DNA of 64,000 nucleotides from Mobula hypostoma (taxonomy: Eukaryota), in contig NC_086097.1 of assembly GCF_963921235.1 (NCBI RefSeq), positions 55,306,001 to 55,370,000 on the forward strand, written 5' to 3'. How positions within the stretch are numbered: the first letter of the stretch is position 1; each line of letters begins with the position of its first letter. The notes beneath the pieces were generated by a model. The model searched no databases, had not been told where the DNA came from, and saw only the letters and a list, made by a program, of their open reading frames with translations. Positions 1 through 64,000 of the stretch are shown here, piece by piece. The position numbers were made by a program, and so were the translations under genes.

Positions 1-1027
1 GCTGCTTATCCCTGTCCATCGATGCTGCCTGACCTGCAGAGTTCCTCCAGCATTTTGCATGTCTTACAAAGAACAACAGAAATGGGACTGAGCTTCCTGA
101 ACCTATCTGTCAAGGGAATGTAGAAGACCAACAAAAGCAATAGCGGGAATGTCCTTCCTTCCATACTACCCACTCTCTCAGCCCAGCAAGCACTCCACGA
201 CACACCAGTGGCAAAGTTTGTGTATTCTTCATCCCTATCTTAGAACCGACAGAACTGGAAAGAAGCACTTCTCAACCCGAAAGAGAAGATATGCAGAAGT
301 TACAAGAGGAGTGATGAGGAGTAAACCATAGTTTCCAGATTGGTGAAGAATGTCTGCAAGTTCAGCTTCTAAAATGGAAATTTTGGTGCTGATGGTCAGA
401 GGCAATGGGAGCAGCCGGCTAGAGCCAGAGGGAGACGTTAGTCTGCTGCCATGAGTTGAAAGATTTTGAAAACTCAGGGTTGATGGTACCTAATGCTTTA
501 AGGTATCTGCTAAAGATGGTTCTTGTTTCTGAAGCTTACAAGTGAGTGTATTTTTTAATAGCACGATAACTCTAAAGCTATGGTCCCTTTCAATAATTCC
601 AGGTATAATCCCAAGCATCTCATATTTTGAAATAACATGGTAAGACCTTATTTCATGGCTGAAGCTTTCATTCACTGGTAGTGTCCTAGTTGCAGTGTTC
701 ATAGACTGTTGTTCACATTTTCACACGTCATGTTTTTGACTTTGTTACTGTGAAGTTTCACTCACAGTCTCTAGCAACCCTAAAACATTTTTTTTTCAGA
801 TCCTGTTAAAACAGTTACTTAATACGCAAGTGAAACAGCTTTTACCACAAAAACAATCCTCCTCATGAACTATTAACATTATCGAGCCTGCAAAGAGACA
901 AAACAAACTTGAATTTGTAAGGCGTTGGAAACTACAATCAAAAATAGAAAATAGAAAACTGATGAAGGAGCATCAAAGCCATTCATTTCACTGGAAAATC
1001 TACTAAGGGATGCTAAGACTATACTAT

Positions 1028-2168
1028 CATAGGACATAGGAGCAGAATTAGGATAACTGCCTTATCAAGTCTGCTCCACCACTTGATCATGGCTGATTGA
1101 TTTTCCCTTTCAACCCCATTCTTCTACCTTCTCCCTGTAATCTTAGATGCCCGCACTAATCAAGAACCTATCAATCTGTACTTTAATTATACCCATTAAC
1201 GGCCTCCACAGCTGATCATGTTCACCTCTCTCCTCATCTCTAGAAAATCCTCCTCATCCCTATTCCAAATAGAGGTCCCTCTGTTCTGAGGTTGTGCCCT
1301 CTTGTCCTCGACTCCTCTTCTATAGGAAACATTCTCTCCACGTCCATTCTATCTTGGCCTTTCAATATTGGATAGGTTTCAATGAGATCCCCTCATCATT
1401 CTTCTAAACCCCAGTGAGTACGGGCCCAGAGCCATCAAATGCTCCTCAAATGTTAACCATTTCATTCCTGTAATCATTCTCATGAATCTCCTCTGGACCC
1501 TCTTCAATGTCAGCATATCTTTTCTTAGATAAGGGGCTCAAAGCTGCTCACAATACAAAACACAAGTTTGGTCTGACCAGTGCCTTATATAGCCTCCTTG
1601 GTTTTATATTCCAGTCCTGTTGAAATTAATGCTACCATTGAATTTGCCTTCCTTACCACTGACACAACCTGCAAGATAAGCTTTTGGGAATCTTGCCATA
1701 GGACTCCCAAGTCCCTTTGCATTGCTGATTTTTTGAATTTTCTCCCCCTTTGGAAAATAGTCTATGCCTTTATTCCACATTCCATCTGCCATTTATTTCC
1801 AATTCTCCTAATCTGTCTAAGTCCTTCTTCAAACTCTCTGCCTCCTCGACACTACCTGCACCTGCAAGAATTGCAGACTTGGCCACAAAGCCATCAATTC
1901 AGTCATCCAGATCATTAATGTGTAATGTGAAAAGATGTGGTCCCAACACCGACCCCTGTGGAACACCACTAGTCACTGGCAGTCAACCAGAAAAGTTCCC
2001 CTTTATTCCGTCTCTTTGCTTCCTGCCAGTCAGCCAATATTCCGTCCATGCTAATGTCATTCCTGTAATACCATGCCTTGTTACCTTGTTTAACAGCCTC
2101 GTGTGTGGCACCTTGTTGAAAGGTTTTGAAAATATAAGTAAACAACATTCACTGACACTCCTTTGTCT
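1028..2168 (-). mobile_element. CR1-clade LINE, 5'-truncated, degenerate (RT 3' half + 3' UTR)
   Basis: Minus-strand fragments KPFNKVPHTRLLNKV and WTEYWLTGRKQR; antisense ORF GPNTDPCGTPLVT corresponds to VTSGVPQGSVLGP; CR1-type tail (cataggacatagg on plus) at 1028. Confidence 0.9.
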
Positions 2169-2185
2169 TTCATGACTGCAATTTC

Positions 2186-3410
2186 TCCGGTACATCTATA
2201 GAAGTTTTTGAGTGTATTTGTTGACATACCAGACCTCTTCAAACTCCTAATGAAATATAGCCGCTCTCTTGCCTTCTTTATAACTGCATCAATACGTTGG
2301 GACCAGGTTAGGTCCTCAGAGATCTTGAGGAACTTGAAACTGTTCACTCTCTCCACTTCTGATCCCTCTATGAGGATTGGTACGTGTTCCTTTGTCTTAC
2401 CCTTCCTGAACTCCACAATCAGCTCTTTCATCTTACTGACATTGAGTGCAAGGTTGTTACTGTGACACCACTCCACAAATTAGCATATCTCACTCCTGTA
2501 CGCCCTCTCGTCTCCATCTGAGATTCTACCAACAATGGTTGTATCATCAGCAAATTTATAGATGGTATTTGAGCTATGCCTAACCACACAGTCATGGGTA
2601 CAGAGAGAAGAGCAGTGGGCTAAGCACACACCCCTGAGGTGCACCAGTGTTGATCATCAGTGAGGAGGAGATGTTATCAGCAATCCGCACATATTGTGGT
2701 CTTCTGGTTAGGAAGTTAAGGATCCAATTGCAGAGGGAGGTACAGAGACCCAGGTTCTGTAACTTCTCAATCAGGGTTGTGGGAATGATTGTATTAAATG
2801 CTGAGCTATAGTTGATGAACTGCATCCTGACATGGGTGTTTGTGTTGTCCAGGTGATCTAAAGCCATGTGAAGGACCATTGAGATTGCATCAGCCGTTGG
2901 ATCTACTGTGGCGATAGGCAAATTGCAATGGGTCCAGGTCTTTGCTGAGGCAGGAGTTTAGTCTAGTTATGACCAACTTCTCAAAGCATTTCATCACTGT
3001 AGATGTGAGTGCTACCAACCGATAATCATTAAGGCAGCTCACATTATTCTTCTTAGGCAATGGTGTAATTGTTGCCCTTTTGAATCAAGTGGGAACTTCC
3101 ATCTGTAGGCAATGAGAAGTTGAAAATGTCCTTGAATACTCCCGCCAGTTGGTTGGCACAGGTTTTCAGAGCCTTACCAGGTACTCCATCGGGACCTTCT
3201 GCCTTGCGAGGGTTCGCTCTTTAAAGACAGCCTAACATTGGCCTCTGAGACAGAGATCACAGGGTCATCAGGTACAGCAGGGATCTTCACAGCTGTAGTT
3301 ATATTCTCCCTTTCAAAGTAGGCATAGAAGGCAATGAGTTCATCTGGTAGTGAAGCATCACTGCCATTCATGCTATTGGGTTTCACTTTGTAGGAAGCAA
3401 TGTCTATCAA
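2186..3410 (-). mobile_element. Rex1/Babar-clade LINE fragment (RT region)
   Basis: ORFs 2592-2921 ([27 protein letters not shown]) and 2090-2476 (WCHSNNLALNVSKMKELIVEFRK); frameshifted. Confidence 0.85.
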
Positions 3411-3892
3411 TAGCTAGCAATTGCATTGACATTAACATGACAAGTTAAGGCAAAATGAAGCTAATGCTGAGTATGGAACTGAACATGTTTTACAAATTGT
3501 CTGGTGGGGCCAAGGTACTAAATTCCTGTATGGATCACTAGATATCCTGGAATACACTTTATGCTTCAATTTCTGGAAGAAAATCTGCTTTGGACTGTAC
3601 ATTGTTGCCATTACATAGTAAATGAGAGAATACTGATATTTCATTTAAATCACTGAAATGACCCTGCTAGCAACAAGTAATGGGTGGAATGGGACTAAAT
3701 TCTTTATTGTTTACAGTATGCTGGAGAATATTTCCAACAATATTGTGAAATCTAATGTCTCTAAGCTCCAATAATAAATGTGAAGGTAATGTTTGCTAAA
3801 GAGCATGGCAGTGCAAATTATTGTATTCTGTTGGCAACAGCAGATGTGATAACCATCTGGATTTTTCCCTTTCATTTACCCTTCAGGTAAAT

Positions 3893-6301
3893 TGCGACTC
3901 CAGGCCGGGTCTTCGCGTGCTGCTATTGTGACTCCCGTCTCCCCTTCCTCCATCACCACTCTGCAATCCCGTCTCCCTCAGATCCCACCGTCAGCTCCTG
4001 GGCCCTCAGAGGCTCTATCTTCCTCTCACCCCAACCCTCCCCTCTCCACTGACACCACGAGCCTCCCTCCCCCTCCCCGCTCTGATCCCAGCTCTCATCC
4101 GTGCCGGGTCTTTACCAACCCCTCCGACCTTCAACTCTCTGAGGCAGAACGCTCTGTCCTCAGTAAGGGCCTCACCTTTGTCCCCCTTCGCCCACACCTC
4201 AGCGAGTTCCGCGTTTGCCATGACGCTGAACTCTTCTTCCGCCGGCTCCATCTTCGAGCCTACTTCTTCGGCAAGGACTCTCCCACCCCCACCGATGACC
4301 CCTTCTCCTGTCTTCAACCCTCCTCCTCTTCATGGACACCCCACTCTGGTCTTCTGCCTGCTCTGGATCTCTTTATTGCTAACTGCCGATGGGACATCAA
4401 CCGCCTCGACTTTACCGCACCTTGTTCCCATTCCAACTTCTCTCCTTCGGAACGCTCTGCTCTCCACTCCCTCCGCACTAATCCTAACCTTATTATTAAA
4501 CCCGCCGATAAGGGGGGTGCTGTTGTAGTCTGGCGTACTGACCGCTACTTTGCCGAGGCACAGCGACAACCCCCTGATACCTCCTCTTATTTACCCCTCG
4601 ATTATGACCCCACTAAAGAGCACCAGGCCATTGTCTCCCACACCGTCACCAACCTTATCAGCTCTGGGGATCTCCCATCCACTGCTACCAACCTTATAGT
4701 TCCCACACCTCGCGCTTCCTGTTTCTACCTCCTACCCAAGATCCACAAACCTGCCTGTCCAGATAGACCCATTGTCTCAGCTTGCTCCTGCCCCACCGAA
4801 CTCATTTCTGCATACCTCGACACTGTTTTATCCCCCCTTGTTCAATCCCTTCCTACCTATGTTCGTGACACTTCTCACACTCTGAATTTTTTCAATGATT
4901 TTACGTTCCCTGGCCCCACCGTTTTATTTTCACCATGGATGTCCAGTCCTTATATACTTCCATCCCCCATCAGGAAGGTCTCAAAGCTCTCCGCTTCTTT
5001 TTGGATTCCAGACCTAACCAGTTTCCCTCTACCACCACTCTACTCCGTCTAGCGGAATTAGTCCTTACTCTTAATAATCTCCTTTGGCTCCTCCCACTTC
5101 CTCCAAACTAAAGGTGTAGCTATGGGCACCCGTATGGGTCCTAGCTATGCCTGCCTTTTTGTTGGCTTTGTGGAACAGTCCATGTTCCAAGCCTATTCTG
5201 GTATCTGTCCCCCACTTTTCCTTCGCTACATCGACGACTGCATTGGCACTGCTTCCTGCACACATGCTGAGCTCGTTGACTTTATTAACTTTGCCTCCAA
5301 CTTTCACCCAGCCTTCATATTTACCTGGGCCATTTCTGACACCTCCCTCCCCTTTCTTGATCTTTCTATCTCTGTCTCTGGAGACAGCTTGTCTACTATA
5401 ATCCTACAGACTCTCACAGCTACCTGGACTATTCCTCTTCTCGATCTATCACTTGCAAAAATGCCATCCCCTTCTCGCAATTCCTCCATCTCCACCACAT
5501 CTGCTCTCTGGACGAGGCTTTTCATTCCAGGACGAAGGAGATGTCTTCCTTTTTTAAAGAAAGAGGCTTCCCTTCCTCCACCATCAACTCTGCTCTCAAA
5601 CACATCTCTCCCATTTCACGCACATCTGCTCTCACTCCATCCTCCCCCCACCCCTCTAGGGATAGGGTTCCCCTTGTCCTCACCTACTACCCCACCACCC
5701 TCCGGGTCCAAAATATAATTCTCTGTAACTTCTGCCACCTCCAACGGGATCCCACCACCAAGCGCATCTTTCCCTCCCTGTATCTTTCCCTGCCCCCCTC
5801 TTTCTGCTTTCCACAGGGCATTGCTCCCTACACGACTCCCTTGTCCATTTGTCCCCCCCAACCCTTCCCACCAATCTCCTTTCCGGCACTTATCCTTGTA
5901 AGTGGAACAAGTGCTACACATGCCCTTACACTTCCTCCCTCACCAGCATTCAGAGCCCCAGACCCTCCTTCCAGGTGAGGCAACACTTCACCTGTGAGTT
6001 GGCTGGGGTGATATACTGTGTCCAGTGCTCCCAGTACGACGTTCTACATATTGCTGAGACCCGATGCAGACTGGGAGACCGTTTCGCTGAACACCTACGC
6101 TCTGTCTGCCAGAGAAAGCAGGATCTCCTAGTGGCCACACATTTTAATTCCACATCCCATTCCCATTCTGATATGTCTATCCACAGCCTCCTCTACCGTC
6201 AAGATGAAGCCACACTCAGATTGGAGGAACGACACCTTATATTCTGTCTGGGTAGCCTCCAACCTGATGGCATGAACATCGACTTCTCTAACTTCCGTTA
6301 A
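3893..6301 (+). pseudogene. Frameshifted PLE reverse transcriptase - GIY-YIG endonuclease ORF
   Basis: IIKPADKGGAVVV, FYLLPKIHK..RPIVS, MGTRMGPSYACLFVG, LRYIDDC, LPFLDL; Cys linker YPCKWNKCYTC; GVIYCVQC..LHIAET..RLGDRFAEH..LQPDGMN; spread over several frames. Confidence 0.9.
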
Positions 6302-6592
6302 TGCCCCACTTCCCCTTCTTACCCCATCCCTTATTTATTTATTTTTAATTTTTTCCCCCTTTCTTTCTCACTCTTTTTTCTCCCTCTGTCCCTCTCACTA
6401 CATCTTCCTCTGATGCTTCCCTCCCTCTTTCTTTCTTCCTAGGCCTCCTGTCCCATGATCCTCTCGTATCCCTTTTGCCAATTAACTTTCCAGCTCTTGG
6501 CTCCATCCCTCCCCCTCCTGTCTTCCCCTATCATTTCAGATCTCCCCCTCCCCCTCCCACTTTCAAATCTCTTACTAGCTCTTCTTTCAGTT

Positions 6593-6628
6593 AGTCCTGA
6601 CGGATGGTCTCTGCCCAAAACGTCGACT
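6593..6628 (+). ncRNA. Degenerate minimal hammerhead ribozyme (core mutated)
   Basis: AGTC-CTGACGG-...-AAAAC-GTC-GACT; aligns with the intact copies at 27652 and 31878 but CUGANGA and GAAA are both mutated. Confidence 0.7.
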
Positions 6629-6719
6629 GTACCTCTTCCTATGGATGCCGCCTGGCCTGCTGCATTCCACCAGCATTTTGTGTGTGTTGTTAGGTAAATC
6701 TACCTGTTGCATCTAATTT

Positions 6720-6910
6720 TATTTTCTAGATGCTGTACTCATTAACTATTTGGCATGGTGCCAAATGAACAGGAAAGTGAAAATTTGGCTTGGGCAGTGC
6801 AGGTACGAGAGGCTCCCTTTGTATTGGGACGCTGGCACCAGTATTGGGACAGGAGGCAGCTTTAGGATTTAGATCAGCACAACCCGAACCAGCTGGAACA
6901 ATGATTCAGA
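6720..6910 (+). mobile_element. Old CR1 ORF1 (esterase-like) remnant
   Basis: Translation LGRWHQYWDRRQL near 6824-6862 resembles the C-terminal part of the CR1 ORF1 SGNH esterase; heavily decayed. Confidence 0.45.
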
Positions 6911-7177
6911 TGAAAAGGACAAATTGAATAGTACAAAGTGACTGAAATTAATAATTGGGTCCAGAGACAGTAGAAAAATGGTAGTCTTCGGATAAAAGGA
7001 GGTCTAAGAGCAGATTACAGGCTAGAAGCAGTAAATGATCCATCTGAAGGCTTAAGGAAAGCAACTAAAATAGTATAAATTAAACAGAAAAAGGAAGACA
7101 TCAGGACAGAAAAACACCTTCGACTTTCTTGCCCCAAATACATGTAGTACTTGTAGCACATAGAGAATGTATCAAAC

Positions 7178-7406
7178 TGAAGCACCTTCAATGACTCCAA
7201 AAGACTGAAGTTGGGTAAAATACTGAAAGGGTTTTATTCACTGTACAATACGACCTCCATGGTGAGTGTCTGCCCCCGGACTGAGGGGGAGGGGCAAGGC
7301 GAACACCTTTATACAGGACTCTGTGGGAGGAGCCACAGGGGCAGTCAGCAGAGGGGCGTGTCCAGACAGGTAACCCAGTTACAACATATATACATGGTTT
7401 ACCACA
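7178..7406 (-). repeat. 3' LTR of Gypsy element
   Basis: Direct repeat of 11370-11598 (roughly 90% identical by eye); sense strand TGTGGTAAA...GCTTCA with TATAAAGG, TCAGT initiator and AATAAA. Confidence 0.95.
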
Positions 7407-7423
7407 TTCACCCCTCCTTTTTT
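7407..7423 (-). other. Polypurine tract
   Basis: Sense AAAAAAGGAGGGGTGAA immediately upstream of the 3' LTR. Confidence 0.85.
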
Positions 7424-7475
7424 AAAAAAGAGTCCCGCGGGGTGAAGTGACTGACAATATTTAAAACAAGTATAT

Positions 7476-10424
7476 TTACAGGTTAAGTCTATCAGGCGGT
7501 CGAGTCCGTCGCTGTGACCTACGTAGCACCGGTGGTGATTGCATCGGCGATGGTGGTTGTGCTGGCTCCGGCCTGATTTGAGGTGCCAGCACGTTAGGCG
7601 TTGTTAATCTCTCGTGCGTGTGCATCGTGCCCGGTATGGGAGTGTCGTGTGGTGTCTGTGTAGAGTTTGGAGTGCGCGGTGTCTCGTGGGTATATATATC
7701 GGTGGTTACGGGGTTAATAGTCACCATGGAGTGTTCAGGGTAGGGGTCCTGGTGCTCCTGCGGGCGCCAGGTCGTGGATGGAGACCGTGTCCTCCCGCCC
7801 ATCAGGTAATACCACGTAGGCATACTGGGGGTTCTCATGAAGTAAGTGAACCCTCTTGACCATCAGGGAGTATTTATTGCTCCTCGCATGTTTCCAGAGC
7901 AGCACTGGCCCCGGGGACGTCAGCCAAGTTGGTAGGGTGGTCCCAGTGGTCGACTTTCTGGGAAAAGAAAAGAGCCGCTCATGAGGTGTGGCATTGGTGG
8001 CTGTGCATAACAGGGAGCGGATGGAGTGGAGTGCCTCAGGAAAGACCTCCTGCCAGCGGGAGATCGGCAGTCCCTTTGACCTGAGGGCTAAGAGTGTGGC
8101 TTTCCACACCGTGCCATTCTCATTCACCACCTGTCCATTCCCCCGGGGATTATAGCTTGTGGTCCTACTGGTTGCAATTCCCCTAGCCAGCAGGTATGGG
8201 CGCAGCTCGTCACTCATAAACGAGGACCCTCTGTCACTGTGGATATAGCATGGGTATCCGAAAAGAGTGAAGATCTTGCGCAGGGCTTTTATAACTGATG
8301 TGGTAGTGGTGTCGGGGCAGAGGATGGCGAAGGGGAACCGCGAGTACTCGTTGATAATGTTAAGAAAGTACACATTGCGGTTGGTGGAGGGAAGGGGGCC
8401 CTTAAAGTCAACACTCAGTCGCTCAAAGGGGTGGGTGGCCTTGATTAGTTGTGCCTTTTTGGGTCGGTAGAAGTGCAGTTTGCACTCTGTGCAGACTTGG
8501 CAGTCCCTGGTCATCGTCCTGATCTCCTGAAGGGAGTAAGGCAGGTTCAGGGCTTTCACGAAGTGGAAAAGCCGAGTGACTCCCGGGTGGCAAAGGTCTA
8601 CATGTAAGGCGTATAGCAGGTCGATCTGCGCGCTGGCGCATGTTCCCCGGGATAGGGCATCAGAGGGCTCGTTGAGCTTCCCGGGCCTGTACATGATGTC
8701 ATAGTTGTAAGTGGAGAGTTCGATTCTCCACCTCAGAATTTTATCATTTTTGATTTTGCCCCGCTGTTGGTTATTAAACATGAATGCGACTGGTCAGTTT
8801 GCAGGGTGAACCTTTTGACGGCAAGATAGTGCCTGCAGTGCCTAATAGCTTCCACTATGGCCTGGGCCTCTTTCTCCACCGCGGAGTGCCGAATTTCAGG
8901 GCCTTGAAGGGTACGGGAGAAGAACGCCACTGGTCTTCCTGCCTGGTTGAGGGTAGCAGCCAGCGCAAAGTCGGAGGCGTCACTCTCCACTTGGAAGGGA
9001 ATGGCCTCATCCACCGCATGCATTGCTGCTTTGGCAATGTCCCCTTTTATGCGGCTGAAGGCTGTGCGGGCCTCGGCAGAGAGGGGGAATGTGGTGGACT
9101 TGACCAGGGGGCGGGCCTTGTCTGCATAGTTAGAGACCCATTGCGCGTAATATGAAAAGAAGCCCAGGCACCTTTTGAGGGCTCTGAGGGTGTTGGGAAG
9201 AGGGAGTTCCAACAGGGGGCGCATACGGTCAGGGCATACGGTGGGCCAATGACTCCATTCTCCACGACACACCCAAGGATAGCAAGAAGGGTGGTCTTGA
9301 ATACGCACTTGTCCTTGTTATAGGTGAGGTTGAAAGCTTTGGCCGCTTGGAGAAAGTTTTGGATGTTGTTGTCGTGATCCTCCTGGTCGTGACCGCAGAT
9401 GGTGATGTTATTCAGATATGGGAACGTGGCCTTCAGTTGGCACTGGTCCACCATCCAGTCCATTGCCCTCTGGAAGACAGATACACCATTCGTGACGCCA
9501 AAGGGGACGCACAGGAATTGATAAAGCCTGCCGTCCGCCTCGAAGGCAGTGTAAGGGCGGTCCTCCAGGCGGTTGGGGAGCTGATGGTAAGCGGATTTTA
9601 GGTCTATGGTTGAGTACACCTTGTACTGTGCTATCTGATTGACCATATCCACGATGCTGGGTAGAGGGTACGTGTTGAGCTGTGTGAACTTATTGATGGT
9701 CTGACTATAGTCCATGACCATCCTATTCTTCTCCCCGTTCCGAACAACCACCACCTGCGCCCTCCAAGGACTTGTGCTTGCCTCAATGACCCCTTCCCTG
9801 AGCAGCCACTGCACCTTCGACTTAATGTCCCCCGCGCTGTACCTCCTGCTTTTAGTTGCCACAGGTTTACAGTCGGGGGTCAAGTTGGCGAACAGCGGTG
9901 GGAAAGGGATCCTGAGGGTGGAGAGGCCGCGAGTGGCGTCGGTAGTGTGGCAGTTGGCATGATGTTGGGTGGGATGTGCGGGTCGGTGTGTGTGTGTGGT
10001 CAGTAGCAGGGTACGTGACATATCTCTACAAAACTGGGGATTTACGACAGTAATTGGTGGGAGGGGCCCATCATACTCCATTGTCACGGTCTTCAGGTGG
10101 CTCTGGAAGTCGAGCCCCAATAGCACAGGGGCACACAGTTGAGGCATAACCATTAACGTAAAGTCTCGATATTCTGTGCCCTGCACCACTAGTGTCGCTA
10201 CACAACCCCCCCCCCCCCCGGATGTCTGTTGTATGCAACTTGGAAGCCACGGTGACCCTCTGACTTACCGGCCGTATCATGAGTCCGCAATGCTGCACCG
10301 TGTCCGGGTGGATAAAACTCTCCGTGCTGCCTGTGTCAAACAGGCAGCTTGTCCTGCGCCCCTCCACCAGGATGTCCATCATTGACCTTGTGAGCTGCTG
10401 GGGAGCGCTTTGGTCGAGGGTCAC
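7476..10424 (-). pseudogene. pol: pol (protease, RT, RNase H, integrase), frameshifted
   Basis: PR CLFDTGSTESF; RT SPWRAQVVVV, IDLKSAYHQ, VPFGVTNG, YLNNI; RNase H VESDASDFAL, EKEAQAI; IN HVDLCHPG..CQVC, DFKGP, HSDRGSSF; C-terminal LRRSQRRTRPPDRLNL. Confidence 0.93.
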
Positions 10425-11343
10425 AGAAGCCAGGGTAGGTCCGGTGCGTTGGGGTGCCCCGTGAGCACCCGTTGGTCATAGGCGGTGGGAGGGGGCACTG
10501 ACCAAGATGGCTGCCCCCATGTCTCGCACGTGGTGGCGGCGTGCAGGGAAGATGGCGGCAGGCAAGATGGCGACCCCCATGTTTCGCACACGGCACTGCT
10601 CGATTCCGCTCGCGGTTTGGACTTACAGACCTTGGCGAAGTGGTCCTTCTTTCCGCAGCTGGAGCAGGTAGCTTGTCGGGCCGGGCAGCGTTTCCGGGGG
10701 TGTTTCTCCAGTCCGCAGAAGTAGCACTTTGCAGAATCATGACTGGCGGCAGCCGAGGTCAATTTGCCGGCGGGTTGTGGGGTCTGCAGCGCCCACGAGG
10801 CCGTCGGGGGATCGCGTGCCTGGAGAGCCTCAGATTTGTGCAGAGCGGCCTCCAGCGTGTCGGCCAGCTCGATCGCTGAACTTAAGGTAAGATCGGCTTT
10901 TTCCAGCAGCCGCTGGCGCACGTACACTGACTTGGTCCCCGTGACGAAGGCGTCTCTCACTAGGAGCTCTGCATGCTGCGCCGCTGTCAGCTCCTGGCGA
11001 TTGCAGGCCCACACGAGTGTCTGTAGGGCCTGGACAAACTCAGCACTCGATTCCCCGGGGCGTTGTTGCCGTGTCGCTAAACAGTGCCGAGCATAGACGC
11101 TGTTTATCGGCCGCAGGTATTGTCTTTTGAGTGCGTTCATCGCGCCGTCGTAGTTCGGCTGGTCAGCGAATAGACCTGTGGACTGACCCCGGAGGGTAGA
11201 AATCTGTGCTTCGCTACGGAGTTGGTCGCTTTAATCTCCTCTAGGTACGCTTCGAAGCAGGCCAGCCGGAGTTCAAAAGCATTTCCAGCTTCAGGCGTGT
11301 GCGGATTGAGGTCTAACTTGTTGGGTCTCAGAGCGTGTTCCAT
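10421..11343 (-). pseudogene. gag: gag with two CCHC zinc knuckles, one frameshift near 11150
   Basis: ORFs 11137-11343 and 10421-11140; RQQRPGESSAEFVQAL; CYFCGLEKHPRKRC and CSSCGKKDHFAKVC. Confidence 0.9.
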
Positions 11344-11354
11344 GCTTTAAAATT

Positions 11355-11367
11355 TACAGCGAATAAA
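11355..11367 (-). other. Non-tRNA primer-binding-site-like sequence complementary to the LTR
   Basis: Sense TTTATTCGCTGTA lies 2 nt after the 5' LTR and is the exact complement of sense TACAGCGAATAAA at 11425-11437; no TGG. Confidence 0.75.
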
Positions 11368-11369
11368 GT

Positions 11370-11598
11370 TGAAGCACCTTCAATAACTCCAAAAGACTGA
11401 AGTTGGGTAAAATACTAAAAGGCTTTTATTCGCTGTACAATACAACCTCCATGCCGAGTGTCTGCCCCCAGACTGAGGGGGAGAGGCAAGGCGAAATCAG
11501 CTTTATTCAGGGGTCTGTGAGAGGAGCCACAGGGGCGGTCAGCAGAGGGGTGTGTCCAGACAGTTAACCCAGTTACAACATATATATGGTTTACCACA
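11370..11598 (-). repeat. 5' LTR of Gypsy element
   Basis: Direct repeat of 7178-7406, TG...CA ends. Confidence 0.95.
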
Positions 11599-11624
11599 CA
11601 AATAAAGTCATTAGTGGTACAAGT

Positions 11625-11765
11625 TTCTGGCTTCTTCCCCCCTTTCTTTCGAAAGCTGATGAAAGGTCTCAGCATGAAACCTCGGCTGCCTGACCTGCTG
11701 AGTTCCTCCTGCATTTTGTATGTGTTGCTCTAGACTTGCAGCATCTGCAAGATCTCTTGTGTTTA
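11625..11765 (+). mobile_element. PLE 3'-terminal fragment with degenerate hammerhead
   Basis: CTGATGA-AAGGTCTCAGCAT-GAAAC followed by the family tail ctgcctgacctgctgagttcctcc...cagcatctgca. Confidence 0.8.
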
Positions 11766-13074
11766 TAATTAGAGGTCCAAGTCCATTTTAGAGGACAATA
11801 TAGTGCCCATTAAAGAAATGCAGTAGCAAGTATTTTAGATTATAAAGATTTAACAAAGGACAGAAAACTGGAGGGGCTGTGGCTTCCTAGGTGAAGGATA
11901 TTACAATGGATTTTGCATAGTAATTATGGTGACGTTATCAGTGTTCGCCATCTTTAACCTGTAAATCTGATGACAACTTTGCAATTTCTACACCTGCATT
12001 ATTTCTTTTTGCTTTTTAAATGCAATGTTTTATGCATTTTTCATAGTTTTAACGTCCTAGAAACATTCCTAGTGTTTTTAATGATTTAAGACATTATCAA
12101 CTGAGTATTAGTAACTTGTATCAGTGGATTGTCATACTTTTATGCAGTGCATAGGTCTAGTTTTACCCAACTTATCCGGTGCTCCTTAGAGCAAAAAAAC
12201 TCCACCCAGTGGGTTCTGCAGTTCCCCTAGGGAGGATTACAAATTACAGATTGCTTTCATTTATATATCAGTCAGTGATGGATGCTTTCATTGTTGATGT
12301 TAAAATCTGTCTCACTGTCACATTACTACGGACAAGAGGAAACAAAGCCGGAGCATCCTCATGACAAATAAAACAGCAATACTGTACTTGATGAGAGAGG
12401 AGGCTTAACAAAATTAAAGAGCATGGATGAAAGTAAAGATTAGAGACATTAATGGGACTGGAGATAAAGAACAAGTAAGGAAGACCAAAAAGAAAAGATG
12501 AGCAAGAGAATATGAAACGAGATGAGAGGGATATCAAGTTTGACACATCTGGACATATTTTCTGCCTTGAAGCCAAAGTTTATGTTGGAACTATCTAGTT
12601 TCCATCACTGCCAAGCCAGCAATAGCATTTTCTGCTGCTGCTGTGGTGAACTGGTGGAGGAGTCCAAGCTTAGTGCTTGCCATTCAGACGAACTCTGCAT
12701 TCACTGGGAGAAAGATATAACTACTATTAACTATTTATGTGCTAGTTACACTATTTAAATTATTCTTAATTTTTAACAATACTTTAATGGTGTCACAGAT
12801 GTTACTGAATGTCAAAGCCTTTTAGAAACATTCATTTGACCTGATGACACTCACACCTTTGACAACTAGTGAGCCTGTGATGTAGGGGGGACACCACCAG
12901 CTGTCAAAATGACCATTGGTGCTCTGCTGGCCCAAGCCATAAAATGCCAGGAGTTCATCTCCCTGGAGAAGATAGTGTCAGAGACCCTGCTAAACAAACA
13001 ATGTGGCCCGGGGGTCAGACTCCAAACAATATCAGGACAAAAAAAGATTTCCCTAATATTTTTTGATTTTTAAT

Positions 13075-13590
13075 ATGTGAGCACTTTAAAAACAGATGGT
13101 GGTGATGTTATAAATGAAACTGAAGAAATGCCAGACTTGTTTAATAAGTAATTCGTATCTAAATTCACAGTTAGGGAGGAGGGTTACATTCCTGACATTC
13201 CAGGGAAATTAATAATGATTTATGGATTGGAATCCACTCAAATTAATGTAAGCAAAAAAGTAGCATCACTAAAAGCTGACTAATTCATAAAGCTTGATCG
13301 TTATTCAGATTTCTGAATGGCCTGTGAACACTACCTCGTTATTGCTCTTCATTTATTTACTGACTTTTTAACCTCAGATTTTATGTCTTGTGCTGTACTG
13401 CAGCTGCAAAACAACAAATTTCACAACATACGTCACTGATAAAAAACCCGATTCTGATTCTGCTTTAATAGAGTGATGTGTAGAAATTACAGGTGCCATG
13501 GCCAAAATCTTCCAATAAGCTTTCAATTCAGGAATTGTTTCTTTTAATTGGGAAATTGCAAACATAATTCCATATTTTGAGAAAGGTAAG
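13075..13590 (+). mobile_element. Old CR1 ORF2 remnant interrupted by a Rex1-type 3' end (about 13300-13460)
   Basis: EMPDLFNK..FVSKFT-like text and SGIVSFNWEIANI-like text; attctgattctg tail at 13451-13462. Confidence 0.55.
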
Positions 13591-13599
13591 ACTAATAGT

Positions 13600-14614
13600 A
13601 GGTGGTTGCCTCTCCGACAGGAGGCCTGTGACTAGTGGGAACGGTGCTGCGTCCGTTGTTATTTGTCATCTATATCAATGAACTGCATGTTAGTATGATT
13701 ATTTGGATCAGCAAGTTTGCGGATGACACCAAGATTGGGGGTGTAGTGGACGGCAAGGAAGACTGTCGTGGCTTGCAGTGGGATCTGGACCAGCTGGAAA
13801 GTGGGCTGAAAAATGGCAGATGGAATTTAATGCAGACAAGGGAGAGGTGTTGCATTTTGGTAGGACCAAACAGGGTAGGTCTTACACAGTGAATGGTAAG
13901 GCAGGAGAACAAAGGGATCTGGGAATAAAGTTCCATAATTTATTGAAAGTGGTGGCACAGGCAGATAAGGTCGTAAAGAAATCTTTTGGCACATTGGCAT
14001 ACAAATCAGAGTACTGAGTACAGGAGATGGGATGTTATGTTGAAGATGTACAGTATGTTGGCGAGGCCTAGTTTGGAGTATTGTGTGCAGTTTTGGTCAC
14101 CTACCTATAGGAAAGATGAACATAAGATGGAAAGAGTGCAGAGAAAATCTACAATGATGTTGCCGAGACTGGAAGACCTGAGTTATAAGAAAAGTTTGAA
14201 TAGGTTAGGAATTCATTCCTTGGAACATAGAATACTGAAGGGAGATTTGATAAATGTATACAAAATTATGAGGGGTACAGGTAGGATAAATGCAAGCATG
14301 TTTTTTTAACTGAGGTTGGGTGGACTACAACTAGGGATCATGGGTTAAGGGTGAAAGGTGAAAAGGTTAAGAGGAACATGAGGGGAAACTTCACTCAGAG
14401 GGTCATAAGAGTGTGAAATGAGCTGCCAGTGTATGTGGTGCAGGCAAGCTCCGTTTGGACACTTAAGAGAAGATTGGATAGGTACATGGATGGTGGGGCT
14501 ATGGAGGGCTATGGTCCCAGTGCAGGTTGACGGGAGTAGGCAGTTTAAATAGTTTGGTACAGACTAGATTGGCCGAGGGGCCTGTTTGTGTGCCATACTT
14601 TCTCCTATGACTCT
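13600..14614 (+). mobile_element. CR1 LINE, 5'-truncated
   Basis: GTVLRPLLFVIYINEL, SKFADDTKIGG, WAEKWQMEFN, RPSLEYCVQFWSP; CR1 3' UTR. Confidence 0.9.
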
Positions 14615-14714
14615 AAAAAATTGCAAAAATAATCAGTTTACCATGTATTTTGCTGAATTAAACATGTTAGTTGAGCACTTAGAATAATTAGAGCTGGTTA
14701 AAGAAAACTGAAAC

Positions 14715-14915
14715 AAAAAAAAACAACAGGTGCTTGTAACCTGGAACAGAAAATGTTGGAGCTGTACAGCCCCTCAATCAGCAGGAGAGAAACAGCTAGG
14801 TTCTGATAAATTATTCGACTCTGACCAAGGTTCACAGACCTGAACTCTGTTAATAACTTTCTTTTTCTCTCCACCAATGCTGCCTGACCTGCTAAGTACA
14901 GCATCTCCTGCTTTT
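14715..14915. mobile_element. Old PLE-tail fold-back (minus tail then plus tail)
   Basis: Degenerate inverted copies of the gatgctgcctgacctgctgagt...cagcat tail. Confidence 0.45.
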
Positions 14916-15020
14916 CCTGATATCTTATCAGAGAGCGTCAAGCAGTGCATAGGAGAATACCTGAGAATGCAGTTCATATGAAATTCTGGAGAAATTCAAG
15001 AAACCATCCTTTTCATGGAA

Positions 15021-15285
15021 AACATAGAAACATAGAAAACCTGCAGCACAATACAGGCCCTTCGGCCCACAAAGTTGTGTTGAACATGTCCCTATCATAG
15101 AAATTACTAAGCTTACCCATAGCCCTCTATTTTTCTAAGCTCCATGTACCTATCTAAATGTCTCTTAAAAGACCCTAACGTATCTGCCTCCACCACCGTT
15201 GCCGGCAGCCCAGTCCACGCACTCACCAGTCTCTGAGTAAAAAATTTACCCCTGACGCCTCCTCTGTACCTACTTCCCAGCACCT
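15021..15285 (-). mobile_element. CR1 3' end
   Basis: aacatagaaacatagaaa tail; RGKFFTQRLVSAWTGLP..FKRHLDRYM. Confidence 0.88.
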
Positions 15286-16569
15286 TATTATCAATGACTG
15301 ACTTCATTGTCAGTCCCATGGACCAGACAATATGCTTCATAATCTATTGACCCAAATTTAAAATCAAACCTTGTGGTTCAGAACAAGCTCAAAGCAGAAA
15401 TCTAATTAAATATCACACAATTTATTTGAGATTACAGACAAGTACTTAGATCCAGCAGCTACTGAATATTAGTTTATAATTCTGAGTGCACATCTGTCCA
15501 TCTGTCTATAACAGAATACAAATGATGTGAACCAGTAGAAATTACATGTGTAGCTTTGACTCTACAATGTACATTATCACTTTACAAGCTGTATTTGCAG
15601 ATGCGTATCTTGCAAGCCAGATCAAATATTTGCTTGGCAAATGACTCTTCTTTTCCCCTTCCTGTGAAATGATAATTACTAAGTCACATTCTACTTTTTA
15701 CTGGTTCTTTCTGTTCTCCGTGACCTTTAATTTTGACCACGGTTTATCACTTTACAGAAATAAATAAAACTTAGTATGGTGAAAATTACAGAGATGTTGG
15801 TTTATACAGTACAGTGCTTTCAAGGTTATTGTTTTCCATTTTCCCCCTGTAAACTCTAAATAACTTGTCAATAAAATTCTATGGGCTATTGTAGTGGAGC
15901 TGAGCAGTAGTTTCAGTCTGCTACTGCAGCCTTATTGAACATAGTTTAGAGAAAAAGTAACTCAGAGGAAAGAAGGCAGTGAATATACACTAATACATTA
16001 ATTCTGATATTTTGCAAAGCTGAGATTATTTAAGGTACATTTCAAGGAATTAAGTAAATCAATGGGAAACTAAAAAGTGGCAGGTATCTCTTGGCTGATG
16101 GTGCAATATGGTTTCATGCTGTTATCAGAATATAAGATCTGATGGTTAAGTGCATGCGAATTGCAAAATTCCCAGTTATATTTCTTACTGGTGGGAAGTC
16201 TAGAAAGGGTTAAAAACATGCTTGAAAAGATTTCCTTTCTGTGGTTCTAATATCATAAACATTTTACAGAAGTTAAAACTCAGATTTATCTTGCATAAGT
16301 GTAACAGTAAACATATTGCATTTTTTATTCTGTGCACTCTGGTTCTCCTGGTATAATTCCTGTTGTAGGAGTTGGTATTAATTTAACTAAATCTGAAAAA
16401 TTTTCTTTTAACATGTTGTAGTTAACAATGACGCGTAAACAAACATATTTTGTCTCCAGTGTATAAATTGTTCCACATATTTATATTTTTAAAAATCCAT
16501 CTACTAGCAAGCTGTATTATTTAAGCTTCCTAGATCATATGTCAAGTTTCAACATAACTACAAGGTGAA

Positions 16570-16830
16570 GGGCTGGTCATTTATAACTGAGGTACCTTGA
16601 AGCTTTTACTCCCAAAAGGTAGTGAAACTTTGCAATTCTCTATCTGAGTGGGTGGTTGAAGCTAGATCATTGGAGGTATTTAAAATGGATTACTATGTGA
16701 TAGATTGAGGAATGGAGAAACGGCACAGAAGCTGAAGCCAGCTTAGATCAGCCACGATCATATTAAGTGATGCGGTAAGCTTGAAGGGCCTGACGATCTA
16801 CTCCTGCTCCTATTTCTGATGTTCCTGTGT
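16570..16830 (+). mobile_element. Old CR1 3' end
   Basis: FYSQKVVKL..SL-like text followed by gatcagccacgatcat...ctactcctgctcctattt 3' UTR. Confidence 0.65.
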
Positions 16831-17050
16831 AATCCATCCTTTTCAGGGGCAACAGTGGAAAGCTGAAAGCAAATTTAACAGAGCCAAATTATAGGTAAAT
16901 ATTTTAAAATAAATTCTAATTTGTTTTTGACATTGAGCATTTCATTGCTTTGCCTGTTTTGATAGCTTTATTTACATAACCATAACTTATTTCTCCCCTT
17001 CGCTGGTAGTATCATCAAACATAGTTATCACACCCATCTCAAAGACTCAC

Positions 17051-17093
17051 CTTATCATTTATTTTGAAAGGCAGTAGGTCTCTTGATATAATC
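17051..17093 (-). other. Candidate 43-nt exon of an unidentified minus-strand transcript
   Basis: Acceptor aactgatattgcag|G and consensus donor AAG|GTGAGT, just downstream of a CpG-rich promoter-like region. Confidence 0.4.
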
Positions 17094-17309
17094 CTGCAAT
17101 ATCAGTTTAAGGGAGGACCTTGAACCCCAAACAGGCGCGAATACAACTACAGGTTGACCGCCACAAATCCGGGATGATTGGGACCCGTGCAGTGCCGGAT
17201 CATGTAACTTTGCCGAATCACAGGGGGTTAGGTTAGGATTAGATAAATACCTCACCCTACCGTTAAAGTGCCTTGTAAATAGTAGAAGTTGGATAACAAA
17301 GAAAAAAAA

Positions 17310-17990
17310 AGAAACAGCCGATTAAAAGCAGGAAACACTGCACGAATGTTATGCCAAGTTGCAGCTTGAAACGCAGAAGTCGCCCGTAAATGTGTCACAC
17401 TCATAATCGAGTCCTAATTCTTCATGAAATAATTTCGCTTGTTCTTTCTCCGTCTCCCCTGAGAGTTCTACGCCTTAAATCAGCTGACGCGGATTTAAAC
17501 CACTTCGAGAACTTTATCTAGTTATGAACATCATCCATTGTTTACCTTATGCGCATCTGGTTTTTTTTGAGTCGCTGTCAGCAAAGAAACTTTTCATTTT
17601 TGTTTCTTTATATCGTAAACTGTGGAAAAGCCAATGTTATACAAGTCACATATGCGTTTCACATTCACACCAGGGACCCGGTTTTTCAACTCCAACCTCA
17701 TCTTGTACAGATAACGTATGGCGTTTGCGCTTTACACCAAGAGAAGCTCTTCCTTTATTCGATGAAGACAAGACTAGGACGAGAGAAGCGCAGGTTACAA
17801 AAATGAATACAGAGGAACGACTTGCTTCTTTCAAAGATCGTGCCAACAGCTAATTCTGCTAATGGCGCCACCAAAACAGTGGCGATGGTTTCGCGGCGAC
17901 GTGGGAAATTTGAAGTGAGCCGGGCGAAAATTACGGCCGATCCAGCGGCGGAACCAGATTACTGATTGCCCGATTCGAGGTGGTCGACCT
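17310..17990. promoter_or_regulatory. CpG-enriched promoter-like region with E2F, CHR and YY1-like motifs
   Basis: TTTCGCGG 17889-17896, GTGGGAAA 17901-17908 abutting TTTGAA 17909-17914, GGGCGAAA 17922-17929, AATGGCGCCA 17861-17870, TTCAAA 17830-17835; unique, CpG-retaining sequence. Confidence 0.55.
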
Positions 17991-20038
17991 GTATAAAGTC
18001 TTGGGAGACACATTAAAAAGGATGTAATACTTCCTTCAGTATTGGTTTTAGGACCTGGATTATAACACTGTCAAGTCTACTTAGCATTTTTTAAAAATAA
18101 TTATGAGAAGACACACAGATCCATCTATCTCTTTGTAATTCCTTAAAAACTACAATTATTTTGTTCACCGCATGTTTCTCGAACTGTGTAGAAATTATGA
18201 TGCTGAAATTTCAAGGAAACGAGAAATTAATTAGTATTTTTCTGTAATTGTACAATGACATGACAAGAAATCAACTATTTTTGTAAAGGTTATTTCAGAT
18301 GTTCCCAATGGTCATGCCTAATTGCGGGGGAGGGAGGTCAGATTTAGCAACTGAGATGCAAAAGCCTCTAATGTTTGTCACAACCATCTGTGTACAACAG
18401 ATGGAATGCTAGGTGCACCTACAGCTTAGGTTATGAAAAGTGTGTCCACTATATTTGCAGTGTAATTGAATGTCTGAGACCTATATTTAGGGCTTTTTTT
18501 TTAGATTGTCATCTTCTTTAACACTGTCATCTTCATTGAAACTATTTGCCAGCATTTCTTTTTCCAGACTTGCACACGCTTTCCTTTCTCCTTAAGGCTA
18601 CTTTTTAATGTTGTGAAATATTTGTCATGATAGAGCAATTAACATAACTGTAAATACATTTTGGGCATCTCTTGGTACTTGTTCCCAGTATGAAAAGCTC
18701 TTATTGCCTTCCATTGGACAACGTTGTTTTGCTAATACAATATTCTGATGGTAATGTTGTGAAGGAATAGGTATTCTGTTGCTGTAATTTGCTTAGAGAA
18801 TTGACTCCAGATGCTTTGATGGGGAAAGAAAATCACATTATTCCAGGTTATAAATATATTATGATTGGTTTATTAAAAGTTATATAGTGGTAGGGGATTA
18901 TAGAACAAGTTTAATTTAATTTAGAAACTCATGCACATTTCAATAATAAAAAAAGTTGCAACATCTTGCAAAGTTTCCTAATGTCAAGTTGGAACCACCA
19001 GCCTTACAGTAGGCTGAGGTGTGAAGATTCATCAATCCTGATTTGGATTCCAGTCAGAGGCCTCAATCTCCATCTTCTTAGTAGAATACTTGAACTGGAT
19101 GGAGTCATCATACATCTCCCGGTATTTGAATGATCTGCCTTCAAATAGTTTGGTCTCTTTCCCTTCAGCAACGTGCCTCTAGTCTTGCATTATCTTTATT
19201 GTGAATATTGTATAAGGAAAATCAAAAATATTTTTCACATAAATTTATACAGCTGTCTTTTGAACATGACAGGCTAGCCTCCCAGAGCAAATCTCTAGCA
19301 AAGCATATTGCCAAGCAGACGAACTGCCAGATTCAATAGATTGATAACAAGAAGATAATTATTTAAACAGGCTTCTGGTAGGCTTGGTCCTAATGGATTT
19401 GTAATTAAAAAGTATTAACATATTAAGGTCATCTGGAATCATTGCAGTAATTTGTAACCATTTCACCTTAGGGGCCTGCTTTCTCAATATTGTGATTTCT
19501 AATCACGCTTAACTAATATTCAGTCTGCCTATCAGAGTCTCAATTAACATGCAGTAAAGTCAAAACTGAAAATGGCTTCCTTATAATAGACATAGATATG
19601 ATTAATCTTTCACAACTGCAGCTTTACTCTTAAAGGATGATGTTAGGGTGTTGGAGTGTTTCCAAGGGTGTTAACAAAAGCATATGAAAGAATGCAAAGA
19701 CAAAGGAAAGGAATTAACAATGGCCAATAATGACCGGGGAATGGATTTTAAATGAGGAGTGGAAGATGGGGAGGTAGAGGATTATAGGAAGAGATTCCAC
19801 AGATCAGAGCCTGAACATTTGAAGGCAGCAACCTCAATAGCAGAACAAAGGAAGAAGACAACAGCCAAAGATTAAAATGTATGGGATCTACAGTGACTTC
19901 ATTCTAATTTTGGATTCAGAATTTGCTTGCCTATGGAAGACAAAGGGTAGTAGTTGATATGACTTAGTCTGACTGAAGGTCAATGACTAGTGGTACTCCA
20001 CAGGGATTTGGACTGAGGGCTCTGCTGTTTGTGATATA

Positions 20039-20548
20039 CACTTAGTGGACACTTTATTAGGTACACCTGCTTGTTAATGCAAATACCTAATCAGCTGATC
20101 ATATGGCAGCAACTCAATGCGTAAAAAGCATGCAGACATTGTTGTTCAGACCAAACATCAGAATGGGGAAGAAATGTGATCTGAGTGACTTTGACCGTGC
20201 AATATGACAATGTGGTTTGAGTATCTCAGAAACTGATGATCTCCTGGGATTTTCACACACAAGTCGTTAGAGTTTATAGGAATGGTGTGAAAAACAAATT
20301 TTAAAAAAGTGAGCGAGTATGAGAGCAGTCAGAGGAGAATGGCCAGATCTGTTCAAGCTGACAGGAAGGTGACAACATCTCAAACAACCGTGTGTTACAT
20401 TAGTGGTGTGCACAAGAGCATCTCTGAATGCACAACACATCGAACCTTGAAGTGGACGGGCTACAGAAGCTGAAGGCCAGACACATACAGCATACACTCA
20501 GTGGCATTATTTAGTACCTCCTCCACCTAATGAAGTGGCCACTAATTG
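20039..20548 (+). mobile_element. Non-autonomous Tc1/mariner-type element
   Basis: TIRs CACTTAGTGGACACTTTATTAGGT / ACCTAATGAAGTGGCCACTAATTG flanked by TA; residual MGKKCDLSDFDR-like HTH start at 20163. Confidence 0.85.
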
Positions 20549-20956
20549 TATATAAATTACCTGGATGAAAATATAGATGGTGGATTAATAAATTCACAGA
20601 CTATACAAAGATTGGTGGCATCATGGGTGGAGTAGAAGATTGTCAAAGGATACAGTGGGATATAGAAGTCGCAGATATGAGCCTATAAAATCACAGATGG
20701 AGTTTTATCTGGCCAAATGGTTGCACTTCAGGAATTCCAATATAAAAGAACCGTATACAATCAATGACAAGACCCTTAACGATGTTGATGAGCAAAGAGA
20801 TCTTGAGGTTCAAGTCTGCAGCTTCCTGAAAGTGGCTGCACAGGTCGATAGGATGGTAAAGAATGCACTTTTCATGGTTGGGGCACTGAGTTCATGCAAA
20901 GAGAAGTTAATAGTGGTTTTGTAAAATTTTGGTTCGGCCGCATCTAGAGTATTGCA

Positions 20957-21555
20957 AATAAGAGAAAATCTGCAGATGCCAGAATCCAACCAACACATAC
21001 ACACATCATGCTGGAGGAACTCAGCAGGCCAAGCAGCATCTATAGAAAAGAGTTTGGCTGATGTTTCGGGCTGAGACCCTTCATCAGAACTGGAGGAAAA
21101 AAAATGACGGGTCAGAGTAAGAAGATGGGGGGAGGGAACGAAGAAACACAAGGTGAGAGGTGAAACTGGGAGGGTGGGGAGGGGTGAAGTGAAGAGCTGG
21201 GAAGTTGATTAATAAAAGAGATACAGGGCTGGAGAAGGGGAACCTGACAGGAGAGGACAGAAGGCCATGGAATAAAGCAAACGGGGAGGTGCACCAGAAG
21301 GAGGTGATGGGCAGGAAAGGAGGTGAGATGAGAGAGGGAAATGGGAATGGGGAATGGTGAAGGAGAGGTCCACAAAGATCCACAAACCTGCCTGTCAAGG
21401 TAATCCCATTATTTCTGCTTGTTCCTGCCCCACTGACCTTATATCTGCATACCTCGACTCAGTTTTATCCCCCTTGTTGTTCAGACCTTCCTGTCTACAC
21501 CTGTGACACTTCACACGTTCTTGATCTTTTCAATGACTTCAAGTTTCCTGGCCTT
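20957..21555 (-). mobile_element. PLE with inversion: minus-strand 3' end (20957-21368) joined to a plus-strand RT piece (21373-21555)
   Basis: Tail and hammerhead (21056-21091) on minus; caaagatccacaaacctgcctgtc on plus matches about 4737-4760. Confidence 0.85.
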
Positions 21556-21712
21556 TGAATTCAAATCCAGCCGGCTCATTGCACACTTCCCGTCCGTGCT
21601 GGGTTGAGCACTGAGCTAGCAACTCGGCCTCGTGATAGAAACAGACAAATACTAAGGGAACAGCAAAAATGCCACCCCCAATGTGCCACAAAGCATGAAG
21701 TGGAATAACAAC
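21556..21712 (+). mobile_element. Probable truncated tRNA-derived SINE
   Basis: B-box-like GAATTCAAATCC at start; acaactacaa-type tail; interrupts CR1. Confidence 0.4.
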
Positions 21713-21983
21713 TACAAGAATAAGCTGGACAAACTGAGGTTGTTTTCTCTGGAGTAGCGGAGACTGAGAGGAGATTTAATAGAGCTTTATAAAATTGATG
21801 GAGTAGACAGCAGATATCTTTCTCCCAGGATCAAAATGTCTAATATTATTGAGTATGCATTTGAGGTGAGAGGGGTTAAGTTGAAAGGAGATGTGTATGG
21901 CAAGTTTTTTTAGAGTGATGGGTGCCTAGATAGGGAAATGAACGTGCAGAGAATGGAGGGATATGGACATTCAGGTCAAATAA

Positions 21984-22670
21984 AGTCAAGTCAAGGTTAA
22001 TGTCATTTAACTACATACATGTATATAACGGTTATAACATTGTAATGATATAGAAATGAGAGGTTTCTTTGAACCGGAGTGTAAAACACAGTAGTGCACA
22101 TAGCACACAATAGTTTATGAAGGTAAGGATAACATCTACAGATGAATCACACATAAATAATAAACTAAAGTGAATTAATTTTAAATATTGTAAGATACGG
22201 AACAAATTAATCAGTGACACTTCGGATACGATGTGGCAGGGAGTTCAGAAGCCTAATGGCTTGGGGGAAGCAACTGTACCTCATTTTAACTGTTCCTGCT
22301 TTTATGCATCAGAGTCTCCTGCCTGACAGTAGAGAGTCTAGGAGGATGCTGGATGGATGGGTGGGATCCTTAACAACACCAAGTGCCTTGCGTATGCAGC
22401 GCTCCTGATAAATGTCCCCGAAGGATGGTAGAGAGACCCCTATGATCTTCTCAGCTATTCTCACGGTCCTTTGTTGGAACGTCAGCTCAGATGCTCGACT
22501 GCTCCCATACCAGATGGAGATGCAACTTGTCAGGATGCTCTCAGTGGTGCCCCTGTAAAATGCTGTTAAGATTGTGAGGTGGTGGTGGGGGGGGGGGGGT
22601 GCTGGAGCCTTGTTTGCTTTAATCTTTTTTGGAACTGGAGGCACAGTTGTATCTTGTTCAGAGAGGTGAT
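21984..22670 (-). mobile_element. Rex1/Babar LINE 3' end
   Basis: ILTAFYRGTTESILTSCISIWYG..DPTHPS..LLSGRRL; (agtca)n tail. Confidence 0.85.
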
Positions 22671-23129
22671 ATTGTGTAGTAAGAAGGGATTACTGTATTT
22701 GGGCATTTAATTTGCTAGTTTAATTAGTTCAGTTTAACATTGTGAGCCAAAGGGCCTGTTCCTGTGCGGTACTGTCTGGGTTCAAAGAGCAACAAGTTCT
22801 GAGGAGTTAGTAAATGTGATAGAGATAAGAAATGATACAGGAAGGACATGCAAATGCATAAAGTTAATTCATACTCTGATTTTAAATTTGAGTTGGGAGC
22901 AAGGTTAGGCCAATAAGGGACAGCAGTCAAAGGGAAAGAAATGCAGTACAGGTATCCAAAGCATTGCTTTGACTAATCTGTACTAGAGTGCTCTGCTATA
23001 CACAGAAGTCTGGCATGCTCTGTATTGAAGTGGTTCAATCTGCTGCACTATCAATTCATGTTGGAAAGTAGAAATAAAGGATATAAGAATTGAAAACCAT
23101 TTTAGGGACTGAAAGGATTTTGAGAGTAA

Positions 23130-25682
23130 TTAAGGACAGTGGCCAGGTGCAGCTATGGACTGATGACTGTGTCTTTACTGTGGAAAACACGGGCAGTGTG
23201 CCAGATGTTGAAGCATGTTAAGGAAGAGGAAACGAAAGGGTCTTTTAAGAGACTCTTGGATGGATACATGGAGCTTAGAAAAATAGAGGACTATGGGTAA
23301 GCCTAGATAGTTCTCGGGTAGGGACATGTTCGGCACAGCTTTGTGGGCCGAAGGGCCTGTATTGTGCTGTATGTTTTCTGTTTCTAAGAGAAGTGAGTGC
23401 AGTTACTATTACAAGGGAGAAGGAGCTCAAAAAGCTGAAAGACCTAATGGTACCTAAGTCACCATAACCAGATGAACTGCACCCTAGGGTTCTGACAGAG
23501 GTTGTGGTAAAATAGTAGTAATAGTAGTCATACTTTATTGATCCCGGGGGAAATTGGTTTTCATTGCAGTTGCACCATAAATAATAAATAGTAATAGAAC
23601 CATATAAATTATGCCAGTAAATTATGAAATAAGTCCAGGACCAGCCTATTGGCTCAGGGTGTCTGACCCTCCAAGGGAGGAGTTGTAAAGTTTGATGGCC
23701 ACAGGCAGGAATGACTTCCTATGACGCTCTGTGCTGCATCTCAGTGGAATGAGTCTCTGGCTGAATATACTCCTGTGCCCAACCAGTACATTATGTAGTG
23801 GATGGGAGACATTGACCAAGATGGCATGCAACTTAGACGGCATCCTCTTTTCAGACACCACGGTGAGAGAGTCCAGTTCCATCCCCACAACATCACTGGC
23901 TTTACAAATGAGTTTGTTGATCCTGTTGGTGTCTGCTACCCTCAGCCTGCTGCCCCAGCACACAACAGCAAACATGCTAGCACTGGCCACTACAGACTCG
24001 TAGAACATCCTCAGCATCATCCGGCAAATGTTAAAGGACCTCAGTCTCCTCAGTGTTCTTTGACCCTTCTTGTAGACAGCCTCAGTGTTCTTTGACCAGT
24101 CCAGTTTATTGTCAATTCATATCCCCAGGTATTTGTAATCCTCCACTATGTCCACACTGACCCCCTGGATGGAAACAGGGGTCACTGGGACCTTAGCTCT
24201 CCTCAGGTCTACCACCAGCTCCTTAGTCTTTTTCACATTAAACTGCAGATAATTCTGCTCACACCATGCGACAAAGTTTCCTACCGTAGCCCTGTACTCA
24301 GCCTCATCTCCCTTGCTGATGCATCCAACTATGGCAGAGTCATCTGAAAACTTCTGAAGATGACAAGACTCTGTGCAGTAGTTGAAGTCCGAGGTGTAAA
24401 TGGTGAAGAGAAAGGGAGACCTGTTGGAATTCTTTGAGGAGATTATAATTAGGATAGATTATAAATAGGATTATAAATAAGAGATTATAAATAGGATTGA
24501 TAAAGGGGGTGCAGTGGATGCTGTATATTTGAACTTTCAGAAGGCCTTTGATAAGATGCCACACATGAGGCTGTTTATTAAGTTAAGAGCCCATGGCATT
24601 ACAGCAAAGTTACTAACATGGTTAGAGCTTTGGCTGATTGGTAGGAGGCAGTGAGTGAGAATAAAAGAATCCTTGTCTGGTTGGCTGCCAGTGACTAGCG
24701 GTGTTTTACAGGGGTCGGTGTTGGGACTGCTTCTTTTTGTGCTGTATATTAATGATTTAGATGATGGAATAGAAGGATTTGTTGCCAAGTTTGCAGATAA
24801 TACAAAGATTGGAGGAGGGGCAGGTAGTGTTGAGGAAACAGGTAGGCTGCAAAAGGACTTAGACAGATTAGAAGAATGGGCAAGAAAGTGGCAAATAAAA
24901 TACAATGTTGGAAAATGCTTGGTCATGCACTTTGGAAGTAGAAATAAATTTGCAGACTATTTTCTAAATGGGGAGAAAATCCAAAAATCTGAGATGCAAG
25001 GGGACTTGGAAGTCCTTGCAGAACACTTTAAAGGTTAACTTGCAGGTAGAGTCAGTGGTGAGGAAGGCAAATGCAATGTTAGCATTAATTTCAAGAGGTC
25101 TTGAATACAAGAGCAGAGATGTGATGCTGAGGCTTTATAAGGCACTGGTGAGGTCTCATCTTGAGTACTGAGAACAGTTTTGGACTCCTCATTTGAGAAA
25201 AGATGATGCAAAGGTGGTTCACAAGGATGATTCCGGGAATGAAAGGTTTATAATATGAGGAACATTTGATGGCTCTGGGTCTGTACTCGCTGGAATATAG
25301 AAGGATGAGGGGAGATCTCATTGAAACCTTTCAAATGTTAAAAGGCCTAGATGTGGAAAGGATGTCTCCCATGGTGGGGGAGTCTAGGACAAGAGGGCAC
25401 AACTTCGGGATAGAGGGGCATCCATTTAAAACAGAGATGCAGAGAAATTTCTTTAGCCAGAGGGGGGTGAATTTGTGGAATTTGTTACCACAGGCAGCTG
25501 TGAAGGGCAGGTCATTGAGTGTGTTTAAGACAGGGCTTGATTGGACGTGGCATCAGAGGTTACGGGGAGAAGGCCAGGGAGTGGGACTGAGGAGAGGAAA
25601 AAAGGATCAGCCATGATTGAGTGGTGGAGCAGACTCAATGGGCCAAATGGCCTAATTCTGCTCCTATGTCTTATGGTCTTAT
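23130..25682 (+). mobile_element. CR1 LINE interrupted by a short CR1 3' end (about 23235-23385) and a Rex/Babar element
   Basis: VTSGVLQGSVLGLLLFVLYINDLD, KFADNTKIGG, RGLEYKSRDVMLRLYKALVR, NFFSQRGVNLWN; tail ctatgtcttatggtcttat. Confidence 0.9.
23512..24418 (-). mobile_element. Rex/Babar LINE 3' portion (second subfamily)
   Basis: MLRMFYESVVASASMFAVVCWG..HPLH..SFLPVAIKLYN; QKFSDDSAIVG-like RT motif near 24330-24360; (tag)n tail. Confidence 0.85.
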
Positions 25683-26392
25683 AAAAACAGTGGAGGAACT
25701 GAGGGATGTGAGGAAGGGTACATCTGAGTGATATTAATACGCACATGGAAGCTCACCATTTTTTTTGCAAATGGCATTGCCAAGGGAAATGTGCAATAAA
25801 GAGACAAGGACAGCAGATTCGAAGTATAATGCATCTTTCTATTTGTTATTTTGTTATGGTGGAACTATATAAATAAAAAGTGAGGTAGTACAAGTCAGTT
25901 AAATCATTTCCTGTAAAGAGTTTTTTTGTAACATTTTTGGAATAAATTACATACCTAGCAAAGCTATTAGATTTAATAAGCTGTATCATAATGAAAGAAT
26001 GCTTTATACTATTTATAAATAATTTTGAACATTTCTTTTAAACTTTGAAAATACTTAAGAACTATTTATTCTAAATGTTTTAATAGTGACATGAAAATGT
26101 TTTCATTAGATATGGAAGGACAATTAAGGAGAGCTGGATCCTAGTATTTTCTGAATTATTACTTACGTTTTGACATGATTTTGGTGGATCACTGTGCTTA
26201 GTAAGAGTGTAATGGAAACGTTACAGCAAAAGAGGGAAGAGTCCTGGCAGCAGAGAACATACGTCTGCAGCTTTACAAAAAAATTACAAATTTTCTTCAA
26301 TGGCATCAATAAAATTTGGCTGCACAGGGTAGCTGCTCCAAGTAAGCTAAAAGAACAAAATTTAACTATTAGTTGCCTATTTCCTCCTCATA

Positions 26393-26694
26393 TAGGCATC
26401 CGTTAGCCTCATGAGACCATGGATTTGCGCCTTGGAAAGTTTCCAGGGCACAGGCCTGGGCAAGATTATATGGAAGATCAGCAGTTGCCCATGCTGCAAG
26501 TCTCCCCTCACCACTCCACCAATGTTGTCCAAGGGAAGGGCATTAGGACCCATACAGCTTGGCACTGGTGTCGTCGCAGAGCAATGTGTGGTTAAGTGCC
26601 TTGCTCAAGGCCACAACATGCTGCCTCAGCCAAGGCTCGAACCTTCAGATGAACACTAGACGAATGCCTTAACCACTTGGCCATGCACCAACAC
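26393..26694 (-). mobile_element. Full-length tRNA-derived SINE with CORE-like domain and 13-bp TSD
   Basis: A box TGGCCAAGTGG, B box GGTTCGAGCC, CCTTGAGCAAGGCACTTAAC; TSD TTTCCTCCTCATA at 26380-26392 and 26695-26707. Confidence 0.9.
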
Positions 26695-26789
26695 TTTCCT
26701 CCTCATACACTTTACAAATGAAATATGAAGAAATATATTTGTACAGACCCAGGAAAGCTTTTTATATTTAGGTTTGATATATACTTAGC

Positions 26790-26965
26790 ATTTCTAAATG
26801 GACATTGAACCCATGATCACTATCTCACAACTTAACTATTTAATAGACATATATATATTTAATGTATATTTTCTCTATATTTATCATGTATTCCATTGTA
26901 CTGCTGCTGTAAAGTTAACAAATATCACCACGTAAGCCAGTGATATTAAATCTGTTTCTGATTTT
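26790..26965 (+). mobile_element. Rex1-type LINE 3' UTR fragment
   Basis: Similar to 50080-50300 (actgctgctg..aagttaacaaat..gtgat.ataaa.ctg.ttctgatt). Confidence 0.7.
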
Positions 26966-27651
26966 GCAACAAGTTTTGCCATAATTGATTTAACTTCTGT
27001 TGTCTACTCATTTATTACTTTCAAACTATAGGATGAGAAAAGGACAGAATTTGAGAAGCAGACCTTTTCCTTTCTCTATACAATGGTGGTAGTCTCCCAG
27101 AAGATTGCAGTTAGTATGCAACTGATTTTAAATTACTTTGTCTTTCCTGGAATGACGTGGGAAAAAATTCTGCTGAAATTATCTTTGATACAAAATAATA
27201 TTCTCATATTCCGGTTCCTTGAGGTTGCTGCTATTCTCTTAATGCACTGGCTTCATTATTTAAAATAATGTCTAATGATCATTTCTGGTCTAGTTTATTT
27301 ATCTTATAGCTCTTACTCATTAATGTTCTCCTGAAGAGGAATATGTTGCATTACTTACCTTGTTAATTTTCTCATATTTTCTCACATGGATGGTTAAGAA
27401 ACATGAGAAAACAACCTAAGAGAGGAAAAGACCATTTGGCCCCCAGTCTTTCCAGGATGGTCCTCTCCCTCTGCATTATTTTCCAGCACCATCCCCGTAT
27501 CCTGAGCTTCCCTTAATATCAAGCAATCTATTGACTCTATCATTCTTCAGGATGTGGTTGTTCTTAGCAAATCCAACATATATTGCCCACAACATACATC
27601 AAAGTTGCTGGTGAACGCAGCAGGCCAAGCAGCATCTATAGGAAGAGGCGC

Positions 27652-27687
27652 AGTCGACGTTTCAGGCCGAGACCCTTCGTCAGGACT
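27652..27687 (-). ncRNA. Minimal type I hammerhead ribozyme (intact core)
   Basis: Sense AGTC-CTGACGA-AGG-gtctcgg-CCT-GAAAC-GTC^GACT: stem I AGTC/GACT, CUGANGA, stem II AGG/CCT, GAAA, palindromic ACGT in place of stem III, GUC cleavage triplet. Confidence 0.85.
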
Positions 27688-27983
27688 AACTGAAGGAAGA
27701 GTGAGTAAGGGATTTGAAAGCTGGAGGGGGAGGGGGAGATGCAAAATGATAGGAGAAGACAGGAGGGGGAGGGATAGAGCCGAGAGCTGGACAGGTGATA
27801 GGCAAAAGGGGATACGAGAGGATCATGGGACAGGAGATCCGGGAAGAAAGACAAGGAGGGGGGGTGACCCAGAGGACAGGCAAGAGGTATATTCAGAGGG
27901 ACAGAGGGAGAAAAAGGAGAGTGAGAGAAAGAATGTGTGCATAAAAATGAGTAACAGATGGGGTACGAGGGGGAGGTGGGGCA

Positions 27984-28727
27984 TTAGCAGAAGTTAGAGA
28001 AGTCGATGTTCATGCCATCAGGTTGGAGGCTACCCAGATGGAATATAAGGTGTTGTTCCTCCAACCTGAGTGTGGCTTCATCTTTACAGTAGAGGAGGCC
28101 GTGGATAGACATGTCAGAATGGGAATGGGATGTGGAATTAAAATATGTGGCCACTGGGAGATCCTGCTTTCTCTGGCGGACAGAGCGTAGATGTTCAGCA
28201 AAGCGGTCTCCCAGTCTGCGTCGGGTCTCACCAATATATAAAAGGCCACATCGGGAGCACCGGACGCAGTATATCACCCCAGTCGACTCACAGGTGAAGT
28301 GATGCCTCACCTGGAAGGACTGTTTGGGGCCCTGAATGGTGGTAAGGGAGGAAGTGTAAGGGCATGTGCAGCACTTGTTCGGCTTACACGGATAAGTGCC
28401 AGGAGGGAGATCAGTGGGGAGGGATGGGGGGGACGAATGGACAAGGGAGTTGTGTAGGGAGCGATCCCTGCGGAATGCAGAGAGAGGGGGGGAGGGAAAG
28501 ATGTGCTTAGTGGTGGGATCCCGTTGGCGGTGGCGGAAGTTACGGAGAATAATATGTTGGTCCCGGAGGCTGGTGGGGTGGTAGGTGAGGACCAGGGGAA
28601 CCCTATTCCTAGTGGGGTGGTGGGAGGATGGAGTGAGAGCAGATGTACGTGAAATGGGGGAGATGCGTTTAAGAGCAGAGTTGATAGTGGAGGAAGGGAA
28701 GCCCCTTTCTTTAAAAAATGAAGACAT
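27984..28727 (-). pseudogene. Uninterrupted PLE C-terminal fragment: thumb/linker, Cys motif, GIY-YIG endonuclease
   Basis: 247-aa open frame: RVPLVLTYHP, YPCKPNKCCTC, GVIYCVRCSRCGLLYIGETRRRLGDRFAEH, EEQHLIFHLGSLQPDGMN; RT missing through 5' truncation. Confidence 0.9.
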
Positions 28728-28839
28728 CTCCCTCGTCCTAGAATGAAAAGCCTCATCCTGAGAGCAGATGCGGCGGAGACGGAGGAATTGCCCACAATTT
28801 GTTGTCCAACTGAAGTTGGTTAGATTTGTTAGACTGCAG

Positions 28840-29045
28840 TTTCTGAGATACTCAAACCACCCCGCCTGGCACCAACAATCATTCCATGGTCAAAGTCACT
28901 TAGATCACATTCCTTTCCTATTCTGATGTTTGGTCTGCACAACAACTGAACCTCTTGATGAAGGCACTGAGTTGCTGCCATGTGATTGGCTGATTAGATA
29001 CTTGTATTATCAAGCTGGTATACCTATTAAAGCAGCTGCTGAGTA
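28840..29045 (-). mobile_element. Tc1-type element fragment (same family as 20039-20548)
   Basis: Reverse complement of 20040-20235 including a decayed TIR. Confidence 0.8.
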
Positions 29046-30179
29046 CAGTATATATCTAACATTGTAACTACAAAGCACAACCTAAACCATTGGACTCAGT
29101 TTCCAGATATGGATAAACTAATTGCAGGATGTGACACTGCACAGTGTGACTCACCTGGTCAAATTCTTCATAGTGAATTCCCAAACTCAAGTCATGTGTC
29201 TGAAACTCAGAACTAATGCTGAATTACTTGTATGGCTCAAAATATATTTATTATGTTACCCCCCCCCTCACCTCGCTGTACTATTTCCTTGGACAACCTG
29301 TATATTACTAGTACTTCTTCCTTGGAGCTTAATATGTATTCTGTTAACTTCTGGTGACTTTACCAACTTTGAAAACTTTAGCAGCATACTTTTGTAATTA
29401 TATAATTAAACTTTCCAGAAGGCTACAGTATGCCACTGCTCTTCATTGTAAAAGGTAATTCACCTCATTTTAATTTTATTCATCTGTGAGAACTATTGGA
29501 AAAACCAGTGATTCACTGACCACAAATTCTTTAAGAAGTTGCTCGCCTTCAACTACTAAAAGCAAATAGCTTGCTAGGCCATTTCATAGGGACGTATCAA
29601 GAGATATCCACTTCACTGTGGATGTAACAAGGTAGTTTTTAAATAACGCGTTAGCAATTTCAATCATCACAATTTATACTCGAGGATTATTTAATAAATT
29701 GAACAGAAAAAACTTCCCTCTCTATTTAGAGGAGAGTTTAACTCGTGTTTCCGGCCATTATTCTGGACACAGTTTAACAATGAAACTAAAGAGATAAGCA
29801 TCAATGAACAGAAACTGGAGTAATCACTGATAAGCAATCTTATGTCACGCCTGCAGGGTGGGTGAGTGTGTGGCAGAAAGAGAGAGGCATTGCTTTGAAA
29901 TAGTTCTCCAGTATCGGTTATCTTGATCAGATATTGCACTCTGTATCTCCACAGTGTGAACGTGGCCTCAAGATACCAGAGCGGAAAGACGCTGGAACAC
30001 TATATTGTTGTTTAGAACTACAGTTCAACCAAAGAAGTGAAATTACAGCAGTTATCTGCCGTGTACCGGATAGATTTGTATGCGGTTGTGGTTGGTCACG
30101 TACTAACACCTCAGTCACCGTCAGCAAATTTCTTCATGGCACGAAATGTTTCAGCAGTCGAAGAGATAATGAAACCATT

Positions 30180-30260
30180 TGAGTTTCCATCCCAGAGGTG
30201 ATCGAGTCGGCCAGCGGCTGGCCAATCAGCGGCGAGCAGGCATCCTGACGCGCTTGTGTT
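30180..30260 (+). promoter_or_regulatory. Promoter-like segment with CCAAT box inside a CpG-rich region (about 30000-31300)
   Basis: GGCCAATCAG (CCAAT at 30222-30226), TGACGC half-CRE near 30246, high CpG density. Confidence 0.55.
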
Positions 30261-30461
30261 GAGTGGAGGGGGACGGCACGGCACGGGGATCCTTTCTCGC
30301 GGGGGTCAGTTTCACGGTGGTTTCAGCGGCTCCTGCTCTCTGATCGGCTCTGGACAGGACCTGCCAACTTTCACCGAGGGGCTCCCACCTGGGGGTTACC
30401 TTCTTGTTCAGCAGCATAATTCGCCCCTGTACAACTTTTCCCGAGATCGCCAGGCCTTGCT
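30250..30461 (+). other. Candidate non-coding first exon of an unidentified plus-strand gene (start approximate)
   Basis: GC-rich, ATG-free segment after the CCAAT box ending in GCT|GTAAGT at 30462, followed by a drop to AT-rich sequence. Confidence 0.5.
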
Positions 30462-31776
30462 GTAAGTACAGTTCTAAAAATGAAAATACATTCTGCGCTG
30501 AATTGGATCAAGTGATCAGTTTAAAAAAACTTCGTGTAGGCTTTGTTTTTAGTTCCTTTGTTTGTTCGTTGTCATATCACTATTTAGCCTAGTTTGCTGA
30601 ATGGACAATACTTTAGCCTTTGTTTATCTTGGCTTGTGTTGGCACAAGATTATCAAAGAATACAATTACAATTTGCTCAATGCCGCCGTGCAGACGGCGC
30701 GGCAGTCACTCTGGGATAGGTTCCAGCTTTATTTCATTGTGGATTTGTAAATAACCCTCTAGGGAATTAGAAGAGATGATTATAGGGATATTAAATGCTG
30801 CTATTACAAAATACGCATTTGGTCTACAATGTAAACGCGTCATAATGACATCACGGAGGCAGTTTTTGTGAAAAGATATCTAATCTTGACACAGGTTCTT
30901 TACAAAGAGTTTGTATTGATATTCAACAAATAACACCGCAGGCCGGCGCTGAGCAAGACAGCCAAACAAGCAGTTTGGTAATCCTGTTTAGGGAATGGGA
31001 TAGGATGTTTCGGGAGTGGGATAGGATACTGTGACGACACCCCACAAGGTACTGTTTCCTTCACAATATCCAAAGGAAGTGTGTGTTTCCTTGCCCACGA
31101 CCCACATTTCCTCTGTCTTTTCCTGAGGTCTGTGCCTCGTGTGTGAGCCCAAAAGTGTTCTCAGGGTTTTCTACCACACGCTTCATCACTGAAGATCTTG
31201 ATCCAAGTCTCGCTTAACCGATCTCCCTCCCTCTCTCTGTGAACCGTAACGACGCCGAGACCGACTGGTACACTATTTGACATTGCCTGTGTTCCCAGGT
31301 GGGAATTTCAAATAGTAAGAATAACACTCTGTCGCACACCTAGCCTTTAGGAATTCAGCTGTGGTTTCTTACTCGTAATGACTCAATGCCAGTCGGCCCA
31401 TCAGGACTATACCAGCCTCTGTCAAAGCAGATCAGCCCCCCTTCCTATTTCCCTGCAACCTAATCTCTCTCGTCAGCTGCCTTAGTTTTCTTTTGGCGCT
31501 AGCCTCCACTAGGGGTAATTAAGTGGCCATTTAAAACACCAACACATACAGGAGAGCAGGAGTCCTTGGCCCATTCAATCTGAGCCAATTTTACACTACC
31601 CACCCACTTTACAGTAATCCCACATCTCAGAATTAACGCACATTGACCTCAATGCCCAACTCCACCATCCAGATTTTACCATTCAATTACACACTGGGAA
31701 CAACTTGCAGCAGTGAATTAACCTACCAACCCACATGTTTTAGAGATATGGGTGGAAAACAGGGCACCATGAAGAA

Positions 31777-31914
31777 CGCAAACAACAGGAGTTCTGCAGA
31801 TGCTGGAAATTCAAGCAACACACATAAAAGTTGCTGGTGAACGCAGCAGGCCAGGTAGCATCTCTAGGAAGAGGTGCAGTCGACGTTTCAGGCTGAGACC
31901 CTTCGTCAGGACTA
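31777..31914 (-). mobile_element. 138-bp solo PLE terminal module (hammerhead + tail), 12-bp TSD, inserted in an old V-SINE
   Basis: TSD CACCATGAAGAA at 31765-31776 and 31915-31926. Confidence 0.9.
31878..31913 (-). ncRNA. Minimal type I hammerhead ribozyme (intact core)
   Basis: Sense AGTC-CTGACGA-AGG-gtctcag-CCT-GAAAC-GTC^GACT. Confidence 0.85.
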
Positions 31915-33279
31915 CACCATGAAGAAACCTGCTTAGTCACACAGTTTTGACAGACGGCACCAGTATATAGGATTGACCCTGATCACTGGTGCTATACTGA
32001 CTTTGGGATGTGGGAGAATATCATTGCATCCAGGGAAATCCACCTGGTTGATACCAACAGCATTGGAGGTTATGGTCAGATCCAGGTCTCTGGAGCTGGG
32101 AGACAACGATGGTTGGCAGTACATCTGATTGACAACCAGCCATTACTTCCATTTTCCAGTGGTCTGTATCCAGTGTTTACTGTCTTTAGAGAAAGCTGAG
32201 GAGAGCACCATAGGTGAGGTTATTGCCTTATGGGAAGGAAGAAGGATTAGGTTTGAATTCCCCAAGAGCCTGAAGTGGTTTTTCATGCAACTTCTCTTTG
32301 ATTTAGTTTGAGTGCAAAATTCCTTCATGATTGTGGGTTGTATTAAATCTCTATGTACTTGCCCTGTTCCCAATAAGAATTGTTTCTGAAATCATCAGCA
32401 CATTGAATCGACATTATCGTTGATGCAGCATCAACTGGAGAGGCATTTGCCTATTGTAACAAATGCACCTTTGATTAGATTATTTGCAAATCTACGTTTC
32501 TGGTAGTCTACTTCCTTGGTTTTAGTTCTGCTTTTTCTGTGACATTCTGCATTGGAGACCGAGCAGTCAGTCTGCACCAAAGCTCCTGGCAATGACACCT
32601 TGTAACTCGGTGTTAATGAAAGGTGCCCAGTGGGTTGGGGATTTTACCTATTTTTCATTTTCATGAACTCTTTAATTTGTGACGGTAACTGGTCAGATGA
32701 TGCAGGAAACTATCTACATGGAGAATTGAAGCTGTTCAGTTCACCAGTCTTCCACAGCACAACAGTTTCATTCTGAAATTTGTAATTAGATGATTAATTA
32801 CAGGTCTATGATTCCAGTGGAGGTCATTTTCAGAAATATTCTTACACCTCATTTGGACAGCTTAATAGTGTGACTATATCTTTTGGAGGATGTAGCCATT
32901 GCTATAAGCAAGTTATTATGGTTGGGCTATAACCCTTTAACTTTTATTTTTCATCGTAAAAATTTGCAGAATGAGTTATGGCTGACACGACATTACATTG
33001 AATAATTTTTGTCTTTAAACATAAGGAGCTGGTATTATAATAATACCAACAAATAATTAATATCTCAAAAATACTGAAGATGCTGGAAATCTGAAACCTG
33101 GCAGCTTTGTTGAAAGGCAATTGAACAGAAATGTTGATGTTATTTCTAACTCCATTTAAGTTGCCTGACCTGTTGAGTATTCCAGCACTCTGTTTTTATA
33201 ACCTGAGGCAATAATACTCATTTTTTTTCAACGTAAAGTCCCGTGCGGTATCTTCTGCAAAATAAAATAATAACATGGT

Positions 33280-33540
33280 GGTGCAGCTCAACTTCAGGGT
33301 CCTGGGTTTCTAGTGCTGACTATGTGGAGTTTGCACTGTCTCCCTGTGTCCATGTGAGCTTCCGTCAAATGCTTTTTCCCCAGAGGTGCATTGGTAGGTT
33401 ATTTAGTCATTTGTGGCAACATATTCAAAAGTGGGTGGGCGTGGGGCAAGGATTCTTGATGGATGTACGACGGAGAATAAGCAGTGATGCTATTGTAAAT
33501 AAGGAGGGAAGTGGGACTGAGGAGATTGCTCTCCTGTGAT
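33280..33540 (+). mobile_element. Degenerate V-SINE
   Basis: tgtggagtttgcactgtctccctgtgtccatgtgagcttcc resembles the V-domain seen at 47630-47710. Confidence 0.55.
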
Positions 33541-33669
33541 AAAGGTTAGAGTGCAAACTCTCTTAGTTCATAAGTTCCTCTGTGGACCTGAATGGAAGCA
33601 ATCATTTGGAACTTGTCAGTCGAAATCAGAGGTTAAGCAGACTGAGGCTCTCCATCCAGTATAAAGGTC

Positions 33670-34560
33670 AACACACACAACATGCTGGATGAACTCTGCA
33701 GATCAGGCAGTATCTGTGGGGAAGGATAAACAGTTGACATTTCAGGTCAGGCAGTATCTGTGAGGAAGGATAAACAGTTGACATTTCAGATCAGGCAGTA
33801 TCTGTGGGGAAGGATAGACAGTTGACATTTCAGGTCAGGCAGTATCTGTGGGGAAGGACAAACAGTTGACATTTCAGGTCAGGCAGTATCTGTGGGGAAG
33901 GACAAACAGTTGACATTTCAGATCAGGCAGTATCTGTGGGGAAGGATAGACAGTTGACATTTCAGGTCAGGCAATATCTGTGGGGAAGGACAAACAGTTG
34001 ACATTTCAGGTTGGGATCATCAGGATTGGAAAGGATAGGGGAAAGAAGCCAGAATAAGAAGGTGGAAGGGGATGGGGGAAGGTTTGCAAGTTGGGAAGGG
34101 GAAGGCGGCTGGGTTGGAAAGGCAGATGAAGTGAGAATCAGGGAGGTGATGGGTGGAAGAAGGAATATGACAGGAGTAGACAGTGAACCATGACAAAAAA
34201 GGAAGGAGGAGGGGCACCAGAGGGAGGTGATGGAGAAGATAAGGGATCAAAAGGAAGCCTGAATGGAGAGAAATGACCAGAAATCAGAGAAATAGATGCT
34301 CTGCTCTGCTGTCATATTGTTCCCCTCTTCTTTCCCTTACTCCCATGGCCCAATCTCCTATCGGATAATTTCTCCTCCTTCCCCTTCTCTATTGTTATTC
34401 TGGCTTCTTCCCCTTTCCTTTCCAGTCTGGAGAAGGATTTCAGCCTGAAACTTTGACTGCTTATACTTCCCCATAGATGCTGCCTGGTCTGCTGAATTCC
34501 TCCAGCACTTTTTGTGTATTGTACTGGATTTCCAGCATCTTCGGAATCTCTTGTGTTTAT
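33670..34560. mobile_element. Tail-out inverted pair of PLE 3' ends (minus 33670-34300, plus 34320-34560)
   Basis: Purine-rich then pyrimidine-rich UTR copies, each with a degenerate hammerhead and family tail. Confidence 0.8.
33703..34010. repeat. Minisatellite, 7 x 44 bp, derived from the PLE tail
   Basis: Unit TCAGGCAGTATCTGTGGGGAAGGAYARACAGTTGACATTTCAGR repeated exactly 7 times. Confidence 0.97.
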
Positions 34561-35369
34561 GATAGCAGTATAAATCTCTCCAGAGCAGAATATAGATTTT
34601 ACCAATGGTTGAATATAACACCCTCAAATGGTTGAATGTAAATTCCAAGGCATGAATTCCATGTTATTTGATGTCACTGTTCATGTCCCATGACATTCAT
34701 GTGTTTGTGTAATTGTATAATAGAGGAACAGAAATAATTTTTCTTATGTCTTTAACACACACAATATAGAGATACTGGTATTTGGGTTTTAAATTCTTTC
34801 ATGCAGTGCACATAAAACTGCCGCATGCCATAAAATTCTTAGCCTTTCAAGTTTTCATTAGTTCAGTGATGTCTGTTGATTGCACCGAAGACAGCTGGAA
34901 AATTGCAAACCTGTGTGTGAGCAGGAAATCACTCAGCTTCTGGACATTAGCATTTTACTGCACAAGTGTGTTCTCCAGAAGTTACTGTCAGTTTCATGGC
35001 TTAATGACAGCAAATGCTGACAGCTTTGCTCTCATAACAACGGCTGAATCCGGGTCAATGTAACCCCTAGGGTGGTGGAATACGTCATTGTACCAACTTG
35101 GCAGTTCTTTTTTTCCCGGCTTAGTTTTGATTTTTTCAAAAATAAAACAGGTGCATCCGAAGTCAGTAATTGTCCACTGGATTGGGGGCACATAGCCCCT
35201 TTTTTTTTAAATATAAAATTCAGCTGATAAGTAGGGCCTTGGTGTTACTTATTATGACTAAGCCTGATGCTGAAAAATTTAGCTGAACATATTGTAGTTG
35301 AAACAAATTTCAGGAGATTTTGAATGGAAAATATGCCACTACTACAAATCTTTCCTCTTTCTTTTATTG

Positions 35370-35834
35370 CAATCAGTGACCACTATATTAGGTGGTACTT
35401 TGTAGCCCATCCACTTCAAGGTTTGACGTGTTATGCACTCAGAGATGCTCCTGTGCACACCACTGTTGTAACGTGTGGTTATTTGAGTTACTGTCACCTT
35501 CCTGTCAGCTTAAACCAGTCTGGCCATTCTCCTCTGACCTTTCACATTTACAAAGCATTTTCACCCATAGTCTTTCATTTCTCGCAACATTCTCTGTAAA
35601 CTCTACTGTTGTGCGTGAGAATCCCAGGAGATCAGTAGTTTCTGAGAAACTACCCCTTCTGGCATCAACAATCATCCACTATGTAAGTCACTTACATCAC
35701 ATTTCTCCTCCATTCTGATGTCTGAACCTCTTGACCTTGTCTGCATGCTTTCATGCATTGAGTTGCTGCAACATGATTTGCTGAATAGATATTTGCATTA
35801 TGAGCAGGTGTACCTAATAAAGTGGCCACTGAGT
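35370..35834 (-). mobile_element. Non-autonomous Tc1-type element (same family as 20039-20548)
   Basis: TIRs TCAGTGACCACTATATTAGGT / ACCTAATAAAGTGGCCACTGAGT; body is the reverse complement of 20040-20470. Confidence 0.85.
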
Positions 35835-35917
35835 ATATTATTTGTTTACTTGTTTGTACTTTGAAAAAATGTAGAAAAATAATAGAATAATTGTCAATCT
35901 TTTTGATTTAGTTTTGC

Positions 35918-36812
35918 TGTAGGACACAGGAGCAGAATTAGGCTATTTGGCCCATGGAGTCTGCAGAGCCATTCGATCGTGGCTAAAATATTTTCCCTCA
36001 GCCCCAGTCTCCTGCCTTCATCCTGTAACGTTTGATGCTATTACTAAATAAGACCCTGTCAAACTCTGCTTTAACTCCCCATTTTCCACTTCCTTGCCCA
36101 TTGTCCTAGTCTGTCCTAGTCCTTCTGCAGTCTACCTGCTTCTTCAACACTACCTGCCCCTCGTTGTACCATCCACAAATTTGGCCACAAAGCCATCAAT
36201 TCCATTATCCAGATTATTAATATATAACGTGAAAAGAAATGGGCCCAACACTGATTTCTGATGAATACCACTAGTCACCAATAGCCAACCAGAAAAGACC
36301 CTCTTTATTCCAACTTTTTGCCTTCTGCCATTCAGCTAATCTGTCTTTGCTAGGACCTTTCCTGTAATAGCAGCCTCTGGGGTTGCTATTATCTGGTTTA
36401 GCAGCCTCATGTGTGACAGCTTGTCAAAGGCTTTCTGAAGATCCAAGTACACAACATCCACCAATTCTCCTTTGTCTATCCTGTTTGTTACTTTCTCAAA
36501 GAATTCCAACAGATTTCCCCTTGTGGAAACCATGCTGACCTATTTTATCATGAGCCTCCAAGTACCTCAAAACCTCGTTCTTAATAATGGACGCTAATCT
36601 CTTGCCGACCACTGGAGTTAGGCTAACTGGCCTGTCTGTTTCATGTTTGTTGCCTCCTTCCCTTCCTTAAGAGTGGAGTGACAACTACAATTTTCCGGTT
36701 CTCTGGAACCATTCCAGAATTAAGTGAGTCTTGAACGATCAATACTAATGCCAGCACAATCTCTTCAACTACATCTTTTACAATGTACATAATAAGTTGA
36801 GTCCATCTGGTC
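35918..36812 (-). mobile_element. CR1 LINE with internal deletions
   Basis: NLLEFFEKVT..VDVVYLDLQKAFDKLSH; CR1 3' UTR at 35918-36075. Confidence 0.85.
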
Positions 36813-39149
36813 TTGTGATATAGAATCAGCTCTTATAATTAAGTGACATTAATGCTCAACAGACTTTTATTTTTTATCCATTTCCATGCATTACATCTGT
36901 AAAACAGAGTGAGGAGCTCATCATGTTAAAATAGCCAGTGAAATGGAGAAAATGGCTTAACAGAGAATTATTCACAGAACATACAGCAACAAAAAAATCA
37001 AATGCATGGTTTTTAGGACGAACAGTTAATATTTAGAGAGAAGGGTGATATCACTGGGGAGAAAACTTGGATGTAGGATAATTTTACAGAACTAAAACAT
37101 GACTGAATTAAATCCATCTGTGTGATGAATCTCTAGTTTAATGTTGATATCATTTGAATGAATGAACACTGGGTGCTATCAATGTTGTTCTCATCTGTTA
37201 AACTTCACCTATACCATGAGCTCTCGTATCTTGGATATGGACAATTAGATGGTCACACTTTGCAACAGATTGGCTCAAAGATGGTGTTCATTAATCATCA
37301 GAAAATTGTAATGGAATAGTTAAGAAAAACTAAATGACCAGTGACAGGTTTTTAAAGTTTTGAAATCCATAAATCTTTAAAGACCAATGAATGAACGTAG
37401 ATAACCACTTAAGTTACTCAGACTGCTTTTTAAAAATGCAAGTGATATCCTTTTTTATAAAAAGTGTAGTATTTTGTTGAACTGTCTCAAATCCTGTGGT
37501 GTACATTATGCCTTTTCTCCCAGGGCATAATCTGTGTCAGAGGCCAACATCTGTGCTGTCTGTGTAACTGAATTCTTCCTTGCTTGTTGGTCTCCTAGAT
37601 TACTTTCACATCCCTAGCCCACACTGAGTACGTTAAAACATTAACATATTATTTCTTAATCGTTGCTGTTCAGTCACCAAATTATCAAGATTAGTGGTTG
37701 AAGCAGAGACTCTATTGACCTTCAAGATGAAATTGAATAAATAGAGGAAGGCATCACATGATGGGGTGGGGGACTGGTGGTAGGGTAAAGGCGATATGAC
37801 ATAAGGACAGGTGAAAATGTTCAGACTTGTGCAGTGTCAGTGGCATCATTAATTAAACTGAGCAACACACTAGAGTACTGTAGTTTCTATTGACTGGAAA
37901 CTGGATCACACAGAGCTGTTTTTTTTCCATTGCTGTGTAATTAAAAATTGATTTAACCTGGAGTAAATCACATTTACGATCATTTCTGGGTCAAATCACA
38001 CCATCTGCAAATTTTAACTGGGCCCTTGAGTCCTTGTTGTGATGCTGTTTGTTGTGAAATGGATGTTTTAGGTGTCAATTGATAGTGAGTTTTGATTCAA
38101 TGAGACAATGAGCAAAGGCGTACACGTTTCACTGCATTGGTATCAATCTACCACACCCTTTGGGGAGTAATGGAAATTCATTTTATGTGAATTTTGATGA
38201 TAGACTTTCATAAGATCATAGAATATCTGCAATACAGAGGGCCAGTTACTTGTAGACAAATGCAATCCAGCCTAATCCCATTTTTTGATATCAGTTATGT
38301 ATCCCTTCAATTATTCATGCTCTGTTTTTGTTTTCCTCCACCCCCCCCCCCCGCTTCTAAGGTCCTTCCTATTTGCTATACCTGGGTCCTTAATAATGTC
38401 GTCATGCACAGCAGTTAAGAAGTCTTTCCTAAGCAATCCAGACATTTCTTTATTGCTACTATTTTCAGCTCCTGTGATAATCTTCCTAATCCCTATTTTA
38501 CCCTCACTACAATCACATTTTTCCAGTACCATAAGGATCAGGAATGTTATAGAGTATTTAAATTGTAGTCTAGCTAGTGTTGTACATAGTTCCAGTATTA
38601 CCTCGCTGCACTTGTATTTCATGTCTTAGCTAATTATGCTGAAATACCCTCTGATTAAATTTATGGCTGTTTTAAGTGCTGTTGATAATAATTTGGGGAT
38701 AAATCTACCATTGTTTTCCAAAACAAGTATCCTTTTTACCTGTGACCTGAGAACAGTTTTTTTAGAAGTGAGACTTCATTTATTTTCAGAGTAGGCACTT
38801 AAGATATTCTAAGATAAACTAATTGAGAGACCCTGCTCATTGTAGTTGGATAAAGATTATGATTTATGGTCTATGGTCTTTAGTAGCTCATTGTTATTGG
38901 ATCTCTTGACAAGGGACTAAAATTGTTATATCAACTCTGTTGCTTACTATAAATCTAGATTTGTAAAATTCTTCAGCGATACTAACACCTAATGGGTAAG
39001 TCATATCAATGGTGCACCCACTTCCGCCCAGCCAGGGCCCTTATCAACTTCTAGGAAATTAAATATTAATTTATGCATCAAGCATATCTCTTCTGTACCC
39101 CAGTATGTTTATGCTTCTTCCATATGGTTTCATGTGCGAACTTTTATGA

Positions 39150-39490
39150 GCCAATGCTGGAATCATTTCAGCCACGTTAAGGGCAAATAGAAGGGCGCTC
39201 TTTTCCAAAGAAAGAGGTCTAAAACTAGAGGTTAGAGTTTTAGGGTAACGGATAAGCGGTTTCAAAGGGATCTGAGCCGGTCTTTTTTTTTTGCCCATCC
39301 AGAAGGTGGTTGGAATCGGAATGTACAGCCCGGAAGCACATATTCTCACAACATTTAAGATGTATCTAAACAGAAATTGAATGGCTGAGAGAAGGCTTTG
39401 AACCAGGTGTTGTTAAACAGAATGAGTGTATAGGGGTACTTGAGTGACAGGGAGAGCACAGGGGCTGAAGTGCCTGTTCTGTTACATAAC
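39150..39490 (+). mobile_element. Old CR1 3' end
   Basis: LFSKERGLKLE..RFQRDL..QKVVGI-like decayed text and ggggctgaagtgcctgttctgt UTR. Confidence 0.55.
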
Positions 39491-40147
39491 TCGGTGACAA
39501 TTGCTTAGTTAATATCTTCAACACCTTTTATCTACAGATAGTTTGAGAACATTGAAAGCATGTTGGCAGACTGATCTCTAGTACATGAATCTTTCTTACC
39601 AGCTAAAATTGAAGCTGCACTGATGGGCTGAACCATGGACACCTGGATCTGAATCTGAAATGTTTTCATGTAGCTTTTAGACAACAAAAAAAAATTGCAG
39701 ATATCAAAAACTGACATTTGAAAATGATAAATTACATAGAAACACTTTAATGGAATGTATGCATTACATGCAGTATATAACTGATATTTCCTTAGAAAAG
39801 TATCATATATTACATAGTGCCAATGTGTCTGTATGATGTACCTGCGGTCATTTTCTTGATCATGAAACCTGTATCTCAGCATTCTGTGTGATGATAACTT
39901 TCTGTGTAGGAAGTCTGCATGGTTGGTAAGTGTTAAGCTTTTTAACAGTCTGAAATATACATTTGAGAAGTATGAACTGCAGGCTTCTCAATATAAGATT
40001 TAAGTTAGATACTTACCAGGATTTCTTATTTAGTTTTTAAACCAGCTGGTGGATTTAATTCCTGTGAAAGATTTTACAATGAGAAGGTTTACTCTCCAAA
40101 TTGAACCATGTATTTTTTTAAAAAAGTCTAACTCAACTGAGCATGAT

Positions 40148-40672
40148 GTTCAAAGGTAAATTTGTTATCAGAGTGCATATACGTCACCATGTACAGCCTT
40201 GAGATGGATTATCTTGTAAGCATTCCCAGTAAATACAAAGAAACACAAAAGAATCTGTGAAAGACTGTATCCAAGCAGATGAACAAACACCCATGTGCAA
40301 GAGACAACAAACTGCAAATACAAAAAGGGAGAGGAGAAAAATAAATAAATAAATAAGCAATAAATATTGAAAATGTGAGATGAGTATGTCCATGGGACAG
40401 TTCAGTGTTGGGGTGATTGAAGTTATCTCCTCTGGTTGAAGAACTTGATGGTTGAGGGTGACGAGTGTCACTGGATCTGGTTCTTGAGGCTCCTGTACCT
40501 CATTCCTAAAGGCAGCAATGAGAAGAGATGAAGGTCTGGGTGGTGGGGATCCTTGATGATCGGTGCTGCTTTTCTGCGATAATGCTCCGTACACTTGTGC
40601 TCAGTGGTAGGGAGTGCTTTCCCCCGATACACTGGACCATATCCACTATTTTTTTTTGTAGTCTTTTCCATT
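40148..40672 (-). mobile_element. Rex1/Babar LINE 3' end, degenerate
   Basis: RRKAAPIIKDPHHPDLHLFSLLPLGMRYRSLK. Confidence 0.8.
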
Positions 40673-40679
40673 TAAATGT

Positions 40680-42020
40680 GTGGAAATCGAAGGCCTGATG
40701 CTTGCATTGAGTCAGTGCTGGTTAATCAACTGGCCGGTGTATTTACTGACATTTTTAACCTTTCCTTGCTTCAGTGTGATGTCACCACCTGCGTTAAAAG
40801 GTCACTATCATCCCATTTCCTAAGAAAAACGCAGTGGCTCTGACATCTACCACCATGAAGTACTTTGAGAGACACGCATTAACTCTAGCCTCCCAGACAA
40901 CCTTGATCCACTGCAATTCCCCAACTGCTGAAACAGGTCTATGCTGAATGCCATCTCTCTGGCCATTACACTCATTTCTGGAGCATCTAAACAATGAAGG
41001 TACCCACATTAGACTATTGTTTATTTAAGGCAGAGCTGTATTCAATACTATAATTCCAAGTAAACTCTTGGACCAAACTCCAGACCCTAGAAGTAGATAC
41101 CTCCCTCTGTAAATGGATCCTTGATTTCCTGCCCAACAGACCACAATGAGGAAGGATAGATGAGTATGATTATTCTAAAGACCAGTGCTCCACAAGCTTG
41201 TAACCTCATCCAACTAATCTACTCCCTGTACACTCATGACTGTGTGGTTAGATTCTGCTCTAATCTTTCCCTCTGTGTAAATAAGACCGAAGAACTGGCC
41301 ATTGACTTCACAAAATGGGGCAGTGCACATGCTCCTGTCTGCATCAATGGTGTTGAAGTTGAGAGCTGGTCCAACCTTTTCTAGTCTCACCACAAAGATG
41401 CCCTGGCTAAAAAAGCTAACTAATGCCTTTATTTCCTCGAGGATAAAGAAATTCGATGTGTTGACCCTTACTGATTTTTATTGATGCACCATAGAAAGCA
41501 TCCTACCTGGATGTGTCACACCTGGTACGGTAACTGCTCTGCACATGACTGTAGTAAACTGCAGGGAAATGTCAACACATCTCAGCACATCACAGAAATC
41601 AGGACTCTCTCTATCCTCTCTGTCTCTGCAAAATAGCCAGAATAATAAAGGCCCCTCTCCACTATCCCCAGACATTCTTTTCTCTTCCTCCATTGTGCAG
41701 AAAATGCGCACTGCCAGGCTCAGGGCCAGCTTCTACACTGCTGTTATAATACTATTCAATGGTTTGATAGTATGATAAGATAGACTCTTGACCTCACAAT
41801 CTACCTCACTATGATCTTGCACCTTATTGCTTACCTGCTCTGCACTTTCTGTGCAGCCAATACACTTCATTCTGCATTTTGCTTTCTGTTATTGTTTTAG
41901 CTTGTACTACCTCAGTGCACTTTGTAATGATTTAATCTGCATGAGCAATTTGGAAGACATGTTTTTCACTGTATCTCGGCGCATGCGACAGCAATAAACC
42001 AATTCCAGTTCTGGTTCCAA
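40680..42020 (+). mobile_element. Rex1/Babar LINE, old, internally deleted
   Basis: QLAGVFTDIFNLSL, TSAPQACNLIQLIYSLYTHDCV, LCVNKTEELAIDF, RLRASFYTAVI; caataaaccaattcc tail. Confidence 0.8.
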
Positions 42021-43310
42021 TAATGACTGGTGTGTCAATGGCTTCTGATACTTGGGGCTGGTGATCACGGTTCCCTGATGGCAGTACTTACTTTAAACAT
42101 TTGCCTTTTGTTGACAATTTAATTATGTGAGTTCTGGATGGAATTGGGAACCCAAAATGAAAGCTTGTTATTTTGCAAAATCATCTATTTAATTGATCTG
42201 ATTACTACTGAGAAAAAATAAGGCAAGAGTTATTAATAGTATTGCTGAACAATTGTTATTGGAAAATTAATTTCAATAGATATTTGTGTGAGATGCATTA
42301 TCTACTGAGGTAGCCGGAAATGTACAGTGGTTAGTGATGCACTCCTGAAAGCTGTTTTGTGATTTTTTTTCTTCAGCAGGTCTCAGACTTGGCAGACTGG
42401 TGCCATGAATCTGCTTGAGATAGGTTCAATTTGTATTAAAAATGTAGTAAAAGCTTATTGCTTGCAGTGACACATGATCAGAACCCCTTGCAAAAATCTG
42501 ATTGTGACCCCCCCCCATCTCCATATGCAACCAGATTAAAACCCATACTTCTTTCCAGCATTCTAACACAACTCTTCCCAGAACACTGCAACAAAAACCT
42601 TGATGCCTGAGCTGCTTCCTAACTGATTCCCTGACCCCCCGCCCCAACCCGAGTCTCTGTTCCAACTCGAACACATGGTGATCTGGGATCCAGATTGGAA
42701 AACCAGCTAGCTCCACAGCAGTGGTGGGTGTGAGAAAGGTCTTCGAGTCAATTAATTACATGAGGCTGATTTTGATGCATGAAAGATACAGTGAGACCTC
42801 TTGTGAAGTTGAACTTTGCAGTGGAAGCTGTCAATAGAAATACTTCTCAGCCCACTGAACATTTGTTTAATACATATTTCCATTCTCAAAAAAATCTGGG
42901 GCAATATAATGTAACTTGACAGCAGTTGTTTGTATGTTTAAAATCATTTAATCAAATAGCTATCATGTACACACTTGTAAGCATAAGTGATTTTTAAATC
43001 TTATGTGAGGAAATAGAAACAAATTTTTATCTATCAAAAATGTTGCGGTTCTGATTTTTACCACAGACTCAATTCTATTTGAACAATTCCTTTGTTAATA
43101 TTTGAAATTTACTTTGAATTTTTAACTTGATGTAAATAGGCTTTTCCTCTTGTATCCTGGTTCTTTCATTCAACTTCACTTCACTTCAGTTCTGTTTGTA
43201 CTTGATTGTACAATCTGAATGATGGTGCAAGAATCCAAATGATGATGATACCCAGGAATCTCACTGCATGTTCTATGGGCTAACTTACAGCTTCTCTCAA
43301 GAAGAACCAG

Positions 43311-43510
43311 AAACATGAGAAATTCTACAGGTGCTGGAAATCCAAAGCAACACACAGAAAATGCTGGAGGAACTCAGCAGGCCAGGCAGCATCTATGGAA
43401 AAGAGTTGACGTTTCAGGCCGACACCCTTTATCGGGACTTGCCTGAAAGGTTAACCCTTTTTCATAGAAGCTGTTTGGCCCACTGAGTTGCTTCAGCATT
43501 CTTGTGCTGC
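43311..43510. mobile_element. PLE-tail fold-back (minus tail + hammerhead remnant, then plus tail)
   Basis: atgctggaggaactcagcaggccaggcagcatctatggaaa ... tttcatagaagctgtttggcccactgagttgcttcagcat. Confidence 0.75.
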
Positions 43511-43873
43511 TTCCCTCAAGGACGATCTTTCCCACATATCAGGAGTTTCAGATCCTGCTGCATACAATTTTATAAGTTATTTTGAATTGTTCTAAGCACA
43601 TACACAGAAAATTCTGACATAATCAGGAGAAGAGACACAGGAGTTGTACAAAAGGAAACCCAGGGGAATTGAAGAACAAAAGGAATGATGGTGTAGGGAG
43701 AGACAGGTTGACAATACAATACTGAATCTGAATCACCGGCATGTGACGTGAGATTTGTTAACTTAGTAGCAGCACTTCAATGCAGTACAGTACGTAGTCG
43801 GGGGGGGGGGCGGGGGAGGAGGGAAGGAGAGAGAGAGAATAAAATAAAACAATAATAAACAAGTAAATCAATT

Positions 43874-44729
43874 AACACACATCAAAGTTGCTGGTGAACA
43901 CAGCAGGCCAGGCAGCATCTCTAGGAGGAGGTACAGTCGACGTTTCAGGCCGAGACCCTTCGTCAGCACTAACTGAAGGAAGAGTTAGTAAGAGATTTGA
44001 AAGTGGGAGGGGGAGGGGGAGATCCAAAATGATAGGAGAAGACAGGAGAGGGAGGGATGGAGCCAAGAGCTGGACAGGTGATTGGCAAAGGGGATACGAG
44101 AGGATCATGGGACAGGAGGTCCGGGGAGAAAGAAAAGGGGGAAGGAGGGAAAGCCCAGAGGATGGGCAAAGGGTATAGTGAGAGGGACAAAGGGAGAAAA
44201 AGGAGAGAGAGAGAAAGAATGTGTGTATAAAAATAAATAACGGATGGGGTACGAGGGGGAGGTGGGGCATTAGTGGAAGTTAGAGAAGTCAATGTTCATG
44301 CCATCAGGTTGGAGGCTACCCAGACGGAATATAAGGTGTTGTTCCTCCAACCTGAGTGTGGTTTCATCTTTACAGTAGAGGAGGCCGTGGATAGACATGT
44401 CAGAATGGGAATGGGATGTGGAATTAAAATGTGTGGCCACTGGGAGATCCTGCTTTCTCTGGCGGACAGAGCGTAGGTGCTACACATGCCCGTACACTTC
44501 TTCCCTTACCACCATTCAGGGCCCCAGACAGTCCTTCCAGGTGAGTCAACACTTCACCTGTGAGTCGACTGGGGTGATATACTGCGTCCGGTGCTCCCGA
44601 TGTGGCCTTCTATGTATTGGCGAGACCTGACGCAGACTGGGAGACCATTTTGCTGAACACCTACGCTCTATCCGCCAGAGAAAGCAGGATCTCCCAGTGG
44701 CCACACATTTTAATTCCACATCCCATTCA
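43874..44729 (-). mobile_element. PLE with internal inversion (minus 43874-44479, plus 44477-44729)
   Basis: Tail, hammerhead, UTR and GIY-YIG end on minus; CYTCPY..GVIYCVRC..CIGET on plus; GTG microhomology at the junction. Confidence 0.9.
43935..43970 (-). ncRNA. Minimal hammerhead ribozyme, core intact, one stem I mismatch
   Basis: Sense AGTG-CTGACGA-AGG-gtctcgg-CCT-GAAAC-GTC^GACT. Confidence 0.75.
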
Positions 44730-45019
44730 CATGACTTAATCGGATGGCAGAGGGGAAGAAGCTGTTCCTGAATCGCTGAGTGTGTGCCTTCAGGCTTCTG
44801 TATCTCCTTTCTGAGACACCGCTCCCTAAAGATGTCCTGGGTACTTTGTAGGCTAGAGCCCAAGATGGAGCTGACTAGATTTACAACCTTCTGCAGATTC
44901 TTTCGGTCCTGTGCAGTAGTTCCCCCATACCAGACAGTGATGCAGCCTGTCAGAATGCTCTCCACAGTACAACTATAGAAGATTATGAGTGTATTTGTTG
45001 ACATACCAAATCTCTTCAA

Positions 45020-46537
45020 CATAGAAACATAGAAAATAGGTGCAGGAGTAGGCCATTCAGCCCTTTGAGCCTGCACCGCCATTCAGTATGATCATGGCTG
45101 ATCATCCAATTCAGAACCCTGTACCAGCCTTCCCTCCATACCCCTTGATCCCTTTAGCCACAAGGGCCATAGCTAACTCCCTCTTAAATATAGCCAATGA
45201 ACTGGCCTCAACTGTTTCCTGTGGCAGAAAATTCCACAGATTCACCACTCTCTGTGTGAAGAAGTTTTTCCTCATCTCGGTCCTAAAAGGCTTCCCCTTT
45301 ATCCTTAAACTGTGACCCCTCGTTCTGGACTTCCCCAACATCGGGAACAATCTTCCTGCATCTAGCCTGTCCAATCCCTTTAGGATTTTATACGTTTCAA
45401 TAAGATCCCCCCTCAATCTTCTGAATTCCAGAGAGTATAAGCCTAGTTGATCCAGTCTTTCATTATATGAAAGTCCTGCCATCCCAGAAATCAATCTGGT
45501 GAACCTTCTTTGTACTCCCTCTATGGCAAGAATGTCTTTCCTCAGATCAGGGGACCAAAACTGCACACAATACTCCAGGTGTGATCTCACCAAGGCCTTG
45601 TACAACTGCAGTAGTACCTCCCTGCTCCTGTGCTCGAACCCTCTTGCTATGAATGTCAGCATACCATTCGCCTTTTTCACCGCCTGCTGTACCTGCATGC
45701 CCACTTTCAAAGACTGGTGTATAATGACACCCAGGTCTCGTTGCACCTCCCCTTTTCTTAATTGGCCACCATTCAGATAATAATCTGTTTTCCTGTTTTT
45801 GCCACCAAAGTGGATAACTTCACATTTATCCACATTAAATTGCCTCTACCATGAATTTGCCCACTCACCTAACCTATCCAAGTCACCCTGCATCCTCTTA
45901 GCATCCTCCTCACTGCTAACACTGCCACCCAGCTTCGTGTCATCCGCAAACTTGGAGATGCTGCATTTAATTCCCTCATCTAAGTCATTAATATATAATG
46001 TAAACAACTGGGGTCCCAGCACTGAGCCTTGCGGTACCCCACTAGTCACTGCCTGCCATTCTGAAAAGGTCCTGTTTATTCCCACTCTTTACTTCCTGTC
46101 TGCCAACCAATTCTCTATCCACATCAATACCTTACCCTCAATACAGTGTGCTTTAAGTTTGCACACTAATCTCCTGTGTGGGACCTTGTCAAAAGCCTTT
46201 TGAAAATCCAAATATACCACATCCACTGGTTCTCCCCTATCCACTCTACTAGTTACATCCTCAAAAAATTCTATGAGATTCGTCAGACATGATTGTGCTT
46301 TCACAAATCCATACTGACTTTGTCTGATGATTTCACTGCTTTCCAAATGTGCTGTTATCACATCTTTGATAACTGACTCTAGCAGTTTCCCCACCACTGA
46401 TGTTAGGCTAACTGATCTATAATTCCCCGGTTTCTCTCTCCCTTCTTTTTTAAAAAGCAGGGTTACATTAGCCACCCTCCAATCCTCAGGAACTAGTCCA
46501 GAATCTAAAGAGTTTTGAAAAATTATCACTAATGCAT
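45020..46537 (-). mobile_element. Young 5'-truncated CR1 LINE
   Basis: Near-continuous ORF2 pieces 46089-46529, 45846-46085, 45111-45833 (VYLDFQKAFDKVPH, SGVPQGSVLGP, KFADDTKLGG, FFTQRVVNLWN); catagaaacatagaaa tail. Confidence 0.95.
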
Positions 46538-47621
46538 ACTCCTAATAAAGTATAGCCGCTGTCTTGCCTTCTTTATAACTACCTCGATATATTGGGACCA
46601 GGTTAGATCCTCAGAGATCTTGACACCAAGGAACTTCAAGCTGCTCACTTTCTCCACTTCTGATCCCTCTATGAGAATTGGTATGTGTTCCTTCATCTTA
46701 CCCTTCCATCTGCAGATAGTATTGCCTTAAGCATAAAAGGCTTGCAGTATCTCAAAGAACTAAATCGTGCCATCTCAGATTTGCATGATCTATATTGCTT
46801 GTATTGGACAGTTCAGAATCTATATGATTCTTAAAGGCTCATTTCTCTTCAAGCTGTTGCAACTATATTTCCTGTCATGGTCTCTCATACCCTGCTGGAG
46901 ACGATGGGGCCTTTTGTTCTGTTTGTTTATCAGGGTTTCCTGTCTGTCAGGATCAATTCTCAATTGCTTTGCACTCGTTTGCATGCATGTTCATAGTGAA
47001 GTTTGGGGCATTCTGTTTCTCTTGTTCCCTCCAATGGTTCCCTGTAAATCATTTCCTTGACGATATGACAATCTTTCTATTTGATCAGATGACCTTGCTG
47101 GATTAGAAGGCAGTCACACAGTAGAAAATGGGGAGAAATGTGAAGATCTGGTGTAAAAGGTTTTAGTAAAATTGCAGAGGGACATGGTTGTTGAGAAAGT
47201 TGATGATCCTGATAAATACGAATGGTAGTTTGCGTGGACAAACTGCAAACAGCAGGTTCCCAAGGCCTAAGAAAATGGCATAGAGAGATGGGCAGGACCC
47301 TTGGATATGCACCATTCTAGTAACTGTGTAATCAGTTTACACCATCTACAAACTCTGTGACCATACAGACATTCAGGTCAAACCGTTTTGTGGAATATTG
47401 CTGGGCAGTCAGCAGTGAGCAGAAGTGTACACCTGATCTGATTTTGTACCTTAGTGAGCAGCAGTGTTGCCACTGTGCATTCTGCATTATCCAATCTCTG
47501 ATCGACTGAATTAACAGTTGTGATTTAGAATTGGGGAAGGTTGTTTACCAACTCAAATAGCAGCTATTAGATGTCGTGCAATCTAAAAGGTTACCTTGAC
47601 TAATGACTTTGTCATACGATT

Positions 47622-47848
47622 TCCTGCCGGTGTCTGTAAGGAGTTTGTACGTTCTCCCCGTGACTACATGGGTTTCCTCCGATCGCTCTGCTTTACTCCC
47701 ACAGTCCAAAGACGTACTGATTGGTAGGATAATTGGTCACTGTAAATTGTCCCGTGATTGGGCTGGGGTTAAATCGGAGTTTGCTGGAGGCATGAGTTAA
47801 AGGACCAGAAAGGCCTATTCAGTGCTGTATCTCAACAAATAAATAAAT
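47622..47848 (+). mobile_element. V-SINE (HE1-like), 5'-truncated
   Basis: V-domain ggagtttgtacgttctccccgtgact.catgggtttcctcc...cccacagtccaaagac; CR1-like end ggcctattcagtgctgtatctc + (aaat)n. Confidence 0.8.
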
Positions 47849-48553
47849 GTATATCAGTACATTATTTTTCAGAGTTTTGAGACAATAACTGAGCTCTATG
47901 CAAATATCTATGTCATTAATGATTGCAATTGCTTGATCTAAGACAATGAGGAATAGAAACCAACCCTTGCCCACCCTTCCCTCTCCCCGCCCCACCCTCC
48001 ATTTTTAGCCTGCAAAGCCTCAGAGAAGATGCTCCTACAGCATGGTGGGTTTTACTCTTTCTGTTCCAGCCATTCTCATGACCTGACTGAATGAGAACAG
48101 CTATTCAGTTTGAGGTTTGTAAATGGTTTGCTCTCTGGGGGATGTGCCCCCTGGGAAATCAGTAGAGAGTTCGTGCCGGACTTTTACGGCCAACAGAGAC
48201 CTGAGACTCTGAGCCCATCCAGCTGGGTTAGCTCCAGAGCAGGTCAAAGGGGCTAAAAGGGCTGAACCATTAAGTCATTCCTTGTCCTGAAGGAGGATTA
48301 TTTAACAGTGAGGGGGGAGAAAAAGCTTCCTCAGTGAAATCATTGCAGAGTAGTACTTAAGTTTCTGCCTAAACATCTTCAGTAGAGAATTGTTTTGAGA
48401 TTGCACATGAAAGCATGAATTAAATGCAGGAAACATCAGTACACATTAAAGCTAATTTTTTGGATAGTGACCAAATTGTATTAGATAATGGCACAATAGA
48501 TACTGTTTTACTCAGAAGTGATTTTTTTTGTCTCTGTTCCTTTGTGTTGACAG

Positions 48554-48651
48554 GTTAATCAGTTGTTATCATGTTACGCTGTATTGACCTTTCTGGGTGG
48601 CAGCTGGGAAACACAGGGTAGGGGAAAGAATCACTTAAGTGGCAGTGCTAT
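48554..48651 (+). other. Candidate internal exon
   Basis: Strong polypyrimidine acceptor tttttttttgtctctgttcctttgtgttgacag|G; donor TAT|GTAAGT at 48652 (alternative AGG|GTAGGG at 48618); ATG at 48571. Confidence 0.4.
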
Positions 48652-49721
48652 GTAAGTGGAGAAAGCATAGATTACCCTCTGTTCTCACTTAACCCTGTGA
48701 CTGATTCTATATCTTACAGAGCAAAGGAAACAGCAGTTAAATATTAACTAGTCCAATTGAGCTATATGGTGTAAAGACAAGAGCAAGCATGCACATTGTA
48801 CGTTCGTGCGCAGTTCTAGCCCTCCAAATGATTTATGGCATAGTGAGGTTTCTCTAAGATTAGATGTCAGTTGTGTCATTTATTCTCAGTTCGCTGAACA
48901 AATGGAGAATGGGTTTCACAAATACTTCTAGCATGAATGTTGGACTGCAAGTCTTTTTATAAGTCTTCTGGTGAATTAGAAAGAGTTTATTGCACAGAAA
49001 TGGGTTGTGGTGGCCAATATGTTGGTCTGCGCATAAGCACCCACTTATCCTACTTTGACTCAGAATGTCAATATGTACATAATTCATATTAACCTTTTTA
49101 TACAGCAGCAAGTTCCACATTCAAGTGTAGTCTCTGAGTACAAAATTTTCTTTTGAATCCTAGTTTTTAGCTTCCCACACTTTTATTTTCTCTAAAATCT
49201 ATACCATTGTATTCAGCACATGCAGTCTTTCGTGATAACTATGTTGTATTTATTGTGTTAACTCCCTTGTAGATTATTTTTTACATGTTTTCCAGTGGCT
49301 TATGTAGTATAGCAACCAGAATGACTAACCAGTATGGTAGTGTGGTATAAATACCTTCAGAGTAATTTTGCTGAAGAATTTTGGCTATATGTGATTCTCT
49401 ATCATCTTTATTACAAAATTAAAACAGCTTAATCTTTCACATACTGAAGAAGAATTGTCTGACTTAATTCATTCTTCTGTAAAAGGTGATTTCCATATGT
49501 GTTTACATGGAAAGACAGTGTATATTTGAAGGAAACTTTGAACAGTAAACTGCCTGTTTTCTATTTTCATATTTCTGTCTTCCAAAATGTCACTCTAGTG
49601 TACTGTCTTCGTCATATTTATTGCAGAGGAAACTGTGACAATAGTTTTATTTTTGGCCAATCTGCACCCACACAACTTGATGCTGTAACTGTCTCTATTC
49701 CCACCCAAACCACCTCTTTAC

Positions 49722-50300
49722 TAGGAGCTTGAAGAGATTTGGCATGTCAACAAATACACTCAAAAACTTCTATAGTTGTACCGTGGAGAGCATTCTGACA
49801 GGCTGCATCACTGTCTGGTATGGAGGGACTACTGCACAGGATCGAAAGAAGCTGCAGAGGGTTGCAAATTTAGACAGCTCCATCTTGGGCACTAACCTGC
49901 TAAGTACCCAGGACATCTTCAGGGAGCGGTGTCTCAGAAAGGCAGCATCTATTATTAAGGACGTCCAGCACCCAGGGCATGCCCTTTTCTCACTGTTACC
50001 ATCAGGTAGGAGGTACAGAAGCCTGAAGGCACACACTCAGCGATTCAGGAACAGCTTCTTCCCCTCTGCTATCCGATTCCTAAATGGCTATTGAAGCGTT
50101 GGACACAACCTCACTTTTTAAAAAATATACAGTATTTCTGTTTTTTGCACATTAAAAAAATCTATTTAATACATGTAATTGATATACATTATTATTATTT
50201 TTTTCTCTCTGCTTGATTATATATTACATTGAACTGCTGCTGCTAAGTTAACAAATTTCATGTCACATGTCGGTGATAATAAACCTGATTCTGATTCTGA
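49722..50300 (+). mobile_element. Rex1/Babar LINE 3' end, young
   Basis: Open frame 49729-50094 (KRFGMSTNTLKNFY..HPGHALFSLLPSGRRYRS..SFFPSAIRFLN); aataaacctgattctgattctga tail. Confidence 0.92.
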
Positions 50301-51623
50301 TTTAACTTAGTAACCTCACAGAGCAGGGTTCATACTGTCAATGAAATATCAACAGGACTCTCCCAGTGATGGCTCTGTTGCAAATCAATTCTCCTTTATG
50401 ATGCCATACTTGACATTCAATTGATCGTGTGGAAGGTGCATCTATTTATCATTGTCCTGCCTGATGTGTTGAATGTTCAAATCCATTGGTATTTTATTGA
50501 TTTTAGTACTTAGAAGTATTATCAGCCCGAATAATTGCTAAAATTGATACATTCAATTTTATTCTGGAGCCAGGTAATCTGGCTGATTCTATGAAGGGTT
50601 CATAAACTTTCTGTGAGGTGAGCAGTTACATTTTCTTCAAATTGCTTATAACTTCTAGTACACAGACCCACTCAATCTCAGAATGTTTCCTACTACTGTA
50701 TGTACTGTAAGTTTACTAAATACAGTACGAAGTGCTTCATTGGTTGTAAATCTTGATATGTCCTGAAACCATGAAAGGTGCTATATCAGTTATAAAGAAC
50801 TTCCTTCCTTTAAACTGCTTATGTATCAAAGCACTGTACCAACAATGCTTTGACCATTAATTTGTGTAAAATGTTCCATATTTCATATTTATTATTATTC
50901 CCTATTCCCTTTCTTTGATTAAAAATACTAACAACCAAAACTCTTTTTTTGCAGTAATTAGGAGGTTCACGAGAGCAGAACACATATATCATCCTTATCT
51001 TCTTTTTCCACCTCCCTTCTGAATGATTCATAGTTGGAACTAAACATACATTGCAGCCAGCTGTTCGGTAAAGCCTGTTTTTTTTAACCAATTCATCAAC
51101 CTTTGTTGCAGAGTATAAACGGTGAAAAAGGAACTAATGAAATTGAGGAACATTTGGTTAGATGTATCAAAGAATAGAGCTAAGCCAGGGCTGAGTTTAA
51201 TGAGTTGAAACCAGGCACAGAAAAAGGCCCAAGTTTGCATCTTCAGTCTATTTCTATATCTCATTGAGAGAACCAGCAAACAGATATCATAGATGACTTT
51301 GCAAGCAAAATCTGTCTTTACCACCTCCCCAAGCAGAGCATTCCATGCACTTGCCACTTTGTGTTCAAAATAAAAACCTACCACTTACATCCACATACAG
51401 GTGTCCCCCGCTTTTCGAACGTTCGCTTTAGGAAACCTCACTGTTACGAAAGACCTACATTAGTTACCTGTTTTCGCTAACAGAAGGTGTTTTCACTGTT
51501 GCTAAAAAAGCAGCATGTGATAAAAGACGGCGCGTGCCCCGAGCAGCCACTCCTCCCCCGGATTCGGAATGGCATTCTAGCCAGCATTGCTTAAACACTT
51601 GCCTGTGAGCAGCCGTTTGCAAG

Positions 51624-51999
51624 ATGAGTTTTAAGGTATCGGAAAAGCCTAAAAGAGCTCGTAAGGGTGTTACACTGAGCATAAAACTAGACATAATTAA
51701 GCGTTTCGATCGTGGTGAACGAAGTAAGGACAAAGTGAGTTTGGCTTGTGGAAGTTGACGAAGATGATGTTGAAGAGGTTTTGGCATCCCATGACCAAGA
51801 ACTGATAGATGAAGAGCTGATGCAATTGGAAGAGGAAGGGATAACAATCGAAACCGAATGCAGTAGCGAATGGACTGAAAATGAAGTTGTCCGGGATCTG
51901 AACGTGAAGCAACTGCGTGAGATTTTCACTGCAATGATGAAGTACGAATTTAATTTTGAAAGGGTACATCGGTTTAGGGCATATTTGCAAGATGGTTGA
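51624..51999 (+). pseudogene. Tigger transposase remnant lacking the DDE domain
   Basis: MSFKVSEKPKRARKGVTLSIKLDIIKRFDRGERSKD (CENP-B-type N-terminal HTH) joined out of frame to the acidic C-terminus EVDEDDVEEVLASHDQELIDEELMQLEEE. Confidence 0.8.
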
Positions 52000-52170
52000 G
52001 TTCTTATGAAGAACTGTATGATGGAAAAATGCGTGAGGCTAAGCAGTCAAGCAGGCCTTCCAATCAGCCACAGCAGATGACGAACCTTGACCTTCGTCAT
52101 CGAGGCAGGCAGACATCGAAGAAGATGATCTGCCTGCCCTGATGGAAACAAACCACCCCAACCCCTGGGC

Positions 52171-52416
52171 TGTGGAGAATGCAGCGGTAGCCGGGATGCA
52201 CCCAGCGCATCTTTAAGAAAAAAAGCCGAAATAAACAAGATAATTAATTAGGTGCCGCCCTGCACCTAAATGTCGATTGCCGATTGCGTCGTCTCTGATC
52301 TGGGCTGACATTTACGTGCTGGGTGGCACCTAATTAATTAGCTCGTTTATTTCGGCTTTTTTCTTAAAGATGTGCTGGGTGTGTCCCAGCTTCCGCTGTA
52401 CTGCTGCATTCTTCGC
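52171..52416. repeat. Long imperfect inverted repeat (about 100-bp arms, 32-nt loop)
   Basis: 52171-52274 is the reverse complement of 52307-52416 (e.g. catctttaagaaaaaaagccgaaataaac / gtttatttcggcttttttcttaaagatg). Confidence 0.92.
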
Positions 52417-53930
52417 GGATCGGTATTGGTCGGTGGCCTGGAGGGTGGGGACCACTGCACCACCCCAACCTCCGATGACTCAGCCTAACACCATCATCAG
52501 TGTGCTCGGCGCTGTCTTCCCGATTCCCGTAAGTGATACTACACTGTACATATGTTATTTCTACTTTATATAGGCTGTGTATTTTTTTGTGTAATTTGGT
52601 ATGATTTGGCAGCTTCATAGCTTAAAGGTTACTGGAGAGAGTGTTTCTGCCGAGAGCACTTGTGTGAGATTTTTGCTACAGAGAACAGTGCAGGCAATGA
52701 TTGTAGAGAAGTATTTCTATTTTATATAAGCTGTGTATTTATCATATCATTCCTGCTTTTTATATGTTACTGTTATTTTGGGTTTTATGTGTTATTTGGC
52801 ATGATTTGGTAGGTTATTTTTGGGTCTGCGAACACTCTCAAATTTTTCCCATATAAATAAATGGTAATTACTACTTTGCTTTACGACATTCTGGCTTACG
52901 AACTGTTTCATAGGAACGCTCTATCTTCGGATGGCAGGGGAAACCTGTATACTGTCCCTCAATCACCTTAAAAGCATGTCCTCTCGAATTAGCTCTTCCT
53001 GCCCTGGGAAAAGGGCACTGTCTGTCCACTCTATTCATGCCTCTATCATCTTATACACCTTCTTCAATTTCTGTCTTATCCTCCTTCACTCCAAAGAGAA
53101 AATCCCTATCTCACTCAACCTTCCCTCGTAACACACATTCTCGACACAGCATCTTGGTAAATCTCCTCTGCCCCCTCTCTAATGTTTCCAGATCCTTCAT
53201 ATAATGAGCCAACCGGAAGTGAACCCAAGTGTGGTCTACTAAGAGTTTTATAGAGCTGCAATATTACCTCGTGGCTCATGAACTCAATCCCCCATTAATG
53301 AAGGCCAACAAGCCACATGTCTTCCTAACAACCCTATCAACTTGTGTGGCAACTTTGAGGCACCTATGGACTGGCCCTCAGATCGCTGTGTTCCTCCATT
53401 TTACTAACACATCACAAGCTGCTCCAACATACAATACTGAAGTTCATAACAGCACTGGCAGGGTTATGGTAATGTCACAAGCTCATAAGTTGGGAAGAGG
53501 AAAATAAATAAAATGGATTGAGATAGGGTACAAAATTGAAAGACAAAAGCTATATCTGTAATAACATCATCTACTGTGACATGGCATGAAGAACTTCATA
53601 TATATATTTCATAACATTTCATATATGAACACTGGCGGTGACTGGGAGAATGACTATTTGTATGCAAATCTGTAAATGTATCTACCACCAGTATATCAAA
53701 TGAATTTGCTAAACTCCCACTGTTATCAACCATTGTCAAACATATAAGAGTTGGTTCACTGAATTTATAAAAGGTTTGTACTTGTGTTATGCATCAGCTG
53801 GGTGCTGATTTATAAAATCTGAAATTTATGTTTAAAAAGATGTGTAATATGGTCCCTGTACTTGCCTTTTACATTTGTTCAGTAGTATTTTCTTATTATA
53901 CTTGCTAACATTGGCCCAATTCCAAATATA

Positions 53931-54711
53931 GAGTGGATTCCAGTTAATTGGGCCGTCAATTATTCAGGGCAGCTGCTTATTTGCGACAACTCTTAAAGAA
54001 CAAAAACTAAGTCAAGAAAATAGTCGGGATTCCCTTTGTTTATTTGGGACATTATTCCACCTAATTGGGGCAGGAGATTGTTGCCAAACAATTTCTAACT
54101 AGCGTCAGTCACATCATTTGCATGCATTTGTATGACATTAGACACTACATCTTGCTTAAAGTGAAGTTTTTAAATAGCATCGTGTGTGTGTGTGTGTGTG
54201 CGCGCCACTCAAAAAGCAGTGATTTTTGTCACTGACTTTTGGCGAGAAGTAAGCAGTAAGACAGTTTAGAACTGTTTTGCTCACTGCAGATTCATGCTTT
54301 CAGGCTTGGAGATGTGAAAATGGCTGGGAATGAAAATTAAGTGATTTCACTACTTCAGCAAGTTAGGAACTATGAAGAATTTGAAGGTATCGACAATCAT
54401 TTTGAATGTTACAATGGAAATGAAGATTTTGAGGCTGCAAGCGTTAAAGGTGTTGTACAAAGGCAGTCCATTATCTGCACTGGGTGTTGGTGCTGATTTT
54501 GTTTACTTGCACTCAATCAAAAGAAGATGGCAGCGTATGTGGGATGAATTCCTCCATCGATAACTATTAACAAATAAATAATTTGTTAGTTAAAATTAGT
54601 TTGTCTTTTTATATTTTAATTATTTCCATGAAATCTCAGCTGATTGGGGCAGCTACATAATTGGGCAAAAGTGTATTGGTCCCAATGTGTCCCAATTACT
54701 GGAATCCACTG
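53931..54711 (+). mobile_element. Non-autonomous pogo/Tigger-like element, copy 1
   Basis: TA-flanked TIRs GAGTGGATTCCAGTTAATTGGG / CCCAATTACTGGAATCCACTG; acidic remnant NYEEFEGIDNHFECYN. Confidence 0.85.
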
Positions 54712-55659
54712 TACTGTCCCAATTAAATAGAATCGACCGTATAAGTAATTTTTAAACATCTTTGAGACGTCAAGGACATTTGGATGTTCATGCTGACAAA
54801 CTGATACTCTTCCTTTGTGAAATTGGAAAAAAATCCTTAACATTCAGTCCATTCCTAAAAACAGTATCTTGATGGTTAATTTAATGCAGCTGGTATGAAA
54901 TTGTTGGGCAAGGAATTCTGCGTGCAAGCTTCTCTGTTTCTATTGGTTGTCCTGTTGTATTAGTGCATCTGTGACAAATAGATGCATTGCATCACATAAT
55001 GAGACCAGTGTAATTAAGTAGTTTCAATATTTGAATGATGCAGAGTATTAATCAAAACATGACTGCAATTAATTCTTAATGAACCTCTGCAAATGTTCAC
55101 TTTTTGGTGGCTTTCACTTCTGATCCTTCTTGGCTTAACTAGTGCATATTTTTGATAAGTTGGTGTACTTTAGTCAAGGTTTAATAATTACTACTAGCTT
55201 TAAACTTCCAGGGAAGCGGTGTCATGTTGCAACAATTTCACTGTAGGAGGTGAGGGGTGGTTTTGAAAATGCTGGGAATTTGACAGGAATGCTAATAAAA
55301 GGATCTTTTGATTAGATTAGAATAGCTTTAATTTTGTATCACTGCTTCAGCTTTGGATGTACTATACAAAAGACCTGATTGAACTCTATTTTGCTTTCAT
55401 GCAAACAATTGGCAGGGAATACTTGGTTTCCAAAGCACAGTATTAAATATTGTAGGTGGATCATGCCATATCATATTACTGATGTTCCAAGCTCGAAATA
55501 CTTTGGTTCAAAATCTGATTTTTGTTTTGATCACTTTTTGTGGAATTGGATGAAAATTGAAACAGCGGTGTTGTGGCTTAAAAATTAAAGATCACATAAA
55601 GAAAGGAAAGGAGCTTTATAATTGTACATTATTTCCTTATTCCCTTTTGGGTCTGTGTC

Positions 55660-55940
55660 AGCTCAGAGCTATCTCATCGCCCGCTAATTTTTCCTGTAAA
55701 TTATTCTCCCTACATCCTATCACCTCTGTCCAGACTCTGTCACTCACTTGCACACCAGGCAAATTACAGTGGTCAATGAACTAGTCTTTGGGATGTGTGA
55801 GGAAACGAGATAATCCAGGAGAAGCCACGCAGTCACAAAGAGAATATGCACATTCCATATTGACAGCACCAGAGATTAGGATGGACCTCAAGTCACTGGA
55901 GTTATGAGTCAGCTGCTATATTGACAGTACCACTCTGCCG
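55660..55940 (-). mobile_element. Degenerate V-SINE
   Basis: gtctttgggatgtgtgaggaaac...acgcagtcacaaagagaatatgcacattccat is the reverse complement of the V-domain; decayed tRNA-like head near 55880-55940. Confidence 0.65.
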
Positions 55941-56734
55941 TCTGTCTGTCACAGAACTGTTTGGTTTTACATATATACTTTTTAGGTGTACTACAATGAA
56001 ATTAAAATAATTTCAAAGCCCACTGGGAGTAAGTTCTCACTTCATGTATCAGGGTGAATGTTGTGGGACAACACTTGTTTTATGGTTGATGTGGAAACTG
56101 AGGTCATCTGAAATATTTCATAGCTCATTACTCAAGCCTTCTGATATGCAAATCGTGAATCTATGTCGAAGAGATTGTATTGTAAGCCCCAGAACATGTA
56201 ATGGCACTTTTGCTCGTCCATGAGAAGGAAATACCTCTAAGATGTGTGAGCAAAGCTTATCCTTGATGTTCTGGTACAAAGCTGATGTCAATCAGTTAAC
56301 ACGTTGTAGGATCTCCTCAAAGAGATGTTTCTGGAACACATGGCTAATGTGTTTTATTTACAAGAGCATAATCAAGAAATTCTTTCATGTTCCTATAATA
56401 ATGTTGACTTTTTGCAGTAATGCAATTTTTGACAGAAGTCACATGATTGGTCTGTATTTCTTTCATTACCTCAGTTTCTGCAGAAATTGTTCCTGATGTA
56501 ATGGCACTTCAGAATTTGTGCTGTGATCACTTTCTGCTTCCTTTGTTAACTATGGCTTCTTCTGTATAGCTGTCAGTGTTGGCTCTGTGTTATGGTAATA
56601 TTAGAAAATTAGCAATGAAGAACAACATAATCTTGGAGATCAAACAAGGTAGTAGGAGAAGAAGTTAGGTGGTATGGCATTTAGGATTTAGGAGAATACA
56701 GTAATTTTATGTTCAAAAAATCAAAATACTTAGG

Positions 56735-58440
56735 TAAAAGAGATTCTGCAGATGCTGGAAATCCAGAGTAGAAATACCTGAACTCCATTTTATCCCCTTT
56801 GGTATATACCTCAACGCCATTTTACACCCCCTCCCCCTTGCCCTTGATGTAGCCCCTTCACTCCTACATTCATGATACTTCACATGTTCTTAACTTCTTC
56901 AAAAACTTTCCATTTCCTGGCCCTGTTTGCCTTACTTTCACCATGGATATACAGTCCTTATACACTTCTATCCCTTATCAAGAAGGCCTTAAAGCTTTCA
57001 TCTTCTTTCTAGACAACAGACCTAACCATATCTTCTGAACAACCCTTCACCTCTGCCTGGGAAAATTGGTTCTCGCAATCAGCAATATCTCTTTCGGCTC
57101 CTCTCGCTTTCTCCAAACTCAAGGTGTAGCCATGGGGCATGTCCTTGTGTCCCAGTTATGTCGGTCTTTTATGCAACAGTCCATGTTCCAAGGTCACATT
57201 GGTAATGCTCCCCAAATCTTTCTGCACTACATTGATAGATACATTGGTGCTGCTTCATCCACCCATGCTGAGCTTGTTAATTTCATCAACTTTGCCTCCA
57301 ACTTCCAACTTGCCCTTAAATTAACCGTCCATTTCTGACACCTCTCTCCTCTTTCTTGATCTCTCTCTCTCTAAATCTCTAAAGACAGACTGTCTACTGA
57401 TATCTTTTATAAGCCTACTAAAATCTCAGAGCAATCTTGGCTGTACCTCTTCCCACCCTGTCACTTGTAAAAATGCCATTCCCTTTTCTCAGTTCCTCCA
57501 TCTCCACTGCATCTGTTCTTAGGATGAGGCTTTCCTTTCCAGAACATCTGAGATGTGTTCGTCCTTCAAAGAACACGGTTTCCCTTCCTCCATCATTGAT
57601 GCTGCCCTCACCTGCATCTCCTCCACTTCTCAGAAATCTGCACTCACCCCATCTTTCTGCTGCCATAATAGCAACAGAGTTACTTTTATCCTTACCTACC
57701 ACCCAATGAGCCTCCACTTCCTACACATAGTTCCCTGCAACTTCCGCCATCTTCAACGGGATCCTACTACCAAATGTATCTTTATCTCCCTCTCCCCCGA
57801 CTCTCTGCGATTCCTGTGTCCATTTGTCCCTCCCTACTGGTCTCCCTCCTGGCACTTGTTCCTGCAAGTGGCACAAGTGCTACACCTGGCCATTTACCTC
57901 CTCCCTCACCACCATTTAGGGCCCCAAATAGTCCATCCAAGTGAGCAACACTTCACCTGTAAGTCTTTTGGGGTCATCTACTGAAGAGACTCCTCCCCAT
58001 CAGTGAGGCGATGTAGATTGGGGGACTGTTTAGTCAAGCAGCTTTGCTCTGTCCACAATAGGAAGGAGTTCCCAGTGGCCGACCATTTTAGTTCAATTCC
58101 CATTCCCATTCTGATATGCCAATCTATGGCCTCCTTTACTGCCATGCCAAGCCCACTCTCAGTTTGGAGGAGCACCTCATATTCCATCTGGGTAGCCTCC
58201 TATGTGATGGTATGAACATCAATTCTGTCTCCCCTCCTATCTCTTATCCGTCATCTCCCTCTGGTGCTCTTCATCCCTTTCGCACATGATCCACTCTCCT
58301 TTCCTATCAGATTCCTTCTTCAGCCTTTACCTTTTCTCACTTCCTTTCACCACCCCCACCCACCTACCTTCCCCTCACGTGGCTTTACCCATCTCTTCAA
58401 GGTTGCAATCCTTCCCCTCCCCAACCTTTTTATTCGCAAC
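56735..58440 (+). mobile_element. Older PLE copy (RT to GIY-YIG to UTR) preceded by a short inverted tail (56735-56770)
   Basis: FLQTQGVAMG, FLHYIDRYIG, NRVTFILTYHP, HFTCKSFGVIY, RLGDCLVKQL; many disruptions. Confidence 0.88.
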
Positions 58441-58546
58441 CTCTACTGTCTTTGTGCTACTTAGATGGCTTTTAGCTGTTGCTAATTTTCCCACCTCAAT
58501 CAGTAATTTTATTTAAAAGATATGAACACATTTCTAAACTTAAAAT

Positions 58547-58750
58547 AACACACACAAAATGCTGGAGGAACTCAGAAGGCCAGGCAGCATCTGTGGAAAA
58601 GAGTACAGTTGACATTTCAGGCCAAGTCCTGCTGAAGGGTCTTGGCCCAAAACGTTGACTGTACTCTTTTTCCATAGATGCTGGCTGGCCTGTTGCGTTC
58701 CTCCAGCATTTTGTGTGTGCTGCTTGGATTTCCAGCATCTGCAGATTTTG
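58547..58750. mobile_element. PLE-tail palindrome centred on a degenerate hammerhead (58625-58660)
   Basis: 58547-58625 is the reverse complement of about 58640-58722. Confidence 0.88.
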
Positions 58751-59479
58751 TTTCTAACTTTAAAATGTCAGTTTGCCATTAATAACATATCTGAAAGCCT
58801 GTTCAGAAAATCTATAAATATAATTGTATCACTTTAGTGTGTAGTAAAATATTTTTGAAGTCTAGGAAAGCTCAAAAGGTTATACTCACAAACTGTTGTA
58901 ACAAGTTCAGGTAGTAAGTCATGATCGATAGTGGTTTTTCAGTCTTTGTCCTGTCCTGAATCGGTGATCATTTTTTTGTGTTTACACAGTTTGTCCCGTC
59001 TTTTGCACGTTGGTTGTTTGTCATTATTTCTTTGTGTGTAATTTTTCATTGACCCTAATGTAATTCCCTGTTCTCATGTGAATGCCTACAAGAAACTGAA
59101 TCTCAAGGTATTTTGTGGTGACAAATACTGTATGTTCTTGAATATTGAGTTTGCTTTGAACTTTTGAGAATTGCTGTATTCCAAGTCAAGCCAATTTTCA
59201 TTTGTACATCACTGTTCGTTTTTGAAAGTTATGTGAACTAATTTCTAGCCTGCTGCCTTCCAGCAGAAATGCACAATGGCAATAAAATCTTATCTTCAAT
59301 GTTGCGCTTTGTAGATGTTTAAATTGGTTACCACATGCACTGCCAGGGTGGTGGTGCAGGCGCATATGGTGGGCATTCAAGATGCTCTTAGATGGGCACG
59401 TGAACGTTCAGACAGTGGAGGAACCACTGCAAATGTGCTGCCGAAAGCAGCTTGACAGATGGCATCATGGATCAGTGTG

Positions 59480-59960
59480 GTTTAGTATGGTAAAATAAAT
59501 GTGCAGGAATGCAAGAATACATCATGGGCATATCTGTCCCCACCGTCGGTGTTATCTACAGAAAGCACTGCCTTAAGAAGGCATCTATCATCAAAATACC
59601 CGTCATCCTGCCATGCCATCTTCTTGCAGCTACCATCAGACAAAAGGTACAGAAACTTGAAGTGTCATGATACCAGGGTCAAGAACAGCTACTAACCTTC
59701 AATGTTTGTTCTTGAAACATTTGGCAGAACCCTAATCACTACAGTTTAACAGCACCTCTTTGATCACCTTGCATTAAAATAGACTTTTTCATTCGAATTG
59801 TAACATTTATTATAAAAGTTTATAATTTATGTTTTTTTTGTGTGAATGCTGCTGATATGATGCTATATGCCTGTGATGCTGCTGCAGGTAAGTTTTTCAT
59901 CACACCTGCGCATGCATGTACTTGTGTATATGACAATAAACACAACTTGGGACTTTTTCT
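59480..59960 (+). mobile_element. Rex1/Babar LINE 3' end, old
   Basis: HAIFLQLPSDKRYRNLK..TRVKNSY; tgacaataaac tail. Confidence 0.7.
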
Positions 59961-60739
59961 TGACTTTGGATATAGATATTGCTTAGGCAGAAGGGATTAG
60001 TTTAATTACACATTTAATTGCTAGCTTAATTAGTTCCATACAACATCATGGGCTGAAGGCCTATTTCTGTGCTGTACTGTTCTATATGTGTTCTCTCCTG
60101 TGCTGCTTGGAAATATTCAGCTGCTTTAAAGAAAGTTAGTCTGCCATACAAGAAGCCAGAAGACTATTAATAGGCAAAACATGAAGCATATGTTACTTTA
60201 TTAATTTCACATGCTCACTAAAGGATGCATTCTTCATCCTTTTCAAGTTTTTCTTGAATATTTTCAGAAATACAACATGTATCTTATTTGTAAATTAGTT
60301 TGATATCTGCAAGAAAATCTGAACAAGCTCCATATGTGACTAAAGATTGCTCAATAATAAAATAGTTTTCACATATTAAAATATTTCAAACATACATTTT
60401 AAAAAGTACTGATCATTCAGGTGCATTTGATGGATAAATAAGTTGTTTGACCATCTCTTGGTCCAGTTTATTTGATGCTGCTCAGTTTTCCTTTCCAACT
60501 CAAATGGGCATCTAGCACCAGTCATCGACTCTATTTTATAGGAGATTCGGTCAGCCCAAAAACACATTGATAGTGTCAAAGATGGGATATACCAGTTTAA
60601 AAAAAAATGCCAAATGCTTTAATTTTTTTTGTAATATGCATACTGTGAATATTTAGAATGAAAATTGAAAAATTACACACTTGATTTTATTAATTGAAGG
60701 GCATAATAAAATATAGTACAAGAAAAAAATTTCGTGTTT

Positions 60740-61290
60740 TGTAAACTTTTCCTCGTCTGCCTTTATTACAAATCCATTGCTGTGTTTGCGCCTATAAACA
60801 CTGTCCAGATTAATTTCGATCCAGATGAAAGATATGTCTTAATCTTCATTAGATTATTGAAATGTTCCACTTCTAGTCTGTTTTTGGAATTGCATTTGAT
60901 TGAATTCATAAGACTGAATCCACATTCCCCGTCGGCACTAGAAGCTTGAAATGTTCCAGTGATGTCAACAAGAATTGGCAGATTTTCAAATTCTTTGTTT
61001 CTAAGCATGTAGTTCAACCTATCGGTGAAAGTCTTATTTGAACCAAAGTCTCATTAACTTTATCAGAAACAATAAATTCATGGTAATGCCTAGATATTTT
61101 TGAGGCAGCGATTTTGTCGTAGTTCGTATAAATAGCTGAGTTCAGTGGGCTGGCGGTTTATTAACAATGAACTACCAACTTCTATTGTGTTTATTGTTAC
61201 AATTTGTAACAGTGTAGTAACGTGAAACACTAACGATATAACTGTTGAAGATTTAAATTTTTCAAAATAAAGATTCTGATACATGTATTA
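60740..61290 (-). mobile_element. hAT transposase remnant (C-terminal dimerisation domain)
   Basis: FENLPILVDITGTFQASSADGECGFSLMNSIKCNSKNRLEVEHFNNLMKI matches the hAT SSA.CER.FS.M..IK...RNRL pattern; termini not resolved. Confidence 0.7.
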
Positions 61291-61380
61291 TTTAGAAAAT
61301 TTATGAGTTAGGTTCATTAACAGGTTAATTGCAGGGTATTACGATTATATTAACATAGATTTCAAAATTATATTAACATT

Positions 61381-62195
61381 ACATAGAACATAGAAATTTA
61401 CAGCACATTACAGGCCCTTTGGCCCACAATGTTGTGCCGACCATGTAACCTACTCTAGAGACTGCCCAGAATTTCCCTAGCGCGTAGCCCTCTATTTTTC
61501 TAAGCTCCATGTACCTATCTAAGTGGCTCTTAAAAGACCCTATTGTATCCGCTTTCACCACCGCCACTGGCAGTGCATTCCACGCACCCACCACTCTGTG
61601 TGGAAAAACTTACCCCTGACATCCCTTTGCAAGCACCTTAAAACTATGCCCCCTTGTGTTGGCCATTTCAGCCCTGGGAAAAAGCCTCTGACTATCCACA
61701 CGATCAATGCCCCTCATCATCTTATACACCTCTATCAGGCCACTTTTCGTCCTCCATTGCTCCAAGGAGAAAAGGCCAAGTACACTCAACCTATTCTTAT
61801 AAGGTACTCATCCAGGTAACATTCTTGTAAATCTCCTTTGCACTCTCTCTATACTATCCACATTCTTCCTGTATTCAGGTGACCAGAACTGAACACAGTA
61901 CTCCAAGTGGGGTCTGACCAAGGTCTTGTATAGCTGTAACATTACCTCATGGGTCTTGAACTCAGTCCCAAGGTTGATCAATGGCAACACACCATACGCC
62001 TTCTTAACAAAACTGTCAACCTGTGCAGCAGCTTTGAGTGTCCTATTGACATGGACCCCAAGATCTCTCAGATCTCCACACTGCCAAGAGTTTTGCCATT
62101 TATATTATATTCTGTCTTCAAATTGGACCTACGAAAATGAACCACTTCATGCATATCTGGGTTGAAGTTCATCTGCCACTTCTCAGCCCAGTTCT
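61381..62195 (-). mobile_element. CR1 LINE 3' portion
   Basis: VMLQLYKTLVRPHLEYCVQFWSP, ERVQRRFTRMLPG, VGAWNALP..FKSHLDRYM; acatagaacatagaa tail. Confidence 0.92.
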
Positions 62196-62883
62196 AAGAA
62201 AATTCCAGCTGTGCCGTAACAAAGGCTATGTTTGTGGGAGCATTTCAGTTACTCACATGGCTTAGAAAAAACAGTGTTCTCCGGTGACCATATAGACACT
62301 GTGAGTTGCCCACTTTCATCACAGAACCTCTATTGACAACTCAGTGTCAGTAAGTGTGTTGGATGCAGGGTGGGTAATAAAGTGTGGATTGTGTAGCTAA
62401 CAACATTAATTTGTACTAAAAAGGTCTAGGTGGGGGGGGGGAGCCTATCCTCATCCAAGCAAAGTATATTTTTCTAGGAACTCAGAGGGTGGAAGGTTCA
62501 TACAGATGAATTATGTACGTCACTTCAACTTCAGTCATTTGTAAAATCTTGAACACCTAGTTTGATTGTCATATTACCCAAGCTTGCCTACTTTGATTTG
62601 GAACAGCATTGTCACCATATGCAGCCCTGCCATTACTGATGACTTGGGAATGGTATTTTTCCTTGGTTACTGGTGCCAAATGCACAATGTAGAACCCTGT
62701 GCACGCTGTACCCTATTTTCCAAAGTTCAGTTTTTTTTACTTCAGTAATGCAACAGAATTGACTGAAAATAAATTTCCATCCTTTCAACATCTTAATGGC
62801 TTCTTTAATACTGGACTTTAGATAAAGTTCTTGATCTGTGTAGTCTTCTGTGGCGGTGTATTAGTTTGGGGCCTATACTTATA

Positions 62884-63686
62884 CAGTAGATTCTGGTTAA
62901 TTCAGACACATCAGGACCAGTATATTTTGGCCCAATTAAGTGGCTGTCCTAATTAGCTGAAGTTTCATGTAAATAATTAAAGTATAAAAAAGACAAACTA
63001 CCATTTAACTGAGTAACAATTAATGTACTGTATTTAAATGAAATACAGAATCAATTAGAACACTACCAATTCTCCAGTACTATAAATCTGTGTTAGTCCT
63101 TAATAGTTATTGATAGAGGAATTCATCCAGTTTATGCTGCTGTGTTCTTAAGATTGATTGTAAATGAACAAAATCAGCATAGACACCTAGTGTAGATGAT
63201 GAGTGCATCCTCAAAATCTTCATTTTCATTGTAACGTTCAAGATGATGGTTGATACCTTTGGTAATTCCTAAGTTGTTGAAGTAGTGAGATTGTTTCATT
63301 CTCACTCCTTGCTGTTTCTGGTGTCTAAGCCTGAATGCTTGAAACAGTGGTGAACAAAACGGTTCTGAATTGTCTTGCTGCTTTTTTCTCACCAACTAAC
63401 AGTGACAATAATCGCTACTTTCTGAACACAAACACACACAACTGATGTTTTTTAAAAATTGTTTGCTCTAAGCATGTTGTGTTGTCTAACAGATACACAA
63501 GTGCATGTGACTTGATGCTAGTTAGAAACTCTTCGGCAAAAGTCTCCTGTCCCAATTAAGTGGCATAGTGCCCTGAAGAAACGAAGGGCCTGGCTATTTT
63601 CTTGATTTAACTTTTGTTCTTTAAGAGTTGTCCCGAATAAATGGCTGTGCCGATTTACTGATAGCCCAATTAACCAGAATCCACTG
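62884..63686 (-). mobile_element. Non-autonomous pogo/Tigger-like element, copy 2 (inverted relative to copy 1)
   Basis: TA-flanked TIRs CAGTAGATTCTGGTTAATT / AATTAACCAGAATCCACTG; body is the reverse complement of 53931-54711 (KGINHHLERYNENEDFEDA). Confidence 0.85.
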
Positions 63687-64000
63687 TATATGTATTGACC
63701 AGCAACAAATTTGAGTATTTAATTGGATTTTTCTGAATCGGAATCAATTTGGGTTTAGTCAGGAGTGATGTAAATGGTACTAATATAAATGGGATTAATA
63801 ACTCACTTTGTAAACAGTTGAAACCTAACCTGATTTGTTTTATTCTGACCCAAAAACAAACATATTCTAAATAGAATGGAAAGGAAATGAATAGTTTTTC
63901 ATCATTTTTGTCAACATGCATTATCTATTACTTGCACTATTTGAGCAATCATGTAAGCACTGTTACCCATATTCCCAGTGCTAATTGTGAAATTCTCAGA

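Follow-up and report, generated by a model that had tools for sequence, protein, structure and literature searches.

How does a Ty3/gypsy retrotransposon begin minus-strand synthesis when the position behind its 5' LTR holds no TGG for the CCA end of a tRNA? The question is raised by a 4,421-nt element on the minus strand of a 64,000-nt stretch of the Mobula hypostoma genome (NC_086097.1, positions 55,306,001 to 55,370,000; hereafter the window, whose first letter is position 1), at the joint between its 5' LTR and its leader. An earlier note, made from the letters alone, had proposed that the element primes itself. We conclude that it is a decayed member of a Ty3/gypsy clade of compact elements without a chromodomain, in which the primer-binding position is complementary to the element's own LTR. 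Such elements are likely to prime on their own RNA, in the family of the window copy probably with a capped fragment of about 50 nt.

The element and its primer-binding position

The features of the element are collected in Table 1. Reverse transcriptase (RT), RNase H and integrase were assigned by Pfam and are preceded by gag and protease, which is the Ty3/gypsy domain order (protease families are present in the Pfam lists of the homologues), and the structural hallmarks of the group, TG...CA LTRs, a polypurine tract and a target-site duplication, are all present. The gag ATG lies at 11343 on the minus strand, and the coding region was recovered as six tblastn pieces with changing frames. Given these six pieces, the divergence of the LTR pair (identity in 210 of 231 columns) and the mismatch in the 5-bp duplication, the window copy is old and broken. 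A Pfam scan of the integrase frame returned rve alone and the protein ends in LRRSQRRTRPPDRLNL before the stop, in agreement with the earlier statement that no chromodomain is present. The family is abundant, with 1,369 LTR-leader joint candidates and 2,855 gag candidates in the 3.48-Gb host genome, figures that count candidates and not copies, and the named proteins nearest to the element, among the matches listed, come from rays (Hypanus, Hemitrygon and Mobula).

Table 1. Features of the Ty3/gypsy element, in window positions
Feature	Position	Strand	Basis or remark
5' LTR	11370..11598	-	229 nt, TG...CA; loose ends of public contigs at 11370 and 11598
3' LTR	7178..7406	-	LTR comparison
Polypurine tract	7411..7423	-	Sequence read
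5-bp target-site duplication, left copy	11599..11603	-	Partner at 7173-7177, one mismatch
gag-pol (two CCHC knuckles, protease, RT, RNase H, integrase)	7476..11343	-	Frameshift-broken
Integrase C-terminal tail, without chromodomain	7476..7526	-	16 residues, basic
TATA-box position	11501..11509	-	Variant box in 5' LTR; canonical in 3' LTR
Initiator TCAGT, predicted start 11474	11472..11476	-	Promoter spacing and three fold-back joints
Predicted primer, capped 5' fragment of ~51 nt	11424..11474	-	Inferred from promoter spacing and joints
LTR arm (13-mer at 11437-11425), with cutting and priming predicted at its 3' end	11424..11438	-	
Rest of R and U5, forming the duplex loop, with inner stem in the host family	11371..11423	-	RNAfold
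Primer-binding position (spacer and complement of arm), without TGG	11355..11369	-	Also read in host copies

The 5' LTR ends in GCTTCA and is followed by AC and then by TTTATTCGCTGTA (11367-11355, minus strand), which is the exact complement of TACAGCGAATAAA (11437-11425) inside the same LTR; the arm includes an AATAAA hexamer (11430-11425), on which the earlier note is silent. No TGG follows the 5' LTR of the window copy. Both the missing TGG and the perfectly complementary 13-mer had been described in the earlier note and are exact in the sequence, as is the polarity required for priming. Its distance of 2 nt between LTR edge and pairing holds for the window copy, whereas in most other host copies a duplex of 14-16 bp starts 1 nt after the CA of the LTR. 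None of 300 dinucleotide shuffles of the LTR produced a stem of 13 bp that begins 0-3 nt past the LTR end (mean 4.6, maximum 9). Folding of 11480-11340 with RNAfold, a check that the note had suggested, gave a structure of -42.7 kcal/mol that contains the inner stem of U5; its z score is -3.33, and none of 200 shuffles did as well. The note's proposal that U5 extends the stem is borne out for the fold of the window copy. A second helix after the arm and beside the cut site is seen in the folds of many families; it was not supported as a clade-wide feature, its length in 18 families (81) being no greater than that in shuffled sequences (76; 205 of 1,000).

Several further observations concern the window and its surroundings. 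In four runs, contig depth over the LTR (11370-11598) was about ten times or more that over gag, an excess that suggests many solo LTRs, depth being a poor measure. One contig of run X3 skips 99 nt within 11401-11501; the skipped stretch has GT..AG ends when read on the strand complementary to that of the element, and the short side of the contig measures 23 nt. Elsewhere in the window, 3853-6301 and a second fragment at 21375-21473 contain a broken reverse transcriptase region that we take to be LINE-like, and a 42-nt repeat, presumably SINE-like, is present in three copies (24-65, 6647-6688 and 11685-11726).

Pairing in host copies and across the clade

Because the first 30 host loci had been chosen with a query containing both arms, a second set of 30 was selected by gag protein. 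Of these 60 loci, 56 were parsed (27 gag-selected and 29 DNA-selected, with the window copy counted twice). Pairing extended over 14 of 14 positions in 40 parsed loci and over at least 13 in 52, with one locus at 8, and TGG was absent from the first six bases after the LTR in all 56. One host locus (L021:1336-1414) has an inverted U5-R piece in place of the start of U3, ahead of a normal LTR and leader.

Relatives were collected in a metagenome scan that yielded at least 79 loci with 46-63% integrase identity, of which 46 lacked a gag start, two were too short before gag and 31 were usable. The LTR end was set by the LTR pair in 14 of the usable loci and from the CA before gag in 17. Ahead of gag, 29 of the 31, among the matches listed, have a stem that measures 10 nt or more and begins 0-3 nt past the CA, and none was found in L112 and L120; control positions gave averages of 6.1-7.5 and maxima of 8.3-19. 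Clustering at 85% integrase identity gave 19 families, including that of the window copy, with 43-79% identity between families among the matches listed, and 18 of them, with the same scope, have at least 10 of 12 pairs at offset 1. Across the clade the complement measures 11-19 bp and starts about 1 nt after the CA, and the arm lies 23-67 nt from the LTR end in the clade loci among the matches listed. Clade elements are compact (∼4.0-4.6 kb).

The check for covariation that the earlier note had called for could be carried out on 18 families. When each leader was paired with its own LTR, 192 of 198 pairs formed at positions 1-11, compared with a permuted mean of 141 and maximum of 172 (0 of 10,000), and positions 13-17, which had not been used for anchoring, gave 61 of 90 pairs against 43 permuted (0 of 10,000), the families in both tests being related and hence not independent events. 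Pairing is strongest at positions 1-13 and weaker beyond 13, and several pair types occur at each of positions 4-13. Changes are matched on both sides: L064 and L066, which belong to one family, differ by one change that is present in both strands of the duplex, and L104 keeps its pairing with an arm that has no poly(A) hexamer. Arms end in AATAAA or ATTAAA in 11 of the 18 families, and the seven arms without either hexamer still pair. Two of the three observations that the earlier note had named as speaking against self-priming, a family with a TGG site and a pairing that is not conserved, were sought here, and TGG was found in no host locus and in 0 of 19 families, among the matches listed, while the pairing is kept. 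We take the signature of tRNA-independent priming to be real and clade-wide, and self-priming, in one layout or the other, to be very likely.

The arms have other recurring features. In 17 of 18 families a G occupies position 10 from the 3' end of the arm, and its surroundings often resemble an initiator; in 14 of 18, GCC or ACC directly follows the arm. These conserved bases may serve to mark the cut site. TTACC, the complement of a 5' splice site, lies 31-47 nt upstream of the end of the arm in four of the 18 families (L124, L094, L083 and L133). We also weighed whether the arm might contain a 3' splice site, and discarded the idea, as the pairing runs through this place in the unspliced form and TG stands there in three families. 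Very short LTRs, measured from polypurine tract to CA, occur in L091 (∼80 nt, with exactly 11 pairs) and L096 (∼106 nt), and the element-length metagenome contigs of L087, L088 and L091 have overlapping ends, as one-LTR circles or collapsed tandem copies would. No relatives were found among viral contigs.

Fold-back insertions, transcript start and primer

If the arm is the primer, plus-strand DNA should read through the LTR and the spacer base into an antisense copy of the arm. This prediction was tested with a search pattern in which sense R and arm run into antisense U5. The joint was found in 54 host loci, all of which were examined, and the reversed-pattern control gave none. U3-to-U3 palindromes with a 5-bp duplication account for 24 of the 54 (21 exact and three with one mismatch), six have internal sequence and a polypurine tract on the sense side, two (L268 and L273, the latter a whole, internally deleted element) carry the antisense arm after a 3' LTR, and the remaining 22 are cut, decayed or without a duplication by the rule of the script. 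In the U3-to-U3 insertions, integrase has accepted two left ends. The 24 palindromes need only a plus strand that ended in the leader, for which a primer bound further downstream could also suffice. Since no genomic leader stands beside a 3' LTR and the duplications mark integrase products, L268 and L273 are most simply explained by copying of an attached primer. Simple inversion of the loop between the arms was rejected as their source, as leader and gag followed an inverted loop in none of the 30 loci compared in this respect. Within the set L238-L291, palindromic insertions of about 405 bp, bounded by U3 at either end and flanked by 5-bp duplications, make up a small non-autonomous class. 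The behaviour of Tf1 cDNA, about half of which keeps a single-stranded copy of the primer site together with non-templated bases according to the accessible text of PMC11042837, would be a parallel to the fold-back loci.

The promoter of the host family gives an estimate of where the primer begins. Of the gag-selected loci 23 of 27 have TATAAA, of the DNA-selected ones 9 of 29. The TCAGT initiator (Inr) occurs in 49 of the 56 and follows the TATA box at a distance of 30-33 nt; from the A of the initiator (11474, LTR position 125) to the end of the arm the distance is 51 nt in 46 of the 49. In the host family TATA box and initiator precede the arm by 36-38 nt, and a TATA-like box 31 nt before it was not seen. 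A short sense side was noted in eight fold-back loci, which start at LTR positions 126, 121, 124, 126, 143, 148, 13 and 157. L288 (an ordinary leader) and L281 (decayed, full length) were dropped from the joint statistic; L253 and L275, which are later internal deletions, are included in the figure of three of six and excluded from that of three of four. The joints of L239, L256 and L272 start at LTR positions 124-126, compared with the predicted start at 125, for which the chance expectation in an 8-nt window is P = 0.003 (three of six) or 0.0006 (three of four), and 0.012 in a 13-nt window. In L272, which is flanked by 5-bp duplications, the LTR and spacer are followed by antisense R, which reaches position 126, and then by three extra bases. 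L239 and L256 run from that position to two different internal sites via a 7-nt microhomology (positions 126-132), of a kind for which 68 of 139 7-mers in the relevant part of the LTR have a match. A looser joint pattern added four loci, none of them short on the sense side. The simplest reading of the three joints would be that a capped primer some 50 nt long was copied up to its cap; were a plus strand to switch onto the capped end of a different RNA, identical joints would arise with no need for a 51-nt primer. TATA/Inr spacing and joints together support the start that had been predicted about 35 nt upstream of the arm. No run recorded as RNA was found to contain the LTR stretch, and in contigs from four of eight runs, which behave like DNA, no RNA start or end was seen. 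On this evidence we lean towards a capped fragment of about 50 nt as the primer of the host family.

The following sequence of events is proposed. Transcription would start near 11474, and the arm (nt 36-51 of the transcript) would pair with the leader. The RNA would be cut 3' of the arm by a nuclease, which the analogy with Tf1 suggests to be the RNase H of RT, and RT would extend the cut end through U5, transfer to the 3' R and complete the minus strand. Plus-strand DNA would then copy the LTR and after it the still-attached primer. Rare products that snapped back, or in which the primer was copied to the cap, would be integrated as the fold-back loci. The same duplex may also hide the poly(A) signal of the 5' LTR, a possibility suggested by the AATAAA or ATTAAA in which the arm usually ends.

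Other explanations of the duplex were weighed against this scheme. An exactly Tf1-like arrangement, in which transcription begins at the arm and the first 11-16 nt of the RNA act as primer, would agree with the concentration of pairing at positions 1-13, the conserved G with its initiator-like context and L091, whose short LTR and 11-bp stem fit a cap-proximal primer; it is nevertheless unlikely in view of the position of TATA box and initiator in the host family, the three joints that begin at the initiator and the pairing past position 12, which exceeds permutation. As L091 may use the cap-proximal layout, we propose the long primer solely for the host family. The poly(A) hairpin of HIV-1 prevents premature cleavage, and the duplex might likewise do nothing but mask the 5' LTR signal while another RNA primes elsewhere. 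The frequent hexamer at the end of the arm and the presence of its partner only beside the 5' LTR would suit such a role. It is very unlikely, however, given the arms that pair without a hexamer, a fixed offset from the CA that priming needs and masking does not, the antisense arm after the 3' LTRs of L268 and L273, and the lack of a TGG site in the 19 families among the matches listed.

That the inverted repeat is a DNA-level by-product, such as of template switching at the LTR end, or serves packaging or dimerisation deserves very little credence: inverted repeats do give rise to rearranged copies in the host, but this account has to face a fixed position and covariation over 18 families with 43-79% integrase identity, and it leaves minus-strand priming unexplained. 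We give almost none to priming by a host tRNA or tRNA fragment with a secondary LTR match. Priming by half-tRNAs is known for Copia lineages from the accessible text of PMC6317226, and the host comparison covered tRNA-Lys only, 63 of about 248,000 candidates having been scored in an Rfam tRNA search and the 30 loci examined all being tRNA-Lys(TTT). However, the leaders differ among families and each tracks its own LTR, the arm together with a T-loop motif occurs twice in the host genome and in no tRNA gene, and no Rfam family reaches its cut-off at the site. The tRNA check suggested in the earlier note, as far as this partial test goes, gave no host tRNA gene with the arm ahead of the T-loop motif. 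The tRNA-Lys(TTT) genes themselves form a large tandem cluster at G000:C90:4.02-4.33 Mb. Priming by the element's own RNA is the reading retained here.

Lineage and relation to known self-priming elements

Relatives of the element are present in sharks and rays, cnidarians, insects, spiders, molluscs, crustaceans, flatworms and nematodes. Among the matches listed, 66 of 74 full-length homologues (at least 1,150 aa in a single frame) have two CCHC knuckles, none of the 74 has a GPY/F motif in its last 250 aa, and no chromo family appears in the Pfam lists of 240 homologues. In 52 of the 74 full-length polyproteins (P0121-P0240), again among the matches listed, the YxDD motif ends in Asn (YLDN, YMDN or YIDN), and many of these look intact; YxDN is an unusual catalytic motif for a widespread clade.

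In RT trees (a quick tree of 46 rows and a second of 23 of those 46, without named reference sequences) the clade occupies its own 100/100 branch, apart from other host RTs, from three that we label Mag-like by their motifs, and from host elements found with PF24626 that we label sushi-type in the same way, Tf1 and sushi themselves not being in the tree. Support for a sister group was 45/83 with the sushi-type elements, and 71 in one tree with the Mag-like RTs, a grouping absent from the other tree (p-AU 0.49). Of the characters of Tf1/sushi, the clade thus has the own-LTR primer site without a tRNA site, but neither the chromodomain nor the nesting of its RT. A distinction from sushi-type chromoviruses is supported by the chromodomain and RT tests, with group labels assigned by motif, in line with the non-chromovirus lineage proposed in the earlier note. 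The CsRn1 clade, defined by a CHCC Gag motif, a tRNA-Trp site and a 4-bp duplication in the accessible text of PMC2582038, differs in all three, the present clade having CCHC knuckles, no TGG and 5-bp duplications. Two CCHC knuckles and a short basic integrase tail are traits of the Mag lineage (A, B and C clades; MolGy3 and MolGy11), which the clade shares; it differs in that its RT sits on a long branch of its own. It may correspond to a published clade, for example one of the MolGy clades of PMC6238403, whose text on these clades, in the parts accessible, does not mention primer sites; no RT-motif match to the clade was found in five supplements of that paper.

Self-priming is placed in Tf1/sushi, Tcn1 and TAR Copia elements, with the RNA 5' end as primer, in the accessible text of PMC6317226, PMC10085805, PMC4600332, PMC5341516, PMC11042837, PMC3601003 and PMC13524379. 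Like Tf1/Tf2 of Schizosaccharomyces pombe, Tj1, Tosmo1-3, Tcry1 and Tf1/sushi, as far as these are described in the available parts of PMC10085805, PMC4600332 and PMC5341516, the present elements have no tRNA site and a primer-binding site complementary to their own LTR RNA, and the primer would be copied into the cDNA end, as reported for the Tf1 group in the accessible text of PMC11042837 and here read from the fold-back loci. Unlike Tf1/sushi they lack chromodomain and GPY/F and form a separate RT clade, their arm lies at the stated distance from the LTR end and usually finishes in a poly(A) hexamer, and in the host family about 36 nt are predicted to separate the cap from the start of the arm, whereas the Tf1 primer is cap-proximal. 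Of the three-duplex 'pretzel' around the Tf1/sushi primer, the inner stem is seen in the window copy. The clade would thus work like Tf1 while standing, by the chromodomain and RT tests, outside the Tf1/sushi chromoviruses.

Sushi-type host elements (L201 and L207-L210) have an 11-nt self-complementary primer site; in five of eight, with boxes identified by eye, a TATA-like box precedes the arm by 31 nt and the LTR end is 174-227 nt away, an arrangement of the cap-proximal kind. The host therefore likely carries two kinds of self-priming Gypsy elements, to judge from their sequences. TAR (Houba, Osr-1) Copia and Tcn1 elements resemble the clade in that self-priming is predicted from LTR complementarity, TAR also lying outside the chromoviruses (accessible text of PMC6317226), but they are plant lineages and TAR is Ty1/copia, whereas the present clade is animal Ty3/gypsy. 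Skipper of Dictyostelium (PMC5006619) and the fungal GalEa Copia elements (PMC6934838) likewise lack a canonical tRNA site; in the available parts of these papers, Skipper has a polypyrimidine stretch without an LTR complement and GalEa an internal hairpin.

A search of the full-text literature, with Repbase, GyDB and most subscription papers outside its scope, returned no description of self-priming in the present clade. Repbase entries mention self-primed Gypsy families, so a prior description is possible. To our knowledge, self-priming has been shown only for Tf1, and it is treated as a hallmark of Tf1/sushi chromoviruses. A wider picture can be offered only tentatively and is rather doubtful as a whole: an animal-wide Gypsy clade with tRNA-free priming independent of Tf1/sushi, in which the RNA is cut where its own poly(A) signal ends on the 3' side, the complete leader with its cap, about 50 nt in all, serves as primer, the same hairpin silences the poly(A) site of the 5' LTR, and fossils map both ends of the primer.

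A second large animal Gypsy clade that primes itself would, if true, mean that independence from tRNA is common or has arisen more than once, and 3' tRNA fragments directed at the primer site could not block such elements. A primer that ends in the poly(A) signal would, if true, tie priming to 3'-end control. Fold-back insertions allow the identity of the primer and the start site to be read from the genome alone, and they make the mechanism testable by ordinary mapping of RNA ends.
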